From IMG/VR virus record IMGVR_UViG_3300025127_000012: 64,000 nucleotides of DNA. The stretch is one strand, 5' to 3'. This stretch comes from a virus. The notes beneath the pieces were generated by a model. The model was not told where the DNA came from, made no database searches, and saw only the letters and a list, made by a program, of their open reading frames with translations. Made by a program: the position numbers and the translations under genes. Of this stretch, positions 1-64,000 are shown piece by piece (positions within the stretch are counted from its first letter, which is position 1; every line of letters begins with the position of its first letter).

Positions 1-267
1 ATCTGAGGGTGTTTGCATATTACGAGATATAATATATAAACCTATGTTACATAGGAACCAGAAAGCATTTGTTATCCATGCTTGTCTCCAACAGTATTTA
101 CGGTTGGTCTGTACTATATAGAGATTCCTTTCATTTATTTCGTCAAAGGGTGATAATGGTTTTGCTCTAACAATCTGTTCTAGTATCAAAGATACCACGA
201 ACCCTATCGCAAAAACATAGAAGAGAAGGTTTAGAAACCCAGCACTAGCAAAAAGAAAAGTAATCAT
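1..267 (-). CDS. Hypothetical membrane protein, partial (runs off window start); not in the ORF track
   Basis: ATG at 267 overlaps the gp17 stop (ATGA). Open to base 1: MITFLFASAGFLNLLFYVFAIGFVVSLILEQ...WITNAFWFLCNIGLYIISRNMQTPSD, with two hydrophobic segments. Confidence 0.8.
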   Translation of the reverse strand, partial: MITFLFASAGFLNLLFYVFAIGFVVSLILEQIVRAKPLSPFDEINERNLYIVQTNRKYCWRQAWITNAFWFLCNIGLYIISRNMQTPSD

Positions 268-1913
268 TTGTAATCCCACATGTAAGACATATCGCCATAC
301 TCATCAGTATGCCATACTTGACCCTCATTGTCAATGATGGTTTCCTCCTCTAATCCGTCACTAACAAATCCAAAAGGTGCCATGTCTGCTTCTATCTGAT
401 CTTTCTGCTCCTGATACATTCTCATTCTGACGTCATTGTCATGTAGTTCACGGAAATAATCTGATGTTGCTAACCATGAGAACATAACCAGACACATAGC
501 AAGGTCATCATTACAACCCTCTTCTGCTTCCCATGCCTGACCTCTCTGTATGAATGTAGTCAGTTCTGCAATGATGTCGTAGTCAGATATCAGTAACTTG
601 TCATCTTCTATCAACTGTTTCATATTAGAACATCCTGTCTTCTTGACAGTTGTACTCATCTTGACTCCTAGTTGTACCTTAGTACCAGAGAACCCTTGTC
701 CTACTACCTGTCCTGCACGTCCGCGCATAGATGCCATAAGGATATTGTCATACTCCAAATCAAAGTGCAACATATCCGCAATCTGCCCACCAATATCATT
801 TACCTCCACCAATACATACGCATGGTTATACGCACATGCAACATCATATATGGTATTAGGGAATAGCAGTGGTTTAATTGTGTTATTCCTATATTTTGCT
901 ACTACCTTATATGGTATTGTTGTCGTGTCTATGACACAGAACGCACTATAATCTTTCGTCACACCCCTTGCTACGTCAACAGTTATACAATAATTCTTAT
1001 CTTTTTCTGGTTTCTCATATACATCTAGTCCTTTATTCTTCTGTATAGGTTCATCATACACCATCATCCTTAACTTAGATGCGGAGATAAGAGTATCAAC
1101 AGATCCCAGGAACTCACACTCAAACTCAACTCTAAACTGTTCCTCTGATGTGTTCGCTATGGTTTGCTCTTTCCATACTGCATCTCTACCTGGCACCTGT
1201 GACCAGTGTACCTCTGTGGTAACGTACTCGTTCTTCTTCCTCTCGGCATCATGCCAGAGTTTATAGAACATATTCATACCATGTGGTGTAGATATGATAA
1301 TAACTTTTGTTGATTTACCAGAAGATATAGTAGGATACACAGAACTGAAAAACTGGTCAGCAATGTGATTCGGAATGAACGCGAATTCGTCCAGAAATAT
1401 AATATTAAATGACATACCCCTGACAGCAGAAGCGGAAGTAGAAGCAGCCATGATTTTACTGCCGTTTTCAAGTTCCAGAGAACCTCTGTTCCACTGGTTG
1501 ATTCCTTGTTGCATCCATTTTGGGAGGTTTTCATAACTTAATTGTAGACGTTGTAGCATTTCCCTAGCAGTCGCTGCCTTGTTAGCAAGGATTGCTACGT
1601 TCACATTATCATTAAAGATTACATACCATAACAGATATGATGTAACAACAGTAGACTTACCAGACTGTCTAGGTAACTTAGCAATATTGAATCTATTATC
1701 ATTAAACTTGTTTACCATGTCTTCTTGGAAGTCATACAAGTCAAATGGTATAAGACCTTTATCTAGTGAGACGATTCTAATATACTTCTTAATAAAATAC
1801 ACAGGGTCCTGAGAACATTTGACGAACTCTTTCACCTGTGACGGAGTAAAACTCTGTGCAACGTTTGCTTTTTTTAAATTAGGGTTACCTAGATACTGAT
1901 GTTCAGTCGCCAT
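264..1913 (-). CDS. gp17: Terminase large subunit (T4 gp17 family)
   Basis: N-terminal YLGNPNLK, Walker A PRQSGKST, Walker B IIFLDEFAF, motif III ISTPHG, nuclease motifs TVDVARG and DDLAM. No intein. Confidence 0.98.
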   Translation of the reverse strand: MATEHQYLGNPNLKKANVAQSFTPSQVKEFVKCSQDPVYFIKKYIRIVSLDKGLIPFDLYDFQEDMVNKFNDNRFNIAKLPRQSGKSTVVTSYLLWYVIFNDNVNVAILANKAATAREMLQRLQLSYENLPKWMQQGINQWNRGSLELENGSKIMAASTSASAVRGMSFNIIFLDEFAFIPNHIADQFFSSVYPTISSGKSTKVIIISTPHGMNMFYKLWHDAERKKNEYVTTEVHWSQVPGRDAVWKEQTIANTSEEQFRVEFECEFLGSVDTLISASKLRMMVYDEPIQKNKGLDVYEKPEKDKNYCITVDVARGVTKDYSAFCVIDTTTIPYKVVAKYRNNTIKPLLFPNTIYDVACAYNHAYVLVEVNDIGGQIADMLHFDLEYDNILMASMRGRAGQVVGQGFSGTKVQLGVKMSTTVKKTGCSNMKQLIEDDKLLISDYDIIAELTTFIQRGQAWEAEEGCNDDLAMCLVMFSWLATSDYFRELHDNDVRMRMYQEQKDQIEADMAPFGFVSDGLEEETIIDNEGQVWHTDEYGDMSYMWDYK

Positions 1914-2640
1914 TCATCCACCATTGCCAATTTCTATTAGGTACATCAAATAGAGTATTGTTGATGTAATCATCTGCCCACTCAGGATCGAACCATTGTC
2001 CAAGGACTGCCTTGGTTTTCTTGTTCTGCCTTTGTTGCTTACAATACCAGATTTGATCATCCATTCTCTTCATAGTATTTATCCAGTTCTTATCTCTCTC
2101 AGCACCATATACATGCTCAATGTAGATGTCTAAGTATCTACTAACTAACTCGACAAACATATTCTTCTCTTTGTTGTCTCGTATACGCATGAACTGTACA
2201 TAGTCTGAAAATATATCTGCCCACTCTGGTAACTGTCTTCTTTCTTTAAACTTATATTGACTAGCGATTATATCTAAACCATAGTATATACTACTTGCAT
2301 TATGTACAGGAGAGATATCACATATCGCAGCAGTAACTATCTTCGGTGTTGCAACTATATCAGCACCAAATATAGGTAAGGGGTATTCTGGATTAGGAAA
2401 GAACACACAGTGCATGACCTCAATGTTCTTTGTATATCCAGTTTCTAAATGTACTTTCCTTAGACCCTTACACCTATTCATTTCATTAATAATAAACACA
2501 TCCTCATTTTCTACAATGGGATGTGGATTATCTAATGGTTTAAGTGCGGGTAAAGTTAATATTTTATGTCTAATTAATGAAGAGACTTCATGAACTAGAT
2601 TCCCTGTCAATGTAGTTTTTGATGACTTCGAGTTGGTCAT
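1903..2640 (-). CDS. pcyA: Phycocyanobilin:ferredoxin oxidoreductase (ferredoxin-dependent bilin reductase)
   Basis: RKVHLE...MHCVFFPNPEYPLPIFGADIV...AAICDISP, LPEWADIFS and YCKQQRQNKKT match PcyA. Equivalents of catalytic His74/Glu76, His88 and Asp105 are present. True start may be the TTG at 2610. Confidence 0.9.
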   Translation of the reverse strand: MTNSKSSKTTLTGNLVHEVSSLIRHKILTLPALKPLDNPHPIVENEDVFIINEMNRCKGLRKVHLETGYTKNIEVMHCVFFPNPEYPLPIFGADIVATPKIVTAAICDISPVHNASSIYYGLDIIASQYKFKERRQLPEWADIFSDYVQFMRIRDNKEKNMFVELVSRYLDIYIEHVYGAERDKNWINTMKRMDDQIWYCKQQRQNKKTKAVLGQWFDPEWADDYINNTLFDVPNRNWQWWMNGD

Positions 2641-2815
2641 GGTATTTTGCCACCTGATCTAGTTCAACTTGAATTGCCTCCATGACATCAGAGTGTTCTC
2701 CAATGCCAGCAGGGTTCTCCAAATATATTTCAATGTTTGCTAGGTGTTTTTTAATGTCACCCATAGCATGCGCTTTAAGAGCGTTAAGAATTGTTTTTCT
2801 CATAGATGGTATCAT
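2588..2815 (-). CDS. Conserved T4-like phage hypothetical protein (helical)
   Basis: NIEIYLENPAGIGEHSD motif familiar from T4-like phages; overlaps both neighbours. Confidence 0.8.
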   Translation of the reverse strand: MIPSMRKTILNALKAHAMGDIKKHLANIEIYLENPAGIGEHSDVMEAIQVELDQVAKYHDQLEVIKNYIDRESSS

Positions 2816-3273
2816 TCTATTAACGTTCCTTGACTTCTACGAATCTCTTTAAGAGACTCAAAGTCTTTACGTTTGGTACCACCATCATAGCACCATGCGT
2901 ACCCTTCGTCAATCATCTGTTCATTCAGCGACTTTTCCTCGTCACCCACATATAACCAACCAAGGAGACGACCATACTTACCAACCCCGCCTTTAAGTTC
3001 AGTTCGTATAGTAAGTTCATGTTCTCCATTAATCGTGTCCTCCAATGTTCCTTTCATCCAGTTAGTTGCATCTATACCTAGTTTCTTTTCTTCAAGGTCT
3101 CTCGTTCTTTTCTCAGGAGTATCGATACCCGCTATTCTTACACGTTCGTGTTTGTAAATATCAAATCCTAAGTCTATTACTACATCAATGGTATCACCAT
3201 CAACTACCTTTACTATCTCCGTCACTCGGAAGTTGTAACAACTCTTCCTGCTTGGTGGTGTCATTGCTCCCAT
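2812..3273 (-). CDS. Thermonuclease (staphylococcal nuclease-like)
   Basis: KVVDGDTI, RVRIAGIDTPE, KYGRLLG and LNEQMIDEGYA are canonical SNase motifs. Confidence 0.92.
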   Translation of the reverse strand: MGAMTPPSRKSCYNFRVTEIVKVVDGDTIDVVIDLGFDIYKHERVRIAGIDTPEKRTRDLEEKKLGIDATNWMKGTLEDTINGEHELTIRTELKGGVGKYGRLLGWLYVGDEEKSLNEQMIDEGYAWCYDGGTKRKDFESLKEIRRSQGTLIE

Positions 3274-3376
3274 CGTTCATTTCCTCATAGGCATACTTCA
3301 TTATATAGGCGATAAGAATCGTCACACTTATTACAAGTATGAGAACCATAATGTTAACTGAATGAACTACAACCAT
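3200..3376 (-). CDS. 58-aa single-TM protein; not in the ORF track
   Basis: ATG overlaps the PTOX stop (TAATG). MVVVHSVNIMVLILVISVTILIAYIMKYAYEEMNDGSNDTTKQEELLQLPSDGDSKGS. Fills the 3274-3375 gap and overlaps the nuclease by 74 nt. Confidence 0.7.
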   Translation of the reverse strand: MVVVHSVNIMVLILVISVTILIAYIMKYAYEEMNDGSNDTTKQEELLQLPSDGDSKGS

Positions 3377-3876
3377 TAGATCATAGACATTGCGTGGTGT
3401 AATTCGTGTGCGTGTTTTAGTTCGTCTTCTGCTATCTCTGCTATCTTCTGATCTTCTGGATGATATGCCAAATATTTTATATACGTCTCGAATGCATGCT
3501 TCTCTATCTTCATATTAATATCATAAGCAGCAAGAGGATTAATAAGATAGTACCCAACCATGATCCAATAATATACAAGAACAAGGTGCTTTGCAAAAAA
3601 CCTGTCAATCCAGTGTTCATCACCACCGCGCTTTTCCATTTCTTCAAGATGCTCTGTCTCATTTAGTGCCTGATAAAAGTGTTCCTTCATTAAGTATATG
3701 TGTTCTGGTCCTCTAAGTCCTAACGACTCACGGAAGTGTAGAACAGATATAAAAGAGAAGTAGGGTGCTCTCGCAATAACTTCTAATACCCAGAATCTTT
3801 GGAAGTCTCTACCTCTGTAAAGAAAATCCAAGATGTAGATTGTGGTGTCTAGTACCCAAGTGTTAAATTGTTTCAT
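3376..3876 (-). CDS. ptox: Plastoquinol (plastid) terminal oxidase
   Basis: RFWVLEVIARAPYFSF, NETEHL, IEKHAFETY and DELKH give the di-iron E/ExxH/E/ExxH ligands of the AOX/PTOX family. ATG at 3876 preferred over TTG at 3882. Confidence 0.95.
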   Translation of the reverse strand: MKQFNTWVLDTTIYILDFLYRGRDFQRFWVLEVIARAPYFSFISVLHFRESLGLRGPEHIYLMKEHFYQALNETEHLEEMEKRGGDEHWIDRFFAKHLVLVYYWIMVGYYLINPLAAYDINMKIEKHAFETYIKYLAYHPEDQKIAEIAEDELKHAHELHHAMSMI

Positions 3877-3959
3877 ACCCAAGCATAACGTGAAAATAAA
3901 AGAGCAAGACTAACTGTTCCAAACAAAATACATGATGACCTGATTGGTAAATCTTTCAT
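3873..3959 (-). CDS. 28-aa single-TM micro-protein coupled to PTOX; not in the ORF track
   Basis: MKDLPIRSSCILFGTVSLALLFSRYAWV; its TGA overlaps the PTOX ATG (ATGA). Confidence 0.65.
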   Translation of the reverse strand: MKDLPIRSSCILFGTVSLALLFSRYAWV

Positions 3960-3974
3960 TTAACTTTATTAAAC

Positions 3975-3993
3975 TACCTATATTATATAGGTA
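3975..3993. promoter_or_regulatory. Perfect 8-bp inverted repeat centred on a minus-strand TATAAT, upstream of the micro-ORF/ptox unit
   Basis: tacctata-tta-tataggta; minus strand reads TACCTATATAATATAGGTA, ending 16 nt before ATG 3959. Confidence 0.45.
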
Positions 3994-4000
3994 ATTTTAC

Positions 4001-4366
4001 TTATCCGTGGTTCTGTAACTTCTCTAATTGTGTTGATGCCGACATACTAGGTACGTCATATAAACCATTTGCATCAAACCATGGTGCGGTTTCCCAGTCA
4101 AACCCTTCTCCAAATGTATTATCTGCCTGCTGTACATACCAATGACATTTTGCATCAGGTATATCTACTGCACAAACTGCCCAGTCATCTGTCCATTGTG
4201 GAACCTGTACATACAATACTGGTACATCAGCATATGCAATCTGTGTCATACCTAACATAAAGGCAAGTACGACTGACCATGTAAAAATTCTAGGGATGTG
4301 TCTAACCGACGGAGGGTGACCTTTTCCTCGGTACACCTCCATCACATCGTGATAAGAGTAATTCAT
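4001..4366 (-). CDS. Hypothetical exported protein (signal peptide, Trp/Asp-rich mature part, Cys pair)
   Basis: Basic stretch, hydrophobic IFTWSVVLAFMLGMT, then an AYA-D cleavage motif. Mature part VPQWTDDWAVCAVDIPDAKCHWY. Confidence 0.75.
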   Translation of the reverse strand: MNYSYHDVMEVYRGKGHPPSVRHIPRIFTWSVVLAFMLGMTQIAYADVPVLYVQVPQWTDDWAVCAVDIPDAKCHWYVQQADNTFGEGFDWETAPWFDANGLYDVPSMSASTQLEKLQNHG

Positions 4367-4367
4367 A

Positions 4368-4733
4368 TTAGCAGTTCCACGCTCGTAGTGATTTATTTAT
4401 ACGAGAGTCAGGGTCACGAGCAGTTTTTGCTGATGTAAGTTTTCGTTTCATGCCTTTCATTCTAGCACAAAAACTTGCTCTACGCTTATTACCTTTCTTC
4501 TTGCTTGGTGCTTTTAAGTCAGAACCAGGATTCTCACGTTCGTAAGACTTTCTCCCTTTCTCATTTAAACCACCTTCTTTATTCTGTCCTTCCTTCTTTG
4601 TCCATGCTGCTTCCTTCATCATCTTCTTTTCCTCACAAGTTTTCTCAACACACATCTGACACTTCGGGCAATACTTTTTACCGTCAGGGCAGTTAGATGC
4701 TTCTTGTAGATACTCGTTGAAGGTTAAGATCAT
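4368..4733 (-). CDS. Putative head-internal protein with capsid-targeting-like N-terminus (DUF6321-like C-domain)
   Basis: MILTFNEYLQE resembles the T4 CTS MKTYQEFIAE. Cys-rich peptide, second site MKE/A, then basic AAWTKKEG...GGLNEKGR...RRASFCARM...RINKSLRAWNC. Confidence 0.75.
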   Translation of the reverse strand: MILTFNEYLQEASNCPDGKKYCPKCQMCVEKTCEEKKMMKEAAWTKKEGQNKEGGLNEKGRKSYERENPGSDLKAPSKKKGNKRRASFCARMKGMKRKLTSAKTARDPDSRINKSLRAWNC

Positions 4734-4855
4734 GATCTCTTAGCACAATTCAGTTCGTGTTTTTCCATCCAAGTTCTTGGACGTGCGTGACCTAACGGTG
4801 CAGTTAGTCCACAGTATTGGCATTCATAAACGCCATTGTCATTTCTTTTTGCCAT
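4730..4855 (-). CDS. 41-aa C2HC zinc-finger micro-protein; not in the ORF track
   Basis: MAKRNDNGVYECQYCGLTAPLGHARPRTWMEKHELNCAKRS (C-x2-C-x17-H-x3-C). Stop overlaps the next ATG (ATGA); start overlaps the end of the 684-aa ORF. Confidence 0.75.
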   Translation of the reverse strand: MAKRNDNGVYECQYCGLTAPLGHARPRTWMEKHELNCAKRS

Positions 4856-6893
4856 AGTGATAAGTTGAGTTAGGTTTAGTTTTCTTAGGTAGTTTACCGC
4901 CCCTTACTTTGGTTGCGGATGTTTCACCTTCACCAGAGGGGTTCTTACCTTTCTTTACTTCTTTGCCGAGGTTGTATGACTTGCCAGGTTTCTTAGATTC
5001 AGTGTCATGTAATCTAGCGGGTTTCCCTGCCTTCTTAGTAATCACTGATTCCTGTCCATGCTTACGTCCTAAACGACGTGTAAGTTTTCCAAACTTACGC
5101 TTAGACATTCCCTTGCCAGGACTTGTTTGGTAGGATACTTCTCTACCAGTAGATCCATCATCATACTTGTAACTACCGACTGATTTTTTATAACCAATCC
5201 CTTTCTTTTTAAGATCCTTTTCGAGACTCTTACGACTCTCTCGGTTCTTTTTTTCGTCTGTACCTCTGTCTGCTGCAATACTACCAGTAGTCTGGTTCTT
5301 TGCTTTTGACATCATACGAGCACGATCATTTCCTTCTTTAAGGAAATCAGAGAATGACATTACATCCTCTTTCTGCAACTTTTTCTTTTGCCATGAGTCA
5401 AGTGCTTGGTCAGGACGTTTGCCCTTTGCCATTTCACTCTTCTTATGTGCTTGGAACTTAGCAGCAGAATCTGCTTTCGCTTTCTTATCAGCAGCATTTT
5501 TTGCTGCTTGTTTCGCGACGTTCGCTTTTGCCTTATCCTGTACTGCTTGCAGTTTGGGATTAAGTGCCTCACCCATTATAGCATCCTTTCCGTATTTTTG
5601 TCTAATGTTCGCTTTTACCTTGTCTAATGCATTGCCAGGACGCTTCCATGTGTTGCCTTGACCAGGTGTAGCAACGCTTTTCTTTGCTAATGGTTTGATT
5701 TTACCATCGTCTCTTAGACGATCATATCCTTCTTCTTTTACAACCTTCTTATATTTTGATAGGGTTTTCACACCACGCTTCTCTTTGTGTGCTTTGTGTC
5801 TCTTATCCATTGACACAAGTCTCTCAGCAGGATCAGCAGCATTACCACCCTCACCTGTGTGTCTTACGTTTCTAATAGATGCCTTACCATAGTTAGAACG
5901 ACCACGCTCCTGACTTAATCTCTGGTTGTCACTATCCTTTTGTCTTTCATCTAATACTTCTACTTCTTCCTTTGTTATCTTATCAGTTGCTTTTAATATA
6001 CCAGAATGTCTTTTTGTTACCTTATCTTTGTCACCTTTTACAGCACCTATTGCCATGTCTGTGGATGCTTTCTTAACGTAAGAACCCATTGTCTTCTTAC
6101 TTAACTCATCTAACTGATCTAATGCTTTACTTGACCAATATACTTCTGTGTCTTCTGATCTGTTTAAACTCTTACGATTAGAATGATGACTTGGATCATC
6201 AAATGCAGGGTTACCTGTCTTTCTTGCAACTGGTTTCTTCTTTGTATCTGGTTTTGCTTTCTTTACAAATCCTGCAAACTGCATCTTAGGTTTACCATCA
6301 CCTTTGTAGAGACCGTATGATGTACCTTCATGTGTAAATTTCATACCCTTAGTTGCTTTGTCTTTAAGTGCTTCACGTTTTTTAGGATCCATGTTCTTTT
6401 CGTAATCTGCTAATTTAGCAGCAAACTTTTTGTTATCCATTTTCTTGATAACTTTTCTGTCTGCTTTGTTAGGTCCTGTATATGAGGTGCTCCCAGTAAC
6501 AGCACCACCGCCTGCTGCTGTACCTATTGCTGCCTCTTCGACACCTTGCATTTTACCTCTCCTGTTAGTTTGAGCGACACCTTGTGGTAGACCTGTATTA
6601 CCTGTGCCGATTTTGTCGTTCTTCTTACGAAGTCTTTTTAGTTTAGCAAAGGTGTTCATAAACTCTGCTGATGATCTAAAATCAGAATTACCTACATGCT
6701 CTACTGATTCTTTTTTCACTTTCTTTTCTGGTAATCCTTTATGTTTAGTTGATGCAAACTTCTTTGCATCTTTCATTTTTATGCTGGAAGCAACTCTGGC
6801 AACCTCAGATGAGGGAGCTTGCGTCGAATTCCCTTTTTGAAACGCTCTAACCATCCCGAAGAACCTTTGTTGTTTCTTTGAGACTGCGGGCAT
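4839..6893 (-). CDS. Basic head-internal polyprotein: DUF3008-like N-terminus, multiple Glu-terminated linkers, C-terminal SAM-lyase-like domain
   Basis: Lys-rich 50-80 aa blocks separated by hydrophobic-x-E linkers; internal CTS-like MSFSDFLKE; C-terminal AADRG..N..R..L..G..GSY..E.S..LG.K.GQESVI. Confidence 0.7.
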   Translation of the reverse strand: MPAVSKKQQRFFGMVRAFQKGNSTQAPSSEVARVASSIKMKDAKKFASTKHKGLPEKKVKKESVEHVGNSDFRSSAEFMNTFAKLKRLRKKNDKIGTGNTGLPQGVAQTNRRGKMQGVEEAAIGTAAGGGAVTGSTSYTGPNKADRKVIKKMDNKKFAAKLADYEKNMDPKKREALKDKATKGMKFTHEGTSYGLYKGDGKPKMQFAGFVKKAKPDTKKKPVARKTGNPAFDDPSHHSNRKSLNRSEDTEVYWSSKALDQLDELSKKTMGSYVKKASTDMAIGAVKGDKDKVTKRHSGILKATDKITKEEVEVLDERQKDSDNQRLSQERGRSNYGKASIRNVRHTGEGGNAADPAERLVSMDKRHKAHKEKRGVKTLSKYKKVVKEEGYDRLRDDGKIKPLAKKSVATPGQGNTWKRPGNALDKVKANIRQKYGKDAIMGEALNPKLQAVQDKAKANVAKQAAKNAADKKAKADSAAKFQAHKKSEMAKGKRPDQALDSWQKKKLQKEDVMSFSDFLKEGNDRARMMSKAKNQTTGSIAADRGTDEKKNRESRKSLEKDLKKKGIGYKKSVGSYKYDDGSTGREVSYQTSPGKGMSKRKFGKLTRRLGRKHGQESVITKKAGKPARLHDTESKKPGKSYNLGKEVKKGKNPSGEGETSATKVRGGKLPKKTKPNSTYHYGKKK

Positions 6894-7433
6894 TTATCCT
6901 CCGACAATTTGAACTTGCTCGACAACAACTGCGTTAGAACCAGCGACAAGTTTTGCAACTCGTTGTATGACTGGCACAGTTCCTGCTGTTGCATCTGCTG
7001 CACTAAGAGTGTATGCAGATCCTGCTCCTGATGCGTCATAGTCTGTTGTAATAGTAGAACCAGTGACTGCGGTAACTTTCTTTCCAGATGCTGCTGCGGA
7101 TTCAAAGTCAGATGTAAATCCATCTGTGTCTCCACCATCAATAGTCTGGACAAAATCACCAACACTGAATGTATGGCGACCACCACCTGAGAAACCTTCT
7201 GCTGTTACTACCATAGTAGCAGCGTTGGTTGCAGCAGCGATCTTTGCGGTTTTAACTTTACCACAGGAAACTAACAATGCTTCTCCTGCTGCCAAAGTTA
7301 TAGCGGGACCACCGTCTATCGCTAACGTTGACGCGGATGCTGCATAGCATCTAAGCACACCACTTTTTACCACGATATAGCTTGTGCCACTTCCTGATAC
7401 TGTTTGGGTGTCAATTACATTTAATACTGACAT
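6894..7433 (-). CDS. Probable virion structural protein (Ala/Gly/Thr-rich beta protein)
   Basis: Composition typical of cyanophage structural proteins; AGGAG RBS at 7446-7450; directly behind a late promoter. Confidence 0.6.
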   Translation of the reverse strand: MSVLNVIDTQTVSGSGTSYIVVKSGVLRCYAASASTLAIDGGPAITLAAGEALLVSCGKVKTAKIAAATNAATMVVTAEGFSGGGRHTFSVGDFVQTIDGGDTDGFTSDFESAAASGKKVTAVTGSTITTDYDASGAGSAYTLSAADATAGTVPVIQRVAKLVAGSNAVVVEQVQIVGG

Positions 7434-7456
7434 TGGGTAAAAATTCTCCTACTATG

Positions 7457-7906
7457 TTATTTATCCTTTTCTTGCTTTAAGAATTTTGCAAGATCAGCAG
7501 TGCTACCAACGAACATGGTATTGTTAGTGACTTCTGTTTGTTTTCCTTTGCCTGGATTTTCTATTTCATTGACCTTCTTTTGTAGATCAACTAACTTGTC
7601 TGCCACGTCACCAACATGCTTTATGAGTTGTCCTGCAACTTCATATGCTCTTGGTTGATCAGACTCCTGTGCAAGTTCTAAAATACCATCTACTGCTTCT
7701 TGTCCTTTATCAATTAGTGTGTACAAGTTGCCTCTGGTATACTCATAATCTTTTTTAAGTTGTTGTTTATCTGATATATCTGCACTAGGTTCCACCTTCT
7801 TAATAGAAGTGTCTGTCTGCATAATTTCAGTCTTGACATCGAGGGCATCCTCGATACCAGCAAACTTACTCGTCTGCTCCTGTGGTTGGGTTTCTTGATT
7901 TTCCAT
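7457..7906 (-). CDS. gp16: Terminase small subunit
   Basis: KDYEYTRGNLY, ESDQPRAYEVAGQLIK, NNTMFVGSTADL; follows gp15. Start set at ATG 7906 rather than 7948. Confidence 0.95.
   Translation of the reverse strand: MENQETQPQEQTSKFAGIEDALDVKTEIMQTDTSIKKVEPSADISDKQQLKKDYEYTRGNLYTLIDKGQEAVDGILELAQESDQPRAYEVAGQLIKHVGDVADKLVDLQKKVNEIENPGKGKQTEVTNNTMFVGSTADLAKFLKQEKDK
7458..7465 (-). promoter_or_regulatory. T4-type late promoter (GATAAATA) heading the gp16-gp17 island
   Basis: 7/8 match to TATAAATA, overlapping the gp16 stop and upstream of the RBS of the 179-aa gene. Confidence 0.7.
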
Positions 7907-8906
7907 CAGTAAACTCACTATAAAGTTCGTTGAATCCAAAGTCATCATCAGAGTCTAACAATGCATGATCTGCACTTGTTATGATGAATACATTTGAACT
8001 CGCTACATGTGCTGCTATGGTTGAATTATTAAACGCACGAGCAACATATAATTTGTTGTCAACAATTTTTGTGACACGCATTACCTCACTATCTATCTGA
8101 ATGTCATCTTTCAATGATATTCCAGATGCGTCTGTTACATTTATAATGCCATCATTATCATCTATATCTGCTGATACAGTTGTGACTGCATTGTTATCTC
8201 TTTCAACAAGAGATCTAGGTGTAGCAACATAACGTACCTCTCTTGGTGCAGTTCTAACTGCCTCAGTAGAGTAGTCGATAATAGTTTTCTTAATAAGTTC
8301 ACCAGACTTATCAACTACTGGACCGTACATGTATGTCTTAGCAATAAATTGCAATGTATATATTAACGTTCTTCTGGTATCGTAGTCTCCTTCGTACTCG
8401 TCTCCGTAATCAATACTTGTTAGCGTTACAGGATAATCTTTTGTCTCTCCTAATTCTGGTACAAGATTCATTGTAATATTGAAACTTGGTTGGAAGAATG
8501 GAAGTATCTGTTCTAGTATTTGTAGAGCATCATCTTGGTTCTTACTTAATATTGCTAACTCAAAATTAATATTGTAAGGAACAGGCATGAATCCTTTGTT
8601 CTCTTTACTACCTGTTGAATGTCTAATGTATTGTGTTGGTGATACCTTTCTAGTAGGATCATAATTAATACCTTGTATCTCAAATGATATTCTAGGTAAT
8701 GTGATCTGTACCTGATCCTGTGTTGTTAAGTCACCTAACTGACGTAAACGTGCTAAGAACTTTGCCTTTGGTCCATAAGCAAGAGGTACTTTCATGACCT
8801 CTGTCTTAGAACCAGACACACGTCTGATTTCTATGTTATTAAATAACGTACCGAATCCTACAACGGTCTTTTTTATTATACCGTTGTAATTATATGAACC
8901 AAGCAT
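7866..8906 (-). CDS. gp15: Tail sheath stabiliser / tail completion protein
   Basis: FGTLFNNI, VPLAYGPK, TLPRISFE, PVPYN, DALQILEQILPFFQP; synteny. Confidence 0.95.
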   Translation of the reverse strand: MLGSYNYNGIIKKTVVGFGTLFNNIEIRRVSGSKTEVMKVPLAYGPKAKFLARLRQLGDLTTQDQVQITLPRISFEIQGINYDPTRKVSPTQYIRHSTGSKENKGFMPVPYNINFELAILSKNQDDALQILEQILPFFQPSFNITMNLVPELGETKDYPVTLTSIDYGDEYEGDYDTRRTLIYTLQFIAKTYMYGPVVDKSGELIKKTIIDYSTEAVRTAPREVRYVATPRSLVERDNNAVTTVSADIDDNDGIINVTDASGISLKDDIQIDSEVMRVTKIVDNKLYVARAFNNSTIAAHVASSNVFIITSADHALLDSDDDFGFNELYSEFTDGKSRNPTTGADE

Positions 8907-9781
8907 TAGATAGAACCTCCACTATTTCCAAATTCACCGAATGGATTGCCTTGTGTAAAGTCTAGTATACCATCGGCAGTCGTCTCAATAGACGCATTGA
9001 TATCAAATTCGGAGTTAGTATTATTTATTGTATTATATGATGCAGTTGTGAACGATGCACTAGATGTGCCACCAGTGATCGTTTCTGGGACCGTGAAGGT
9101 GCCTGATCTGTTAATCACTATCAAAGTATTGGTTGAACTATCAAATGACTTAACCTCAGCAGTAACATTAGATGTACCACCAGTTACAGTTTCACCAGCA
9201 GTGAATGTTCCAGATCCACCAGCAACTAGACCAACTGTGATAGCATTGGCAAAGTTCTGCTCTAATGCATCTACTGCTGCCACACCAGTATCGATATCCT
9301 CGTCGCTGTACTCGAACAACTCACAGCGTAAACCCCAAACATAGTTCTTACCAAACTGGTAGAAAGGTTGTTCGTGCTCTACAAACTGTATCTCAAAAGT
9401 TTTATTTGCCATAGGCAAATGTATTAGGTCACCTTCGTTAGGTCTACCCTCTACAATTAAAGTTGCATTATCGTCTACTGCTGCTGTAAATCTTGACCTT
9501 GATATAACAAAGGTGATTTGGTCTTGTATTCTGACTCCAAACTTAGAGAAAATATCACCGTCGCCCCTAAAACCACCAGCATCTTCAATGTACGCTTCAA
9601 TTAAGTGTGCTCCTTCAAACTTAGAGAGGGTATCCTCCCCGAAGACGCTATCTTCTTTAACAAGAGTTCTCGGGATATAGTAGACATCTTTGCCGAACAT
9701 TTTAATCTGCTCTGTGACAAGAGACTCTTGTAAATCTTGCTCTCCTGTTGTACCGTTGGTAAAGTAACTGTTAGTTGCCAT
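8906..9781 (-). CDS. gp14: Neck protein
   Basis: GKDVYYIPR, FGED, SKFGV, RPNEGDLI, PFYQFGK, C-terminal NPFG. Confidence 0.95.
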   Translation of the reverse strand: MATNSYFTNGTTGEQDLQESLVTEQIKMFGKDVYYIPRTLVKEDSVFGEDTLSKFEGAHLIEAYIEDAGGFRGDGDIFSKFGVRIQDQITFVISRSRFTAAVDDNATLIVEGRPNEGDLIHLPMANKTFEIQFVEHEQPFYQFGKNYVWGLRCELFEYSDEDIDTGVAAVDALEQNFANAITVGLVAGGSGTFTAGETVTGGTSNVTAEVKSFDSSTNTLIVINRSGTFTVPETITGGTSSASFTTASYNTINNTNSEFDINASIETTADGILDFTQGNPFGEFGNSGGSI

Positions 9782-9782
9782 A

Positions 9783-10583
9783 TCATCCTATCATGTCTAA
9801 TGGAGGAGTTTCCCATGTGGTGCGAAGTTGCTCATCAAGGATCTTTAATTCCTCAACAGCATCATTATAAATCATCTCTCCGTTAAGAGTGATACCACCT
9901 GGCATTTGAACGCTAGTAAATTTAGTAAGGTTTGATCCCCACTGTTTCTTTATCTTTGCAGTAGCATAGTCCTTTAACCACATCTGATTATATATCTCAG
10001 TCCATGTGTCAGGTTGTAATGCTCTCCAACATTTTATAACAATATACTGATCTTCTAGTGCATCTTGTGACCAGTCAAAATCTAAGTAAACTTTATCTTG
10101 TACTGCTTGATATCTTACTGGGTGCATACCTTCTAGTATGAAATCAATAGTCTCTAAGTGTTGTTGTATCATATAGTAATGATAGAACTGTGTAGATGTA
10201 AAATCATACAAGTCATTCAAACGCATTTGATATCTAATATCAAACATGTTTCTAGTACCTTTGTCTGTAAATTTAAAGATACCTTCAATAGATGTTATAT
10301 GTTCTGGTACAGGAACAAATGCATTCTGTTCTGACCATTCAGTAGTACCATCTGTTGCTAATGATGTTGAGTTTGCTTTACCAGCATCAATTTCTGCCTG
10401 TGTAAATTTATGTTTTAGATAAACACGTTCAGCACCTTCATAGTGATACTGTTGAAATTTCTGTATAGCATAATCCAAGTTATCATCAACCTGATCATCA
10501 GACACGTTGATTTCTAATACTGGTTTACCGAGTCTACGGAGACAGTATTCTTTTAATTCTGCTTTTGAGGTTGGGGATGCCAT
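9783..10583 (-). CDS. gp13: Neck protein
   Basis: ELKEYCLRRLGKPVLEINV, WLKDYATAKIKKQWGSNLTKF, MPGGITLNG. Confidence 0.96.
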   Translation of the reverse strand: MASPTSKAELKEYCLRRLGKPVLEINVSDDQVDDNLDYAIQKFQQYHYEGAERVYLKHKFTQAEIDAGKANSTSLATDGTTEWSEQNAFVPVPEHITSIEGIFKFTDKGTRNMFDIRYQMRLNDLYDFTSTQFYHYYMIQQHLETIDFILEGMHPVRYQAVQDKVYLDFDWSQDALEDQYIVIKCWRALQPDTWTEIYNQMWLKDYATAKIKKQWGSNLTKFTSVQMPGGITLNGEMIYNDAVEELKILDEQLRTTWETPPLDMIG

Positions 10584-10587
10584 TTAA

Positions 10588-13500
10588 TTAACTCCTTGCT
10601 AGTGCAAGTAATGCATTTTTAAGAGCAGTTACTGTTGTTATTGAGTTGTCATTACCAATCGCAACTAACTGAGTATAGATGTCGTCAATGTCAGTGTCGT
10701 TAGCGTCTGCCTTAGTACCTTGTGCAGCAGTAGCATAAGCAGTGGTATTAGTAGCAGCAGCAGTTCCTAATGTGGGTTTGTTGCTTAGATCATCATAATC
10801 ATTAGATGTCGCAACAGCACCAAGAGAAGGTGCACCAGTTAGGTCTGCATATGCACCAGAGAATAATGTAGGTTTACCAGTTAGATCATTATATGCACCA
10901 GAGAATAATGTAGGTTTACCAGATAGGTCATTGTATGCCCCAGAGAATACTGTTGGCAATGTGACACTCATCACACCAGTTGAAGCATTATATGATAAGT
11001 CTCCACCAGCACTGATTGCAGAACGTGCACGAGCAGTTGTGTGATAAAGATTAGTTCCTTCTGATAGATCGCTTGTAGATGCAGCAGCAATTCTTGCGTC
11101 TGCTCTTGCATTAGTAAAGTATAGATTGCTTCCTTCTGATAGGTCACTTGTAGATGCAGCAGCGATTCTAGCGTCTGCCCTAGCATTAGTGAAGTATAGG
11201 TTAGAAGAACCTTCTGATAAATCATCTGTATCAGCAGCAGCGATTCTTGCATCTGCCCTAGCATCAGCACGAGCGTTAGTGAAGTAGAGGTTAGTACCCT
11301 CTGCTAAATCTGCTGTATCATGATTAGAAAGAGAAGCAATAGTTGTTGGTATTGTGTATGAGAATACACCAGTAGAAGCGTTATATGATAGATCACCAGT
11401 AGCACTCAAATGTCCACGAGTTCTGGCAGCAGTAATGAATAGATTTGTGCTACCCTCAGTTATGTTGTCAGTATTGATATCTGACTGTGTAACTTGAAGA
11501 CCACCACTACCATCATGCTGAATACCAGTGCCATATGTGAATGAGTTACGAACTCTTGCTTGTGTATGATACTTGTTGCTGGATCCTTCTACAACGTTGT
11601 CTGTATCAAACTCTGTAAAGTCAGCAGAGATTGATAGAATATTACCTGAGTCATTGTAAGTTGCAGATATACCTGTACCACCATCAATTAGTGCAGCAAC
11701 ACGATCATCAACTCTTTCGTTAGTGAAGTATAGATTTGTAGATCCCTCAGCAAGAGCATCAGTATCATGGTTTGCAATACTACCAACTTGTGCCTGACCG
11801 TAAGTAATAGCACCAGTAATAGTCAAGTTACCTTGAACTTCAAAGTCAGTTGTTGATCGGAAGTTTGTAACAGTAAGTCTGTTAGAAGATGGATTATATC
11901 TTAGGTTAGTAGAGTCAGTTCTTATCTCAGTGTTTCCAGATGTTGCAGAAACAAATGTTGGGAAGAAGTCTAAGTTAGTAGATGCTGTCTCAGTTACATC
12001 AACTAATGATGCAGTATCTGCATTACCTGTCAACGCACCAGTTACGTTACCAGTGATCTGACCTGTGACTCCAAGTGTGCCACCGATAGTTGCATTGTTT
12101 GTAACTCCAAGAGAACCAAGTGTAGATAGACCAGTGATCTCTGCATTACCACTTGTTGAGTGGAATGTAATCTTGTCTTGATTAGAACCGTTTTGTAATT
12201 TAAGAGTCTTTGTAGATCCTCTGACAATTACATTGTCTTTGATTGTTGTAGCAGAATCAACAGTAAGTGTACCATCAATCTGTGCATTACCATCTACATT
12301 AAGATCAGAATCAAAGTCTACGTTTTGTGTAACTTGTAGAGTATCATCAATAATTGTACGACCACCAACATCAAGTGTTCCTGCCATATCCAAGTTACCA
12401 GAGTTGGATAGTACAGTAAACTTACTTGTACCAACGTTGAATGTACCACCGATTGTTGTAGCACCAGTGGTGTCTATTGTGGAGACATCAAGAGTTGTTA
12501 GAGTTGTGTTTCCTGTGACATCTAATGTACCAGTGATATCTGTGTTACCTGTTCCACCAGCGACTGAGAATTTAGTTGCAGCGTTTGCACCAACTTTGAA
12601 TCCTGTATTGACGAATAGATCAGCACCGATAGTTGCACCACCAGTAACCATCAATGCAGCATTTGCAGATAAGTTTGCTGGGTTAGTAGAGTTAACTGCT
12701 TTTAAGAAGTTATTAGATGTGACGATACCAGTTACATCTACGGTCTCATCAACAACTAATGTACCACCTATATTTGTATTACCATTGTCAGAGTCAATAG
12801 TGAACTGAGTAGTTCCTGCTTGGTTCTCTACTGCAAAGACTAAGTTGTCACCGTTGACTGTTACATTGCTCTGGAATGTAGCATTACCATCTACGTTTAA
12901 CTGCTGATCAAGGTCAACATTGTTAGTAACGTTAAGAGTATTAGTAATGGTAGTAGCACCATTTACATCTAGGGTTCCCTGTATATCTGTATTTCCGTTG
13001 TCAGTATCAACTGTAAGTTTATTAACACCACCAGCAGTCTGAATTGCAACAACTTTGTTGTCTGCCTTGACAGTTAAACCATCTGTAATTGTTGTTAGAT
13101 TGTCAACGTCAAGTGTACCATTAATTGTGAGGTTGTCATCAACAATAGTCTCACCAGTAGCAGAATCAATAGTTAGGTTACCAGTTGATGTGCTGATTTC
13201 TGATGTACCATCAACACCGATCTTGATGTTCTTAGCAGTGATCTGTTCTGATGTAATAGCAGCATTGAAATCAGATGTTGCATTGACAGTCAATGAATCT
13301 GTATTAGCATCACCAAGAGTTGTATTTCCGTCTACCTGTAAACTTCCATCTACCTCAGCATTGTCTGTGATGTGTACCTTACCACCTTGTGAGTCGAGGA
13401 TAAGGTTACCAGTTGTGGTACTAATTTCATTGTTAGCATCGACCCCGATCTTGATCGCGTCTGCGGTGATGTCTGTGGAGGTGATTGCTTGATTAAACTG

Positions 13501-16500
13501 GACTGTTCCAGTAACTGAGTGACTATCTCCTGATGCGTTACCGATAGTAGTATTACCATCGACAGTAAGAGTGCCATCAACCTTAGTATTACCGTCAACA
13601 TTTAAGTCTCCATCCACGTCAGCGTGGTCTGTTATGTTTACTGTACCACCAGCAGAATCTAATATTAGATTACCAGATGATGTAGATATTTCGTTAGCAG
13701 CATCAGTACCAACTTTAAGGTTTCTGATGTTAAATCTTGCATTACCAGTTACTGCCTGATTGAACTGTACAGTACCAGTAACAGCGTGTGAGTCACCCGC
13801 CTGATTACCAATCGTAGCGTTACCATTGACAGTGAATGTACCATTAGCAAATGTGTTACCTGTCTGGGCATCAACTGTAAATGTAGAAGCAACAGCGAAG
13901 TCATCTGTTACATCGAGCGTGCCAGTGATATCGACATTTCCACCAAACGATCCATTGTCTCCGACTGTGAGATCATCACCGACGTATAGATCCAATCCGA
14001 TACCAGCACCGCCCCCAACGATGAGAGTCCCAGTAGCACTATTCGTTGCATTTGTTGTATTAAATAATTTTATGGACCCTGCGTCAATTCCTGACTTGGT
14101 ACCACTGAACACCTCCGAGTTGTTTGCTGCATCATGTAAGAATACATATCTTAATGCAGAATCATCCCACCCGAAGAATCCTATTTTAGCAGAAGAATTG
14201 AAATAACGGAACTCCACACCACGATCTTTTGCATCGTCAGATCCAGGAGCAGTGTCTCCACCCAATGTAATTATGGGGTCATCTAGTGTAACCGTAGTGC
14301 TGTTAACAGTTGTTGTAGTTCCATTGACTGTTAGGTTACCTTCTATTAATGCGTTTGTATTTACAGTTAGACTTCCATCAACTGTGACATTATCTGTAAA
14401 TTGTGAAACAGAATTTACTGTAAGAGTATCGGTGTTTGCATTACCGATAATTACGTTGTCAGTAAATGTTGCTAGATCATTGATTGTGGTATTACCATGA
14501 ACAGTTAATGTACCTGTGCCTTGTCCACTTCTACCAATGATTGTATTACCATTATCAAAGTCAATAGAGAACTGTGTCTGTGCAGCGTTGTTATTAATGT
14601 TTAATACTTCGTTGTCAGACTGTAAGATTAGAGAATCATAAATTGTTGTTTGACCATCAACTGTAAGAGTTGAATTGAAATCTACTGCTTGATCTACATT
14701 AAGAGTAGAATCAAAATCTACTGCCTGATTAACTGTAAGGTTATCAGTAAATACAGCGTCAGCATTTACTGTAAGATTATCAGATGCTTGGTTACCTAAT
14801 GTTGTATTACCATTTACAGATAGGTTTGTCTCGAAGATAGCATTAGATCCTACATCTAATGTACCTCTGATATCTGTATTACCATTTGTAGATAGAACAG
14901 AGAACTTATCTTGTGATCCATTTGTGATCTTAAAGTTCTTACCAGTTGTATCAAGAGTGATGTTGTTATGGAATAATGAGTTGCCATCAACATCTAATTC
15001 TGCATTTAATGTAACGTTGTTATCAACATCGAGAGTACTGTTGAGTGTAACACCACTGTCTACATCAAGAGTACCATCTGTGTGTATATTACCATTGTCA
15101 GTATCTACCTCAAACTTACTGACACCAGCAGCAGTTTGAATATCAAACTTTTTATTGTCTGCTTTTATTATTAAGTTATCTGTTATCTCAGTTTCTAACT
15201 GTACATCTAATGTACCTTCGATTACTGTATTACCTGTGCTTGATGCAACTGTAAATTTATCAGTTGTACCAGATCTTACTGCAAAGTTTGCATCAATATC
15301 AACTGTGCCATCTATCTCAACGTTACCATTCAAGTGGGTTGTACCACCAACGTTAAGATTTTCAGAAATTCCTGCACCACCAGTTACAACTAATGTACCT
15401 GTTGTAGGTGTCTTCCAAGTAGATCCTGTGTTTGTTGTTAGTCTGAGGTTACCAGCGATGATAGGAGCATCAGTACCAGTAAAAACTTCACTTGTGTTAG
15501 TCGCGTTGTAGAGGAAGCGATACCCACCAGTGCCAGACCACATGTTAGCGTTCGCATAATCTTCGTCCCACCCATAGAATCCTTTTCTTGCCTGTGTATC
15601 GTAATAAGAGAACTCGACACCACGATCCTTATTGTCATCTGATACAGGTGTAGTATCTCCACCTAATACAATGATAGGATCATCAATAGTTACAACAGTT
15701 GAGTTAACAGTTGTTGTAGTACCATCTACTTGTAAGTCACCACGAATCTGAACTTTACCAGTTGCAGTATCGTCATCACCTGGGTCTAAGATCATAGTAG
15801 CAGCAGTGCTACTTAGAGTATCATCTTGGAATTGGAAACCTTCTACGTTTACTCTATTAGAAACGTTAGTTGCATTGATTGTAATATCATTTTCTGATGT
15901 GATATCAATCTTTGCATCACCAGCACCAGAGTTTGTAGCGTTGATTAAGACTGTTCTAGCACTAGAACTGTTTTGAGTTAACTGGAATGTTAAATTACCA
16001 TCACCAGTCTTATCAAGTTTCTGATCAACAGAACCATCAAGTGTAATGTCAGGATCACTATAATATGATCTGACGTTTATGTCAATCTCTCCTGCTCCAC
16101 TATCACCAGTGTTATTAGCACCAACTAATAGGTTACCACTGGTATCATTAATTTTAATATAGTTTAAGTAATTGAATCCTCTGTAACCTGTGGTTGCAGT
16201 TAATTCTTGATCTAGTTCAAAGTCTTCTTTTGTATTACCGTCTGCAAATGAAACTCTGTTATTTTGTAGTTGTGTATTATCTACCCCTGCCTGTGCAATA
16301 GTAACGAAACCACCTTCGTAGTTACCAGCAGCATTCCATGATGTTACATCAAAATCTTCTTGGTTGAATGATGCTAGACCTTTCTGTGGACTTAGAGCAG
16401 ATCCGAGATATCTCCAAGATCCTGTATCACTGGTGTCGGTGTGTGTAGGTTCGCTGCCACCACTGTTAATAGGAGCGATAGCCTCATAGAGGCGATCATT

Positions 16501-17424
16501 TGAATTTTTAACCTTTGCATATCGTGCATATGTTGTTCCTGAGTTCCATGCTGCTGATTCTGTACCCTGTGTAGCAGTAGCAATAGGTGCTGTTGCTGCA
16601 TATGTTAATCTACCATATCTGTCTACTGTAAAGTCAGGTGTATTAACTGTTTGGTGAATACTTGATGTTTCTGATACAGATAACTGAGGTTGATCTAATG
16701 ATACAGATCCTGTTGGGTTGTATGATCCAACAACAACTGGTGTATCAGCAAGTCCTACCTGTGGGTCACCTGTTGCACCAGAACCATTGGTCATAACGAT
16801 CTGACCAGATGCACCTGTAATCTGTCTAGTTACAGCAGTTCCATTTCCAGTTCTTGATAATAAACCAAGAGATGTTATAGCAGCAAGTGCAATTAGATCT
16901 GGGTCACTTGGTGTCGCGTCAGTGATACCATATCCTGCTAGTGTTGTAGGGTTATTAGCAGTAGTAACACGACCACGAGAGTCAAGTGTAATTTGAGTAT
17001 AAGTTCCAGTCGCGCTAAGATTGTTTGCGTCATAGTGAGGTAGACCTGGTTGGTAGTTTAGTTCAGCAGTAATGTTAATGTTTGCAGAACCATCAAAACT
17101 AGCAGAACCAGTCATGTCACCTGTTAGGGTGAATGATCTAGCGTTAGCAAGTCTAGTCGCAGTAGCAGCGTTACCAACGATTGAAGCAGTAATGGCACCC
17201 GCTTCAAAGTTACCGTCAGCGTCACGCTTAACAAGTGTATTTGCAGTATTACTTTCAGTTTCTAGTGGACGTTCATATTTCAGTGAGTTCCATGGTGTAA
17301 CACCATCACCGATTTTTAGACGCGAGGTATCGAGTTCAATACCAAGTTCGCCCTGTGCAAGAATTGGGTTGACGTTTGCCCATTGCTGTGCACCGTCACG
17401 TCGTAGTTGTAGTCTATTTGCCAT
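10588..17424 (-). CDS. Large tail fibre / fibre-like adhesin (2278 aa)
   Basis: Mtd_N-like N-terminus (QLRRD..W...NPILAQGELG.E.DT...KIGDG...WNSL.Y), fibre motifs PTTLAGYGITDA and TVDRYGR, long beta-helix-like repeats, C-terminal tandem repeats. Confidence 0.85.
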   Translation of the reverse strand: MANRLQLRRDGAQQWANVNPILAQGELGIELDTSRLKIGDGVTPWNSLKYERPLETESNTANTLVKRDADGNFEAGAITASIVGNAATATRLANARSFTLTGDMTGSASFDGSANINITAELNYQPGLPHYDANNLSATGTYTQITLDSRGRVTTANNPTTLAGYGITDATPSDPDLIALAAITSLGLLSRTGNGTAVTRQITGASGQIVMTNGSGATGDPQVGLADTPVVVGSYNPTGSVSLDQPQLSVSETSSIHQTVNTPDFTVDRYGRLTYAATAPIATATQGTESAAWNSGTTYARYAKVKNSNDRLYEAIAPINSGGSEPTHTDTSDTGSWRYLGSALSPQKGLASFNQEDFDVTSWNAAGNYEGGFVTIAQAGVDNTQLQNNRVSFADGNTKEDFELDQELTATTGYRGFNYLNYIKINDTSGNLLVGANNTGDSGAGEIDINVRSYYSDPDITLDGSVDQKLDKTGDGNLTFQLTQNSSSARTVLINATNSGAGDAKIDITSENDITINATNVSNRVNVEGFQFQDDTLSSTAATMILDPGDDDTATGKVQIRGDLQVDGTTTTVNSTVVTIDDPIIVLGGDTTPVSDDNKDRGVEFSYYDTQARKGFYGWDEDYANANMWSGTGGYRFLYNATNTSEVFTGTDAPIIAGNLRLTTNTGSTWKTPTTGTLVVTGGAGISENLNVGGTTHLNGNVEIDGTVDIDANFAVRSGTTDKFTVASSTGNTVIEGTLDVQLETEITDNLIIKADNKKFDIQTAAGVSKFEVDTDNGNIHTDGTLDVDSGVTLNSTLDVDNNVTLNAELDVDGNSLFHNNITLDTTGKNFKITNGSQDKFSVLSTNGNTDIRGTLDVGSNAIFETNLSVNGNTTLGNQASDNLTVNADAVFTDNLTVNQAVDFDSTLNVDQAVDFNSTLTVDGQTTIYDSLILQSDNEVLNINNNAAQTQFSIDFDNGNTIIGRSGQGTGTLTVHGNTTINDLATFTDNVIIGNANTDTLTVNSVSQFTDNVTVDGSLTVNTNALIEGNLTVNGTTTTVNSTTVTLDDPIITLGGDTAPGSDDAKDRGVEFRYFNSSAKIGFFGWDDSALRYVFLHDAANNSEVFSGTKSGIDAGSIKLFNTTNATNSATGTLIVGGGAGIGLDLYVGDDLTVGDNGSFGGNVDITGTLDVTDDFAVASTFTVDAQTGNTFANGTFTVNGNATIGNQAGDSHAVTGTVQFNQAVTGNARFNIRNLKVGTDAANEISTSSGNLILDSAGGTVNITDHADVDGDLNVDGNTKVDGTLTVDGNTTIGNASGDSHSVTGTVQFNQAITSTDITADAIKIGVDANNEISTTTGNLILDSQGGKVHITDNAEVDGSLQVDGNTTLGDANTDSLTVNATSDFNAAITSEQITAKNIKIGVDGTSEISTSTGNLTIDSATGETIVDDNLTINGTLDVDNLTTITDGLTVKADNKVVAIQTAGGVNKLTVDTDNGNTDIQGTLDVNGATTITNTLNVTNNVDLDQQLNVDGNATFQSNVTVNGDNLVFAVENQAGTTQFTIDSDNGNTNIGGTLVVDETVDVTGIVTSNNFLKAVNSTNPANLSANAALMVTGGATIGADLFVNTGFKVGANAATKFSVAGGTGNTDITGTLDVTGNTTLTTLDVSTIDTTGATTIGGTFNVGTSKFTVLSNSGNLDMAGTLDVGGRTIIDDTLQVTQNVDFDSDLNVDGNAQIDGTLTVDSATTIKDNVIVRGSTKTLKLQNGSNQDKITFHSTSGNAEITGLSTLGSLGVTNNATIGGTLGVTGQITGNVTGALTGNADTASLVDVTETASTNLDFFPTFVSATSGNTEIRTDSTNLRYNPSSNRLTVTNFRSTTDFEVQGNLTITGAITYGQAQVGSIANHDTDALAEGSTNLYFTNERVDDRVAALIDGGTGISATYNDSGNILSISADFTEFDTDNVVEGSSNKYHTQARVRNSFTYGTGIQHDGSGGLQVTQSDINTDNITEGSTNLFITAARTRGHLSATGDLSYNASTGVFSYTIPTTIASLSNHDTADLAEGTNLYFTNARADARADARIAAADTDDLSEGSSNLYFTNARADARIAAASTSDLSEGSNLYFTNARADARIAAASTSDLSEGTNLYHTTARARSAISAGGDLSYNASTGVMSVTLPTVFSGAYNDLSGKPTLFSGAYNDLTGKPTLFSGAYADLTGAPSLGAVATSNDYDDLSNKPTLGTAAATNTTAYATAAQGTKADANDTDIDDIYTQLVAIGNDNSITTVTALKNALLALARS
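10770..10960 (-). repeat. 14-aa (42-bp) tandem repeat PTLFSGAYNDLxGK, about 4 copies
   Basis: PTVFSGAYNDLSGK-PTLFSGAYNDLTGK-PTLFSGAYADLTGA-PSLGAVATSNDYDDLSNK; DNA gcaccagagaataatgtaggtttaccag recurs 42 bp apart. Confidence 0.9.
11010..11770 (-). repeat. About 24-aa repeat T(S/D)DLSEGSNLYFTNARADARIAAA; four near-tandem and three dispersed copies
   Basis: Seen in the translation and as roughly 72-bp DNA periodicity at 11040-11330. Confidence 0.9.
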
Positions 17425-17458
17425 TGTTTATATCGAATGACACAAGGAGGTCTCCTGT

Positions 17459-17466
17459 TATTTATA
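17459..17466 (-). promoter_or_regulatory. T4-type late promoter TATAAATA upstream of the tail fibre
   Basis: Exact consensus, intergenic, 35 nt before ATG 17424. Confidence 0.85.
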
Positions 17467-17480
17467 CCGCAAATACGATG

Positions 17481-17711
17481 CTACTCGACTGATGCTGGTG
17501 TTCCTGGTGCTTCCTCTGTCTTTGCTTCTGGTGTATGTGGATAAAGATATTCCAAAGTTTCTATCGCACCTAACAGTTTTAGTGCAGTAGTTTCATTGTC
17601 TCTAATCTTATTACTTAATGATTTGTTCTCATCAAGTATCTTTTGATAGCGGGTCTTGAACCCTTCAAGTAGTTCATCAGGTGAACTGTTTTCTTTCACA
17701 TCAACTGTCAT
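17481..17711 (-). CDS. Small coiled-coil hypothetical protein
   Basis: Heptad pattern ending LKLLGAIETLEYL; sits between VrlC-like and fibre genes (possible fibre chaperone). Confidence 0.7.
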   Translation of the reverse strand: MTVDVKENSSPDELLEGFKTRYQKILDENKSLSNKIRDNETTALKLLGAIETLEYLYPHTPEAKTEEAPGTPASVE

Positions 17712-17949
17712 TTTCTTTGTTAATAAGTTTCAGTAGTAAATTTTTGATGTCAGAAACATCAGATTTAAGTTCGTTTACTTCACCTTGCAGATCAGTAAAT
17801 TCCCTCTTCTTCTTTTGCCTTTGATTATACGACTGCATATATTTATCGTACTCGTCAGAGTCCCGATACACAATCGCATTACTTTCGCTATCACGAAACA
17901 AACCTTTATTTTCTTCTCCTTCAACAGGGATGAATCTAGGTTTATCCAT
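17701..17949 (-). CDS. Conserved T4-like hypothetical protein with C-terminal coiled coil
   Basis: VEG...LFRD..SNAIV...Y..Y and LKSDVSDIKNLL; coupled to the VrlC-like stop. Confidence 0.8.
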   Translation of the reverse strand: MDKPRFIPVEGEENKGLFRDSESNAIVYRDSDEYDKYMQSYNQRQKKKREFTDLQGEVNELKSDVSDIKNLLLKLINKENDS

Positions 17950-20900
17950 TATGATGCAAAGGCAATAGCACGAAGATCTTTGATGAGAGGAACTTTTGCT
18001 TGGTTCATCGCTTTCATAACAATCTTGATCTGGAATGCTTGGAACTCCTGACCTTCAACTGTGTATTCAAAGTCTTCCCATTCTTCCTCACCGACATTGG
18101 TTGAACCGACATCTGGTACAGGTATCTTAACAAATCCAACTTCATTCATTGGTTTGTCAGATCCTGCTTTTTGAATACGGTAATATATGTCGATAGTAGA
18201 ATCTCCATAACGTTGCATGGAAATCATGAGGCGAATACTTCTTGATATGTTAGCAAGTTTTGCTATCTTAGTCAAGTAAATTGCTTCGTTTTGATCACCA
18301 CCAGCGAGTAATGAAACATCACCTGTGGTATCTATCTCACTCTGTATTCCCAAGACTTGTGGACCACCTGGCCACTTGTTGATCCTATTTGATGTAGTAA
18401 TTACAGAGACACGATCAAGGTCAATAACAGGAGTTAGATTGTCCTTCTCAGTCATCATGTTAATTCTCATAGTTAGAGACTTAGAACCTTCTAGTTTATT
18501 TGCTTCATTAATATTGGAACATATAATTCTAGGATTATCATAATAGTTCTCTTCATTCAACTGGATCTCATCATATTGACCATTGTTAACGAATGATGCT
18601 TGGTCAACAACTTGTCCACCAGTACCGATAGATGTACCAGATGTGGTATTCAAGGTAGGTGCTATATCAGTTTCTTTGAAATTTAGAACCTGTATAGTAG
18701 GTGTGATAAGTTCAAATGGTATGTTCTGTGATGCACTGACGTTAGATCCACCAGTTGCTATACCGACACTAGCAACAGATTGTGTTGATAGTGAGTAAGT
18801 ATCAAGAGTAGGATCTCCGATAGCAGTGTGAACTTTGTTGATTTCTGTTAGTGGTACACCATCAAGATTATAACATCTTACAGTTGTTTCTGATGGCCAT
18901 GTGAGTGCAGCACCTGTGTTCATAACAGCAGATGTAATACCTCTACCAGATGGTGCAACAGTAATCTCTTTACCGTTATCTGATATTGCTGAGTAAGCAA
19001 TAATCTCTTTTGCAGAAACAACATGCATGATACTTCTCCATGCTTCGGTTGCATCATCGTCACCACCAGGAGGTGATGGAGGATCAAGAGCAAGGTTATC
19101 TGAACTCTCACCAACTAACATCACATATCCTGGGTTAGTTGTACTAATAGGTTTACCGTTAACTACCTTATGGAAACTTCCTGCATCATTTACTGACAAT
19201 GTAGTAGCAGTAGATGATAAGTTAGATGTTAACGTAGTTGCTGGTATCTCTGAAACAACGTTCTTTAACTCAACGTTATTTGCTCTATTGTGCATACCAT
19301 GATTAGGTTGGTATACAATAATTTTCTTGTCTCCTGCTCTTACAGTAGGTTGTGATACAGGGTATCCTGTATATGAGTCACCACTATATGATGCAGATGA
19401 GATAGTACCACTTACACCACCAGGTTCTGACAGTGTATCGTTACCAACGTCAAATGCTTTGGAAACATAGTTAGCAGTTATAGTAGATGTACCAGTATCA
19501 TATGCAGTAACAGTTGCAGTAGCACCAGAAGATGATCCAGTGATTACATCACCAACTTCAAACACACCGTTAGATATTGCTGATAAAACAATAGTAGCGG
19601 ATGACTGTGATGACTTCATTGCGTTGGTAATATTACCAGAGTTATCTACAATACCTTGTACGAATGTACCACTGATATCTGTAACAGTTAGGACTTGTGG
19701 ATCTGATGTAGAATCAAATTCTTTAACTGTACCCTGTGCATTAGATGGTGACTGTATAACTCTTGCACCCACAGTGAATGCGTAAGTTACACCAGTTGCT
19801 AATGTAATGTTTTGTTGTGGTTGTATCGTTGTAATAGGATTGTTTACAAGCGATGCAAGACCATCATTACCAGCACCAAGTGATGCGTTATTGAATACAG
19901 CACTACCAGTTACACTTGTATTGAACTTCGCTCTATAAAGATTAAATTTCAAATCTTCATATTGGTCAGCAGTCCATGTAGATGCGTTCTGTGATTTGAA
20001 TAGAACACCAGCATAAGGTTGTTCAGATATAGTTCTTGTACCTGTGATATCAATATCACCCATACGAGATATCCATACCTTGTATTCGTTAGAGTCAGAG
20101 AATAGAACAAAGCAATGTTCTTCTGATTCTGGAATGTACACAGGTGCAGGGAACTCAAACTTAGTTGCAATAGATGCGTTCTCTGATATCTCAACCTGTG
20201 ATGGAATCAATGTACAGTCAGAGAAAGGTAGAATGTCCTTAGTAGGATAACCATTCTCCATAGGTCTGATCTGCATAGAGATAGGGATCTTTTGATCCTT
20301 AGTTGCAAAGTAGATATCAACACCAGTTACAAACATACCACCTTGTGCTTCAAGTAGGAATGATTGTGCTAGTGGATCCCACCAACCAACTTGTCTTGTG
20401 TTTGTTCTCACCGACCTTACTGTCCTTCTATCATTGACAGTATCACGAACGATAGATGCGTTTCTAACTGCAAGTACGTTCTCTTGTAACGTATTCAATG
20501 TACCTCTTGCAGTATATTCTGCCTCAGCAGCAGAATCAACAGCACCTGGTAACCTACTATCTTGCTCAGAAGATGTTAAACGCATAGTTCTGGAACCAGT
20601 TGCCCATCTTGGGTTCGCGTCTCTTCTTGGGTTAGGTATAAAGAATGTTCCTTTTACAATACCCAAGAGATCGGAGATGAGACGACGATCTTTGACAACA
20701 GCACGAGCACCAGATGTTTGACCTAGTAGTACTTCTCCCACTGCTATATTTCCGTAAGAGTCTCCTCTTGTTTGTCTTGCAATCTCAGTTGTATCAATAT
20801 TTAAGACTGCGGTTTGTGATGCATAAGAGTCTGGTAATGAATCATTAGTTGCTGTATAAGGGTTAGTTGTTAGACCATTATTAGGTGCTACAACTTTTAA

Positions 20901-23900
20901 ACGACAACCTGAGTTCAATCCAATAACAGTTTCACCAATAACAAATGGTGTCTCATTTGTCTTAGGATCTTCTGATGAGTTCTTAACTAATTCAATTAGT
21001 TTTGGAGTAATGTAATTCATTACATTATCACCATCAAAGAATCCATACATTCTTGTTTTTGGTTTTACACGTTCTACATCAAATGCAACGTTCCTAGATC
21101 TGATCCATGGTATAAATGTGCTATCAATAATACTATCACCAAGTGAACGTCTGTCAATTCTAGGTACAACTCTGATACGAGTACCAGATCTTACCTGACG
21201 ACGAGTTGTAGTAATAGTCTCACCCGCTAGGACTCTTCTAGGTGTACCCCTAGCAAATGTTGTTTCCCTCCATCTTCTTGTCTCTGACCTTCTAGTACCT
21301 GTCCAGTTAGTTCTCCATGCATTCCATTGTATAGGAGCAAATCCAGCATTGTTAGTTCTGAATCTACGTCTTGTTGCAGTGAAGTTACCTTCAATAGATG
21401 TAACTCTTGTAGGAGCACGTCTTGTATCTGTCCAGTCATCAGATGCTGGAAGTAAGTCAATACGTCCTATGAATGTGAATACGTTAAATGGGTTAACGTT
21501 TTCCATTCTAGAAGCATAAGGTTGGATAATGATTGCTTCTTCTTCGTATGGAAGAGTCAATACGTTAGCACCTGTCTTACCAGAACGAAGTGATCTAGTA
21601 TTATGGTCTGTTATATTACTTGATGCACTACCACTAAATTCAAGAGATATATTAGAGGTGTAGTGTGAAGGACGTAGTATACCATTATTAAAGTCCATAG
21701 AACACTTGAAGTCTATATTCTCAACAGCAGAAGTAGAATGATCTGTAAAGTCATCTACCATGAAACCGTTTTTCAATCTATCAAAACCATCAGAGTCAAA
21801 CGCTCTTGTATTTCTAGCGTCTGCTTCTAGTAATGATAATGATGTATAGTATTCAAGAGACTGTAAACGTCTATCCATGTTACCTATGTCTTCCATAGTG
21901 TAACGACGTTGCTGGTTCAGTGTAATTAAGATGTCCTCTTCTACATCATACACATAAGGTTCGTATTGAATTTTGGCAAGTAACATTGCTTTATCAATGT
22001 TATCTGCTTCTGGGGGATCTTCATTAGGAACACCCATGGAGAGTTTTAGATCTCCATCATGTGTCATGAAGAGTTTGTCCTGACGTGGTAGATAGTAGTC
22101 GTAGTCGGCACGGAAGAATTCTTCTACTTTGGGTATATTAAAAATAGTAGAACCACCAGCACCACCTGTGCTTGTAAAAATACGAGAGTCGAAGTCAAGA
22201 GACTTACAATTTGTGAAGTACGGTTGCTCCACAGTACCAGAACCACTAGCAAGTTCACCAACACCAGGACGGAAATCGATTCCATCTGTTAAGTACTTTG
22301 AGTTGCGTTCAGATCTGTACTTAGGTATCTCAGAGAATGATATACCAGAGTAAGATTGGTTAGAGAAATAATCGCCAGATGGTTCGTGAATAAAGTAGTC
22401 AAATACAACAGCGAGTTTTCTCTTTGGTTCGCTGGTTCCTGCCTTCCTAACAATTTTTGATACACCATACATGAATGGTGTTTGGTTTGAATCTAGGTCA
22501 AAATTACCTGAGATGTCTCTGGATCCTCTTTCGATTGCTCCATCACCATCCTCGGTAACACCGACAAGTGCATTCAAGTCAGCATCAAATCCATCAATAG
22601 TTTCACCAGTTCCAAAGTAATCAGAACTTAATGGAACTACATACAACCTATTGTTGTTGGAGTTGAATGATACTACCCTTGCCCTTGCACCAGATGTTCT
22701 TCCTACAACAACACTACCGTTGTCGAAGAATACGTTTTCTGTTAGTACAACGTAAGGGACTTGTGCATCATTGTCATCAGTAGATTCATATACAGCATGC
22801 ACTTTATAAACGTCATTCAATGCAAAAGATATTTCTTCATCTTCAATTCTTGTACCATACAAGTTACCAAATGCTAATCCGTAATTCATTACATCATTCT
22901 GCTCTCTGGTTCTGATAACCTTCATGGTTCTCATCTTAGCAGCAGTTTTAATTTTCTTAGATACAGTGTTTACAGATACAGCAGCAGTCAGTGTAACACG
23001 AGTAATGTTAGCACTACCACCAGAACCATTGTTAATACCAGTAATTTGTAGTGACTGTCTGTTAGCACCAAATGAAACTGAGATAGTAGGTGATTGTTTT
23101 GTGGATTCATTCTCAATATCAAGGTTAGTACCTGGGGACCAACCATATCCTGTGTTGGAGTTAGATCCAGTAACGATAGTTAAGTTATAGTTCTCGTTAT
23201 CTAATGTAGTAAATTGTTCGTTCTCTGGTAGTGTAAATGTAACGTCACCAGATGATAACTGTTTGTTATAGAAAGTCTTGATAGATGTAAATGATTCATC
23301 AGCGATAGACTTGATTGCCTTCTTAGGCATATCAATTACAAGTTCACCGTCTCTTACATTCTTCTGTGTAAAGATAGGACGTAAACGTGTAAACTGAATA
23401 GCAGGATATTCTGCATCAGTTATACTACCTTTTGTTAAACTAGAATCTAATACAGCAGTCTGTAATCCAAAATCAAATACAGGAGTTAGACCAGAACTCT
23501 TTCTATTAGCAGAAGTAAATGCAATGCTAGTAGAATCTATTCTCTTAACTCTAAGTGATGTCTGACCTTTGTTGGTAGTAGCAACAGGAGATATAACTTC
23601 ACCAGGTCTGATATCAGCAGAGAATGCAGTATCGAAACCACTGATTGTCTTAGTAGAAGATGCTTGGTCAACTGTAACTGTTTTACCAATCAATGATATT
23701 GATTCATTTAATGCTAATGATGCAGTAAATGTCACGGTAGCAGAAGTTGATGGGTCTTCATATCCAACTACCTGACGTACATCAGATTGTTCATAGTTGA
23801 ATACAGCAGAACATGTATCTAATACACGACCATCTCTTTCTAGAACTTCTCCTATTTGGAACTCACCAGATACCTGATGAACAACAGCAGAGTCACCAGA

Positions 23901-25394
23901 TGCTTCATATACATATCCTCTTGCACCAGATGAACGTCCTATAATTACCTCTCCATCATTTATAGTCTGTGAACTTGCAAAGTTAATTGCAGTAAACATC
24001 TGTATATCAAATAAGAACAAGTTATATCTTGTTCCATCAGTTTCTAGTTGTAAGACTCTTGCCTTACCAATTTTATTTCCTTGTGCAGCATTAGAAGGAC
24101 CAGTTCCTAACCAGTTGTCTCTAAGATCAACAACCTGATAACAGTTAGTAACACCTTCTCCTGCAATACTTGGCCACCCCCAAATGTCATATACTTCCAC
24201 TGACTGTGATAAGTCAATAGGAATGATTTGGTTCTGACGTCCTATAAATGTCCTTGGTTTAGGAGCATCAACATATGTAGATGCAAGTAATTGAGTTCTA
24301 TAACCTTTTACATATGCTTTACCAGGTCCTACTTCTAGTGCAGCAAAGTTCTCACTAGCAACCTGATCATCAGGTGATGAAGTTCCTGGAAGATACACAC
24401 CATTGTTAAACTGATCGTTTAAGTGTTCTCTTGCACGAACCTCGAATGAGTTAACAACATAGTCACCATGTGTTTCAAATGTACGACGAGCAATAGATTT
24501 CTCAATCTCGTTGTATGATGTTGTGTCAACAAAGTTTTCAACAGTAGAATTTCTGATACGAAGAAGTTCAATGAAGTTCTTATCTGTATCATCATTAATA
24601 GGTTTCTTAACTAACTGTGTTTTAATTCTAAATCTATGTGCACCAGGGGCAGAATAGTTAGACGAACCAATAGCATTATCTGTTAATGATGGATCATCTT
24701 CTGGCGTGATGATAGATTCTGAGATATCAAAACCAACTCTGTATGATGGGTTATTATCATACTGTTCTAATATAATGTATTCAGTAGGAACATCTACAAA
24801 GTGTCCTCTTATAAAATATACGCCCTCACTTATATAAGCAGCAGATCCAATGTCAGTAGAATTTACTGGAAGTAACTGTGCAAATGGTGATCCAACTTCG
24901 ATCAAACTGTTACCAAAAGTTATCTCATTTTCACATATCAACTGTTCGTTATTACCAAACTTCTTTGTAGTAGCGTCAGATGTTGTGTCTCCTGACTCAA
25001 CATACTTAATATAGAATGTGATATATCCTCTTGTACTTGTTGTTGCTGGAATAGAGAAAAGAACCTTTGCCTTGATGCCAGTGGTAAGACCCTCTACAAT
25101 TTTTCCATTTAACTGTGTACGATATGTCTCTACGTCTACTCCTAAGAATGACTGCTGGATTATTAAACAATCTACGTTAAGGTCATATCCAACTTGACCT
25201 GGGATAACCATTGCACCTTCCTTGAAGAGGTGTGATCCCATTGCTTCCACTTGGTTCTGCAAAATAGATTGCATAGTGGTAAGTTCTCTCGCTTGGATTG
25301 GGAATCCTGGTCGAAAGAGAACTCTGTAAAAGTTTTTGTCCTTATCAAAGTCATCAAAATAAGGAGCTATATTCAGATTGGTATTCTGTGGCAT
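17949..25394 (-). CDS. Large virion structural protein (VrlC / DUF4815-like)
   Basis: NLNIAPYFDDFD..KNFYRVLFRPG.PIQARELT, NYSAPGAHR, RYTMEDIG....RL..LEYYTSLSLLE, DPLAQSF, GVLFKSQNASTW. Confidence 0.9.
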   Translation of the reverse strand: MPQNTNLNIAPYFDDFDKDKNFYRVLFRPGFPIQARELTTMQSILQNQVEAMGSHLFKEGAMVIPGQVGYDLNVDCLIIQQSFLGVDVETYRTQLNGKIVEGLTTGIKAKVLFSIPATTSTRGYITFYIKYVESGDTTSDATTKKFGNNEQLICENEITFGNSLIEVGSPFAQLLPVNSTDIGSAAYISEGVYFIRGHFVDVPTEYIILEQYDNNPSYRVGFDISESIITPEDDPSLTDNAIGSSNYSAPGAHRFRIKTQLVKKPINDDTDKNFIELLRIRNSTVENFVDTTSYNEIEKSIARRTFETHGDYVVNSFEVRAREHLNDQFNNGVYLPGTSSPDDQVASENFAALEVGPGKAYVKGYRTQLLASTYVDAPKPRTFIGRQNQIIPIDLSQSVEVYDIWGWPSIAGEGVTNCYQVVDLRDNWLGTGPSNAAQGNKIGKARVLQLETDGTRYNLFLFDIQMFTAINFASSQTINDGEVIIGRSSGARGYVYEASGDSAVVHQVSGEFQIGEVLERDGRVLDTCSAVFNYEQSDVRQVVGYEDPSTSATVTFTASLALNESISLIGKTVTVDQASSTKTISGFDTAFSADIRPGEVISPVATTNKGQTSLRVKRIDSTSIAFTSANRKSSGLTPVFDFGLQTAVLDSSLTKGSITDAEYPAIQFTRLRPIFTQKNVRDGELVIDMPKKAIKSIADESFTSIKTFYNKQLSSGDVTFTLPENEQFTTLDNENYNLTIVTGSNSNTGYGWSPGTNLDIENESTKQSPTISVSFGANRQSLQITGINNGSGGSANITRVTLTAAVSVNTVSKKIKTAAKMRTMKVIRTREQNDVMNYGLAFGNLYGTRIEDEEISFALNDVYKVHAVYESTDDNDAQVPYVVLTENVFFDNGSVVVGRTSGARARVVSFNSNNNRLYVVPLSSDYFGTGETIDGFDADLNALVGVTEDGDGAIERGSRDISGNFDLDSNQTPFMYGVSKIVRKAGTSEPKRKLAVVFDYFIHEPSGDYFSNQSYSGISFSEIPKYRSERNSKYLTDGIDFRPGVGELASGSGTVEQPYFTNCKSLDFDSRIFTSTGGAGGSTIFNIPKVEEFFRADYDYYLPRQDKLFMTHDGDLKLSMGVPNEDPPEADNIDKAMLLAKIQYEPYVYDVEEDILITLNQQRRYTMEDIGNMDRRLQSLEYYTSLSLLEADARNTRAFDSDGFDRLKNGFMVDDFTDHSTSAVENIDFKCSMDFNNGILRPSHYTSNISLEFSGSASSNITDHNTRSLRSGKTGANVLTLPYEEEAIIIQPYASRMENVNPFNVFTFIGRIDLLPASDDWTDTRRAPTRVTSIEGNFTATRRRFRTNNAGFAPIQWNAWRTNWTGTRRSETRRWRETTFARGTPRRVLAGETITTTRRQVRSGTRIRVVPRIDRRSLGDSIIDSTFIPWIRSRNVAFDVERVKPKTRMYGFFDGDNVMNYITPKLIELVKNSSEDPKTNETPFVIGETVIGLNSGCRLKVVAPNNGLTTNPYTATNDSLPDSYASQTAVLNIDTTEIARQTRGDSYGNIAVGEVLLGQTSGARAVVKDRRLISDLLGIVKGTFFIPNPRRDANPRWATGSRTMRLTSSEQDSRLPGAVDSAAEAEYTARGTLNTLQENVLAVRNASIVRDTVNDRRTVRSVRTNTRQVGWWDPLAQSFLLEAQGGMFVTGVDIYFATKDQKIPISMQIRPMENGYPTKDILPFSDCTLIPSQVEISENASIATKFEFPAPVYIPESEEHCFVLFSDSNEYKVWISRMGDIDITGTRTISEQPYAGVLFKSQNASTWTADQYEDLKFNLYRAKFNTSVTGSAVFNNASLGAGNDGLASLVNNPITTIQPQQNITLATGVTYAFTVGARVIQSPSNAQGTVKEFDSTSDPQVLTVTDISGTFVQGIVDNSGNITNAMKSSQSSATIVLSAISNGVFEVGDVITGSSSGATATVTAYDTGTSTITANYVSKAFDVGNDTLSEPGGVSGTISSASYSGDSYTGYPVSQPTVRAGDKKIIVYQPNHGMHNRANNVELKNVVSEIPATTLTSNLSSTATTLSVNDAGSFHKVVNGKPISTTNPGYVMLVGESSDNLALDPPSPPGGDDDATEAWRSIMHVVSAKEIIAYSAISDNGKEITVAPSGRGITSAVMNTGAALTWPSETTVRCYNLDGVPLTEINKVHTAIGDPTLDTYSLSTQSVASVGIATGGSNVSASQNIPFELITPTIQVLNFKETDIAPTLNTTSGTSIGTGGQVVDQASFVNNGQYDEIQLNEENYYDNPRIICSNINEANKLEGSKSLTMRINMMTEKDNLTPVIDLDRVSVITTSNRINKWPGGPQVLGIQSEIDTTGDVSLLAGGDQNEAIYLTKIAKLANISRSIRLMISMQRYGDSTIDIYYRIQKAGSDKPMNEVGFVKIPVPDVGSTNVGEEEWEDFEYTVEGQEFQAFQIKIVMKAMNQAKVPLIKDLRAIAFAS

Positions 25395-25395
25395 C

Positions 25396-26931
25396 TTAGA
25401 ACTCGATTACGATTTTAATATCTTCAATTTGGTCACCAGCACGAGAGATTGCTCCTCTGTTATCTATGTAGATAATCTCTCCTGAGTTAGGATCGATCTC
25501 TGGTTTCGCATAACCATTAGTAAAGGACATACCTAAGTCATATTCAGTGTTGTTGATGACTCGGGTCGAGATACCAGATACAACTGGGAAGTTGATATCA
25601 GGATCAGCGGATGTACCAGAAGTAGCACCTGTGACAGGGTTACCTCCTTCAAATTCTGTTAGGTTACCAGTAATTTCTGGGAACACACCATCAATTCTGT
25701 TTTGATAATACTTCAAAACTTTTGTTGTGGTATTCCATGATATAACACGACCTCTTGCAGTTACCTGTTGTCCACCTACGGTTCTTGACTGTGTAATAAT
25801 CTCATCAGTTGAGAACGTACCTGTGAAGGTAGGTGAGAAGATAACAGCACGAGTAGCAGACAACGTAATAGCAGATGTCAGTTCTGTCGTACCATACTGG
25901 TTTGGGTTTATAACAAGACCGATACGACGATAGTCGTTATCAGTTGGGAAGTCACCTGATCCTTCATCATAAGTGAACTTCGTGTTGATCATAACTCTGT
26001 AACCACCAAGTTCTTTGGTAGGATCAGAACCATGACCTAATTCTGGGGGAATGATAACGTCAATAGCAGCACCAGTACCTGTACCAGCACCAATACCATT
26101 AACCTCATCAATGATGATTTTACCGAAGGTGTAACCAGAACCACCAGATGTCACAGTAGCGGATACAACCTTACCACCGTCAACAACAAGTGAAACTCTA
26201 CCACCAACTCCATCACCTTTTATTGGTACGTTTTCATATGTACCATTGTTGTAACCTGTACCAGATGCTTGGATAACAACAGTATCAATCTCTCCTCCAA
26301 CAGCATCACCTGTAACAGCAACGTCTGCAAGCACAGGCATGTAGTCATTCGAGAAGAATTTTAAGACCTGACCAACAGGGATCGTATACAGATACTTCCA
26401 ACGATAACCATCGGAAGTCGTAATAATAGATGTAGAGGTGCCAGTTGGCTCAACAGTAGAAGGTTTACCGTTAGGATCACTAGGACTTGTACCATTGTAA
26501 ATGCACTTATAGACCTGATACTGCGAGTTAACAACGTAAAAATCTGCGTCATATAACTTAGTCGCACCACTGGATGCGGTCTTAGTGGAACTATAATCAT
26601 GACGATACATGTCATAAACATAACCAAGTCCACCAGTAGTCTGCTCTGGGGGAGTCCAGTCAATTCGTCTTACCACTTGAATCGTGTCATTTGCTAGTAC
26701 ACGTTTCAGTGAAATCATGTCTGAGAATGTATCACTAAACTCTTGGAAAGAATCAACGGGAGTCGGAGGTGCGTTTTCATTATCCCACTCTTGTGGACGT
26801 CCTATGAAAACATACAAACGATCTCTGTTGGATCCTGCTTGCAAGTCAGATTGAGTCGCATCAGCACCCTCCAAAGATTTTATGAATCTTTTAGCAGTGA
26901 AAATTCTAAATTGGTCGGTTAGGAGTGCCAT
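25396..26931 (-). CDS. gp8: Baseplate wedge subunit
   Basis: LTDQFRI, YVFIGRPQEW, YDMYRHDY, YKCIYNG, DGYRWKYLYTI, SGEIIYIDNR...EDIKIVIEF. Confidence 0.95.
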   Translation of the reverse strand: MALLTDQFRIFTAKRFIKSLEGADATQSDLQAGSNRDRLYVFIGRPQEWDNENAPPTPVDSFQEFSDTFSDMISLKRVLANDTIQVVRRIDWTPPEQTTGGLGYVYDMYRHDYSSTKTASSGATKLYDADFYVVNSQYQVYKCIYNGTSPSDPNGKPSTVEPTGTSTSIITTSDGYRWKYLYTIPVGQVLKFFSNDYMPVLADVAVTGDAVGGEIDTVVIQASGTGYNNGTYENVPIKGDGVGGRVSLVVDGGKVVSATVTSGGSGYTFGKIIIDEVNGIGAGTGTGAAIDVIIPPELGHGSDPTKELGGYRVMINTKFTYDEGSGDFPTDNDYRRIGLVINPNQYGTTELTSAITLSATRAVIFSPTFTGTFSTDEIITQSRTVGGQQVTARGRVISWNTTTKVLKYYQNRIDGVFPEITGNLTEFEGGNPVTGATSGTSADPDINFPVVSGISTRVINNTEYDLGMSFTNGYAKPEIDPNSGEIIYIDNRGAISRAGDQIEDIKIVIEF

Positions 26932-26951
26932 TGTTTAGTTTACCTTCCTTT

Positions 26952-26959
26952 TATTTATA
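26952..26959 (-). promoter_or_regulatory. T4-type late promoter TATAAATA upstream of gp8
   Basis: Exact consensus, intergenic, followed by an AAGGAAGG RBS-like sequence. Confidence 0.85.
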
Positions 26960-26963
26960 GTGG

Positions 26964-28847
26964 TTACTCTTGCTCTTTTCTGACAAGGTTAGTATATTCT
27001 TGTGATACAAACACACCGTTGGCACCCGAACTGCCTCCGTTTAGTGTATCAGAAGTTGTAAATTTGTAATTTGATACGTTGTTGGTTATGGTTTGTACCT
27101 TTAAAAATACATATCCAAACTCATCAACAGCAGATTGTGCCTCTGCTACGATAGCAGTAACACCAGTTGTTGAACCAGTTACTGTCTCACCAACAGTGAA
27201 TGTATTTTGAACATTTCTCAACTTAATAGTTGATAGAGAAGTATGCTCAATACCATCATCTAATGCTCCTGCTTGCTGCACAGATGCAGTTAGTGGAACT
27301 AAACTTGAATCATATAATTGGTCTGCTTGCTGGAACAGTGTAGTGTTCTGTCCACCAACAGTTTCCTCAATACCATATAGTGATGATGCTATACCACCAT
27401 CAAGACTGATTTCATTCTCATAATCTGTACCAGTATTTACTAGGTCAGGTATTCCATCACCAGCACCTTGTAATTCATCATCATCTTCAAATCTCTTTCC
27501 TTCTAATACACCAAGAGGACTCTCGAATGTAACAATAGAAGATGTCTCATCATCAATAAGGACGTGTGGTGCCTCTCCTGTCTCAGTAGATGATGCAGTA
27601 CCACCAATAAATTGAATAACAGCAGTTCTTTCATTAGATCTACCACCATCAATAAATGCTAGTTCATCAACTTGGAAGATTAAGAATAGTTCTCTTGTCT
27701 CTGGACGCCAGTCATATACGATAGCAACCTTATTAGTTTTATCTTCCTGTACTCTTCTGACTCTATCAGATACAGTAAACTGATAACCAGATATACCAGT
27801 TGTAGGATCATCAGCGAGACCGTCCAGCAACACACGCTGGTCATATCGGAAGTTAATACCTCTATCACAACCAGTAAATGATATAGGAGTTTTACCTGTA
27901 TATCTGACAATCTCTCTACCTATTTGGAACTTACCAGATCCAGGGAAAGCATCAGTTGTCTCAACATATATTGTGCTATCAGTCGCAGTTGCATTACGAA
28001 TCAATGCAGTTATCTCAAAGAATGCAGATACTAATGATGTTCTATTTCTCTGAGTTCTAATTAAGTTTGTATCTCTTGTAAAGATTACACTAGGAGGAGA
28101 AGTATATCCACCACCAGGGTTCAATATATTAATTGCAGTAATTTTACCAAGATTTATTTCTGCCTCTGCCTGAGCACCAGATCCACCACCACCAATAAGT
28201 TGGATAAGAGGAGGAGTCTCAAAGAACTCACCAGGGTTTGATACTGTTATACTCTCAACTGTACCGAATTGATTTACTTCACAAACACCAGTAGCATTTT
28301 GTCCACCACCACCAGATATAACCAGAGTAATATCTTCCGCTGTGTATGATCTACCATTGTTCTCAACAGATAAACCTGTTACCTGTCCAACAGTAGGTAC
28401 AAGTTCAGCACCAGATCCACCACCACCTTCTAGTCTTGCACTAGCACTAAAATAACCATCACCAGGTCTAGTAACTTGGATATAGTTTATAGAACCAGCA
28501 GGAGCAATTATGTTACCCTGTTGATCTACAATATCACTTTCATTCAATATAATATTTGCATCTGCCTGTACGATATTACTTTCGTCAGATTCAATAAGAA
28601 GACGTAGTGGGTTATATCCCTCACCAGGGTCTATAACATCTACTGATAATATTTCACCATTATCAGCAATATTCGCTGCTAGTACAGCATCACGAATAGG
28701 GGTACCACAATTACCAATAGTTAATTTAGGAGGATCCGCAGCACTATAACCTGACCCAGGTGCAGTCACAATAACATCCTTCACACCGTATACACTATTG
28801 AATACAGGTTGAATTGATGCTCCGCTTCCAGGTACAGTTCTTGTCAT
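26964..28847 (-). CDS. Baseplate-associated structural protein with Gly-rich sheath/wedge-type repeats
   Basis: Repeated G.GY...P.V...GGGGSGA.A units as in gp7; position before gp8. Confidence 0.75.
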   Translation of the reverse strand: MTRTVPGSGASIQPVFNSVYGVKDVIVTAPGSGYSAADPPKLTIGNCGTPIRDAVLAANIADNGEILSVDVIDPGEGYNPLRLLIESDESNIVQADANIILNESDIVDQQGNIIAPAGSINYIQVTRPGDGYFSASARLEGGGGSGAELVPTVGQVTGLSVENNGRSYTAEDITLVISGGGGQNATGVCEVNQFGTVESITVSNPGEFFETPPLIQLIGGGGSGAQAEAEINLGKITAINILNPGGGYTSPPSVIFTRDTNLIRTQRNRTSLVSAFFEITALIRNATATDSTIYVETTDAFPGSGKFQIGREIVRYTGKTPISFTGCDRGINFRYDQRVLLDGLADDPTTGISGYQFTVSDRVRRVQEDKTNKVAIVYDWRPETRELFLIFQVDELAFIDGGRSNERTAVIQFIGGTASSTETGEAPHVLIDDETSSIVTFESPLGVLEGKRFEDDDELQGAGDGIPDLVNTGTDYENEISLDGGIASSLYGIEETVGGQNTTLFQQADQLYDSSLVPLTASVQQAGALDDGIEHTSLSTIKLRNVQNTFTVGETVTGSTTGVTAIVAEAQSAVDEFGYVFLKVQTITNNVSNYKFTTSDTLNGGSSGANGVFVSQEYTNLVRKEQE

Positions 28848-30334
28848 TATACTACTACTATGTCTCCTTTCATATTACCGTGTATAGTGCACTGATAAAC
28901 ATACGTTGTACCAGCAGCAAGTGTTTGTGGGACTGTCCAGAACTGAACACCATTCACTGAACCACTGACATTAGAAACAGATGAACCACCATCAGATACC
29001 CTGATTGCTAGTGGGTGTCCACTTCCAGTTACATTATCAAATCTGTATGTAAATCCTCTGTACACATAGATTGTAGTATCATTACCATTAGATATTCCAG
29101 GACCATTAACGATATAATAGTTTGAGTTGCCATCTGATGTAAATGCATATGACACTGTTGGTGATGCAACTGCCTCATATGAACTTGTACCATATAGAAG
29201 TGACTGTCCTTCACTTGCACTGGGAAGAGCAACTGTATTTGTGATTGTAAGAGTATTACCTGACACAGCAGTTGAAACACCAGTACCACCAGCAATAGTT
29301 ACAGAAGAATCAGAAGCAGCAGCAGTATAACTACCACTATCACCTGATATTGCTTGCAATACATTCTGTACTACGTTAGGTGAATCATTTGTTATGGTGA
29401 TAGCACCAGCATTTGCATTTGTGGTAATTCCTGTTCCACCAGTAAATGTTAATGTATCAGTTGTAGTGTTTGCTGTGATAGTTGCGTTGTCAGCACCTAG
29501 CGTTGCAAATATGTTTTGATCAGGTGCACCTAGTGAACCTGTCATGTTGATGGTTAATGTATCTCCTGTAAGTGAAGTTGCAATATTTGTACCACCAGCA
29601 ATAATTAAAGTGTCGTTTGCAGCAGATGCAGTTGTTGTTCCTGTGTCTGCGTTAACAGTTTCAAATAAGTTTTGTGTGGTTCCACCACCTCCACCACCAG
29701 ATTGCTGGTCGTTTGCTGGTTCCCACTTACTATTAGAGTCGTTCCATTTTAGAACTTGTCCATCAGAAGGACCACCGTTGACAGTTGTATCTACATCAGT
29801 AAGTGCAGATATACCATCGTTATAGTCCATCAACTTAACCCATGCAGCAGCATGAGCGAAGTAACCTTTACCTGTGCCATGTACATGTGCAAACATACCA
29901 TGCTGGTCTGTTGCACTAGGAAGATCTCCTTCTGTTGCATATGGAGCATACCACGTTAGATAACCTGTTGTGCCATCTATTCGTGTATAAGCTGACCCAG
30001 AACCGCCTGCTCTAAGATTAATATGCCCAGTTCCTGTTTGATGTATTGTAATAGCATCAGTTCCGTCAGAAACAATATCATTACCATTAGTGTCTAAATT
30101 ACTGCTTAGTAAATTATAATCTGAACCACGGAAAGCAGGAGTCGGAGATGAAGTCCATTTAAGAACTTGCCCCTCAGTTATTCCCCCAGCGATGTCTATG
30201 AGAACATTTGTACTATCCCCTAGTTTATCGTAAATTTCTGTGAAATTAGCATTTGCCTTGATAGCACCATCACGCAGGGTGTCACCTGTGCCATCATTTG
30301 CAGAAGATCCAATCCCAATCGTTTGTTTTGCCAT
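28847..30334 (-). CDS. Baseplate protein with gp9/gp10-like N-terminus and C-terminal cupredoxin-like domain
   Basis: MAKQTIGIGSSANDGTGDTLRDGAIKANANFTEIY (gp9/gp10 N-terminal motif), GQVLKW repeats, C-terminal GHP...YQCTIHGNMKG. Confidence 0.8.
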   Translation of the reverse strand: MAKQTIGIGSSANDGTGDTLRDGAIKANANFTEIYDKLGDSTNVLIDIAGGITEGQVLKWTSSPTPAFRGSDYNLLSSNLDTNGNDIVSDGTDAITIHQTGTGHINLRAGGSGSAYTRIDGTTGYLTWYAPYATEGDLPSATDQHGMFAHVHGTGKGYFAHAAAWVKLMDYNDGISALTDVDTTVNGGPSDGQVLKWNDSNSKWEPANDQQSGGGGGGTTQNLFETVNADTGTTTASAANDTLIIAGGTNIATSLTGDTLTINMTGSLGAPDQNIFATLGADNATITANTTTDTLTFTGGTGITTNANAGAITITNDSPNVVQNVLQAISGDSGSYTAAASDSSVTIAGGTGVSTAVSGNTLTITNTVALPSASEGQSLLYGTSSYEAVASPTVSYAFTSDGNSNYYIVNGPGISNGNDTTIYVYRGFTYRFDNVTGSGHPLAIRVSDGGSSVSNVSGSVNGVQFWTVPQTLAAGTTYVYQCTIHGNMKGDIVVV

Positions 30335-30356
30335 CTTTTTACAGTTTGTACAGTTT

Positions 30357-30364
30357 TATTTATG
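30357..30364 (-). promoter_or_regulatory. Probable late promoter (CATAAATA)
   Basis: ATAAATA core overlapping the stop of the YHYH gene, 23 nt before ATG 30334. Confidence 0.6.
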
Positions 30365-31961
30365 TGGCGTCGAAGGAAACTTGTGTGCTATCCAACTTCA
30401 CGTTAGTTGATGAGAAGTCCTCAGCAGTTCCACCGCCAACACCAGTAACAGTTAATGTAGCGATTTCAGTTGTTAATGGTGAGTTTGTTGCTGGTGTTTG
30501 TCCAATAGGTCCTGCAATCACACAACGGAATTTGTATCCTGTCATGTATGATAATGCAGTGAATGAATATGAATTGCTTGTTGCACCAGTAACAACAGCA
30601 AAAGAGAATCCACCGTCTGTTGATCTAAACCACTGATAAGACTTGGGACCATCTTCGGGTGATATAGCAGCAGTAACAACGAATGTGACTGTGTTTCCAG
30701 CAGCAGCAGTTGCGTTTGCTGGTTGTGCACCAATCTGAATAGTAGCAGGAGGTGCTTCTCCTCCTCCTGATGGAGGTGGTGGGGGTGCCTGTGCTCCGTT
30801 GTTAGGTGGTTGATCTATTGATTCCCTACATGTGAAACCCATCAAGTATGGGAATATTGCTTTCAAATTTGACTCACTATCTAACTCAGTAGATAAGAAA
30901 TATGCATATGTTCCATTTGGATATTCTGGTGTTACACAGAATCTACCATTGTGATAATCTAATACACCAAGACCCTCTGCATACTCCCAGTCTTGCATCA
31001 GAGCACCAGCAGGAGGATTAAGTTGGGTAGTACCATAGGTAGGTCTGCCTGCAACCTCTTCTGCTTTTACTCTATAAGAACTTGTTGCTAATGATATACC
31101 AGAAAGATTATTCCAAGGAGTTGTGTAGAAATAAGGTCCATAGATAGGGAATCCATCAAATGCTATTCCAACCATCTTTGAGTGCCCATCTGGGTGCCTT
31201 AGATTGTCACCATTATACTGTGATGAACCATAGTAATCATTGTATGTTGACATGACAGCATTTGATTTCCAGCATGCCAAGAAGTCAGTGTCATGGTAAT
31301 GATATTGTCCTGTCTGTTCTGGGTGTCCACCACAATTATCATCTCCAAAACTTACCACAGCATCTTCAAAGTGTGCATTCCAATTAAATCCTGCTGGGGG
31401 ATTACCTCCATCACCAGCACTAGGATTAAAGAATACTACACCATTAGATGCTATACCAATAGCACCAAGAGGTGTTGCAACACGAGCATTTCTTTGATCG
31501 TAATACTCTACTGTACCATTTTGATCAGAAGCAAAGTCTACAATAAGTTGTAAATTATTACTTGTCTCTCTCCAAAACTCCCCAGCAATAGCGGTCTGAG
31601 TTGTCCCCCTGTATATGAATACTTGTTTACGTTCGTTAGCAGTGTCCTTATCGAATACAAATAGAATCCTATCACCAACTCTAATCTGTCCACTAGATTC
31701 TGTTCCGAGCAGCGTATTGTCGTTAGCCGAGAGTGGTAATGATACTAGGTATCCATTCTGTGTGTATGTTGCAGTATCAAACGTTCTTGTAACACCAAAT
31801 GTACCACCTCTAAAATAAAAGTCATGGTCAAAGTCTTGCTCAGTTACAGAACTAGGATTATTCGCATTAGGAAACGTACCATAGAGTACAGGGTTTGGTA
31901 AACCATCTGCTGATACATCTATGATTCGTGTTGCTGGATTGTAGGTTGCGGTCCCTGCCAT
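30360..31961 (-). CDS. YHYH-domain virion protein with C-terminal Ig-like domain
   Basis: TPLGAIGIASNGV, GGHPEQTGQYHYH, HSKMVGIAFDGFPIYGPY, LDYHNGRFCVTPEYPNGTYAYF; Pro linker; QPANAT...FVV...YQW...FRC Ig pattern. Confidence 0.88.
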   Translation of the reverse strand: MAGTATYNPATRIIDVSADGLPNPVLYGTFPNANNPSSVTEQDFDHDFYFRGGTFGVTRTFDTATYTQNGYLVSLPLSANDNTLLGTESSGQIRVGDRILFVFDKDTANERKQVFIYRGTTQTAIAGEFWRETSNNLQLIVDFASDQNGTVEYYDQRNARVATPLGAIGIASNGVVFFNPSAGDGGNPPAGFNWNAHFEDAVVSFGDDNCGGHPEQTGQYHYHDTDFLACWKSNAVMSTYNDYYGSSQYNGDNLRHPDGHSKMVGIAFDGFPIYGPYFYTTPWNNLSGISLATSSYRVKAEEVAGRPTYGTTQLNPPAGALMQDWEYAEGLGVLDYHNGRFCVTPEYPNGTYAYFLSTELDSESNLKAIFPYLMGFTCRESIDQPPNNGAQAPPPPPSGGGEAPPATIQIGAQPANATAAAGNTVTFVVTAAISPEDGPKSYQWFRSTDGGFSFAVVTGATSNSYSFTALSYMTGYKFRCVIAGPIGQTPATNSPLTTEIATLTVTGVGGGTAEDFSSTNVKLDSTQVSFDAT

Positions 31962-31965
31962 GATT

Positions 31966-31973
31966 TATTTATT
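31966..31973 (-). promoter_or_regulatory. Possible late promoter (AATAAATA)
   Basis: ATAAATA core overlapping the gp7 stop, but only about 5 nt from the next ATG. Confidence 0.35.
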
Positions 31974-34900
31974 GGAAGAGTTGATTAGGTGTGAAGTTAG
32001 AAATTACAGTAGCACCAGTCTGTACTGTTAGGATTACAGAGTTGGAGTAAACAGGTTGTGCACCAGCAGCGGTGATAGCAACTCTGAACTCATCACCATC
32101 ATCTGCCTGTTCAGCAGCGTTAGATGTGTAAACTGCTTGTGTAGAACCAGTGATGTTTGACCATGCAGTTTCACCGTATTGCTTACGCTGCCACTGATAG
32201 TTAAGAGGTGTAGTTCCTACACTGTTATCAGATTGTAATCTGAATGATGCGTCTACTGTGAATGATGCAGTCTGACCTTGGTTAACAGTTACGTTTGTTG
32301 GTTGAGCATTTATAACAATATAACCAGCAACGATAACGATTGGATTACCATCTGCGTCTGTACCTTGTCCAAGGTATGTGTCAAATCCACCGTTAACACC
32401 ACCACCAGTAGGTGCAACGAAATCATCTTCAACAGTTGTCTCTACAACAACATCAGGTAATGCATAACCAATACCAGCGTTCTTAACAACGATACTTGAT
32501 ATACCCATCAACGCACGAACACGACCATCAAATCCAGTAGATGATATGACATCAACTTGTGGACGTGATGAATAACCATCACCAGGTGTTGTGATTATTG
32601 CTTTTGTTATTTCACCAGATTTGATTGTTGATAACGCAGCAGCGTCACGACCCTTAACAGTTCCTGTGTACTCAAAAGTAATTAAGGAGTTTGAAGATTC
32701 AATCAACGCAACTTCACGAGGAGAACCTTCTCCGTCAATCTCTAATACGTCTCCTGCTTCGATAGGAGGTACGACAGTTGCAGCAATAACGTCAGCATCA
32801 GAACCAATATATGAGAACGCTACGAATGTAGATCCTGCACGAGGAGTTTCAGCAAAGATTATTCTTGAACCAACAAGTTCATAACCTATTCCAGGTTCCT
32901 GTATAACACCGTTCAATGAACAGATGATATTGTTCTCTGGAAGAATAGTGTTAGATGAAACACCTTCTGTTAATGTTAGTGAGTAGAATCCTCCAAGGTA
33001 TTTGAGGTTGAAGGACGAACGAAGTGAATCAAATTCAAAACTAATGTCGTCCAACTGGCGTAACTTACCGACATAGTATCCGATAAACTCAGATCCGATA
33101 GTTGGAGGTTCTGTAAATTGGATTTGGTCTGAGAAGGCAGTGTATGCAAAGTTTGCACCTGGGGGTTGTAGAACACCATTAATAAATGTGAGGATATGAC
33201 CAGCAGGGTCGGGGAAGTATCTTTCGCCATTGTTGACGGTCAACTTAAATGTTGTTGCAACCCCATCAAATCCTCTGAAATATCTATCACAACGTCCGAG
33301 TAATCCTTTACTTTGTGTAACACCAGCAGTCCAACCATAGTCAGATATAATACTTAAATTACTTGGGAAGTCACCACTTACATCTTCTAACCACAATCTA
33401 CCAGTTGTACCAGAAATTGCCTTACCAGCAACACGTCCATAAGATGTGTAGTTAGTAATTGTATTACTGCTTAGGTTAGCAAATATAATTGGGAAGTTAT
33501 TAAGGTTCTCAAATTTACCGATGGCACCATTGACTGCTAGGTTTGGATCATCAACTGTTGAACCATCTGGTGCCTGACCATATGGGGTAAAGTTAGCAAG
33601 ATATATGTTATGAATACTATTATCAGGATCGTAGTTATATTCGGTTACAACAGCAGTCCAACCTGGTTCTTTTGGAATAGTTCCTTGTAAGAGATATACT
33701 AAATCTCCTGCTGCGAAATCACCTGTAAATCCTTGGTCTCTTGTGACACTAGCAACCTGATACTGAACAGTCTTAGTACCATGTACAAACTGATTAAGTT
33801 CAATTTGATCTAGTCCTGATACTCTAATATCTGCAATATCAAGAATCCTATCTGTTACAGAACCATAGATGATATCACCATCAACAAAGTCTTGATCTAG
33901 TGATTCAATATCAATACTGATTCTACCACCTGTGTTACTTGTAAGAGCACCAGCAGAGTTTTCATAAAGAACGATATCTGCCTCAGCAGAGTTCGCTTTG
34001 TTAAATATCATTTCGTTAACAGCGAACGCTCCTCTTTCTAGGTTGACCAACATACGAGTCTTACCTGTGCCATTTACACTAGCAGTAACACCACTGTCTA
34101 CACCTTCTAATACATCATCGTTACTGAATGCACCAGTAATATTTTCAACGTAAATATAACCTTCGTTACTATTATCACCTGTTAATACAGATGTCTGAAC
34201 AATTTGACCGTTGTTAGATGCAGAACCTTGAACCTGTATTGTTTCTCCATTTGTAAATCTACCAGATGCAGCGTCGATAAAGAACTTGCTGTACAACTTA
34301 ATAACTTTTGCTTCGTTGTTTCTAGTTCTTATAACGTCAGCACGAGAATCAGATGTGATACCAGCAACAACATCAGCAATATTAAATCCACCACTTACAG
34401 GTGTGTCAATATCTCTGACACCAAATGTTGTAGGTGCTCTTTCGATACCAGATCTTACATCAACAGCAAACTGTTGTTGACCAGTTGTAAGAGTGTCTAC
34501 ACGGAAACGTGAGTATCTTGCATCGTGTCTAATCTCTCTTGAAATCTCGAAATATGTAGGAGTTGCATTAAGAACGTAGAACCAATTCTGTCCTTGTAAT
34601 CCTTTCTCAATATCTGCTGATGCAGGAACGTAAGTTAATACATCACCACGAGAATAGAAATTAGGACGAGTAATCTTAACTCTATGTTCTCTTCTCTCGA
34701 ATCCAACCTCGACTGTTGGTGTATTAAGAACAAGATCAGGGTCAGTGTTCCAGTCATTACCTTCATCATATAAGTTACGATCATTGGTTGCATGTGTATT
34801 ATTGATCCATGTAATAGTATTATTTGTTGGAGGTGTACCTCTGGTTAATGCAAACTCAGCAACGTTAATTGATGCGTCCATGAAGAACTCAGTAGATTCC

Positions 34901-37900
34901 TTCTGGTATTCAATACGATTGATTATAGCATCAGAGAGAGTAGGATCAAAGTATGCATCGTAAGTATTATTCTGTCCCCATTCTGATGTATTATTCTGGT
35001 CATAGGATATACGTTTTGCTGCCTCTGCAATACGCAAGAGATAGAATACTAAGTGTTGTCTAACAACAGTTGGGAATGCAATAAAGTTACCTTCACCATC
35101 GAACCATGTATTTACATACTTCATCATTCCAGCATTACCACGAGTGTTCAAGTCGTAGATAATAGCATCCATTATAGTTTCTGCAAACCCTATTTCAGCG
35201 TTAGTTGTAGGATATTGTGATTGTGTCTCAGCAAATGCCTTACGAGAGATTGCTCCTTTGTTGAATGTTAGATATCTTGCAATGAAACGTTCAGAATAGT
35301 TACCACCTGTGTGTGGAGAATTACCACCACCAAGTGTATCAATCATGAGATCAAATAATGTATCAGATGCAGATACAACGTTATAACATGTATATAACTG
35401 ATATGCAGCATTACTATTATATGGGGTTGTTCTAGTAACAGTTGTTAGATGACTAGGAGCAGGACTTGAAGATGCTGCCACCTCGATTGTATCCATTACA
35501 AGATTAAATAATGTCTCAATACCAGATGCTGCCTGTGCACAAGTATTGTTCCAACCAGATGTACCACCATTTTCATCAAATGTGATTGTTGTGTCACGAT
35601 TTGCCATGTCATTGGCATACTTGATTGGCCAAATGTTTGGTAGTGATTTCTGAATTGTACCATCAGTTATCTGTACAGGATTAGCAAGTGTATCAGTAAC
35701 GATAGATGTAAATGTTGTTAGGGCAGATGCTACGTCAGCACAAAGAGGTGTACTACCATCAGCAGTAATAGTATAGTTTGATTGATTGTATGGGAAGAAA
35801 TCTAAGTCAGTGAATAATTTCTGTGAGAATCCATGTGTAGAACCAGCAGTATTAACAGTCTCTTGTCTCATTACTTGTATAGCAAGATCTCTTGCTTTAT
35901 TCATTACCCAAGTTACTTCTGTAACGTAACCAGAAACGTGTGCAAGTGCAGTTCCATCTGTATACATTTCAGCAGCATGGAATACTTTGTTGTTACCACC
36001 ATTGCGTAAATTCCACTGCATTGCATCAAGAACATCAGTAACGTCTTGTACACAGTCATGCTTACCAGCAACAGTAATTGCTTCATGTTCTGCTCTTACA
36101 AATGTATGTGCATATTGATCGTTTGCACCAGCAGCACCAACATTAAATGTAAATGTATTTGTACCTGTTGATGTGATCGCAATACCTTTGTTATACCAAG
36201 GATCGGTTGTTCTAGGATATGCATGCTCAGAATTATTATTATCCTTAGTACATGTGAATACTAATGATTCTTGGCGTACATAGATCTTACGCCCTGTTGT
36301 TAGTCCATGAGCAGAACCATGGTCATATGTTATAACACCAGTAGCAGCATCATATGTCATGCTTCCTGCTGCTGGGGTGAATGGACCCACGCCACTTACC
36401 CAATCAGTGTTGTGTAGTGATGGGAATTGTACAAGCATTTCATGTACTGCTTGTTCTGCAATAAATCTAATGTTTCTTTCAACTATATTTGCAGCATCAA
36501 TGAATCTATCAATTACAGCATTCTGTTCATATGTACTTGTTTCAACTTCATTAAATGATTCAGTAGTACCACCACCAGTTACCTCTCCACCTTCTGTTGT
36601 ACCAGAATTATCTTCTGGATCGTAGATGTAAAGGTTCTCTCTACCAAATCCATTTCTCATGGTAAGGATTGCTATTTCCATTGCCCATGTCATTGCCCAC
36701 TTAGATGCTTTATCTTCACCTTCTACATGGATAAGACTGCTATCTTCTGGATCAAGATATAGTGCAGCAGCATCCCAAGTCTTAGAGTTACCACCTAGTC
36801 TAATATCATGAACCATTGCTTCTATAACATCTACTAAATCATCAGCACAATTTGTTCTACCACCTGGAACTTGGAAGTCTAGGAAGTAAGACATATCATT
36901 CATTGTATGAACTGCTTCCCATGCAATAACATGTTTGTTTCTTTCTAACTGATCAGCAGTATCCATCCAGATGTTATGACTTGGAGAAACTCTACTTTGG
37001 TCAGGTGCCTGTGTGTCTATGGTGACTGTTGTATCTCTGTATGCTTCTATCTGTGTGTACTGAGCAACATAGTAATCATCTACATATTCAGCTGAGATTC
37101 CAAGACTAGATGCAGTTGTACCGAATGTTAATAGTGTTTGGTTAATTGCATGATGTGCTAATTTCTTAGTATGCTCAAATGCATCCAACATAGCACTTAG
37201 TTGATCTTCTACATGAATGATCTGACTAGAAGGATTGATGTATTGATCAATAGCATATTGTGTAGCAGAGTTACCACCTGTTAATAGATCAGTAACAACA
37301 GCAGGAAGAATGTAAACCTTAATATCTCTTTCACAATATGGTTGACCATATCCAGGCATCACTAAGAAGTCATAATCTGTGCCATTGATATTTGCTTTAT
37401 AATCATCTTGTATTTTAAGAGCAACTTCTTCTGCAATGTAATCTCTATTCTTCCATAATGCATCACCCGCATCTCTGAACCTATCACCAGTAGGAGCAAG
37501 AATATTAATTATTTGATCTGCTAGATTTGTTATCTCATCTTGTATTGCCTGAGATGCAGGAGAAGAGAAGTTATTAGGAACTCTTAGAATCTCTGTATAC
37601 TTAGTTCCAGCAGCAGGATAATTTACAAGATCACTACTTGTAGTTGTAATGATATAGTTCATTACATTAGCAAGTTCATTCCAAGCATATACAGATTGTA
37701 GAAGTTCATTACCAACGTAATCTAAACCACCCGCCTTGGTTAGATATCCTCTACCAGAGATTGTACTGTTATAATTACCACCATATCTAAGGTCAGCAAT
37801 AATTGCTTTTGCGATATATTCCTTAGTATCACGAACACACTTAGCAGTACCAGTTGTGCTAGTATTACTATCACCTGGAATTATGAAATCAGGATATTTT

Positions 37901-40900
37901 GCTGCCATTAAACCAACAGCAGTTTCTGCCATCCAGTCTAAGTTAAGTTCTAATATATCTGCTGCTTCTCTATATGAGTCTCTACCTAGGTCAATATCTT
38001 CAATGATAACTTCCTTAGTATCATAATTAACTTTCTTACTTGTAGCAGTAGAGTTTGTCTGACCTGTGTATATACCGAAGCAGTCTTCTGTACTGATAAT
38101 TATTGGTGACTCACAATCTAATCCAAATGTTACCTTGGCAGTATCTGTTGGATATGTAAATCCTGGGGTAAATGTATTTGAGTACTTAGATTCTGTATGG
38201 AGTAGGAAGTTATCCATATGTCCAACAAATCCATTAGCACCCTGCCAATCAGCAGCAATAGTAAATGGTCTTTCTAGGTAGTCATTAGTATCATTGTAAT
38301 CACCACCAACTTGTGTACCATTTACAAATAACTTAGTAATACCTGTTGTTCTGGTAACAGCAATATGACTCCAAACATTAGCAGTTAAGTTATGTGCACC
38401 AGCAATTTGATCTGTGCTATTGTACCAGTATTTGATTTGTGTTCCATCAAGATATAATACAGGAGATCCTACCAATGTTGCACTTGTAGTTCTTGTGTCG
38501 TATAAGAACTGTGTACCAGTCACTGCATTAGGACGTATCCACATTTCAATAGTAAAGTCATTAGTACCAAACTTCTGACGATCAGATAATGTATGTGCTA
38601 AGTAAGAACCAGCGTCGAATCTTATTGATTGTGTTCCTGCTTTCTTTTGTAGTTTTGTTAGAACAGCAGAACCATTAACAGTTAATTTAGAGTTAGAGAC
38701 ATACTCTCTATCTTGGAATGAACCAGTAACAGCGTTAGTGAACAACCACTTCAATCCAGCGTTTGTTCCCTTACATATAAAGTTAGCATTAGAAGTTGCA
38801 CCTCTGATTGTTTCACCAGGAAGGAAGAATCCATTACCTTCTAGATCTTTATATGCAATCTTAAATACTCTGAGGTTTTCATTCTCTACATATCCACCAT
38901 CATTTAGAGCAGCACCAGTAGGAACAGCACTAAGTGATCCTGCACCTATTGCAGTAGTAACGTGTGTTATTAATGTATGAATGCCTGCTTGAACGTCTGC
39001 ACAATTACCAAGACCTTCGTTAACTCCACTATAATAATTAGGATCATAATATGCTGCTTCGGTTCCGCCCCCATTGTATACAGCATTAGGTTCAGCAGAA
39101 ATAAATGTATGAGTGAAACCACCACCACTGCTAACAGCGTTAGAAGAGGCAGTAACGAATGTATGTGCATATTGATCAGTCTGGGCAGAAGCACCAACGT
39201 TTACAGATATAGTAGTTGAATCCTTAGCAACAACTGGTAAAGATGCACCAGATGCAGGGTCAGTTGTTCTTGGATATTGTTTTGGTGTGGTGTTGTTGTC
39301 TTGTGTACAAGTAAATGTAATTGAAAGGTCAGCAATCGTAACTGGATCACCTATATCAAGGTTATGAGATCCAATAGTCAATACCATCACACCTGTTGCT
39401 GGGTCGTATGTTGCACCAGTAGGTGTGTATTGTACAAGAGGTGATGCACCAACATCAACAGTAATAGATGTAGGTGTTGTAGCAGATATATTTAGATCAG
39501 CGTTAAATGCTGGGTCACCTGTTCTAGGATATGGGTGGAATGTTGCTCCACCGTCCATAGTACATGTAAAGTTCAAACTGTAAGGTCTAATCTTAACAGT
39601 ATCTGATGTTGTCAAACTATGACTACCAATAGTCATTACTAATTGACCATTAGCAGGAGTATATGTGACAGCAGTTGGTGTAAATTGTGTTAGTGTAGTT
39701 CCAGCAGCACCAAGATAAGGACCTTGATATGTTGTTGGATCTTTCAACATATAACCTGTCTCAGGTGTTCTTGTGTTGACCTGTACATATAATAAATTAT
39801 TGATTGCTTTCTTACATAATTCTGCTACATGCTTAAATGCAGATAGATATTCTTTTACCTCTCCTACAAATCCGTTAGTAATAGGAACACCAAGATTATC
39901 AAAGTATGTCTTGATAAACTTGACAGTTTGGAAGTTACCATCACTTGTGATATCTGCTGATAATGCATCTACAAGATATCCTATGTCTCTTCTGCACTTA
40001 ATTTCATGTGCAGTGTACTGTGTGACAGTTACCTCGTCAAGTAAATCAGCGAGAGAACCAGCAGTAAGTACAACAGAAACGTTGTCATATAAAGTTTGTA
40101 AAGCTGACTGAACATCTGAACAGTTAGTTGCTCCATAGTTTGTGGTATTTGTGCCAGCAGTTCCATAAGGATTACCTGGTGAAGGGTCAGCAGTAATCCC
40201 AGTTCCGCTGGAACCACCAGCAGTTCTTTCATTATACTTAACGTAGGTCACACCATCAACAGTTTCAGAACCAGTGAGCATATTGCTCAATGCCTGTTTC
40301 ATCAAACTAACTGCCTGACCAAATGCATAGTTAGTTGCCTCTGCCTCATTATTTACATATAAGAAGGTCGTACCATCAGTTGAGAAATACTTTTGTAACA
40401 ATTTGCGTGTGTATTTCGTACCACCACTGTAAACGTCGAATGCCAATGCCTCGATCATATACTTGGTATCTCTAATACACTTAGGTCCAGATGGAATTGT
40501 TAATGATGGATATTGTGCAACCATCAATGCATATGCTTTGTTAGCAATGTAATCTATATTTCTGATGATTAGACGATAAGCATCAGCATATCTACTCCAA
40601 GCATCAGTCATGTTATCACCTGGATAGTAGAATCCTGGGTGCTCAACTGCTATCTGTGCATTAGCAAAGTCAACGATCTCGTCTTTGTTTAGGGCGATCA
40701 TACGACCACCATCTTGCCATCTGTTCTTAGCGTTAGTTACTTGGTTACCATATTCAAATGTAATAGAACGAAGCATATCGTTTGCTGCTATTACACCACC
40801 AGTTAGGTTCTCATATTCAATTTCAGTAGATCTTACTTCTTCAAAATCTAGGAAGTCAGCATTGATACGATTGTCTGCATCTGTTAATGTAGTAGGTGTA

Positions 40901-43900
40901 ATCGTAGTCTCAGCAATATTGTCAAGAATTACGTTCTGGTTAGTTAGAGATATAAGTCTTTCAAATATAATACCGTTAAATGTAGATCCTTTGTTAATGA
41001 TAAGAGTGTCGACAATATCTCCTAATACATTATCACCAGAAACTACTTCTGTAAGAGAATCTAGTAATCTATTTCCTTGTGCATCAGGGAAGTATCTTTG
41101 TATTGTTTCTCCATCTTGAATCTCTGCTTCACTAGATTTTAAGTAGTATAATCTTACAGGGTTCGCTTCAAAGTCAATTCTTACAATTTCACCAGTAGCA
41201 GTTCCACCTGGTCCTTGGAATTTATCACCTTCTTCAAAAGTAGACCATGATCCAGATGTACTACCAACAGGACGTACTAAGTTGATAGAAACAATAGGAT
41301 CTCTATATGGAGAAATACTTGTAATCTTAGCAGCAATATTAGAACTTGCTGAATAGATTATATCGTTTAAGAATATACTGTATGTTCCTGTCTCATATTC
41401 GGATGTACCTGATGTCTTAGAAAGAACTAACTTATCATCAATAACACCATCAAGGTCAAGGTTGTTCTCCTCAATTACAGCAGTATTACCATCAAGACTT
41501 GTTACTGTTTCACCAAACTCAAAGATAGTCTTATAGTTTACACTATCTACGTTTAATACGTTAGCACCATATCCAGCAGTAAAGAATGATACATTCTCTC
41601 CTCTATCAAAGTAACCATTTGCCATATCAACAACGTCAATAGTCTGATTAACAGCATCAACAGTTTGTATAGTAGCGGTTGCTCCTGTTGTGGCACCAGT
41701 TACTTTGTCACCAGCAAGTGCACTTTGTGTAAATTCACCACCTATATTCTGTAAGAATATTTTAGTAATAGAATCATCTATTGATCCAATAAGAGCACTG
41801 AATCCTGTTCTGCTAACATCAATTCTTTCATTAAGTACAAATGGACCATTTTGAATATCTACAACATCAATAGATGTGGCACCAGTTGCAACAACTCTTG
41901 CAGTTGCATTAGAAACAAAACCAAATACTGTATCACCTATTGATGGGAATATACCACCGATAGTATTCAAGTTAAATCTTGTAATTGGATATAAGTCAAC
42001 TTCTACGTTTCTGTATACAACCTTAGAATCAGGTTTTGGAGGTTCAGCAAATACAAGGTTATTACCAACAACACTATATGAAGTTCCAGGTGCCTGTATA
42101 ATACCATTGAGTGTGATTAGTAACTGGTTCTCATTTACAACTAAGTTTTCACCTTCAACAGCGATTGGGAATGACTTTCTAGATCCATCAAATTGTGATG
42201 CAATATTATCAATCTTCTTAACAATAGAAGTTAGAATTTCCTCAGAGTTAGTTAATCTCTTCTTACGGAATAGAACCTCAGAGTTATTAAATGTAGAGTA
42301 GATAGGTTGTGCAGCACCAAAGGATGTAATCTGGTTTACATTAGTATACTCATTGATGTTTACCTGTTTTGTAAATCCAGCAATAACTTTACGTCCAGAT
42401 ACGTCCTTACCACCAGTTAGTTCTAACTGACCAAACATGTTGAATCCAACAGGGTGGTTGTTTTCTAATATCTGTTCTTTCCATCTATTGATAGGAATCT
42501 TAGACTTAATAACATAAGAGAAGTTCTGATAGAAGTAAGAGTCTTGAATCTTCTGTACAATCTCTGATGGTTTACCAACGTCATCGATAAATCTACCAGG
42601 AGTTCTAGTAAGAGCGTCAATATTAAGAACACCCTTAGCAATATTCAAGTTATCAATAATACCAGATGCACGAGATATCACACCTTGTACTTTACCACCA
42701 ACAACAAAGTCTCCTCTTGGGTTAGTAATCTTTAAGATCTTAGGTTGTATCTGCCAACCTTCGTTTTCTGATACAAAACCAAATGCACTTGCTAATTCAT
42801 ATGTCTCACCTTGGAATACTTCTTCACCTTCTAAGAAACGTGATGTCTCTACAATAGCATCTGCTTGACCACCAAATACCTCAGTAAGAAGAACCTGACG
42901 ACCATCACCTTGTGTCAAGAATGTGATAAAGTTACCAGACTGTGCATCAACAGGTGTCAAAGCAAATCTTAACTGGTCAGATTCTAGTGAGTTAGCATCA
43001 CCAGTGATAGCATAGTATGTCTGTGAAGATGATAATGATGTCAAACCAACTGAACTTGGTTTTGGTAGTACACCGACAGTAGAACCAATATCTTCTGCTC
43101 TAAACTGTACAGCAGCACCAGTTGTAATACCATGTGGGAAGTTAAACTGTAAGTAGTTCAAGTCAAGGTTTACAACGTATGTAAATTCTGATTTAAGTGT
43201 TACTACTGGTTGTGAACTATATCCAGCACCAGGATTTTTAATTAGAATCTCTGATAATCTATTGTTCTTAACGATTGCTTCTGCCTCAGCACCTGATCCA
43301 CCACCACCTTCGATGATAACAGAAGGAGGAGATGTATAACCAGCACCAGGATTTGTAATTGTGATCTGTGAAAGAATAGATGTATTGAATAACTGTAAGT
43401 TGACTGGGAATGCAATCTCAGGACGTAAGGTATAGTCATGTGAATAACCATAACCAAACTCATTGTTTTTAAGAGTCTTGATCTTACCGATCTGTCTACC
43501 AGTTAAGAATACAGCAGCACCAGAACCCTCAGCAGGAATGATAACATTTAATTCTGCACCAGAACCTGATAGTGTAGGTCCAAGAATACCTTCGATACCA
43601 TCTACGTCAATAGATGCTTCTGTATATCCTTTTCCTGGGTCTGTTAGTGCAACATCAGTGATAGTTCCTGATCCAATCTCTTCATCAACTTCAACAGTGA
43701 TTTGAACAAGACCACCTTCACCATCACCTAGGATAGGAACCTGTGTATAGACACCAACTGCATATTCAGTACCACCATTACCAATTCTGACTTTCTCAAT
43801 CTTACGATCTGATGCAATATCAGACACAACAGGTAGTCTCTGATAGAATCCACCTGGTGATATTAGTTTGATATTGTTAATAGGACCAATCGCTTTTACT

Positions 43901-46900
43901 GATGTAGTAGAGTATTTGGAATTAGGTTGATCTTGATCATCAAGTCCTATATTAGCATTTGTAAATTCTGGTTCATGTAATAATGGGAATCTAAACTCAG
44001 TATCACTTAGAACCTCAGCAATTCTAAATGTACCATCAAACGGTGTCTTGATAACATCAATAAATGAGTTTGCACCAACAGGTGAATTAGAACCAAGTCT
44101 TGATGGGTCAAAGTAGTAGGTAATATTAGTAACTTCTCCACCGATTGTAAACTGAACAGTAGGTGTCTCAGTTGCAGATGCTACACCAGGAGTTCCTTCT
44201 CTTTCAATAACGTTAAATGAGTATTCAAGTTTAAACTGATTATCTTGTGAGAATGATAAGAAATATCCAAAGTTAGATGCATCACTCATATCAAAGATAT
44301 AAGAATGATTTCTAACCAGCAATAATGTTGGGTGCTTAGATGATATCTTGACATTCGCAATACCACTGTTTACAAATAATGGGTCAGCAGTTGCAGTTGA
44401 ACGAAGTCTATATGTGTAATCTCTTGAAGAGAATAGTTCTTGTACAAAGAATGATCCATTAAATTCAGCAGTTGTGAATCCTTCAACATATAGAATGTCA
44501 TTTGCGTTTAAATTATGTGCAGTAGTAGCAGTTGCATATATTAAGTCAGTTCTTGCATTAGCAGTTCTAATAATATCTTTATCAAGGTTTACAGTAAATC
44601 TAATCTTACTTACAGATCCAATTCCATCGATATCTGCTATCTTTGGATTATCTGCGTTTGGTATAGCCGTGATACTATTACCTAGCGAAATTACGTCACC
44701 AACTATGAAATCGGAATCTGTGTAGATTCCCATAATTTGTACTCGATAATCGTTTTCAGCGTATGGTCTGAATCTAGCAAACGAATCTAATCCTGTATAT
44801 GTTGAAACATATGCCCAGTTGACATTTCCATCACTAACAGTACCAGTTGTATGTACAGGAGCAGTTGGTCCAGCAATACCATCTGCTTGTGCCTGATACT
44901 TGTATCTACCATAGTAAACAAAATCATTAGCAGAATAAGATCTATTTTCTTCCCATTCTGGTTCTGATGGTCTGGGCCAAGCATAGTCTGCAAGATTAAC
45001 TTGTAATGTTGCAGATACACTAATAAAGTTCCATGTGACAGCACCATCAGTAACTATACCAATAGAGTGTGTAGGAGCAGTTACACCTGATGTAGCAGAG
45101 TTTGTAGCAGCATATATCTTACCAGCACTATAAACCTGATCTCCAACGACATATGCCTTACCAGTTACCCATTGTTCTTGTGGACGCTTAACATTGAACT
45201 CTACGTTGTCAATAGTGTTTTCTTCGCCAGTATCGTTTCTAAATCTGTCTGAATCGTTAAAGTTACCATATATCTTACCAATCTTGTATTTGTTGCCTAA
45301 TCCAGGATTATTAAGTGTTCCTGTTGGAACTTCAACAATAGTACCAAATGCTTGTGTTACACCTTGGGAATTGAACTGTTGAATAATACTTCCCTTAGAA
45401 TACTTGATATCTTGGTTAAATGTGAATTCTAGGACGTTATCAATCTTAGAATACCCAGCATCCCTAATATAGTATTTTGCAACAACATTAGGTGTAATAA
45501 GTAGTCTCTTACCTAATGGAGTTGGAATAGTCGAAGTTTTAGACGCAAATGTTGTAATTGTCTCTGAGAACGTATAAGTTCCTGGACTTAGTTGAGAAGT
45601 AACGTCAGAGTAGTCTAATATCTGTAATCCACTTGCACCTTCGTTCCAAACGGTAATTACTGGATTATTAAGATTATTAATGTTGAGATTTGTATTTTCT
45701 GTAAATACAATGCCATCTGTTGATGTTTGGTAATCAGCACGCTTACTATGCTCTCTATCAAACTTAATGTAGTCAGTATTGCTATTAACTGTTGTAATAC
45801 GATATCTTTCGGTAGGAACCTGTAAAGATGATCCAGTATAGACTGCTCTTGGTTCAATAGCGATATCATCGATATTTCCAAGGAATGAATTGGTAATTGC
45901 TTGTCCTGATGTTGCACAACCGATTGTAAGGTCATCCATTGCAATATCAGCAGTGCTAGTCGCAGTATTTGTTCTTACACCATCAAAATAGACAGAATAG
46001 TCATATGAACCCAAACTAGGTTCTTCTTTAACAAATACAATGTGATGCCAGTTACCAGCGTCCATTGTATTGAAATATGTTGATCCAACTGAATCAACAG
46101 TCACTGCACTTGCACCTTGGGGTGCAATCACCATTCTGATCTTACCAAAGTTAGCATCTGATGCTGCACCAATAATATTGAGTTTTACAGTCGAACCAGC
46201 GTCATCTATCGCTGTAATCATCTCCATTATTGGATTATTGGAGTCATGAGACGTATCCATCTTAACCCACATCGCAACAGTCCAATCATCATTGTTATCA
46301 AGGTTTGCCCATGATAATGAACCGTATTGTTGGAATTTAAGCGATCCTGTACCAAATTTCTGAACAGTACTATCATAAACAAGTTGTGCACTGTTTACAA
46401 TCGTAGGAATTGCCTTTTTCTGTTTTGTAGAGTCAAAGTAAAGATCGTTAGTGTCATTAAAACGATATACAGCACTTTGGACTGATTTTTGAATATTTGC
46501 TGGAATTATAACATCACCAGAGTTATCAACGGTATGATTATGTGCTGTAAACCCTAAACCGTAATCTGTTGATGAAGTTCCACTATTCCAAGCACCAGAA
46601 ATGACATTTGACTTTTTAAGAGTCGTTCCATCATATTTGATGTAATTAATGACTGCTTGTTGGTTATTATCTTCATATAAGACATGTGTAACAAGATTAA
46701 TGTTACCAAACTCATCAAGAGAGATACCAGCATGTGTAATTGACTCAAAAGCAATACTAGGTGCAATAATCTTCGAGAATATCCATGTTGGGTTAGCAGC
46801 AGTAGTTTCAACCTGTGACATTGCAATTTTGAACAATGCAACACCATAATGCTTAGTTCCGTTCCACATATCACATGTGAAGAACAAATCATTGTAAGAA

Positions 46901-49900
46901 TCAATAACAAACTGTGGTCTCCTTACCTGACCACCAGATACTGCTAATTTCTTAACATATCTCATTTCAATGTTAGATCCATCATAGATCATTTCACCAA
47001 ACATGAGATCGTTGTTATCTAAGTCAATACCAGTAAATATAATCTTATCATCACCAATATAATGAATCTGATGTAATTGTTCACCTTGATTAGGTGAAGC
47101 AAACTTACGTTTCTCAATAACATCACCTAAACTATTAAGTTGCATGATCCAGATGTCATCTGGGTCAACTGAGTTAGTATCTGTCCAACCACAGATGTAT
47201 AGACGTTGTTCATCGTCCATATAGAGGTCACCAGCATAGTCAGACCTTGTTGAACCCGATACACCAGCAATTTCCTTCTGCCACTCAACAATACCCTCTG
47301 GGTTGTTAGCATTATCAAGACCAGATTGATATTTGACAACTAATATGTCAGGATTGTATGCAGCAGTTGATTGTGACTCTGTTTCACCAAGAACATAGAT
47401 GATATGGTCATCAGCAGTTGTTTGATCTAAGTATATACGTTTAAATCTTGCTTTCTTGATACTTGCACTTGGTAAAAGTGTTCTATCCCAAATTACACCA
47501 CCAAGATCAGAGAACTTAGCTAAGAATGCAGAACTATTGCCATTTGTCTCTGTAAGTTCACCACACACATACCATGTACGATCATCTGCTGGTTGAATGT
47601 CAAATATTTCAAATGATGCAGAAGATTCAGCATACTGGTTAACCCAATAGTAAGTTTTCTTGTATTGTTGTGGATGTGATACTCTTATCTGAGGTACAGC
47701 ATCTACTGAGTATCCATAACCAGAATTAATGATATTAACAGTATCAATCTTACCAGTAGTAGTGTCAAGAACGACATCTAGTTCTACGTCTTGTCCTTGA
47801 CTTGCAATAATCTCATAAGTTGCAGGAATCTGCTCATTATAACCAACACCTATCTGATCAACAGAGATTGTCTCAATACCAGTAACAACTGACATGTAGA
47901 ATCTCTTATTTGTGTTTTCTGTAATAACTCGTGAACTTACGATGATTTCATCTTGTGCAATAAGTTCATGGTTAGCAGAAGTAACAATTTTACCGTATGG
48001 TATGTCATTTATAATTTCTTTCTGATAAGATGCAATACTTTGACCTACCACTGACTCAATTTGTGCAGATGCACCAAATCCACCTGTTCCTGTGTTGTCA
48101 AAGAACAATGTATCATTAACCTGATATGATACACCTGGGTTTTCAATAACAAACCCATCAATTTGTGCAGATTCAAATTTTGTAGTTGTTTCTACTTCAA
48201 TATCAACTCTTGACTCAGCAGATACTAATGGGAAGTAATCATATATCTGTAATGCTGCTTCTTCTGTAATTGCTTGTTGATTTGCAATCTCAACAGGTGT
48301 AATTAGACCATCACCATCGATATCCTCTATTTCAAAGATAAGCACATCACCTTCTTTCTCAGTAACGAACTGATCTGACTCTTGGTTAGGTTGACGTTCA
48401 ATATCAATGTCAACATTAGCATATGGATCTCTGAAACGAGAAACATCAAGAGGTATATTCTCTTGAACTGCATTTAGTGATAAGTTCCATGTATCAACAA
48501 CAGAGTTAAACTGTGGACCAATAATATAAGGGAATACTGGTAAACCTGTATCTGATTCGTCAATAGTTATGAAGTATGCATAAGTTCCAGCAGGAAAATC
48601 AGGTGTCTTACAGAATCTACCGTTGTAAGGATCTAAGTCACCTCTTTGGAATGTATATTCATAGTCATTAACAAATATACCAGCAGGATACTCTGATAAT
48701 GCAGGACCGTCTGTTCTTGATGGTGTTGGGTTAGTATCTACATCATATACAACTTCATCTTTAAGTTTATAAGATGAACGCATTCTTCTTAGTCCACTGT
48801 TCTGATCAGTTGGGTCAATATATCCATATGGACCGTAGATTGGGTTACCATCAAATGCCCAACCAATAATAGGAGAGTGTGCTTCATTAACACCTATCTC
48901 TCTGAATGATTGTGTAACTGGATCTAATACAACGTTATCACCAACAACATATCTTAGTTCTTTTGGATCTGATATATGTGCATACTCACCACCATACTGG
49001 TTATTGAATCCAGTAAATACATATCCTCTTGCTACGTCATACTTTGTATCTAATTCATATTCAAGGTTTTTATTCCACTGGAATACGTTTGCTTGGAATG
49101 TTGCTAGTTGACCAACTGCTTCTAAACGTACAGTTGTCATTCCTTGTGTATATCCAACACCTCTGTTTGTAATTGTTACAGATATAACTTTACCTTTATC
49201 TTCTCCTAATGTTCCAATAACAGCAACTGCCTGAGCACCAAATCCATCACCATTAATAAAGATAGTAGGTGCAGTTGTATATCCAGAACCAGAGTTAATA
49301 ATAGCGATTGATACAATACGACCATTAATAACAATAGGTTGTGCCAGAGCACCCTCACCAGAGTTTAGTCTAATTGAAGGAGTTGATGTATAACCAGCAC
49401 CAGGAGATGTTAGTGTTACACCAGATATAGGACCACGAACTTGTGCAGATGCAAGAGCACCTACTCCTCCACCACCAGTAATTGATATAGTAGGTTGAGA
49501 AGTGTATCCTGTTCCAGCGTTCTCTACAAGTATTCTAGTTACTCTACCGTTAGTAACAACCGCTTGTGCAGTTGCACCAGATCCACCACCACCAACAATA
49601 GATATTAATGGTTGTTCTGTATAACCAGATCCTTCATTAGTTACAGCAATAGAGAATAGAGAACCATTAACAGTTACAGTAGCAGCAGCACCTGTACCGC
49701 CACCACCAGTTATTTCTAATGCTGGTTTTGATCCAGCGTCATAGTCCTCTCCATTTGTAAGAATACTAATACTGGTTAGAGGTCCGAATGTTACAACATC
49801 AGCAGACTTATAAGACCATGCAGCAACACCATTTACCCATGATCCGATAGGAGTGTTAGGTGCAACTACTGTTCTTGTAGATACTGTCTCAACTGTTCTA

Positions 49901-52900
49901 GGGAATCTTAGTAACTTACGTTGGTTTCCTGGAATAAGTGCAGATCCTGTAAATGGTCCAACCTTATAGTTGGGTAATCCAGATGCAGCAATATAAACAT
50001 AAGCACTATTGAAGAATGAGTTCTGTATGTTAGATGTAAAGAGTGATATAACTTCATTAATAGAATTTACAGTTGACTTACCTCTGTTAAGGTCAACTGA
50101 TAATAGAATATTACCTTGTGGAATAATATCAGTAGGAACAGGTAGGTTATATGTAAAGGTAAACTCATCAAGACGTGATGTTACCTCAAACGTACCATTA
50201 TATACAGCAGGGTTAGCACCATAAATGGTAACCTTGTCTTCTACAAGTAAACCATGTGGGTTAGCACAAACAACGTTAGCAATTTGACTTATTGAGTTGT
50301 TGTTTTGTGTAGGAGTAATCTGTGTAACAGATATTAATTTCTTAACGTTATATAACCATGAGTTTAACCGCTTATCATTAGCAGTAGAACCTAATGCAGC
50401 AACATTTAACTTATCACCAGGTAGATAATATGATCCACTATCTTCTAAGACTGTTGTACCCGCTTCTGCGATACCTAGAACACGAAGTTTAACTTCTGTT
50501 GGTGTGTCACGGTTGACATATACAAATATGTCAGAGAATATAGTAGTTCCTGGGTCCCAGTCTTCTACTACACCGTTTTTAGAACGTGTACACTCAATAA
50601 ACTGGTTTAGTGATTTTTCTTTATACTGTACAACCTCAGAATCACCAATAATGATAGTTCCGTTCTTCTCGGGCCACCCAATAGTTGAGTCAACTGTTAT
50701 TATGTTCTCTGTTGTTGTTAATGGTTCTGCAAGAACTGTTTTATAGGGAATCTTGAATACCCCTGACAATGTTTCTTCTGATATTGCTAATTCGTAAATT
50801 ACATCAGTACCTTCTATGATTGAAATGACGTTTTCAATCAATACATTAGCATCTCCGATATTTGGATCAACATCATCAGAAAATTGATTAAGTTGTGAGT
50901 TAGGTAAGTTAGCAGGATCACCAGATATCAACTCTGCTCTTAAAATAGTGTCAACTATCCATGAAGCAGCAGATGGTGTAACTAACTCTTCTCTTGGATA
51001 GTAAACATCAACCTGTTCACCGAATAATATCTTGAATAGGTACTGTGCAGCAGTTTTCGTACCCTTAGAGATATAGAAGTCCTTAATAGTCTTAATAACC
51101 TGTATCGGATTGACTTGTGAGTAGTCAATGTTGATAGTAGGCATATATTGACGTCTGAACTTGTCAAATACTTGTCTAATGATCTGAGAGTCAAGGTTAT
51201 GTACAACAGCACCACTTGAATGGTTACTTTGTGCTAGTTGTGCTTCTTTTGCATAGATCTGATTACCATAGTTGTCAAATTGTACTATATCAGATACACC
51301 ACGAGCACAATTAAGGAATGCAGAGGGTTCGTAGTAAGAACCAGCACTTAAAATCTTACAACCAGTGATTTCACCAAATCCAACGTCACAGGACGATGCA
51401 GCAGATAAAGGTTCGGCTATGTACACTTTGGGTGGCGAACTTTCAGAGTAACCTGTTCCAAAACTGATGATATTGATATCAGTAATCTCTCCGTTGAATA
51501 TAGTCGCTGCTGCTAATGCTCCTGTACCACCGATTGCTTCTCCTAGTGGTCCTTTACGATCATCTACAATATAAACAGAAGGTGCATCTGTATATCCAGC
51601 ACCACCAGTTAATAGGTTGATATTAGTAACACTACCGTTAGCAACAGTTACATCTAAAACCTGTGCACCAACTGGTTGTATAATTCTTGCTCTGGGTGCA
51701 GTTAAATATCCTCTACCTCTATTATTAATAGTAACTTGAACAACCTGTCCATCAGGTGATACTGTACATGATGCTTCTGCATCAATACCATCAACAGGAG
51801 CAGGATCAATGTAAATTGTTGGAGGGTTACTATATCCTATACCTTGTGAAGTAACTGTAATAGAATCAACGTTTAATCTACCCTCACCATCAATAGTAGG
51901 ATCACTAATTGATGCACCACCTGGGTTTTGGAAAGTAATTGCTGGAATAAAGTCATATCCAGAACCAGAGTCTGTAATAGTAACGCTATCTACCTGACCA
52001 GTTAGATCATCAACTGTAATGGCAGCAGTTGCCCTTGAACCGTTGACTAGATCACTAGGGGGTGTGATATTAATAAGTGGAGGGTTATATGATGTATATC
52101 CTTGTCCACCACTTATGAGTTGGATGTTTTTGATTCCCGAGACAAGTGATCTTGCAGCTGAGTTGCCACCGACACCAGTCGAACTGTATATAGAAACTTT
52201 TGGAGCAAAGTTAAGTTCATATCCTGATCCTCCGTTTTTGATTATGATTGCTTCAATCTCACCATTGACTCCTATCCTTGTAACCGCCTCAGCACCCGAT
52301 CCAACGGACGGAGAGACGTATTCGATAGACCTTATATGGTAAACATCCTGTGAGGTGATATTTACAAAGAATTTGATCCTTGTGTTGTTGTCAGTTAGTA
52401 CATAATCGATATATGGTCTTTGTAAAGTACCATTACGATTAATGATTAGACCAATCTCTGAAATAGGTGAATATGGTTGACTATTGTAAGTAATAGGCAT
52501 TGACTCCTGACCAGAGAGAGTCGCAACATCAGGATATTCTAATTTTTTAATTACTGAGTCAGCAAAACCAATATAATAAAGAATTTGTGTAAACTCTACT
52601 TGGTCAGTACCAGTTTTTGCTCTTGGAGGTGTTGTAAAGACAATTTGAGAACCACTGATTGTATAATCAACAACTGGTTGCATCATTGTCCCATAAACAG
52701 TGACAACAAGGTGTTCTGCTGAGACAGGTGAGACTGGGGTGCCTAAGAATTTAAGATCGAAGGTAGTTTTGACTCCATCGAACAATGTTATAGGACTTTC
52801 TAGGTTTTGACGCTTTTTATTAAATTCTTCTAGTGAGATTCCTGGTGTTAGGATAGCATCAGGACCACGAACTGTTTCTTGGTAGTATATTACTTCATTA

Positions 52901-53199
52901 TCAATCATTACCGAACCATCTTTCGGTAAGAATCCATCTATCTGTTCTACTTCAATCTTTTCTATACTTGTATCAACATCTTTAATTAAAATTGTATTAG
53001 ATGTTAAGATCTTAGGATCATAAGCATCAATATCAAGATATTCAAGTAAATTATTTAATACATTATACGCACGACCAGTCTTCTCTTGTGATTTGTAGTA
53101 TTCAAAGAGAAAGTTAACGAGTTGTTGATCTTCATCCCTTATAAACTCAGGGAGTTGATTACTAACTCTGTCCGAAATGTTTATTTTGTCAGCAAACAT
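31969..53199 (-). CDS. gp7: Giant multidomain baseplate wedge protein (gp7-like, 7076 aa)
   Basis: N-terminal QLPEFIR...FLFEYYKSQE, IKDFYISKGT...LFKILFGE, KIQDSYFYQNFSYVIKS...HPVGF; directly after gp6. Embedded YHYH-like, propeller-like, LamG, CBM-like and Ig modules. Confidence 0.85.
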   Translation of the reverse strand: MFADKINISDRVSNQLPEFIRDEDQQLVNFLFEYYKSQEKTGRAYNVLNNLLEYLDIDAYDPKILTSNTILIKDVDTSIEKIEVEQIDGFLPKDGSVMIDNEVIYYQETVRGPDAILTPGISLEEFNKKRQNLESPITLFDGVKTTFDLKFLGTPVSPVSAEHLVVTVYGTMMQPVVDYTISGSQIVFTTPPRAKTGTDQVEFTQILYYIGFADSVIKKLEYPDVATLSGQESMPITYNSQPYSPISEIGLIINRNGTLQRPYIDYVLTDNNTRIKFFVNITSQDVYHIRSIEYVSPSVGSGAEAVTRIGVNGEIEAIIIKNGGSGYELNFAPKVSIYSSTGVGGNSAARSLVSGIKNIQLISGGQGYTSYNPPLINITPPSDLVNGSRATAAITVDDLTGQVDSVTITDSGSGYDFIPAITFQNPGGASISDPTIDGEGRLNVDSITVTSQGIGYSNPPTIYIDPAPVDGIDAEASCTVSPDGQVVQVTINNRGRGYLTAPRARIIQPVGAQVLDVTVANGSVTNINLLTGGAGYTDAPSVYIVDDRKGPLGEAIGGTGALAAATIFNGEITDINIISFGTGYSESSPPKVYIAEPLSAASSCDVGFGEITGCKILSAGSYYEPSAFLNCARGVSDIVQFDNYGNQIYAKEAQLAQSNHSSGAVVHNLDSQIIRQVFDKFRRQYMPTINIDYSQVNPIQVIKTIKDFYISKGTKTAAQYLFKILFGEQVDVYYPREELVTPSAASWIVDTILRAELISGDPANLPNSQLNQFSDDVDPNIGDANVLIENVISIIEGTDVIYELAISEETLSGVFKIPYKTVLAEPLTTTENIITVDSTIGWPEKNGTIIIGDSEVVQYKEKSLNQFIECTRSKNGVVEDWDPGTTIFSDIFVYVNRDTPTEVKLRVLGIAEAGTTVLEDSGSYYLPGDKLNVAALGSTANDKRLNSWLYNVKKLISVTQITPTQNNNSISQIANVVCANPHGLLVEDKVTIYGANPAVYNGTFEVTSRLDEFTFTYNLPVPTDIIPQGNILLSVDLNRGKSTVNSINEVISLFTSNIQNSFFNSAYVYIAASGLPNYKVGPFTGSALIPGNQRKLLRFPRTVETVSTRTVVAPNTPIGSWVNGVAAWSYKSADVVTFGPLTSISILTNGEDYDAGSKPALEITGGGGTGAAATVTVNGSLFSIAVTNEGSGYTEQPLISIVGGGGSGATAQAVVTNGRVTRILVENAGTGYTSQPTISITGGGGVGALASAQVRGPISGVTLTSPGAGYTSTPSIRLNSGEGALAQPIVINGRIVSIAIINSGSGYTTAPTIFINGDGFGAQAVAVIGTLGEDKGKVISVTITNRGVGYTQGMTTVRLEAVGQLATFQANVFQWNKNLEYELDTKYDVARGYVFTGFNNQYGGEYAHISDPKELRYVVGDNVVLDPVTQSFREIGVNEAHSPIIGWAFDGNPIYGPYGYIDPTDQNSGLRRMRSSYKLKDEVVYDVDTNPTPSRTDGPALSEYPAGIFVNDYEYTFQRGDLDPYNGRFCKTPDFPAGTYAYFITIDESDTGLPVFPYIIGPQFNSVVDTWNLSLNAVQENIPLDVSRFRDPYANVDIDIERQPNQESDQFVTEKEGDVLIFEIEDIDGDGLITPVEIANQQAITEEAALQIYDYFPLVSAESRVDIEVETTTKFESAQIDGFVIENPGVSYQVNDTLFFDNTGTGGFGASAQIESVVGQSIASYQKEIINDIPYGKIVTSANHELIAQDEIIVSSRVITENTNKRFYMSVVTGIETISVDQIGVGYNEQIPATYEIIASQGQDVELDVVLDTTTGKIDTVNIINSGYGYSVDAVPQIRVSHPQQYKKTYYWVNQYAESSASFEIFDIQPADDRTWYVCGELTETNGNSSAFLAKFSDLGGVIWDRTLLPSASIKKARFKRIYLDQTTADDHIIYVLGETESQSTAAYNPDILVVKYQSGLDNANNPEGIVEWQKEIAGVSGSTRSDYAGDLYMDDEQRLYICGWTDTNSVDPDDIWIMQLNSLGDVIEKRKFASPNQGEQLHQIHYIGDDKIIFTGIDLDNNDLMFGEMIYDGSNIEMRYVKKLAVSGGQVRRPQFVIDSYNDLFFTCDMWNGTKHYGVALFKIAMSQVETTAANPTWIFSKIIAPSIAFESITHAGISLDEFGNINLVTHVLYEDNNQQAVINYIKYDGTTLKKSNVISGAWNSGTSSTDYGLGFTAHNHTVDNSGDVIIPANIQKSVQSAVYRFNDTNDLYFDSTKQKKAIPTIVNSAQLVYDSTVQKFGTGSLKFQQYGSLSWANLDNNDDWTVAMWVKMDTSHDSNNPIMEMITAIDDAGSTVKLNIIGAASDANFGKIRMVIAPQGASAVTVDSVGSTYFNTMDAGNWHHIVFVKEEPSLGSYDYSVYFDGVRTNTATSTADIAMDDLTIGCATSGQAITNSFLGNIDDIAIEPRAVYTGSSLQVPTERYRITTVNSNTDYIKFDREHSKRADYQTSTDGIVFTENTNLNINNLNNPVITVWNEGASGLQILDYSDVTSQLSPGTYTFSETITTFASKTSTIPTPLGKRLLITPNVVAKYYIRDAGYSKIDNVLEFTFNQDIKYSKGSIIQQFNSQGVTQAFGTIVEVPTGTLNNPGLGNKYKIGKIYGNFNDSDRFRNDTGEENTIDNVEFNVKRPQEQWVTGKAYVVGDQVYSAGKIYAATNSATSGVTAPTHSIGIVTDGAVTWNFISVSATLQVNLADYAWPRPSEPEWEENRSYSANDFVYYGRYKYQAQADGIAGPTAPVHTTGTVSDGNVNWAYVSTYTGLDSFARFRPYAENDYRVQIMGIYTDSDFIVGDVISLGNSITAIPNADNPKIADIDGIGSVSKIRFTVNLDKDIIRTANARTDLIYATATTAHNLNANDILYVEGFTTAEFNGSFFVQELFSSRDYTYRLRSTATADPLFVNSGIANVKISSKHPTLLLVRNHSYIFDMSDASNFGYFLSFSQDNQFKLEYSFNVIEREGTPGVASATETPTVQFTIGGEVTNITYYFDPSRLGSNSPVGANSFIDVIKTPFDGTFRIAEVLSDTEFRFPLLHEPEFTNANIGLDDQDQPNSKYSTTSVKAIGPINNIKLISPGGFYQRLPVVSDIASDRKIEKVRIGNGGTEYAVGVYTQVPILGDGEGGLVQITVEVDEEIGSGTITDVALTDPGKGYTEASIDVDGIEGILGPTLSGSGAELNVIIPAEGSGAAVFLTGRQIGKIKTLKNNEFGYGYSHDYTLRPEIAFPVNLQLFNTSILSQITITNPGAGYTSPPSVIIEGGGGSGAEAEAIVKNNRLSEILIKNPGAGYSSQPVVTLKSEFTYVVNLDLNYLQFNFPHGITTGAAVQFRAEDIGSTVGVLPKPSSVGLTSLSSSQTYYAITGDANSLESDQLRFALTPVDAQSGNFITFLTQGDGRQVLLTEVFGGQADAIVETSRFLEGEEVFQGETYELASAFGFVSENEGWQIQPKILKITNPRGDFVVGGKVQGVISRASGIIDNLNIAKGVLNIDALTRTPGRFIDDVGKPSEIVQKIQDSYFYQNFSYVIKSKIPINRWKEQILENNHPVGFNMFGQLELTGGKDVSGRKVIAGFTKQVNINEYTNVNQITSFGAAQPIYSTFNNSEVLFRKKRLTNSEEILTSIVKKIDNIASQFDGSRKSFPIAVEGENLVVNENQLLITLNGIIQAPGTSYSVVGNNLVFAEPPKPDSKVVYRNVEVDLYPITRFNLNTIGGIFPSIGDTVFGFVSNATARVVATGATSIDVVDIQNGPFVLNERIDVSRTGFSALIGSIDDSITKIFLQNIGGEFTQSALAGDKVTGATTGATATIQTVDAVNQTIDVVDMANGYFDRGENVSFFTAGYGANVLNVDSVNYKTIFEFGETVTSLDGNTAVIEENNLDLDGVIDDKLVLSKTSGTSEYETGTYSIFLNDIIYSASSNIAAKITSISPYRDPIVSINLVRPVGSTSGSWSTFEEGDKFQGPGGTATGEIVRIDFEANPVRLYYLKSSEAEIQDGETIQRYFPDAQGNRLLDSLTEVVSGDNVLGDIVDTLIINKGSTFNGIIFERLISLTNQNVILDNIAETTITPTTLTDADNRINADFLDFEEVRSTEIEYENLTGGVIAANDMLRSITFEYGNQVTNAKNRWQDGGRMIALNKDEIVDFANAQIAVEHPGFYYPGDNMTDAWSRYADAYRLIIRNIDYIANKAYALMVAQYPSLTIPSGPKCIRDTKYMIEALAFDVYSGGTKYTRKLLQKYFSTDGTTFLYVNNEAEATNYAFGQAVSLMKQALSNMLTGSETVDGVTYVKYNERTAGGSSGTGITADPSPGNPYGTAGTNTTNYGATNCSDVQSALQTLYDNVSVVLTAGSLADLLDEVTVTQYTAHEIKCRRDIGYLVDALSADITSDGNFQTVKFIKTYFDNLGVPITNGFVGEVKEYLSAFKHVAELCKKAINNLLYVQVNTRTPETGYMLKDPTTYQGPYLGAAGTTLTQFTPTAVTYTPANGQLVMTIGSHSLTTSDTVKIRPYSLNFTCTMDGGATFHPYPRTGDPAFNADLNISATTPTSITVDVGASPLVQYTPTGATYDPATGVMVLTIGSHNLDIGDPVTIADLSITFTCTQDNNTTPKQYPRTTDPASGASLPVVAKDSTTISVNVGASAQTDQYAHTFVTASSNAVSSGGGFTHTFISAEPNAVYNGGGTEAAYYDPNYYSGVNEGLGNCADVQAGIHTLITHVTTAIGAGSLSAVPTGAALNDGGYVENENLRVFKIAYKDLEGNGFFLPGETIRGATSNANFICKGTNAGLKWLFTNAVTGSFQDREYVSNSKLTVNGSAVLTKLQKKAGTQSIRFDAGSYLAHTLSDRQKFGTNDFTIEMWIRPNAVTGTQFLYDTRTTSATLVGSPVLYLDGTQIKYWYNSTDQIAGAHNLTANVWSHIAVTRTTGITKLFVNGTQVGGDYNDTNDYLERPFTIAADWQGANGFVGHMDNFLLHTESKYSNTFTPGFTYPTDTAKVTFGLDCESPIIISTEDCFGIYTGQTNSTATSKKVNYDTKEVIIEDIDLGRDSYREAADILELNLDWMAETAVGLMAAKYPDFIIPGDSNTSTTGTAKCVRDTKEYIAKAIIADLRYGGNYNSTISGRGYLTKAGGLDYVGNELLQSVYAWNELANVMNYIITTTSSDLVNYPAAGTKYTEILRVPNNFSSPASQAIQDEITNLADQIINILAPTGDRFRDAGDALWKNRDYIAEEVALKIQDDYKANINGTDYDFLVMPGYGQPYCERDIKVYILPAVVTDLLTGGNSATQYAIDQYINPSSQIIHVEDQLSAMLDAFEHTKKLAHHAINQTLLTFGTTASSLGISAEYVDDYYVAQYTQIEAYRDTTVTIDTQAPDQSRVSPSHNIWMDTADQLERNKHVIAWEAVHTMNDMSYFLDFQVPGGRTNCADDLVDVIEAMVHDIRLGGNSKTWDAAALYLDPEDSSLIHVEGEDKASKWAMTWAMEIAILTMRNGFGRENLYIYDPEDNSGTTEGGEVTGGGTTESFNEVETSTYEQNAVIDRFIDAANIVERNIRFIAEQAVHEMLVQFPSLHNTDWVSGVGPFTPAAGSMTYDAATGVITYDHGSAHGLTTGRKIYVRQESLVFTCTKDNNNSEHAYPRTTDPWYNKGIAITSTGTNTFTFNVGAAGANDQYAHTFVRAEHEAITVAGKHDCVQDVTDVLDAMQWNLRNGGNNKVFHAAEMYTDGTALAHVSGYVTEVTWVMNKARDLAIQVMRQETVNTAGSTHGFSQKLFTDLDFFPYNQSNYTITADGSTPLCADVASALTTFTSIVTDTLANPVQITDGTIQKSLPNIWPIKYANDMANRDTTITFDENGGTSGWNNTCAQAASGIETLFNLVMDTIEVAASSSPAPSHLTTVTRTTPYNSNAAYQLYTCYNVVSASDTLFDLMIDTLGGGNSPHTGGNYSERFIARYLTFNKGAISRKAFAETQSQYPTTNAEIGFAETIMDAIIYDLNTRGNAGMMKYVNTWFDGEGNFIAFPTVVRQHLVFYLLRIAEAAKRISYDQNNTSEWGQNNTYDAYFDPTLSDAIINRIEYQKESTEFFMDASINVAEFALTRGTPPTNNTITWINNTHATNDRNLYDEGNDWNTDPDLVLNTPTVEVGFERREHRVKITRPNFYSRGDVLTYVPASADIEKGLQGQNWFYVLNATPTYFEISREIRHDARYSRFRVDTLTTGQQQFAVDVRSGIERAPTTFGVRDIDTPVSGGFNIADVVAGITSDSRADVIRTRNNEAKVIKLYSKFFIDAASGRFTNGETIQVQGSASNNGQIVQTSVLTGDNSNEGYIYVENITGAFSNDDVLEGVDSGVTASVNGTGKTRMLVNLERGAFAVNEMIFNKANSAEADIVLYENSAGALTSNTGGRISIDIESLDQDFVDGDIIYGSVTDRILDIADIRVSGLDQIELNQFVHGTKTVQYQVASVTRDQGFTGDFAAGDLVYLLQGTIPKEPGWTAVVTEYNYDPDNSIHNIYLANFTPYGQAPDGSTVDDPNLAVNGAIGKFENLNNFPIIFANLSSNTITNYTSYGRVAGKAISGTTGRLWLEDVSGDFPSNLSIISDYGWTAGVTQSKGLLGRCDRYFRGFDGVATTFKLTVNNGERYFPDPAGHILTFINGVLQPPGANFAYTAFSDQIQFTEPPTIGSEFIGYYVGKLRQLDDISFEFDSLRSSFNLKYLGGFYSLTLTEGVSSNTILPENNIICSLNGVIQEPGIGYELVGSRIIFAETPRAGSTFVAFSYIGSDADVIAATVVPPIEAGDVLEIDGEGSPREVALIESSNSLITFEYTGTVKGRDAAALSTIKSGEITKAIITTPGDGYSSRPQVDVISSTGFDGRVRALMGISSIVVKNAGIGYALPDVVVETTVEDDFVAPTGGGVNGGFDTYLGQGTDADGNPIVIVAGYIVINAQPTNVTVNQGQTASFTVDASFRLQSDNSVGTTPLNYQWQRKQYGETAWSNITGSTQAVYTSNAAEQADDGDEFRVAITAAGAQPVYSNSVILTVQTGATVISNFTPNQLFQ

Positions 53200-53204
53200 C
53201 TAAT

Positions 53205-55304
53205 TTAGAAACAGGAGTCGATTTCTGGATAGGTAAACGCATCTATCGGGTAATTAATTGTATTTATGGTGCCTCCACCATAGTTCCAACCACCAAAGTT
53301 GTAAGGATCAAATCCACTTACGTTTGCTGGATTAGTAATGTAATCAACAGGATAAACTTTCGGATCAAATAACGTAGGATCGACACCTGGTGGGATTGAT
53401 AATCCATCACCGTCAGGTAATACTACAATAGGAACACGAGTTGTACTGTCAGGGGTATCTGCAATATTTAGCGGTCCAGCACAGACTTTTCCAGTGGCAT
53501 AGTCAACTGTACCAACTGATGAAGAAAGGATGACCTCTTTTTCATTTCTATTAGTAACCATCAATAGGTTACCTTTTCCATCATCACGAAGATTTACTGG
53601 CACTAAGGTTTGTGATTCTACTAGGGTACCATTAAATACTGCTGCTTCAAGACCACTTGACTGTTCAGACGTAGTAAGGGATCCTGCTGCTTCACCAGCA
53701 GCAATTAAGTCTGCTACTTCCTCTGTATAACCAGTTGCATAGAATGAACCAGACTTAACAGATGAGAACTTAGGATCACAATCAGCACCTTCACCACCAC
53801 CTAATGAACTGGGGTCTGTTAGGACATTACCAAAGTCAAGACACTGAGTAAATACGTTACCAAATGTAAACTGGTCTAAATTCTGACCAATAGTCATCTG
53901 TGTCGTTGTACCAGCGATAGCATTATCAGCAGAGTCAATCATACTATTGAATTTTGACATTTCAAGACGACCACCAAATCTGTCATCTCTATTCTGTGAG
54001 TTAAACTTGTCAACTGACTTCAAAATAGCAGATGCTAATTCGTTAGAAGACCTTGTTGTACTGTTACCATCAAATGATGGATAGATCTTAGGTGACAAGT
54101 AGAAAATGCGTGGATCAACAACTACTGGTTGAATCGACGCCATGGAGTATGCAAGTAGTTGATTCTGAATACGTTTCTTTGTTGTAGTGTTTAAGTTCAC
54201 ACCAGACTTTGATCTGACTGCGATAAACACTTTACCGTACTCAGGGGGTGAGAGTTTCTCACCACCATAGGCAGTTACTGCTGCTGCCTGGGGATAGATG
54301 TCTTGAACAATGTGAGCGTAGTCATTCTCCGTAACTGCTCTGTTCTGCGTCGAGAATGCCCTAGGAGCGCGAAACTTAACTGACAGGGCAGATTCTCTCT
54401 CCTCGCCACTTTGACTGCTGTCAATCGTTGCTAGGGACATCTGAGAGGGTAATACAGCACGTCCTATGATATCCACTGCTTGACCTATGAAACTAAACTT
54501 ATTAGCACCGTTTGCTTTTGGTCCATCAGTAGTAATGTACTCTAACACAATAAACTCATTATCAATCAACTTACGTCCTAGAACTCCATCACCAAATATT
54601 ACCTTGTATCTAAGATCTTCTGTCTCTTCTAAAAAGTAAACACGAGAAGTTGCAGTCAATGCTGTTACATTTGATGTAAGAGAGTATTCATCAATCTCAG
54701 CAGACTGTTCATTTGGTTTTACAGATACTGTAAGTAACTCAGTATCAACTCCCTCAGCAGGAATTACATAGTTTGCCTTAGCAGTGTCATCAACTGTATA
54801 ATTGAAAGTAACAAAGTTACCTTGATAGATTACGAGTTGAGCGAATGTTGCTAATCCAGTAGTTTGGTCAACTGTTGCTTGTGTGTCTCTTGTAAGAGCA
54901 TATGTAAATGTCTCACCATTAATCTCAGATATAAACACATCACCCTTCTTGATAGTGATACTATCAGGGTAACTCTGAGCACCAGGTAATACTGCTGCCT
55001 GTGCAGTAATACGAACACATGCTTTTGCTGCCTTTATTGATCTAGGTGTATAGTTTATCTGCTTTGCAATTCTTACAACGTTATCTCTTACTGTCGCTGA
55101 TTCTAGAAACGCTTCATTCATCGACATGTTAGCGGTGAATGCGCTGTAATAAGTATTGTACGCTAATGTGTCTATTAGGTACGCTGCACTAGATCCTTCA
55201 AAGTCATAATCAGTAAACTCAGGTCTTGTTCTGAGATATGACTTAATTGACTCCTTAATCTCGAAGAAATCTAATGACGTTAGATTCGATGGGGTGGCAG
55301 GCAT
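53205..55304 (-). CDS. gp6: Baseplate wedge subunit
   Basis: LDFFEIKESIK.YL, FTDYDFEGS, LAYNTYY, NEAFLESATVR, FGDGVLG, QNRAVTENDY, YGKVFI. Confidence 0.97.
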   Translation of the reverse strand: MPATPSNLTSLDFFEIKESIKSYLRTRPEFTDYDFEGSSAAYLIDTLAYNTYYSAFTANMSMNEAFLESATVRDNVVRIAKQINYTPRSIKAAKACVRITAQAAVLPGAQSYPDSITIKKGDVFISEINGETFTYALTRDTQATVDQTTGLATFAQLVIYQGNFVTFNYTVDDTAKANYVIPAEGVDTELLTVSVKPNEQSAEIDEYSLTSNVTALTATSRVYFLEETEDLRYKVIFGDGVLGRKLIDNEFIVLEYITTDGPKANGANKFSFIGQAVDIIGRAVLPSQMSLATIDSSQSGEERESALSVKFRAPRAFSTQNRAVTENDYAHIVQDIYPQAAAVTAYGGEKLSPPEYGKVFIAVRSKSGVNLNTTTKKRIQNQLLAYSMASIQPVVVDPRIFYLSPKIYPSFDGNSTTRSSNELASAILKSVDKFNSQNRDDRFGGRLEMSKFNSMIDSADNAIAGTTTQMTIGQNLDQFTFGNVFTQCLDFGNVLTDPSSLGGGEGADCDPKFSSVKSGSFYATGYTEEVADLIAAGEAAGSLTTSEQSSGLEAAVFNGTLVESQTLVPVNLRDDGKGNLLMVTNRNEKEVILSSSVGTVDYATGKVCAGPLNIADTPDSTTRVPIVVLPDGDGLSIPPGVDPTLFDPKVYPVDYITNPANVSGFDPYNFGGWNYGGGTINTINYPIDAFTYPEIDSCF

Positions 55305-55305
55305 G

Positions 55306-55719
55306 TTATGTTCTCTCTAAAAGGAATTCAACCACTTGTGTTTGTGGTTGTCCAACGATGGCATATTCAATACCAACGTCTATACTATGTTCATCCTCAG
55401 AAAGTCTCACGTCAACGTCGATTAACTCGACTCTTGGTTCTAATCGTTCTATTGTGTTTGATATTTCATCTTTTAAGTCTTCTGACATGAAAACATCAAA
55501 CGGTTCAAATAATAGACCTCTCACTCTTGACCCAATGGTCGGTTGGAAAGGTCTTTCACCAAAACTTGTCAATACAAGGTTCCGAATCGATTGCTTGATA
55601 GCATTTTCGTTTGTTACTGCTGAGAAATCATTAGTATTAGGATTTGCTTCAAAAGAAATCGCTAAATCTTTGAATCCACGAGATAAGAACTTTTCTGATC
55701 GGAATCTGTATGTCGACAT
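55306..55719 (-). CDS. gp25: Baseplate wedge subunit (gp25 / gpW family)
   Basis: FKDL, AIKQSIRNLVLT..GERPFQP.IGS, EPRV. Confidence 0.95.
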   Translation of the reverse strand: MSTYRFRSEKFLSRGFKDLAISFEANPNTNDFSAVTNENAIKQSIRNLVLTSFGERPFQPTIGSRVRGLLFEPFDVFMSEDLKDEISNTIERLEPRVELIDVDVRLSEDEHSIDVGIEYAIVGQPQTQVVEFLLERT

Positions 55720-55725
55720 TACGAT

Positions 55726-55752
55726 TATTTAGTCGTTACAGTTTTATTTATA
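55726..55752 (-). promoter_or_regulatory. Two tandem late promoters (TATAAATA 55745-55752; CTAAATA 55726-55732)
   Basis: Exact and near consensus in the 39-nt gap before gp25. Confidence 0.75.
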
Positions 55753-55758
55753 GCAGTT

Positions 55759-55911
55759 TTAGCGACCTTGCCCTCTATACTTCTTTTTCGCCTTATTTCT
55801 CGACGTAGCACTGACTTTTGTGTTCTGTGACGCACCCTGTCTTGTCTTTTTTGGGATTGTGTCCGAAACTACCTGAGATCCGAAATTTCCTGTCTTTGTT
55901 CTGACTGGCAT
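55759..55911 (-). CDS. 50-aa basic conserved T4-like protein; not in the ORF track
   Basis: MPVRTKTGNFGSQVVSDTIPKKTRQGASQNTKVSATSRNKAKKKYRGQGR; the KKT.QG and KKYRGQGR motifs are familiar from T4-like marine phages next to gp25. Confidence 0.85.
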   Translation of the reverse strand: MPVRTKTGNFGSQVVSDTIPKKTRQGASQNTKVSATSRNKAKKKYRGQGR

Positions 55912-55930
55912 AACTTAAAAATAGAATATT

Positions 55931-56464
55931 CTATGATGATAGCACATTTGGTGACCCATATGCAACCACGCTGTTACATGGATAACTATATGCCAACGTA
56001 CCTACCCCCAGAGGGTCTAGAACACGTCCGATTGGTAACTTAGTAACATATACAGTCAAAGAGGTCGCAAATAAGATTCTTATATGACCTACACCACCCA
56101 TATCTTCTGCTGTAAGTATGCTACAAGGGATTGGAGTCGGAACTGGGCATAAAGATTTACCACATGGGCACATATAGATGATAATATTGGTACATGGTGA
56201 AATATGTGGTATGAATCTATCACCAAATGTCATTGTAGGCAACCCATTGGTCAATACCATCGCTTTCAATGGACTAAGTGGTCCAAAAGGCACCAATGGA
56301 GTGGGTGGCCACCAACATGTCCACTCTTTTATCCTAATACTATAAGGAATAGGTGGTGAACCACAAGATTGCACAGAGTGAACCGTACTTGGGATACAAA
56401 TACCGTGTCCCGAGCAAGGTAAACCTGTAATAGGTGCTACTGGTAGTAAAATTCCTGCTGCCAT
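55931..56464 (-). CDS. PAAR-like spike-tip protein (gp5.4-like), Cys/Pro-expanded
   Basis: CSGHG, V.TNGLP....GD....H, TVYVTKLPIGRV.D, C...VA.GSPNV; position near gp25. Confidence 0.8.
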   Translation of the reverse strand: MAAGILLPVAPITGLPCSGHGICIPSTVHSVQSCGSPPIPYSIRIKEWTCWWPPTPLVPFGPLSPLKAMVLTNGLPTMTFGDRFIPHISPCTNIIIYMCPCGKSLCPVPTPIPCSILTAEDMGGVGHIRILFATSLTVYVTKLPIGRVLDPLGVGTLAYSYPCNSVVAYGSPNVLSS

Positions 56465-59400
56465 TATTGTGTCATGTCCGTTGCGGGGTTAGTTGAGAAA
56501 TCAGAAACTGGATTGTTCGCTATTTCTGCTTCATAGTCAAAATCAGGGTCATAATTTTCTCTCCATGAGTCATCCTCAAATTCTAGGTCGTTAATATCGC
56601 GTGCTTGTGATTTTAACAGTTCAGCATCACCTGGATCATGTGACGCTTTGTGAACTCGACGTCTTCTTAGTGGAGGTTGTGGATTTATCTGTGCAGGAGA
56701 CTGACCAAATGCTTCTCCTTCACATTCTGCGAAAAATGGGTTGCCCATATTCTGCACTGCTTGCCCAAATGCGATGTTAGAGCCCGTGTTCCAGTTTTTC
56801 ACGTTCATGGTTCCTGTATATGGTCCCATACGCATACCAAGTTGCGTAAACATACGCGGATCAACAGCAACAGAGATGTCATTGACGTATTCAAGACCGC
56901 AAGCGTTGTTATTATTGAATCCAGAGGTTCCATAAGAGGCACTTAGGGTTCCTGTGCATGGACTAGACCCGCAAGTGTACCCATTGTACAGTCCGCTGCT
57001 TGTCCAGTACCCTCCTCCTGCTGTTTTACCTTGTGTATTGTTGTTATTGTAGTACGCAGAGTAAACATCTAGCACTCCGTTAGCATTATTACCGTGTCTA
57101 AGGTATGTATCCCAACATTCATTAGGTGGAACTCCGCCCGAAAGCGCAGAAACCGAAATTACATTGAATGTTTGAGAGAAAGGATCCCCACTATTGCTCA
57201 CACTCTTAGTAGAATGGACAAAATTGTTGCCTAACCAGAGTTCAAGTTGCTGTACTTCCGAAAAACCAGCAGCATCCCAACTAAAAGTGTTCTCATCAAG
57301 TCCTACTGGCACGAAAACTACGTCATCTGCTCCGCTAGGTGCCCAATAACACCTTCCTTCAATGTTCTGACGAGTGCATCTCCACATTTTCTTCTTATTT
57401 CCGCTATCAATCACAGGTCTAGTTGGTTGAACTTGGGGTCTTGCCAACTTTTGCATGAATTCCATGAATGCTTCACCCTGTGGACCTGTTGTTTTGCCCT
57501 CAACAGACAAAGAAACCTTAAATGATGCGTTGTCACCCTCTGCTGCACAGTATTTGTAGATCATCCACCCAAAATTCTTACCAGTATCTTCATCAACATA
57601 GGGACAAGGTAGGTCTTGGAGACGTGTAACGGTCTTAAACTTGGGTTGGGCTATGGAAATACACTCATCACCACTGTTCCACCCGTACAAATCGCTTAGA
57701 GAGGTCGTAGACTCGTCAGATGTGGTTGCACCACGTTTCATTTCTGGGTATTGATTCTCCATTACACTCTTAAAACTGCTATTGACCTCTATGATGCCCT
57801 GTACAGTCTCTACTGGGAACAATGCTTTACCTACAACTGATGGCATTTCGATGTTTACACACCCTGCTGGTAAGTTATTGCATAGTTTAGTCTTCTCAAC
57901 ATCATCAGGACTGGTCATCTTGATGTATCCAGTAGGATATTCAGCAGTGAACCCTTCCATCATGCTTTCAAATGACCCCATAACACCATCATCCATGATA
58001 GAAAGTTGATTTTCTTTCGCTCCACTCTTTGTACGCACCTCTCCTTTAATACCAGTGACCTCTTGTGACCCCTGTGAGGGTTCTACACCAGTTCCACGCA
58101 TCCTTTCAGTAAGGTCTTCGGTCTTTTCATTAGCATCTACGGTACCCTTGAACCCTTTTTGCTGTTGCTTTGTATTAGGACCACGCATTTTATACTGTTC
58201 ATCCTCTGTTTGGATGATCCAAACCTTTGGTTTGCGGTTAGGATCGGTGTCATAACCAAATCCACGGTCTCTAATCACGATCTCATCTATTGCTCCGTCG
58301 GCAGTTAGGGATAAAATCTCCACTTTTGCCTGTCTGAACTTACCCTTCCTCCTATGTTCCGCGCTAATTGTCCTTACTTTTGATCTATCGTTCATAGATA
58401 CGCTCTGTTCATCCACATCTGGTTCATCATCTGCACCAACAACCTGTGTATTTGAGTCTTTTCCGTAAGGAACCTTTGCTTCACGCTCGTTCATATCACT
58501 TTCTATGCTTCTTTCCGAGTCTCTTTGGTTCTCTTTAATGCTATTAAAGGTAAAATTGTGCTTAGTTCCGTCAGGATTGTCCAATGTAGAGGTAGGAGAA
58601 CGCAAAGGTGCACCTTCCCAACCATCTAATTGCCTCATATTCTCTTTTACGTTGTCCATTGACCCACCTTCTGTGAGTTGTGCGGGTTCTTCTATGACAA
58701 TTTTTGGATTTATGTACCCTCTTCCACCGTTGATTATCTGAATTGACTGAATTTCTCCGTTCTTATTGACGATACACTCCACATCTGCGATGTCAATCGA
58801 CTGTTTACTGACCAATGCGGTCTTATCTATCTCAACTCGGTAGTAAGATACACGTTTAGGGAACTCATATACTCCAAAGAACCCTGCTTTGTCCGCTATT
58901 CCATACCCACATATGACTTGTGCCTCTTTTCCGTTCTCTCCATTCGCAGTAATTGTCTGATTGTAGGTAAATTTCTTGCCTTCTCCCTTCAATTCCATGT
59001 ATCCTGCTCTTAGTTTGTTACCAAAATATGCAACTTCACTAATTTCCCACCCATTTACGGTGTCACCTACGCTAAATGAGTCACCAAATCGGGTTGTGTA
59101 ACGGAAAAGTATACGTTTTGTGTCTGTGTCAACAGTTTTGAACGACTCATTGATACCAGTTCCGCCAGGTGCACCTGTAATTGCCATTTTAGAACGTGTA
59201 GTTTTCCAAGAATCCTCTCTAATCTCATAAAAATGTGAGTAATAGTCGTAAGTAAGGAGTGATTCATTACACAAACAGTTACCACCTGACTTTTGGTTAG
59301 GGCAACAGTTACGATTTGACGTTGCATACTGGATTCCAAAGACAGGACCCTTCCATGGATAGGAAGTATCGTACACATAATAGGTAAATTGACTGTCAAA

Positions 59401-60552
59401 GAGAGTATGAAACTCCAAATACCTCGGAACTGCTGCTTTGACTGCTCCACTTTTACCATAGACCCACTCAAATAATGCATCTGTGTTTAAATTTGGGCAG
59501 AGAGTTGGATCTCCCCAACCAAAATTAGGAAATGCAGAGGTTGATGGAGTTCCTCTCCAACGATTATTACGTCTTTGAGTCGGAGTTGGGTTGAGTGGAC
59601 CAGCATTTGCATCATATTGATACTCATAATTCTTCTGAGTATAGATTCCAGCACCAGTTGCGTCCCAATTATACCATCCTGCTCTCGTTCCATAGGATAC
59701 TGGACTACCATAACCAGTCGGTCCTATGATTCCTTGGTCTCTTAATGTCTTTCTGTTACCTTGTCCTAGATCTTCTAGAAAGACATACCCTACAATACCC
59801 ACATATGTGTACTCTTGATCACGAGGATCTCCTGGGTTAGGTACTCCTGCAACGTTTGTCTGTAAATTTACTTCTCTTGTAGGGTCTGCTGTGTAGAAGT
59901 GATCTCGTGAACTGTTGTTTCTGTTCTTATAATACTCATATAGTGGCACTGCTGTCTCACCAGTGTCAGCATAGGTCGATGCATTTGATGCAGATGTATA
60001 AATGTATCCAACTGTGCCTACATTAACATACCCACTTAGGTATGAAGATGATGTACTGAGTGCACTATCTTTTAAAGTTGCGTTATACCAATGGTATAGT
60101 TGTGTACTGCCAGTCACATTTGTGCCTGACATGTAGAATACTGCTTGACCGTTCCTTGGTTCTTTGTTATATGATGCTGTTAAGTTTCTTCTATTACCTC
60201 TTGTGGCACCAGGGAAGTCCTCTGGGTATCTGAGTTCACTGTTAGAAACAAACTTGTGATCTTGGTTACCACCGTCAGAACGATAGAAGCGATGGATTCC
60301 TACTCTTTCATTATCACAGTTACCTACACATATCTCTTCCTGATTGCCAATGTAATATACCTTGTCCTGACCGAAGATACTAGATCCTGGACCGTCGTCA
60401 TTAAACGTTATGTTGTAGTTGGTGCCAGGTCCCGAATGAAACTTGTGTGACTTGTATCTACTAGAACTAGGTCTCTCCCAGTTCTGTTGATATTCGCCTC
60501 CTGCATCTACGTTTGGGAATCCTCTACCTGTTTCGAGGATGTATATTGCCAT
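56464..60552 (-). CDS. Large putative virion protein (1362 aa) with DUF5648-like repeats
   Basis: IHRFYR...DHKF, LYHWYN...DSAL and PLYEYY...DHFYT...Y.GIVGYV repeats; I.I.NGG.GY..P modules; coupled to PAAR gene (TAATG). Confidence 0.65.
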   Translation of the reverse strand: MAIYILETGRGFPNVDAGGEYQQNWERPSSSRYKSHKFHSGPGTNYNITFNDDGPGSSIFGQDKVYYIGNQEEICVGNCDNERVGIHRFYRSDGGNQDHKFVSNSELRYPEDFPGATRGNRRNLTASYNKEPRNGQAVFYMSGTNVTGSTQLYHWYNATLKDSALSTSSSYLSGYVNVGTVGYIYTSASNASTYADTGETAVPLYEYYKNRNNSSRDHFYTADPTREVNLQTNVAGVPNPGDPRDQEYTYVGIVGYVFLEDLGQGNRKTLRDQGIIGPTGYGSPVSYGTRAGWYNWDATGAGIYTQKNYEYQYDANAGPLNPTPTQRRNNRWRGTPSTSAFPNFGWGDPTLCPNLNTDALFEWVYGKSGAVKAAVPRYLEFHTLFDSQFTYYVYDTSYPWKGPVFGIQYATSNRNCCPNQKSGGNCLCNESLLTYDYYSHFYEIREDSWKTTRSKMAITGAPGGTGINESFKTVDTDTKRILFRYTTRFGDSFSVGDTVNGWEISEVAYFGNKLRAGYMELKGEGKKFTYNQTITANGENGKEAQVICGYGIADKAGFFGVYEFPKRVSYYRVEIDKTALVSKQSIDIADVECIVNKNGEIQSIQIINGGRGYINPKIVIEEPAQLTEGGSMDNVKENMRQLDGWEGAPLRSPTSTLDNPDGTKHNFTFNSIKENQRDSERSIESDMNEREAKVPYGKDSNTQVVGADDEPDVDEQSVSMNDRSKVRTISAEHRRKGKFRQAKVEILSLTADGAIDEIVIRDRGFGYDTDPNRKPKVWIIQTEDEQYKMRGPNTKQQQKGFKGTVDANEKTEDLTERMRGTGVEPSQGSQEVTGIKGEVRTKSGAKENQLSIMDDGVMGSFESMMEGFTAEYPTGYIKMTSPDDVEKTKLCNNLPAGCVNIEMPSVVGKALFPVETVQGIIEVNSSFKSVMENQYPEMKRGATTSDESTTSLSDLYGWNSGDECISIAQPKFKTVTRLQDLPCPYVDEDTGKNFGWMIYKYCAAEGDNASFKVSLSVEGKTTGPQGEAFMEFMQKLARPQVQPTRPVIDSGNKKKMWRCTRQNIEGRCYWAPSGADDVVFVPVGLDENTFSWDAAGFSEVQQLELWLGNNFVHSTKSVSNSGDPFSQTFNVISVSALSGGVPPNECWDTYLRHGNNANGVLDVYSAYYNNNNTQGKTAGGGYWTSSGLYNGYTCGSSPCTGTLSASYGTSGFNNNNACGLEYVNDISVAVDPRMFTQLGMRMGPYTGTMNVKNWNTGSNIAFGQAVQNMGNPFFAECEGEAFGQSPAQINPQPPLRRRRVHKASHDPGDAELLKSQARDINDLEFEDDSWRENYDPDFDYEAEIANNPVSDFSTNPATDMTQ

Positions 60553-60794
60553 TAAAGATTATCAACACGGTCTTCCAACATATTTATCTTCATATAGATA
60601 TCATCTAAAAGTTCCTTCATATTGAGGTGATCTTCATACCCATCTGGTTTATACTTTATCATGTCTGACCCTGGTGGGGGCATCTTACCCATAGCACCTT
60701 CTATTGTCACTATACGAGCAGCAAGGTTCTCCAATGCCTTGGAGATCATATCCATGTGTTCTTTATATGCGTCTAAGAATTCGTTATCATTCAT
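60552..60794 (-). CDS. Small helical hypothetical protein
   Basis: Coupled to both neighbours; coiled-coil ends around IKYKP.G. Confidence 0.75.
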   Translation of the reverse strand: MNDNEFLDAYKEHMDMISKALENLAARIVTIEGAMGKMPPPGSDMIKYKPDGYEDHLNMKELLDDIYMKINMLEDRVDNL

Positions 60795-61462
60795 TATTCA
60801 AATGGAATTGACATCATCATTTCATTAGAAGGTGAACTCTTTTTACAGTAGTCCATTGCTTCCTGAGTATATATGTCCCATGCAAGAGCAATCCTTGTTT
60901 CACTGACTGTACCTACTCTATGCTCTAACCAAGAAGGGAAGATCGTAGTCATACCAGGGATAGGGGCAGGAGTTAGGTTACCACCATATAGAGAGTATCC
61001 AGGAATGTAATACTCAGTAGGTGTCTTACTATGAGTAAGTAACATATTACCCGACAAGAAAGTATTCTCATGAATACTATGATGATGAGTTGGTAAGTGC
61101 TGCCCGACAGTAAGTTTATGAATCCAACCACGAATCCATAGTTTCTCAGGCATCTCTACTTCAAGTATATCACAGAATGCCCCAGTCATCAAGTGGATCT
61201 CAGGTAAGAGGTTATTTTCTGTTTGCTCATTAAAGAAGTTATACGTTGCCCACGGACGTTTTTCTTCTTCCCATTGTTCTAGGATTTTTTTACATTTCTC
61301 TGGTTCTACCTGATCTAACCACATCGGGCAATCGAACCTTGGAGCAAAAGGAGTCTTAGGTTCCCAACTCCTAAAATGATACATTCTTGGATCATCGTAT
61401 TTTACTCGCCCTGCACATGACTCGACTCCGAACCATTGCATCTGTTGACTCACGCTCTTCAT
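60794..61462 (-). CDS. 2OG-Fe(II) oxygenase-like protein (TIGR02466 / 2OG-FeII_Oxy_5 type)
   Basis: W.H......H.H....FLSG, PG...IFPSWLEH.V, RIALAWD. Confidence 0.85.
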   Translation of the reverse strand: MKSVSQQMQWFGVESCAGRVKYDDPRMYHFRSWEPKTPFAPRFDCPMWLDQVEPEKCKKILEQWEEEKRPWATYNFFNEQTENNLLPEIHLMTGAFCDILEVEMPEKLWIRGWIHKLTVGQHLPTHHHSIHENTFLSGNMLLTHSKTPTEYYIPGYSLYGGNLTPAPIPGMTTIFPSWLEHRVGTVSETRIALAWDIYTQEAMDYCKKSSPSNEMMMSIPFE

Positions 61463-61474
61463 AATGTTAAGGGG

Positions 61475-61663
61475 TTATTTTTCTGCTTTTCTTAATATAA
61501 TACTTCCGTCGAGTTCCTCAGTATATTCTATCTCGGTTCCTTCGTACCATCCCAATTCAGTCATCAACTCTGCTGGGAATGTTATCGACATGTCACCGAA
61601 ATCATCAACCTCAACAGGTAATGTGAATCGTCTACTCATATTGTTACAAATGTGTGTCATCAT
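61475..61663 (-). CDS. AbrB/MazE/SpoVT-family DNA-binding protein
   Basis: GD..ITFP.E....LGW.EGT.IE......G.I.LRK swapped-hairpin pattern. Confidence 0.8.
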   Translation of the reverse strand: MMTHICNNMSRRFTLPVEVDDFGDMSITFPAELMTELGWYEGTEIEYTEELDGSIILRKAEK

Positions 61664-62211
61664 TATATAGGATTTGTATAGTTTGCAACATGTGGGGATC
61701 TGAGAACAAGTTCTACTGCCCTTAGTAAATACCCATCAATCTTTAAGTCTACTATGTTACTTGGATCTAACCATGCATGATGGAGCATATAACCATGTCC
61801 TAGGTAAATGCCACTGTGGTTACACATTCGCCCATCCTTACTCGCATAACCGCCTTGTAGGGGATTTAAGTACAGTTTCATGACCATCATGTCACCAAAC
61901 ATAAGATCATCTAAACTAGGTGGTGGTACATCCCTATCTCCTTCATAGACATGTATTACACCATCCTCCCATCTGTCTGCCTGATCAGCGATAAACTCAG
62001 GCATAAACAATGCCTTCTTATTAATATTCGGATAGTCTCTCAGGTTTAGATCAAAGAACTTATCATAGAACTCCATGCATATACCATAACAATCACCAAC
62101 CTTCATCTTCTCCTTAATCCATGGTCTATCCACCCACTGACAATAAGTCTTCCTCATCATCTCCATTGACGGTCTCTCGTAGTCCATAGTGGTAGTCATC
62201 GGTGTCTCCAT
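61663..62211 (-). CDS. NlpC/P60-family cysteine peptidase
   Basis: PW......GDCYG, GDMM.M, NHSGIYLG.GYMLH (Cys-His-His triad). True start probably one of the ATGs at 62157-62166. Confidence 0.8.
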   Translation of the reverse strand: METPMTTTMDYERPSMEMMRKTYCQWVDRPWIKEKMKVGDCYGICMEFYDKFFDLNLRDYPNINKKALFMPEFIADQADRWEDGVIHVYEGDRDVPPPSLDDLMFGDMMVMKLYLNPLQGGYASKDGRMCNHSGIYLGHGYMLHHAWLDPSNIVDLKIDGYLLRAVELVLRSPHVANYTNPI

Positions 62212-62809
62212 AGCGTTCCATGTGTCCTCTCTCTACACTGAATACCCTAGTAGACACTTTGAAATCTGGCATCTTAGGATTCTTAGGTGTAAGAGAGTTA
62301 TCATATATTCTTAACCTGTTATTAGGATACAATGCAAATTGTCCATTGTCAAGTTCTATTAAGTTATGACTCTTGTGTTCAGCAGGAGTCTCAGCAGTAC
62401 TGTAATCGACTCTATCTATATCCTCATGATAATTATCCAGTGTAACAACGTACTTACCATGCATATTCCCATAATCTCTACTGTATATCTCATAATCCAT
62501 ACTCCCTATAAACTGTTTACATATAGCAGTCACCCCATAGTCCATACAATTCCAGAACTGTAAGTTAGGTAAATCCATATCAGGAGAAGGTGTCTCAGGG
62601 CGACTGACGAATGCACTGATAGGTAACTTATCATATATGGCAGCATACTCAGGTAGATATGTTTCAAAGTAGAATGCTCTACCAGGCATACTCTTAACAG
62701 ATACCCACACACCAGGGGTAAACTCACCATGACCACTCTTGAAGTCTGTAAGGTATTCTTTCCTTACCCAGACCTCCTCAGCGGGCATGTTACTAATTAG
62801 TGAAGACAT
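62126..62809 (-). CDS. Conserved cyanophage hypothetical protein
   Basis: VWVRKEYL.D...GHGEF, PGRAFYFETYLPEY.A.YDKLPISAF, EHKSHN, NGQFALYPNNR are familiar from marine phages; function unknown. Confidence 0.85.
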   Translation of the reverse strand: MSSLISNMPAEEVWVRKEYLTDFKSGHGEFTPGVWVSVKSMPGRAFYFETYLPEYAAIYDKLPISAFVSRPETPSPDMDLPNLQFWNCMDYGVTAICKQFIGSMDYEIYSRDYGNMHGKYVVTLDNYHEDIDRVDYSTAETPAEHKSHNLIELDNGQFALYPNNRLRIYDNSLTPKNPKMPDFKVSTRVFSVERGHMERYGDTDDYHYGLRETVNGDDEEDLLSVGG

Positions 62810-62989
62810 AGGGGACTATTTTCTACCTGGGGAATTTTTTGTATATAGACTTGCACGAACAATCGAATTATATCTACCCCTCTGGGATACTTTTATAGCT
62901 TATCATCTAGGAACCCTTTTATATCGGCAACCCAATATAATAACAAACATCACAAATTAACTGTCCTAAGTGTAATTAAATAATCACTG

Positions 62990-63082
62990 TAATCCATTGG
63001 TATGACTACGTTCTTAGGTGTTCTCTCTGTGATACACTCAGTAGGTATACACTCCTAAACGCTCTAATCCCTTGGTATGACT
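62990..63082. repeat. Pair of 18-bp direct repeats TAATCC(A/C)TTGGTATGACT, 75-bp period
   Basis: 62990-63007 and 63065-63082, 17/18 identical, in a 360-bp non-coding stretch. Confidence 0.85.
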
Positions 63083-63110
63083 GGGATCTCTCACTTTATT
63101 TGTTTATACT

Positions 63111-63153
63111 AACTGATTTCCCACTAATTAACAACAACTGTTCTCCACTAATT
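63111..63153. repeat. Imperfect tandem repeat AACTG...CCACTAATT x2
   Basis: aactgatttcccactaatt (63111-63129) and aactgttctccactaatt (63136-63153). Confidence 0.65.
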
Positions 63154-63172
63154 GTTATTAACTGTGTAGGTG

Positions 63173-63361
63173 TTAAGTATCATTAAATGCTACATCATAA
63201 CATAGACCCTCCATAATGAAATATTCACATACTCTGCTATACTGGTGTAACTCCTCCCTTAACTCTGTATCTATTAAGAACTGTATAAGGTCGATCTGTT
63301 CATCAGGTGGTAATCCTCCTGTATCGTATAAGTCTAATAGTAATTTGTACTTAGTCGGCAT
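63173..63361 (-). CDS. Small acidic hypothetical protein
   Basis: ATG start; helical EQIDLIQFLIDT...FIMEGLC pattern seen in small phage proteins. Confidence 0.7.
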   Translation of the reverse strand: MPTKYKLLLDLYDTGGLPPDEQIDLIQFLIDTELREELHQYSRVCEYFIMEGLCYDVAFNDT

Positions 63362-63552
63362 AGGTGTTTATTGTATGTAATAGCATCATGCAATGCAATA
63401 GAGTAATTAAAGAAATTACCCATTGGTTCGCACCCTGTGTAGTTATACCGCCAATAGTACCCACTAGCACCCCTCCCAACTATAATAGAAACAGGGGGAA
63501 CTGTCTCCAATACAATAGGGGGAAATTCTACCGAATGAGTCAAAGAGGGCAA
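63334..63552 (-). CDS. Hypothetical protein (TTG start, uncertain)
   Basis: First ORF downstream of the minus-strand sigma70-like promoter; overlaps the next gene by 28 nt. Confidence 0.5.
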   Translation of the reverse strand: MPSLTHSVEFPPIVLETVPPVSIIVGRGASGYYWRYNYTGCEPMGNFFNYSIALHDAITYNKHLCRLSTNYY

Positions 63553-63632
63553 AACGGTCAGGGCAAAGTATGCTCATTATATATTATTGCATATTATACC
63601 AAAGAAGTCAACGAGGGCAAAAGAGTCAGGGC
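63545..63632. repeat. Pair of 20-bp direct repeats GAGGGCAAAANNGTCAGGGC flanking a promoter
   Basis: 63545-63564 and 63613-63632, 18/20 identical. Confidence 0.85.
63583..63611 (-). promoter_or_regulatory. sigma70-type (early) promoter, leftward
   Basis: TTGACT (63611-63606), 17-nt spacer ending TGC, AATAAT (63588-63583); extra TATAAT hexamers nearby. Confidence 0.7.
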
Positions 63633-63658
63633 GGACTGTGTGAAATCGCTCGTATTAC

Positions 63659-63687
63659 TTGACAACTCTCGCCTGATGTGTTACAGT
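63659..63687 (+). promoter_or_regulatory. sigma70-type promoter, rightward (antisense to the oxygenase gene)
   Basis: TTGACA (63659-63664), 17-nt spacer ending TGT, TACAGT (63682-63687). Confidence 0.6.
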
Positions 63688-63744
63688 CCGAGGTAGCAAC
63701 AAGTCGAACCAAATAGAACACACACATACATTTATTCATACATT

Positions 63745-64000
63745 TTAAATAGGTATCACATTAAAGGTTAATGTTATCCGATTGTCTGTTGGATTGCTGT
63801 CAAATCCATGTGTTAGGTTAGATGGATAAATCACAATATCCCCTGCTGCGTAAGGGATAGTTGCTTCCTGTAAATTAAATGCGGTCATGCTCTCGTATGG
63901 TAGCATCATAATAGGATATGTATTTGAAATTGTATTACGTTTGAATTTCAAATAACTGTGTGCATCTTTCTCGTATGATATAAAATAAGTGCCTGAGAAT
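63745..64000 (-). CDS. 2OG-Fe(II) oxygenase-like protein, partial (starts beyond window)
   Basis: Frame open to the window end (FSGTYFISY...); GDIVIYPSNLTHG...NRITLTFN C-terminal motif. Confidence 0.85.
   Translation of the reverse strand, partial: FSGTYFISYEKDAHSYLKFKRNTISNTYPIMMLPYESMTAFNLQEATIPYAAGDIVIYPSNLTHGFDSNPTDNRITLTFNVIPI

Follow-up and report, generated by a model that had tools for sequence, protein, structure and literature searches.

A predicted T3-type SAM-lyase domain behind a capsid-targeting-like leader: a candidate virion-borne, injected enzyme of T4-like marine phages

In T3-like podoviruses, SAM lyases are familiar as enzymes that are expressed early and counter host defences. 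The DNA analysed here, a 64,000-nt stretch from a T4-like marine cyanophage (IMG/VR virus record IMGVR_UViG_3300025127_000012; called the window below), holds a 684-aa open reading frame (ORF) in which such a domain follows directly on a peptide resembling the capsid-targeting sequence (CTS) of T4. The locus raises the question, first put by a sequence-only reading of the window, whether a SAM lyase is made late, loaded into the phage head, matured there and delivered to the cell along with the DNA. The features that bear on this question are listed in Table 1.

Table 1 Features of the locus, with positions in the window (a slash marks a predicted cleavage point)
Feature	Position	Strand	Remarks
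GATAAATA, T4 late-promoter-like	7458..7465	(-)	24 nt before ATG of upstream DUF7243 gene
Upstream DUF7243 gene (T4-GC 403)	6894..7433	(-)	translationally coupled to the 684-aa ORF
Whole ORF	4839..6893	(-)	684 aa + stop; very basic precursor, 19 % Lys, pI 10.2
Residues 1-60, DUF3008-like N-terminal module	6714..6893	(-)	carries SKKQQRFFGMVRA motif
Residues 61-511, Lys-rich low-confidence mosaic of short modules	5361..6713	(-)	from homologue comparison
AGAGGA, Shine-Dalgarno-like	5365..5370	(-)	4 nt before ATG 5360; possible internal start, unconserved in family
MSFSDFLKE, T4 CTS-like leader, residues 512-520	5334..5360	(-)	ends in L-x-E protease-type site; predicted cut E520/G521
SAM-lyase domain (T3 gp0.3 type, predicted), residues 521-684	4842..5333	(-)	basic C-terminal beta-strand region
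G573-S-Y575	5169..5177	(-)	Svi3-3 Gly56-Val-Tyr58; ribose packing, cation-pi with sulfonium (PMC7877911)
E585-V-S587	5133..5141	(-)	Svi3-3 Glu69-x-Ser71; SAM amino group and ribose (PMC7877911)
Q614-E615-S616	5046..5054	(-)	Svi3-3 Gln104-Glu105-Ser106 by profile alignment (PMC7877911)
Downstream 121-aa gene	4368..4733	(-)	opens with second leader MILTFNEYLQE/A; ends in DUF6321

The residues on which the proposal of a SAM-lyase-like domain was based are placed as described: GSIAADRG at 537-544, N550, G573-S-Y575, E585-V-S587, LGRKHGQ614E615SVI at 608-618 and, ahead of them, M512-SFSDFLKE520. The proposal itself is borne out by profile and structure comparisons, which put the resemblance to SAM lyases far beyond chance. 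On the domain alone, Pfam family PF23780 was matched with an E value of 1.3e-5 and 25.6 bits, slightly below the 28-bit cut-off; the same family was matched by 22 of 23 close homologues, and distant homologues scored 33-71 bits. When a profile of 84 family members was run against the whole PDB, only the T3 SAM lyase (E 3.7e-5) and Svi3-3 (E 0.007) were retrieved. The PDB matches of single-sequence and close-homologue profile searches (G-alpha, Rbg2) were spurious and due to low complexity. An AlphaFold2 model of residues 521-684, made with the 84 sequences (pLDDT 81, pTM 0.77), has the ferredoxin-like alpha-beta sandwich with extra C-terminal strands that is found in the solved SAM lyases. In VIA-align, the model superposed on T3 SAM lyase 7OCK_A with Z 12.8 (rmsd 3.0 A, 136 of 151 residues) and on 8BB1_E with Z 12.5, while Svi3-3 gave Z 7.6 and 7.2 and generic ferredoxin folds, like all other chains, reached at most 6.5. 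The best four Foldseek matches of the model were all SAM lyases, Svi3-3 being the first (E 5.5e-4). A first AlphaFold2 run with 23 close homologues, which had given a confident core only and generic ferredoxin matches in Foldseek, was superseded by the 84-sequence run. Phage SAM lyases are oligomers whose active sites lie between subunits, and in Svi3-3 (6ZM9, 6ZNB, 6ZMG) three subunits assemble with a swap of N-terminal strands; as the model lies nearer to the T3 SAMase, a trimer should not be assumed for the domain.

The proposed alignment of the Tyr, Glu and Gln-Glu residues also holds. Y575, E585, Q614 and E615 align with Tyr58, Glu69, Gln104 and Glu105 of Svi3-3, as do G573, S587 and S616 with Gly56, Ser71 and Ser106; the column of Y575 is aromatic across the family, and the string QESVI is identical in the two proteins. 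When 39 and when 84 sequences were aligned, no column was invariant except those of G573, E585 and Q614. A Gly, a Glu and a Gln (G56, E69 and Q104 of Svi3-3) are strictly conserved in active SAMases (PMC7877911). Invariance limited to three ligand-binding residues across 84 relatives argues for the pattern of an enzyme and not of a scaffold. With the T3 SAMase the domain has the SAxR, G-x-Y, E-x-[ST] and Q-[ED]-x-V-[IL] blocks in common, in the same order, and the fold is alike over nearly the whole chain, although sequence identity is just 12-14 %. Judged from homology, modelled fold and the retention of every known substrate-binding residue, residues 521-684 are a genuine T3-type SAM-lyase domain.

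Two other roles for such a domain have to be weighed. It is extremely basic (29 % Lys+Arg, pI 10.4, computed, as against pI 10.2 for the whole protein), and its Pfam score is under the cut-off, which would suit a packaged internal head protein without catalysis, in which the SAM-lyase fold serves for DNA condensation or ejection in the manner of T4 IPII and IPIII. This is very improbable, as the active-site Tyr, Glu and Ser are retained and the family is invariant only where the ligand would be bound. It is also improbable that the main target is something other than bulk SAM, be it the host SAM synthetase, which it would block by binding as the T3 SAMase does with MetK, or a signal of the SAM-AMP type, which would be cleaved. 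The best structural matches, 7OCK and 8BB1, are indeed T3 SAM lyase in complex with MetK, and the T3 SAMase has two separable activities (PMC12707154). SAM-AMP lyases share the fold, but the match to them (9GAB, rank 21 in Foldseek) is weak, with E 0.06. Type III CRISPR is rare in marine picocyanobacteria.

The T4 CTS reads MKTYQEFIAE, in which positions 4 and 7 are required for targeting and positions 8 and 10 for processing (PMC9026906). F514, F517, L518 and E520 correspond to Y4, F7, I8 and E10 of T4, with one residue fewer after the Met, and this agreement at the aromatic, Phe, hydrophobic and Glu positions upholds the description of M512-E520 as capsid-targeting-like. E520 is conserved in at least 90 % of the sequences in the family alignments. 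N-termini such as MKTY.EFI.., MKTF.EF..E and the like occur in the family, and the isolate orthologue S-SZBM1_194 has ITYREFIAE/GN at the equivalent site. The leader lies outside the part that can be aligned to the T3 SAMase, since that alignment begins at model residue 14-18. In the genomes and contigs examined, a regular expression for the leader matched 9 of 951 ORF N-termini as against 1 of 2226 internal Met residues, the sole internal match being M512 itself. The leader-like peptide is thus beyond chance and strongly enriched at N-termini. A strict DNA pattern, M-K-[TS]-[FY]-x-[DE]-F, found nothing in five cyanophage genomes beyond the SAM-lyase gene of P-TIM68; the leader is looser than the T4 sequence and has to be sought with scans at the protein level. 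The function of the T4 CTS has been demonstrated at the N-terminus only, whereas the leader occupies an internal position in the 684-aa ORF and in every long form; here it would be N-terminal only if translation began at ATG 5360. The short homologues P-SSM2_114 and P0113 begin at the leader.

What precedes the leader resembles a composite basic precursor. Residues 1-60 matched phrog_28725, phrog_30268 and phrog_10538 with E values of 1e-19 to 1e-22; the match of this module to Pfam DUF3008 is weak (E 0.006, under the cut-off), and the Atlas clusters are a lead only. Residues 61-511 are probably disordered and gave no family match when searched against Pfam. Their short modules are shuffled, the long homologues P0122-P0143 holding differing sets of the same modules, and the EGYD module is preceded by [LVMF]-x-E in all 12 cases out of 12. 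The long form does not stem from faulty assembly, because S-SZBM1_194 (707 aa), which comes from an isolate, shares the N-terminal leader and the C-terminal domain. Counting sites gave no support for a polyprotein: [LIVMF]-x-E occurs seven times in the ORF, as compared with 5.9 +/- 2.1 in shuffles. As the count is not enriched, only the conservation at specific junctions argues for processing.

The claim that the protein is made late agrees with the gene order and signals upstream. The ORF follows upstream genes in the chain gp13-gp14-gp15-gp16-DUF7243-684-aa ORF, and the stop codon of the DUF7243 gene abuts its start in the arrangement GGAGGA-TAA-ATG, so that the start of the ORF itself has a GGAGGA site. 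With GATAAATA before the coupled DUF7243 gene, the ORF belongs to an operon of the late type; all 12 copies of ATAAATA within the window are on the coding strand. The optional internal start that had been suggested at ATG 5360 fared less well. The AGAGGA 4 nt before this ATG stands, but the other long forms have K, V, L or I at the position of M512 and no Met, and an internal start can therefore not be the general route. Release of the domain from the basic precursor by the prohead protease is more likely. A near-consensus sigma-70-like promoter at 5604-5575, from which a short early form might be made, was attributed to chance, since matches of at least 11/12 in the window are at shuffle level (2 vs 2.6) and its -10 box is formed by the codons for AIMGE. 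Orthologues of the DUF7243 gene are present in P-SSM4 and P-RSM4, where the records call them similar to an S-SM1 protein.

Virion proteomes bear on packaging in both directions. The gp6 protein of S-CREM2, which is 37 % identical to the domain (E 7e-12), was detected with 19 peptides by mass spectrometry of CsCl-purified virions, and the authors of that study suggested that gp6 accompanies the DNA into the cell; they also warned that abundant non-virion proteins may co-purify (PMC10665884, 2023). S-SZBM1_194, which is closer to the ORF than S-CREM2 gp6 and the closest long-form orthologue with a virion proteome, is absent from the 30 virion proteins detected in its phage, among which the cytidylyltransferase was found. 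With about 30 observable tryptic peptides this absence counts as a negative, albeit a weak one because the proteome is shallow.

The leader is carried by proteins other than SAM lyases. In 120 cyanophage cytidylyltransferase homologues the N-terminus reads MKKFSAFLxEA, in which only x varies, and this leader-bearing enzyme was found in virions of S-SM1, S-SZBM1 and S-CREM2 (for S-CREM2, PMC10665884). On the contigs L029 and L031, of which L029 is T4-like as it encodes UvsY, ART-PolyVal-like, 763-aa and cytidylyltransferase-like proteins adjoining the SAM-lyase genes have the leader. A 196-aa protein bears it as well, and so does the product of the DUF6321 gene next to the ORF in the window. 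The same leader is common to unrelated proteins of T4-like marine phages.

These observations also bear on the view that an active SAM lyase is not packaged and depletes SAM only inside the cell that produces it, with the possible effect of ending host methylation, shielding DNA during replication or diverting methionine and polyamine metabolism; on this view the conserved peptide ahead of the domain has a structural or regulatory role and does not target the head. Besides the missing S-SZBM1_194 and the internal position of the leader in long forms, this view can draw on the location of the gene in the gp16-gp17 hypervariable island, which has non-structural cargo such as PTOX and pcyA, and on the T3 SAMase, which itself works as an expressed, unpackaged enzyme (PMC12707154). 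It is nevertheless unlikely, if credible: unrelated enzymes detected in virions bear the same leader, the S-CREM2 homologue is present in virions, the leader falls outside the fold common to the T3 SAMase, and a SAM lyase made late would come too late to protect incoming DNA.

The explanation favoured here, with a chance put at a little better than even, is that the 684-aa ORF encodes a late basic precursor whose C-terminal 164 residues form a competent T3-type SAM lyase that is loaded into the head, cut free and injected. The domain is probably carried in the virion and predicted to be injected together with the DNA. The CTS-like peptide, either alone or together with the basic N-terminal region, would bring the precursor into the prohead core, where a gp21-type prohead protease would cleave after E520 (L-K-E/G) and probably at further [LVMF]-x-E junctions. 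The freed basic enzyme would remain with the DNA, be ejected into the cell and convert SAM to methylthioadenosine and homoserine lactone ahead of any phage gene expression. Loss of SAM would blunt SAM-dependent defences (type I/III restriction, BREX) as well as host methylation. By rough estimate, a SAM concentration of ~100 uM in a cell of 0.1 fL corresponds to ~6000 molecules, so that a few tens of active sites, if each turned over 9.5 molecules per second as Svi3-3 does, could clear them within a minute.

The locus may also reflect something more general, namely a payload system of T4-like marine phages in which long, modular basic precursors enter the prohead, are cleaved there by the prohead protease at [LVMF]-x-E junctions and reach the cell with the DNA as a cocktail; this extension is put forward tentatively, as possible. 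Such precursors would begin with a head module of the DUF3008 type, continue with short modules in shuffled order and end in an enzyme, for example a SAM lyase or DUF6321. One interchangeable warhead, active before any phage transcription, would be the SAM lyase, and the same leader would also load stand-alone enzymes, among them the cytidylyltransferase and ART.

The nearest precedent for an injected cargo is provided by the internal proteins of T4 and by Alt, which bear a CTS, are processed by gp21 and are injected; among them IPI*, which inhibits GmrSD, is a precedent for anti-restriction. The likeness extends to the leader, the basic bodies, the variable genes and the presence of differing cargoes under one leader. 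In contrast to IPI*, the cargo of the 684-aa ORF is predicted to be a cofactor-destroying enzyme and not a stoichiometric inhibitor. The T3 SAMase is a stand-alone podovirus protein of 152 aa that is the first to be made once infection begins and is not packaged, whereas the domain described here ends a basic precursor, follows a T4-type leader and is encoded by a T4-like myovirus in an operon of the late type. The Dar proteins of phage P1 are likewise head-borne and guard the entering DNA against BREX and type I restriction (PMC12707154), but they are unrelated in sequence and act in cis on the packaged DNA, whereas the target of a SAM lyase would be a metabolite, reached in trans.

S-CREM2 gp6, recorded as 'S-adenosyl-L-methionine hydrolase (virion protein)', has a homologous domain and a leader-like N-terminus and also comes from a T4-like cyanophage (PMC10665884). 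It differs in that its domain is N-terminal and followed by a 250-aa tail, and in that its gene lies in a region of the early type adjoining a DNA methylase. That a SAM hydrolase might travel in the virion had already been suggested for S-CREM2 in 2023, in a paper that makes no mention of a targeting sequence or of processing by a protease (PMC10665884). What is added here, as read from the sequences, is a logic of targeting and processing and the architecture of the precursor. If the favoured explanation is true, a pre-made SAM lyase stored in the capsid would act at time zero and close the window in which unprotected DNA is open to restriction and BREX, and it would be the first enzymatic, metabolite-depleting cargo among the T4-type internal proteins. 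The leader together with the L-x-E site would form a sequence rule that predicts virion cargo in T4-like marine phages and would explain the recurrence of cytidylyltransferase-type enzymes in virion proteomes.

Among the T4-like cyanophages that infect Prochlorococcus and Synechococcus, the SAM-lyase family of the 684-aa ORF is common and forms 279 clusters at 90 % identity. It is present in 31 records of isolates and single-virus genomes, all of them labelled 'hypothetical protein'; the more distant S-CREM2 gp6 is the only relative annotated as a SAM hydrolase.

The sequence-only reading had placed a SAM-lyase domain at the end of a 684-aa ORF, behind a capsid-targeting-like peptide; on rechecking, the ORF, motif and leader positions, residues and coordinates alike, were all correct. 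Judged by its sequence, the C-terminal domain is a member of the SAM-lyase family. Residues 512-684 alone match Pfam PF23780 (S-AdoMet_lyase) with an E-value of 1.3e-5 and 25.6 bits, slightly under the cut-off of 28 bits; the same family is matched by 22 of 23 close homologues, and more distant ones, retrieved when 1.8 billion representatives were searched exhaustively, score 33-71 bits. A profile built from 84 members of the family, run against the whole PDB at E-values up to 10, retrieved two sequences only: T3 SAM lyase, with E 3.7e-5, and Svi3-3, with E 0.007. Strict conservation among SAMases with demonstrated activity is limited to Gly56, Glu69 and Gln104, the rest of the site being Tyr58, Glu105, Ser71 and Ser106 (Guo et al., PMC7877911). 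The G-x-Y, Glu and Q-E residues claimed earlier do align with those of SAM lyases: G573, E585 and Q614 are the sole invariant columns in the family alignments, S587 is almost invariant, the Tyr position is aromatic in every aligned member, and Q-E-S-V-I is the same as in Svi3-3. The structural comparison with T3 SAMase and Svi3-3 suggested in that reading yielded a predicted SAM-lyase fold. Using an AlphaFold2 model made from the 84-member alignment (pLDDT 81, pTM 0.77), the top four Foldseek matches were SAM lyases, and VIA-align scored T3 SAM lyase highest (Z 12.8, with rmsd 3.0 A over 136 residues, and Z 12.5), followed by Svi3-3 (7.6 and 7.2), with no other chain above 6.5. The domain is predicted, very probably, to be active.

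The T4 capsid-targeting sequence is MKTYQEFIAE; targeting depends on its positions 4 and 7, processing on positions 8 and 10 (PMC9026906). Its pattern of aromatic residue, Phe, hydrophobic residue and Glu is kept in M512-E520, one residue shorter, which bears out the proposed likeness. Closer matches occur elsewhere in the family: stand-alone relatives start with MKTY.EFI.. or MKTF.EF..E, and isolate S-SZBM1 has ITYREFIAE/GN at this position (slash, predicted cut). In the family alignments the leader Glu shows at least 90% conservation. As the alignment with T3 SAMase begins at model residue 14-18, the leader falls outside it and is thus an addition to the enzyme fold.

The 684-aa ORF is best read as encoding a precursor that would be cleaved by the prohead protease. 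The mosaic between its N-terminal module and the leader matched no known family. Its modules are reordered among relatives of 400-760 aa, the lyase domain being last in every case; short modules recurring in this region and in the long homologues (P0122-P0143), namely EGYD..RD, GTSYGLYKG, YTGPDKKDR, RQKDSDNQR and NADKKGNTP, are shuffled between phages. The leader's [LIFM]-x-E/G is conserved in all long forms, and all 12 occurrences of the EGYD module follow [LVMF]-x-E, in contexts that vary; the total of such sites in the ORF shows no excess over chance. Of the optional internal start proposed earlier, AGAGGA and the ATG are present, but the leader lacks Met in the other long forms, so it is a local option at most. 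The protein family phrog_10538 fuses the DUF3008-like leader of the ORF to the DUF6321 domain of the next gene downstream, showing the same modules recombined in other phages. Cargo proteins may have a second leader in DUF3008: in Atlas viral protein clusters, a head module of this type occurs together with DUF6321, NT5C or Zeta-toxin domains, as leads with low scores.

Coordinates of the ORF, its parts and related loci
Feature	Sequence	Position	Strand	Remarks
684-aa ORF (P0001)	window	4839-6893	-	
DUF3008-like module	window		-	residues 1-60
Lys-rich mosaic	window	5361-6713	-	residues 61-511
Leader MSFSDFLKE	window		-	residues 512-520
SAM-lyase domain	window		-	residues 521-684
121-aa gene	window	4368-4733	-	directly downstream of 684-aa ORF; leader MILTFNEYLQE/A, Cys-rich stretch, C-terminal DUF6321 (82 bits)
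ATAAATA copies 5-60 nt ahead of ORF starts (several)	window	7458, 17459, 26952, 30357, 55745, 60581, 4394	-	
SAM-lyase locus	S-CREM2 (L004)	2947-5245		
Cytidylyltransferase	P-SSM4 (L026)	4193-5344		
Leader genes	metagenomic contig L029	3413-6912, 10001-10567		
Leader genes	metagenomic contig L031	1175-3894		

Across two complete cyanophage genomes and two metagenomic contigs, scanned together with the window, the leader pattern matched 9 of 951 ORF N-termini versus 1 of 2226 internal Met positions, the latter being M512 itself. The N-terminal matches include the cyanophage-core cytidylyltransferase (T4-GC 190), an ART-PolyVal-like protein, a cytidylyltransferase-like protein, a 763-aa protein, P-SSM4_158 and the 121-aa DUF6321 protein; in all three enzymes the leader lies ahead of the Pfam domain. 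The 120 cytidylyltransferase homologues (P0247-P0366) start with MKKFSAFLxEA, variable at x alone, as expected for an [LI]-x-E protease site, and this start resembles a leader conserved for targeting and cleavage. Virions of S-SM1 (PMC3037559), S-SZBM1 (PMC9146016) and S-CREM2 (PMC10665884) have all yielded the enzyme, a recurrence that such a leader would explain. On contig L029, T4-like since it encodes UvsY, the leader starts the ART-PolyVal-like 160-aa protein, a 61-aa and the 763-aa protein as well as a SAM lyase; on L031 it is carried by the cytidylyltransferase-like protein and two small proteins. These clusters resemble the variable loci that encode internal proteins in T-even phages.

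T3 SAM lyase blocks MetK in addition to counteracting BREX and type I restriction, and packaged anti-restriction factors include T4 IPI* and the P1 Dar proteins (PMC12707154). In the literature searched, a myovirus SAM lyase was tied to virions in the S-CREM2 study only (PMC10665884); no cyanophage study mentioned a capsid-targeting sequence, both terms co-occurring only in a T4 head-assembly review (PMC9026906). S-CREM2 gp6, annotated as SAM hydrolase, gave 19 peptides in CsCl-purified virions; entry into the cell together with the DNA was proposed by the authors of the study, who also cautioned about co-purification (PMC10665884). The N-terminal domain of gp6 begins with a leader-like peptide and shares 37% identity with the domain studied here. 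S-SZBM1_194, an orthologue of 707 aa that shares the architecture of the 684-aa ORF, is missing from the 30 proteins of the published S-SZBM1 virion proteome. This absence counts weakly against packaging; the protein has about 30 observable tryptic peptides, only 6 if the domain alone is retained. Downstream of a DNA adenine methylase gene in S-CREM2 come first a 48-aa gene and then the gene for the virion-associated SAM lyase, an order which puts a SAM-destroying enzyme close to a SAM-using one; an EcoRI-like endonuclease gene is also near.

On sequence evidence, the window is a piece of a T4-like cyanomyovirus genome; every match to it, at DNA or protein level, is to a myovirus of Prochlorococcus or Synechococcus. 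The gene order on the minus strand is YadA-type structural protein, gp13, gp14, gp15, gp16 small terminase, DUF7243 (T4-GC 403), the 684-aa ORF, the DUF6321 gene, an esterase-like gene, PTOX, an SNase-like nuclease, pcyA and gp17 large terminase. The ORF's own start codon is genuine: GGAGGA precedes it, and the DUF7243 gene adjoins it at a TAA-ATG junction. Directly upstream of the ORF, the DUF7243 gene has GATAAATA 24 nt ahead of its start. All 12 copies of ATAAATA in the window (1-64000) are on the coding (minus) strand, many of them shortly ahead of gene starts; they are probable T4-type late promoters, and their strand bias and placement fit T4-type late transcription.

Follow-up and report, generated by a model that had tools for sequence, protein, structure and literature searches.

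A reassorting, Lys-rich polyprotein of T4-like marine cyanophages as a candidate precursor of phage head cargo

Introduction

The internal proteins of bacteriophage T4 are the classic case of proteins injected with phage DNA. They had been regarded as poorly conserved beyond the T-even coliphages. IPI, IPII, IPIII and Alt are very basic head cargo, each encoded by a separate gene and made with an N-terminal, ten-residue leader of the MKTYQEFIAE type, which ends in L/I-x-E and is removed by one cut. The leader-bearing genes are diverse and exchangeable, and one cargo of this class, IPI*, is an injected anti-restriction protein. Both the T4 capsid targeting sequence (CTS) MKTYQEFIAE (PMC8442874) and the rule that cleavage takes place at L/I-x-E (PMC8442874, PMC9026906) are documented. 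The T4 work on CTS covers N-terminal elements only; in that phage, an Asp in the final CTS position prevents processing and leaves targeting intact.

In the giant phages phiKZ and SPN3US, the prohead protease recognizes a motif composed of a small residue-x-Glu, and head or ejection proteins are cut at several sites after Glu, the fragments being kept in the head and ejected. The protease is related to T4 gp21. The proteins are unrelated to the one described here, the motif is different, and shuffled cassettes of small modules are not known for them.

A second group of relevant proteins comprises enzymes that degrade the methyl donor S-adenosylmethionine (SAM), such as the SAM lyase of phage T3 (gp0.3; structures 7OCK and 8BB1) and Svi3-3 (6ZM9). 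Lyases of this kind turn SAM into MTA and homoserine lactone, and an E. coli ilvA strain has served for complementation with Svi3-3. The T3 enzyme is a free, early cytoplasmic protein (PMC8406200). In T4-like cyanophages, a SAM-degrading enzyme has been located in virions: those of S-CREM2 contain a SAM hydrolase, ORF6, as identified by mass spectrometry (Front Microbiol 2023). S-CREM2 belongs to cluster C, and its report proposed no targeting or processing mechanism.

The gene family considered here, T4-GC119/T4-GC110, is labelled 'structural protein' or 'hypothetical protein' in cyanomyoviruses, and was listed with neither a function nor a module map, a CTS or protease reading or a SAM lyase assignment (Sullivan et al., 2010). 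Long family members are carried, for example, by the isolates P-TIM40 (gene 113), P-RSM6 (CPXG_00114) and S-SZBM1 (gp082). We analysed a family member situated, as in that study, after gp16, which combines modules of both clusters. It lies in a stretch of 64,000 nucleotides (the window) from virus record IMGVR_UViG_3300025127_000012. The source is a T4-like marine cyanophage, and the protein is long, basic and built from shuffled short modules. Sequence comparisons suggest that it is probably the precursor of a chain of cargo for the phage head, which would be packed via CTS elements, cut by a gp21-type protease and injected. Whereas T4 uses one gene, one N-terminal leader and one cut per cargo, here up to nine modules share an ORF with internal junctions, and the CTS-like element is internal.

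The locus and its genomic setting

The polyprotein is encoded by a real ORF at 4839..6893 on the minus strand, on which all features given below also lie; it has 684 aa, of which 18.9% are Lys. Its true start is Met1 at 6893, which adjoins the stop of the DUF7243 gene lying upstream (T4-GC403, 6894..7433); residues 1-13 are kept in more than 100 phages, and many gene callers nonetheless begin at Met14. The setting is a T4-like morphogenesis block, gp14-gp15-gp16-DUF7243, and the DUF7243 protein is abundant in S-SM1 virions (Sullivan 2010 Suppl. Table 8). Both genes are probably co-transcribed. A variant of the T4 late promoter box with one mismatch, GATAAATA (7458..7465), precedes the start codon of DUF7243 by approximately 25 nt and is recognized from its sequence only. 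For the box itself, TATAAATA, the window shows no enrichment (4 occurrences vs 6.3 expected), and its exact form is absent before the polyprotein gene, this one-mismatch variant being the only candidate. Scans for sigma-70 promoters and terminators were uninformative. On the other side of the ORF, a DUF6321 gene (4368..4733) encodes a 121-aa protein with its own CTS-like leader, MILTFNEYLQE, at 4701-4733; in other phages, the DUF6321 module is fused to the polyprotein.

Nine modules in one protein

The initial annotation had described Glu-containing strings in short linkers that divide the protein into blocks, together with a LDELSKKTMGSYVKKA block. This observation is confirmed, as all eight strings are present (protein positions 59, 117, 186, 260, 312, 385, 439 and 517) and so is the LDELSKKTMGSYVKKA block (protein position 261); the interpretation attached to it is partly supported, as detailed below.

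The first module, M1 (aa 1-62, 6708..6893), usually occupies the first position in relatives, and is preceded by [LI]-x-E when it is internal. Its likeness to DUF3008 makes 'DUF3008-like' a fair label, judging from an alignment with PF11450 over the full profile length (18.8 bits, E 0.0019); the score lies under the cut-off of 24, so that M1 falls short of membership by this test. M2 (aa 63-120, 6534..6707) ends in GVEE. M3 (aa 121-189, 6327..6533) consists of a Gly/Ala linker followed by a YTGPNK...KFTHE block, and is swapped for an alternative module in close relatives. The next segment (6105..6326) contains M4 (GTSYGLYKG..., aa 190-225), a variable stretch (226-245) and a junction segment J (248-263) that ends in LDE. 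M5 (aa 264-316, 5946..6104) begins with SKKTMGSYVKKA, ends in KEEVEVLDE and is present as tandem copies in some relatives. M6 (aa 317-388, RQKDSDNQRL..., 5730..5945) is the best-conserved small module, and M7 (aa 389-442, GYDRLRD..., 5568..5729) ends in IMGE. M8 (aa 443-520, 5334..5567) is predicted to form a long helix, and its last ten residues read VMSFSDFLKE (5334-5363). The chain is completed by M9 (aa 521-684, 4842..5333), a SAM lyase domain of the T3 SAMase/Svi3-3 type.

The blocks are unrelated to one another and Lys-rich, in agreement with the first description. The last one departs from the picture of mini-peptides, being a folded domain of 164 aa. Over most of residues 1-440, AF2 gives pLDDT below 50, and this region is mostly predicted to be disordered. 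Pfam finds no match in the whole protein and nothing credible in M2-M8 taken individually, and a protein atlas search with residues 264-442 yielded sub-threshold leads only. Annotating the protein as a whole leaves its enzyme domain as well as its modular structure undetected, as had been anticipated.

Module shuffling among relatives

The modules had been proposed to reassort between phages, and this proposal is borne out: independent modules make up the chain and are exchanged among relatives. Among approximately 400 relatives there are 73 different module architectures, in which the orders are permuted, and where near-identical relatives have swapped cassettes, the breakpoints fall in junction-coding DNA. 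Collinear homologues without exchange at the Glu linkers would have spoken against a cassette, and shuffling was found in their place. In the nearest record (91-97% DNA identity over aligned segments, 91% over one segment), residue 264 is joined directly to residue 313, LDE to LDE. Relatives that are 94-98% DNA-identical over aligned segments carry an extra cassette of 82 aa, flanked by duplicated junction DNA. DNA breakpoints map to the M4/J region at aa 225/246 and 264, and near M5/M6 at aa 305-319. Loci collected for comparison numbered 58. Each module brings its own junction, which allows gain, loss and reordering of modules by recombination in repeated junction-coding DNA.

Junction motifs and capsid targeting elements

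The junctions had been read as prohead-protease-type sites, a description that fits some of them. Three of the eight carry the canonical L-x-E (LDE263, LDE316 and LKE520) at the points where cargo begins, and three have Val or Met at P3 (VEE120, VKE387 and MGE442); VKKE62 and THE189, with no hydrophobic residue at P3, are not of protease type. The VKKE/S boundary before M2 is also weak in relatives, with three contexts only and a P3 that is not hydrophobic. Bare motif counts are at chance level in the protein, both for [LIVMF]-x-E (7 vs 6.0 +/- 2.2 expected, p=0.39) and for [LI]-x-E (4 vs 2.4 expected, p=0.22), as estimated from composition-preserving shuffles. In the single sequence the pattern is no more than chance would produce, and it acquires significance only by comparison with relatives.

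This comparison reveals conservation across distinct contexts, against background frequencies of 6.4% for E and 6.9% for L+I. Upstream of M5, P1 is E and P3 is L/I/V in 40/40 distinct contexts, and the same holds upstream of M9 in 58-60 of 67. M6 is preceded by E at P1 in 17/20 contexts and by I/L at P3 in 18/20, with P2 free, whereas M4 has E in all 18 contexts and a mixed P3; internal copies of M1 show the motif in 8/8. P2 is free to vary, and D, N, S, T, K, V, H, Q and Y are all found there next to unrelated upstream neighbours. Thus, by sequence pattern, the junctions of four module families carry the T4 gp21 motif L/I-x-E in many unrelated contexts.

A leader resembling MKTYQEFIAE also lies beside the cargo. 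The own N-terminus of the protein has no T4-type CTS leader, and the corresponding element is an internal copy, VMSFSDFLKE (residues 511-520), situated before M9 and ending in L-K-E. Stand-alone M9 proteins begin with MKTYQEF..E (e.g. MKTYQEFMLE) or MKSFQQFMAE, and polyproteins of relatives have TYREFIAE or TYKEFIAE before M9. Among 135 short M9 proteins, 128 carry an aromatic-xx-aromatic-hydrophobic-x-E element directly before the domain. The possibility that this element forms part of the SAM lyase fold was rejected, as T3 SAMase residues 4-153 are already accounted for by a model that begins at residue 521. A packaging route shared by the modules, as suggested at the outset, is plausible given the CTS-type sequences before M9 and on the DUF6321 gene. 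Regarding the protease, gp21 is a core gene among T4-like cyanophages, and the nearest relative record (G001, 60% shared words) encodes a homologue (PF03420, E 2e-37), as well as a gp23 with ILNE/AA at the expected maturation site.

These data bear on whether the chain is cut at all. The ORF might encode an uncleaved, intrinsically disordered basic protein of the virion or head core, DNA-condensing or scaffold-like, in which junctions would act as spacers or recombination linkers and the lyase would work within the full-length protein. We regard this as rather unlikely. In its favour are the disorder predicted for most of residues 1-440, the coincidence of repeated junction-coding DNA with recombination breakpoints and the chance-level motif count in this sequence. 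Linkers serving recombination only would, however, be kept as DNA, whereas in this family Glu at P1 and Leu/Ile at P3 are held constant and P2 is free. In addition, the sequence that precedes M9 is almost identical to the T4 CTS, and in the latter the final residues form the cleavage site.

The SAM lyase domain

Several types of comparison identify residues 521-684 as a folded, T3-type SAM lyase domain with putative activity. The PF23780 score of M9 in this protein (25.8 bits, E 1.1e-5) is just under the cut-off of 28; for M9 homologues with 60-80% identity the scores are 28-39 bits, and PF23780 is present in nearly all stand-alone relatives. The AF2 model of M9 has a pLDDT of 74.8 and a pTM of 0.70. 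In Foldseek searches with this model, 6ZM9, 6ZNB, 7OCK and 8BB1 rank first, and VIA aligns it with 7OCK_L (Z 12.2, rmsd 3.5, 140 aligned) and 6ZM9_A (Z 8.2), the next match having 7.2. The substrate-binding residues, G573-x-Y575, E585 and Q614-E615-S616, occur in the same order and spacing as in the references (Svi3-3 G56, Y58, E69, Q104, E105; T3 G55-x-Y57, E68, Q94-D95), a match of motif and spacing as distinct from a residue-level superposition, and are invariant in 29 relatives.

When PDB sequences were searched with an M9 profile, no SAM lyase was retrieved, only a spurious G-alpha match, and a comparison of the M9 alignment with T3 SAMase by hhalign gave a probability of 0.2; Pfam, fold and motifs are therefore what links M9 to the SAM lyases. 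M9 and T3 SAMase were also aligned globally as a pair, but this alignment was discarded, as it mis-registered the G-x-Y motif. M9 differs from T3 SAMase in sequence (approximately 13% identical), in being very Lys-rich, with a low-confidence tail of about 40 residues, and in its place, since it ends a late-region polyprotein and follows a CTS element. The earlier label of mini-effectors or DNA-binding peptides does not suit M9, and the other modules bear it by virtue of their basic composition only.

A candidate route for head cargo

From these features we infer late expression, packaging, cleavage and injection, as well as all host functions, along the following lines. The precursor would probably be made late, alongside the abundant virion protein DUF7243, and would enter the prohead core via T4-type CTS elements, namely residues 511-520 and possibly module M1. 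A gp21-type protease would then cut after Glu in L/I-x-E, most confidently at 263, 316 and 520, with further cuts possible after 120, 387 and 442, where the junctions read V/M-x-E. The expected products are several very basic peptides, for the most part unstructured, and a T3-type SAM lyase (521-684), all of which would remain associated with the packaged DNA and accompany it into the host. The lyase could lower host SAM before any phage gene is read, thereby blunting SAM-dependent defences, and the role of the basic peptides may be to shield DNA charge or to act as effectors. Similarity between this protein and the mature T4 internal proteins was not found in sequence.

Extended to the group, the proposal is evenly balanced: T4-like cyanophages may run a combinatorial head-cargo system in which modules flanked by an L/I-x-E junction, with a CTS-type element, are loaded, freed by the prohead protease, injected and reassorted, including a SAM lyase that would act against SAM-dependent defences ahead of phage gene expression. 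The locus suggests that the targeting and cutting logic of T4 is present in the most abundant marine myoviruses in polyprotein form, with modular and exchangeable cargo, and provides a testable mechanism for T4-GC119/110, a widespread 'structural protein of unknown function'. The prediction is that a pre-loaded SAM lyase serves as a first-minute counter-defence in infections of Prochlorococcus and Synechococcus. It also offers a route by which a SAM-degrading enzyme could reach cyanophage virions such as those of S-CREM2; a tblastn search with M9 retrieved no S-CREM2 record.

Virion data and alternative fates

If the protein instead remained in the cell, acting after its synthesis early or late in infection like the early cytoplasmic T3 SAMase (PMC8406200), its CTS-likeness would be due to chance or structure. 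This is improbable. Virions of Syn9, which has the T4-GC119 gene, gave no T4-GC119 peptides, and the promoter evidence is weak, both in line with an intracellular protein. Family members are, however, found in virions of S-SM1, with 13 peptide counts for T4-GC119; the gene lies inside a morphogenesis block directly behind that of an abundant virion protein; the CTS-like element is outside the SAM lyase fold; and the same leader heads the unrelated DUF6321 family. In S-SCSM1, 'virion protein' is the annotation of a stand-alone M1 protein.

Finally, a fast-evolving composite of fused gene fragments with no selected function, conceivable in the hypervariable gp16-gp17 region, a known gene-flux hot spot (PMC3037559) where gene size in the family ranges from 276 to 2985 nt, is very improbable in view of a reading frame that is uninterrupted for 684 codons and stays so in dozens of relatives whose module sets differ, of single modules that are 60-90% identical across Prochlorococcus and Synechococcus phages, and of invariant SAM lyase residues. 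Purifying selection on modules is in effect already seen.

Genomic context of the polyprotein gene

The window comes from a T4-like cyanomyovirus, and its 684-aa ORF at 4839-6893 (-) is best read as encoding a cargo polyprotein targeted to the head. Directly upstream lies a DUF7243 gene (T4-GC403; 6894-7433, -), preceded by the genes of the gp14 neck protein (8906-9781, -), gp15 (7866-8906, -) and the gp16 small terminase (7457-7948, -). Downstream come a DUF6321 gene (4368-4733, -) and, in order on the same strand, a 121-aa gene, PTOX and an SNase-type endonuclease, the last two following the cargo genes within 2812-4366 (-). The polyprotein family, T4-GC119 (stand-alone SAM lyase form, T4-GC110), was described together with PTOX, petE and this endonuclease as part of a possible mobile cassette in the gp16-gp17 interval (Sullivan et al. 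2010). Many gene callers place the polyprotein start at Met14, giving 671-aa database products; residues 1-13 (6855-6893, -) are kept in more than 100 phages, so database entries for this family often lack the true N-terminus.

Modular architecture and cassette exchange

The initial annotation saw about nine basic modules separated by prohead-protease-type Glu sites and proposed that these can be shuffled between phages. Its eight linker strings and the LDELSKKTMGSYVKKA block are all present in the protein, of which Lys makes up 18.9%. Outside residues 521-684, the protein gave no Pfam match and is predicted to be mostly disordered, with isolated helices. Searches of isolated phages by tblastn returned a mosaic, with residues 1-55 matched in about 100 cyanophages, 141-201 in a few and 507-681 in about 30, and no record reaching 80% coverage. 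The gene at the equivalent position encodes 769 aa in P-TIM40, 538 aa in P-RSM6 and 707 aa in S-SZBM1, and is split in two in P-RSM4; family genes range from 276 to 2985 nt (Sullivan et al. 2010). HMMER matches among 1.8 billion representative proteins have boundaries that fall into groups along the query, near 1-65, 135-200, 255-320, 305-383 and 508/518-681.

When the protein was split at the proposed sites and each piece searched in about 400 relatives, computation revealed modularity and shuffling: 73 distinct architectures, permuted orders included. The query reads M1-M2-M3-M4-J-M5-M6-M7-M8-M9 (residues 1-62, 63-120, 121-189, 190-225, 248-263, 264-316, 317-388, 389-442, 443-520 and 521-684); other orders include M1-M7-M6-M3-M4-M9, M1-M5-M3-M6-DUF6321-M9 and M5-M5-M5. 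Cassette exchange is clean, with breakpoints in junction DNA, among relatives with 94-98% DNA identity over aligned segments. Three related loci (L022-L024) carry an additional 82-aa cassette, and query nt 913-958 (residues 305-319, the KEEVEVLDE junction) match both of its sides, so the junction-coding DNA forms a direct repeat flanking the cassette. In the nearest related record, residue 264 is fused straight to residue 313, LDE junction to LDE junction, and a 157-aa insert lies between residues 225 and 246. Given these architectures and exchanges among near-identical relatives, the homologues are clearly neither collinear nor unshuffled at the linkers, the outcome that would have counted against the initial annotation.

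Junction conservation and protease specificity

As a statistic on the single sequence, the proposed Glu-site pattern is unremarkable ([LIVMF]-x-E, n = 7 versus 6.0 +/- 2.2 shuffled, p = 0.39; [LI]-x-E, 4 versus 2.4, p = 0.22). Three of the eight proposed sites, after residues 263, 316 and 520, are canonical L-x-E; the other five are not, P3 being Val or Met in three and not hydrophobic in two (VKKE, FTHE). For VKKE/S, at the M1/M2 boundary, nothing independent pointed to a protease site.

Conservation was computed from the distinct sequences directly upstream of each module family in all relatives, P1 being the residue before the proposed cut. Before M5, 40 distinct contexts with 36 different far-upstream neighbours have P1 Glu in 40/40, P3 Leu, Ile or Val in 40/40 and P2 mostly Asp or Asn. 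Internal M1 copies (8 contexts) are preceded by Glu in 8/8 and by P3 Leu or Ile in 8/8, with Y, H, Q, K, D or N at P2. The 20 contexts before M6 show P1 Glu in 17, P3 Ile or Leu in 18 and N, S, T, D, K, V or L at P2, and the 67 before M9 show P1 Glu in 58, a hydrophobic P3 in 60 and an almost free P2. In the background, Glu accounts for 6.4% of residues and Leu plus Ile for 6.9%. M4 follows Glu in 18/18 contexts with a mixed P3; M7 and M8 have few upstream contexts, of the form V/M-x-E.

Fixed P1 Glu and aliphatic P3 with a free P2 match the L/I-x-E specificity reported for the T4 prohead protease gp21 (PMC9026906). The leading alternative, less likely yet plausible, is a disordered virion protein that stays uncleaved and has junctions for recombination only. 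A DNA linker so maintained is not expected to fix P1 and P3 while leaving P2 free; both this pattern and the T4-like leader described below remain unexplained by it.

The last module as a predicted SAM lyase

By predicted fold, Pfam and motifs, M9 is assigned computationally as a SAM lyase enzyme. Residues 521-684 score 25.8 bits against PF23780 (S-AdoMet lyase), slightly below the cut-off of 28, whereas scores of close homologues run from 28 to 39 bits; the family occurs in nearly all stand-alone relatives. For the AF2 model (pLDDT 74.8, pTM 0.70), Foldseek ranked Svi3-3 (6ZM9, 6ZNB) and T3 SAMase (7OCK, 8BB1) at the top, and an all-against-all structural scan gave 7OCK_L (Z 12.2, rmsd 3.5 over 140 aligned residues), then 6ZM9_A (Z 8.2), the next match being 7.2. 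The SAM-binding residues of Svi3-3 (G56, Y58, E69, Q104, E105; PMC7877911) can be matched, in unchanged order and at similar spacing, to residues here (G573-x-Y575, E585, Q614-E615-S616) and in T3 SAMase (G55-x-Y57, E68, Q94-D95); those of M9 are invariant in 29 relatives. Sequence-only searches with M9 against PDB and T3 SAMase found no SAM lyase link.

Capsid targeting elements and virion evidence

In T4, the capsid targeting sequence (CTS) MKTYQEFIAE is removed by one cut and by itself brings foreign proteins into the head (PMC8442874, PMC9026906). Direct comparison reveals its likeness in this family: stand-alone M9 relatives start MKTYQEFMLE, MKTFQEFMVE, MKSFQQFMAE or MKTYKQFME, P-SSM2 gene 114 starts MRTFQEF, and within polyproteins M9 is preceded by TYREFIAE (S-SZBM1 gp082), TYKEFIAE or, in the window, VMSFSDFLKE (residues 511-520). 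An aromatic-xx-aromatic-hydrophobic-x-E element directly precedes the domain in 128/135 short M9 proteins. Across six frames of the 64-kb window, [FYW]-x-[EDQ]-[FYW]-[LIVM]-x-E occurs only twice, before M9 and at the extreme N-terminus of the DUF6321 gene (MILTFNEYLQE), whose relatives start MKTFKQYITE or MKNFAQYIEE; DUF6321 is a polyprotein module in other phages. In the nearest related record, PF03420 identifies a gp21 protease (E 2e-37), and gp23 has ILNE/AA at the counterpart of the T4 gp23 maturation site. Our literature search found no paper linking capsid targeting sequences to cyanophage proteins.

Sullivan et al. (2010) list T4-GC119 as a structural protein, with 13 peptide counts from S-SM1 virions; in Syn9 it went undetected, and S-PM2 lacks it. 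Within the S-SM1 member, LSFQDFQE lies ahead of the DUF6321 module. The 69-aa S-SCSM1 gp279 (3001-3210 of its locus), made up solely of M1, carries a virion protein annotation based on mass spectrometry; its C-terminal, CTS-like RTFKEFLE suggests that targeting elements may also sit away from the N-terminus. An annotated SAM hydrolase is present in S-CREM2 virions (19 peptides; PMC10665884), and its kinship to M9 was not confirmed by tblastn with M9.

Proposed processing

The course of the cargo polyprotein, from the timing of its expression through packaging, cleavage and injection to its function, is our inference. CTS-type elements would bring it into the prohead, where a gp21-type protease would cut behind L/I-x-E, with residues 263, 316 and 520 marking the most confident sites, freeing the SAM lyase and several basic peptides that would be packaged and probably injected. 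The T4 IP/CTS/gp21 system, this virion protein family and, for one cyanophage, a SAM hydrolase associated with virions were already known. The literature searched does not appear to describe a polyprotein that combines internal junctions and reassorting cassettes with a SAM lyase behind a CTS.

Neighbouring genes

Past its CTS-like leader, the DUF6321 protein (4368-4733, -) continues with roughly 30 residues that include five Cys; MKE/A comes next, followed by the basic DUF6321 domain, which is the C-terminal module of virion protein T4-GC119 in S-SM1 and Syn9. DUF7243 reaches 60 peptide counts in S-SM1 virions (Sullivan et al. 2010), exceeding most tail proteins; it may serve in quantity as a head or decoration protein and be expressed alongside the cargo polyprotein. 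A 41-aa ORF (4730-4855, -) carrying C-x2-C...H-x3-C overlaps the polyprotein 3' end in another frame and the DUF6321 start codon (ATGA overlap). Kept in 20 related loci, always immediately 3' of the SAM lyase module, and present (though mostly unannotated) in P-TIM40, P-RSM6 and S-SZBM1, it could encode a protein that partners or inhibits the lyase.
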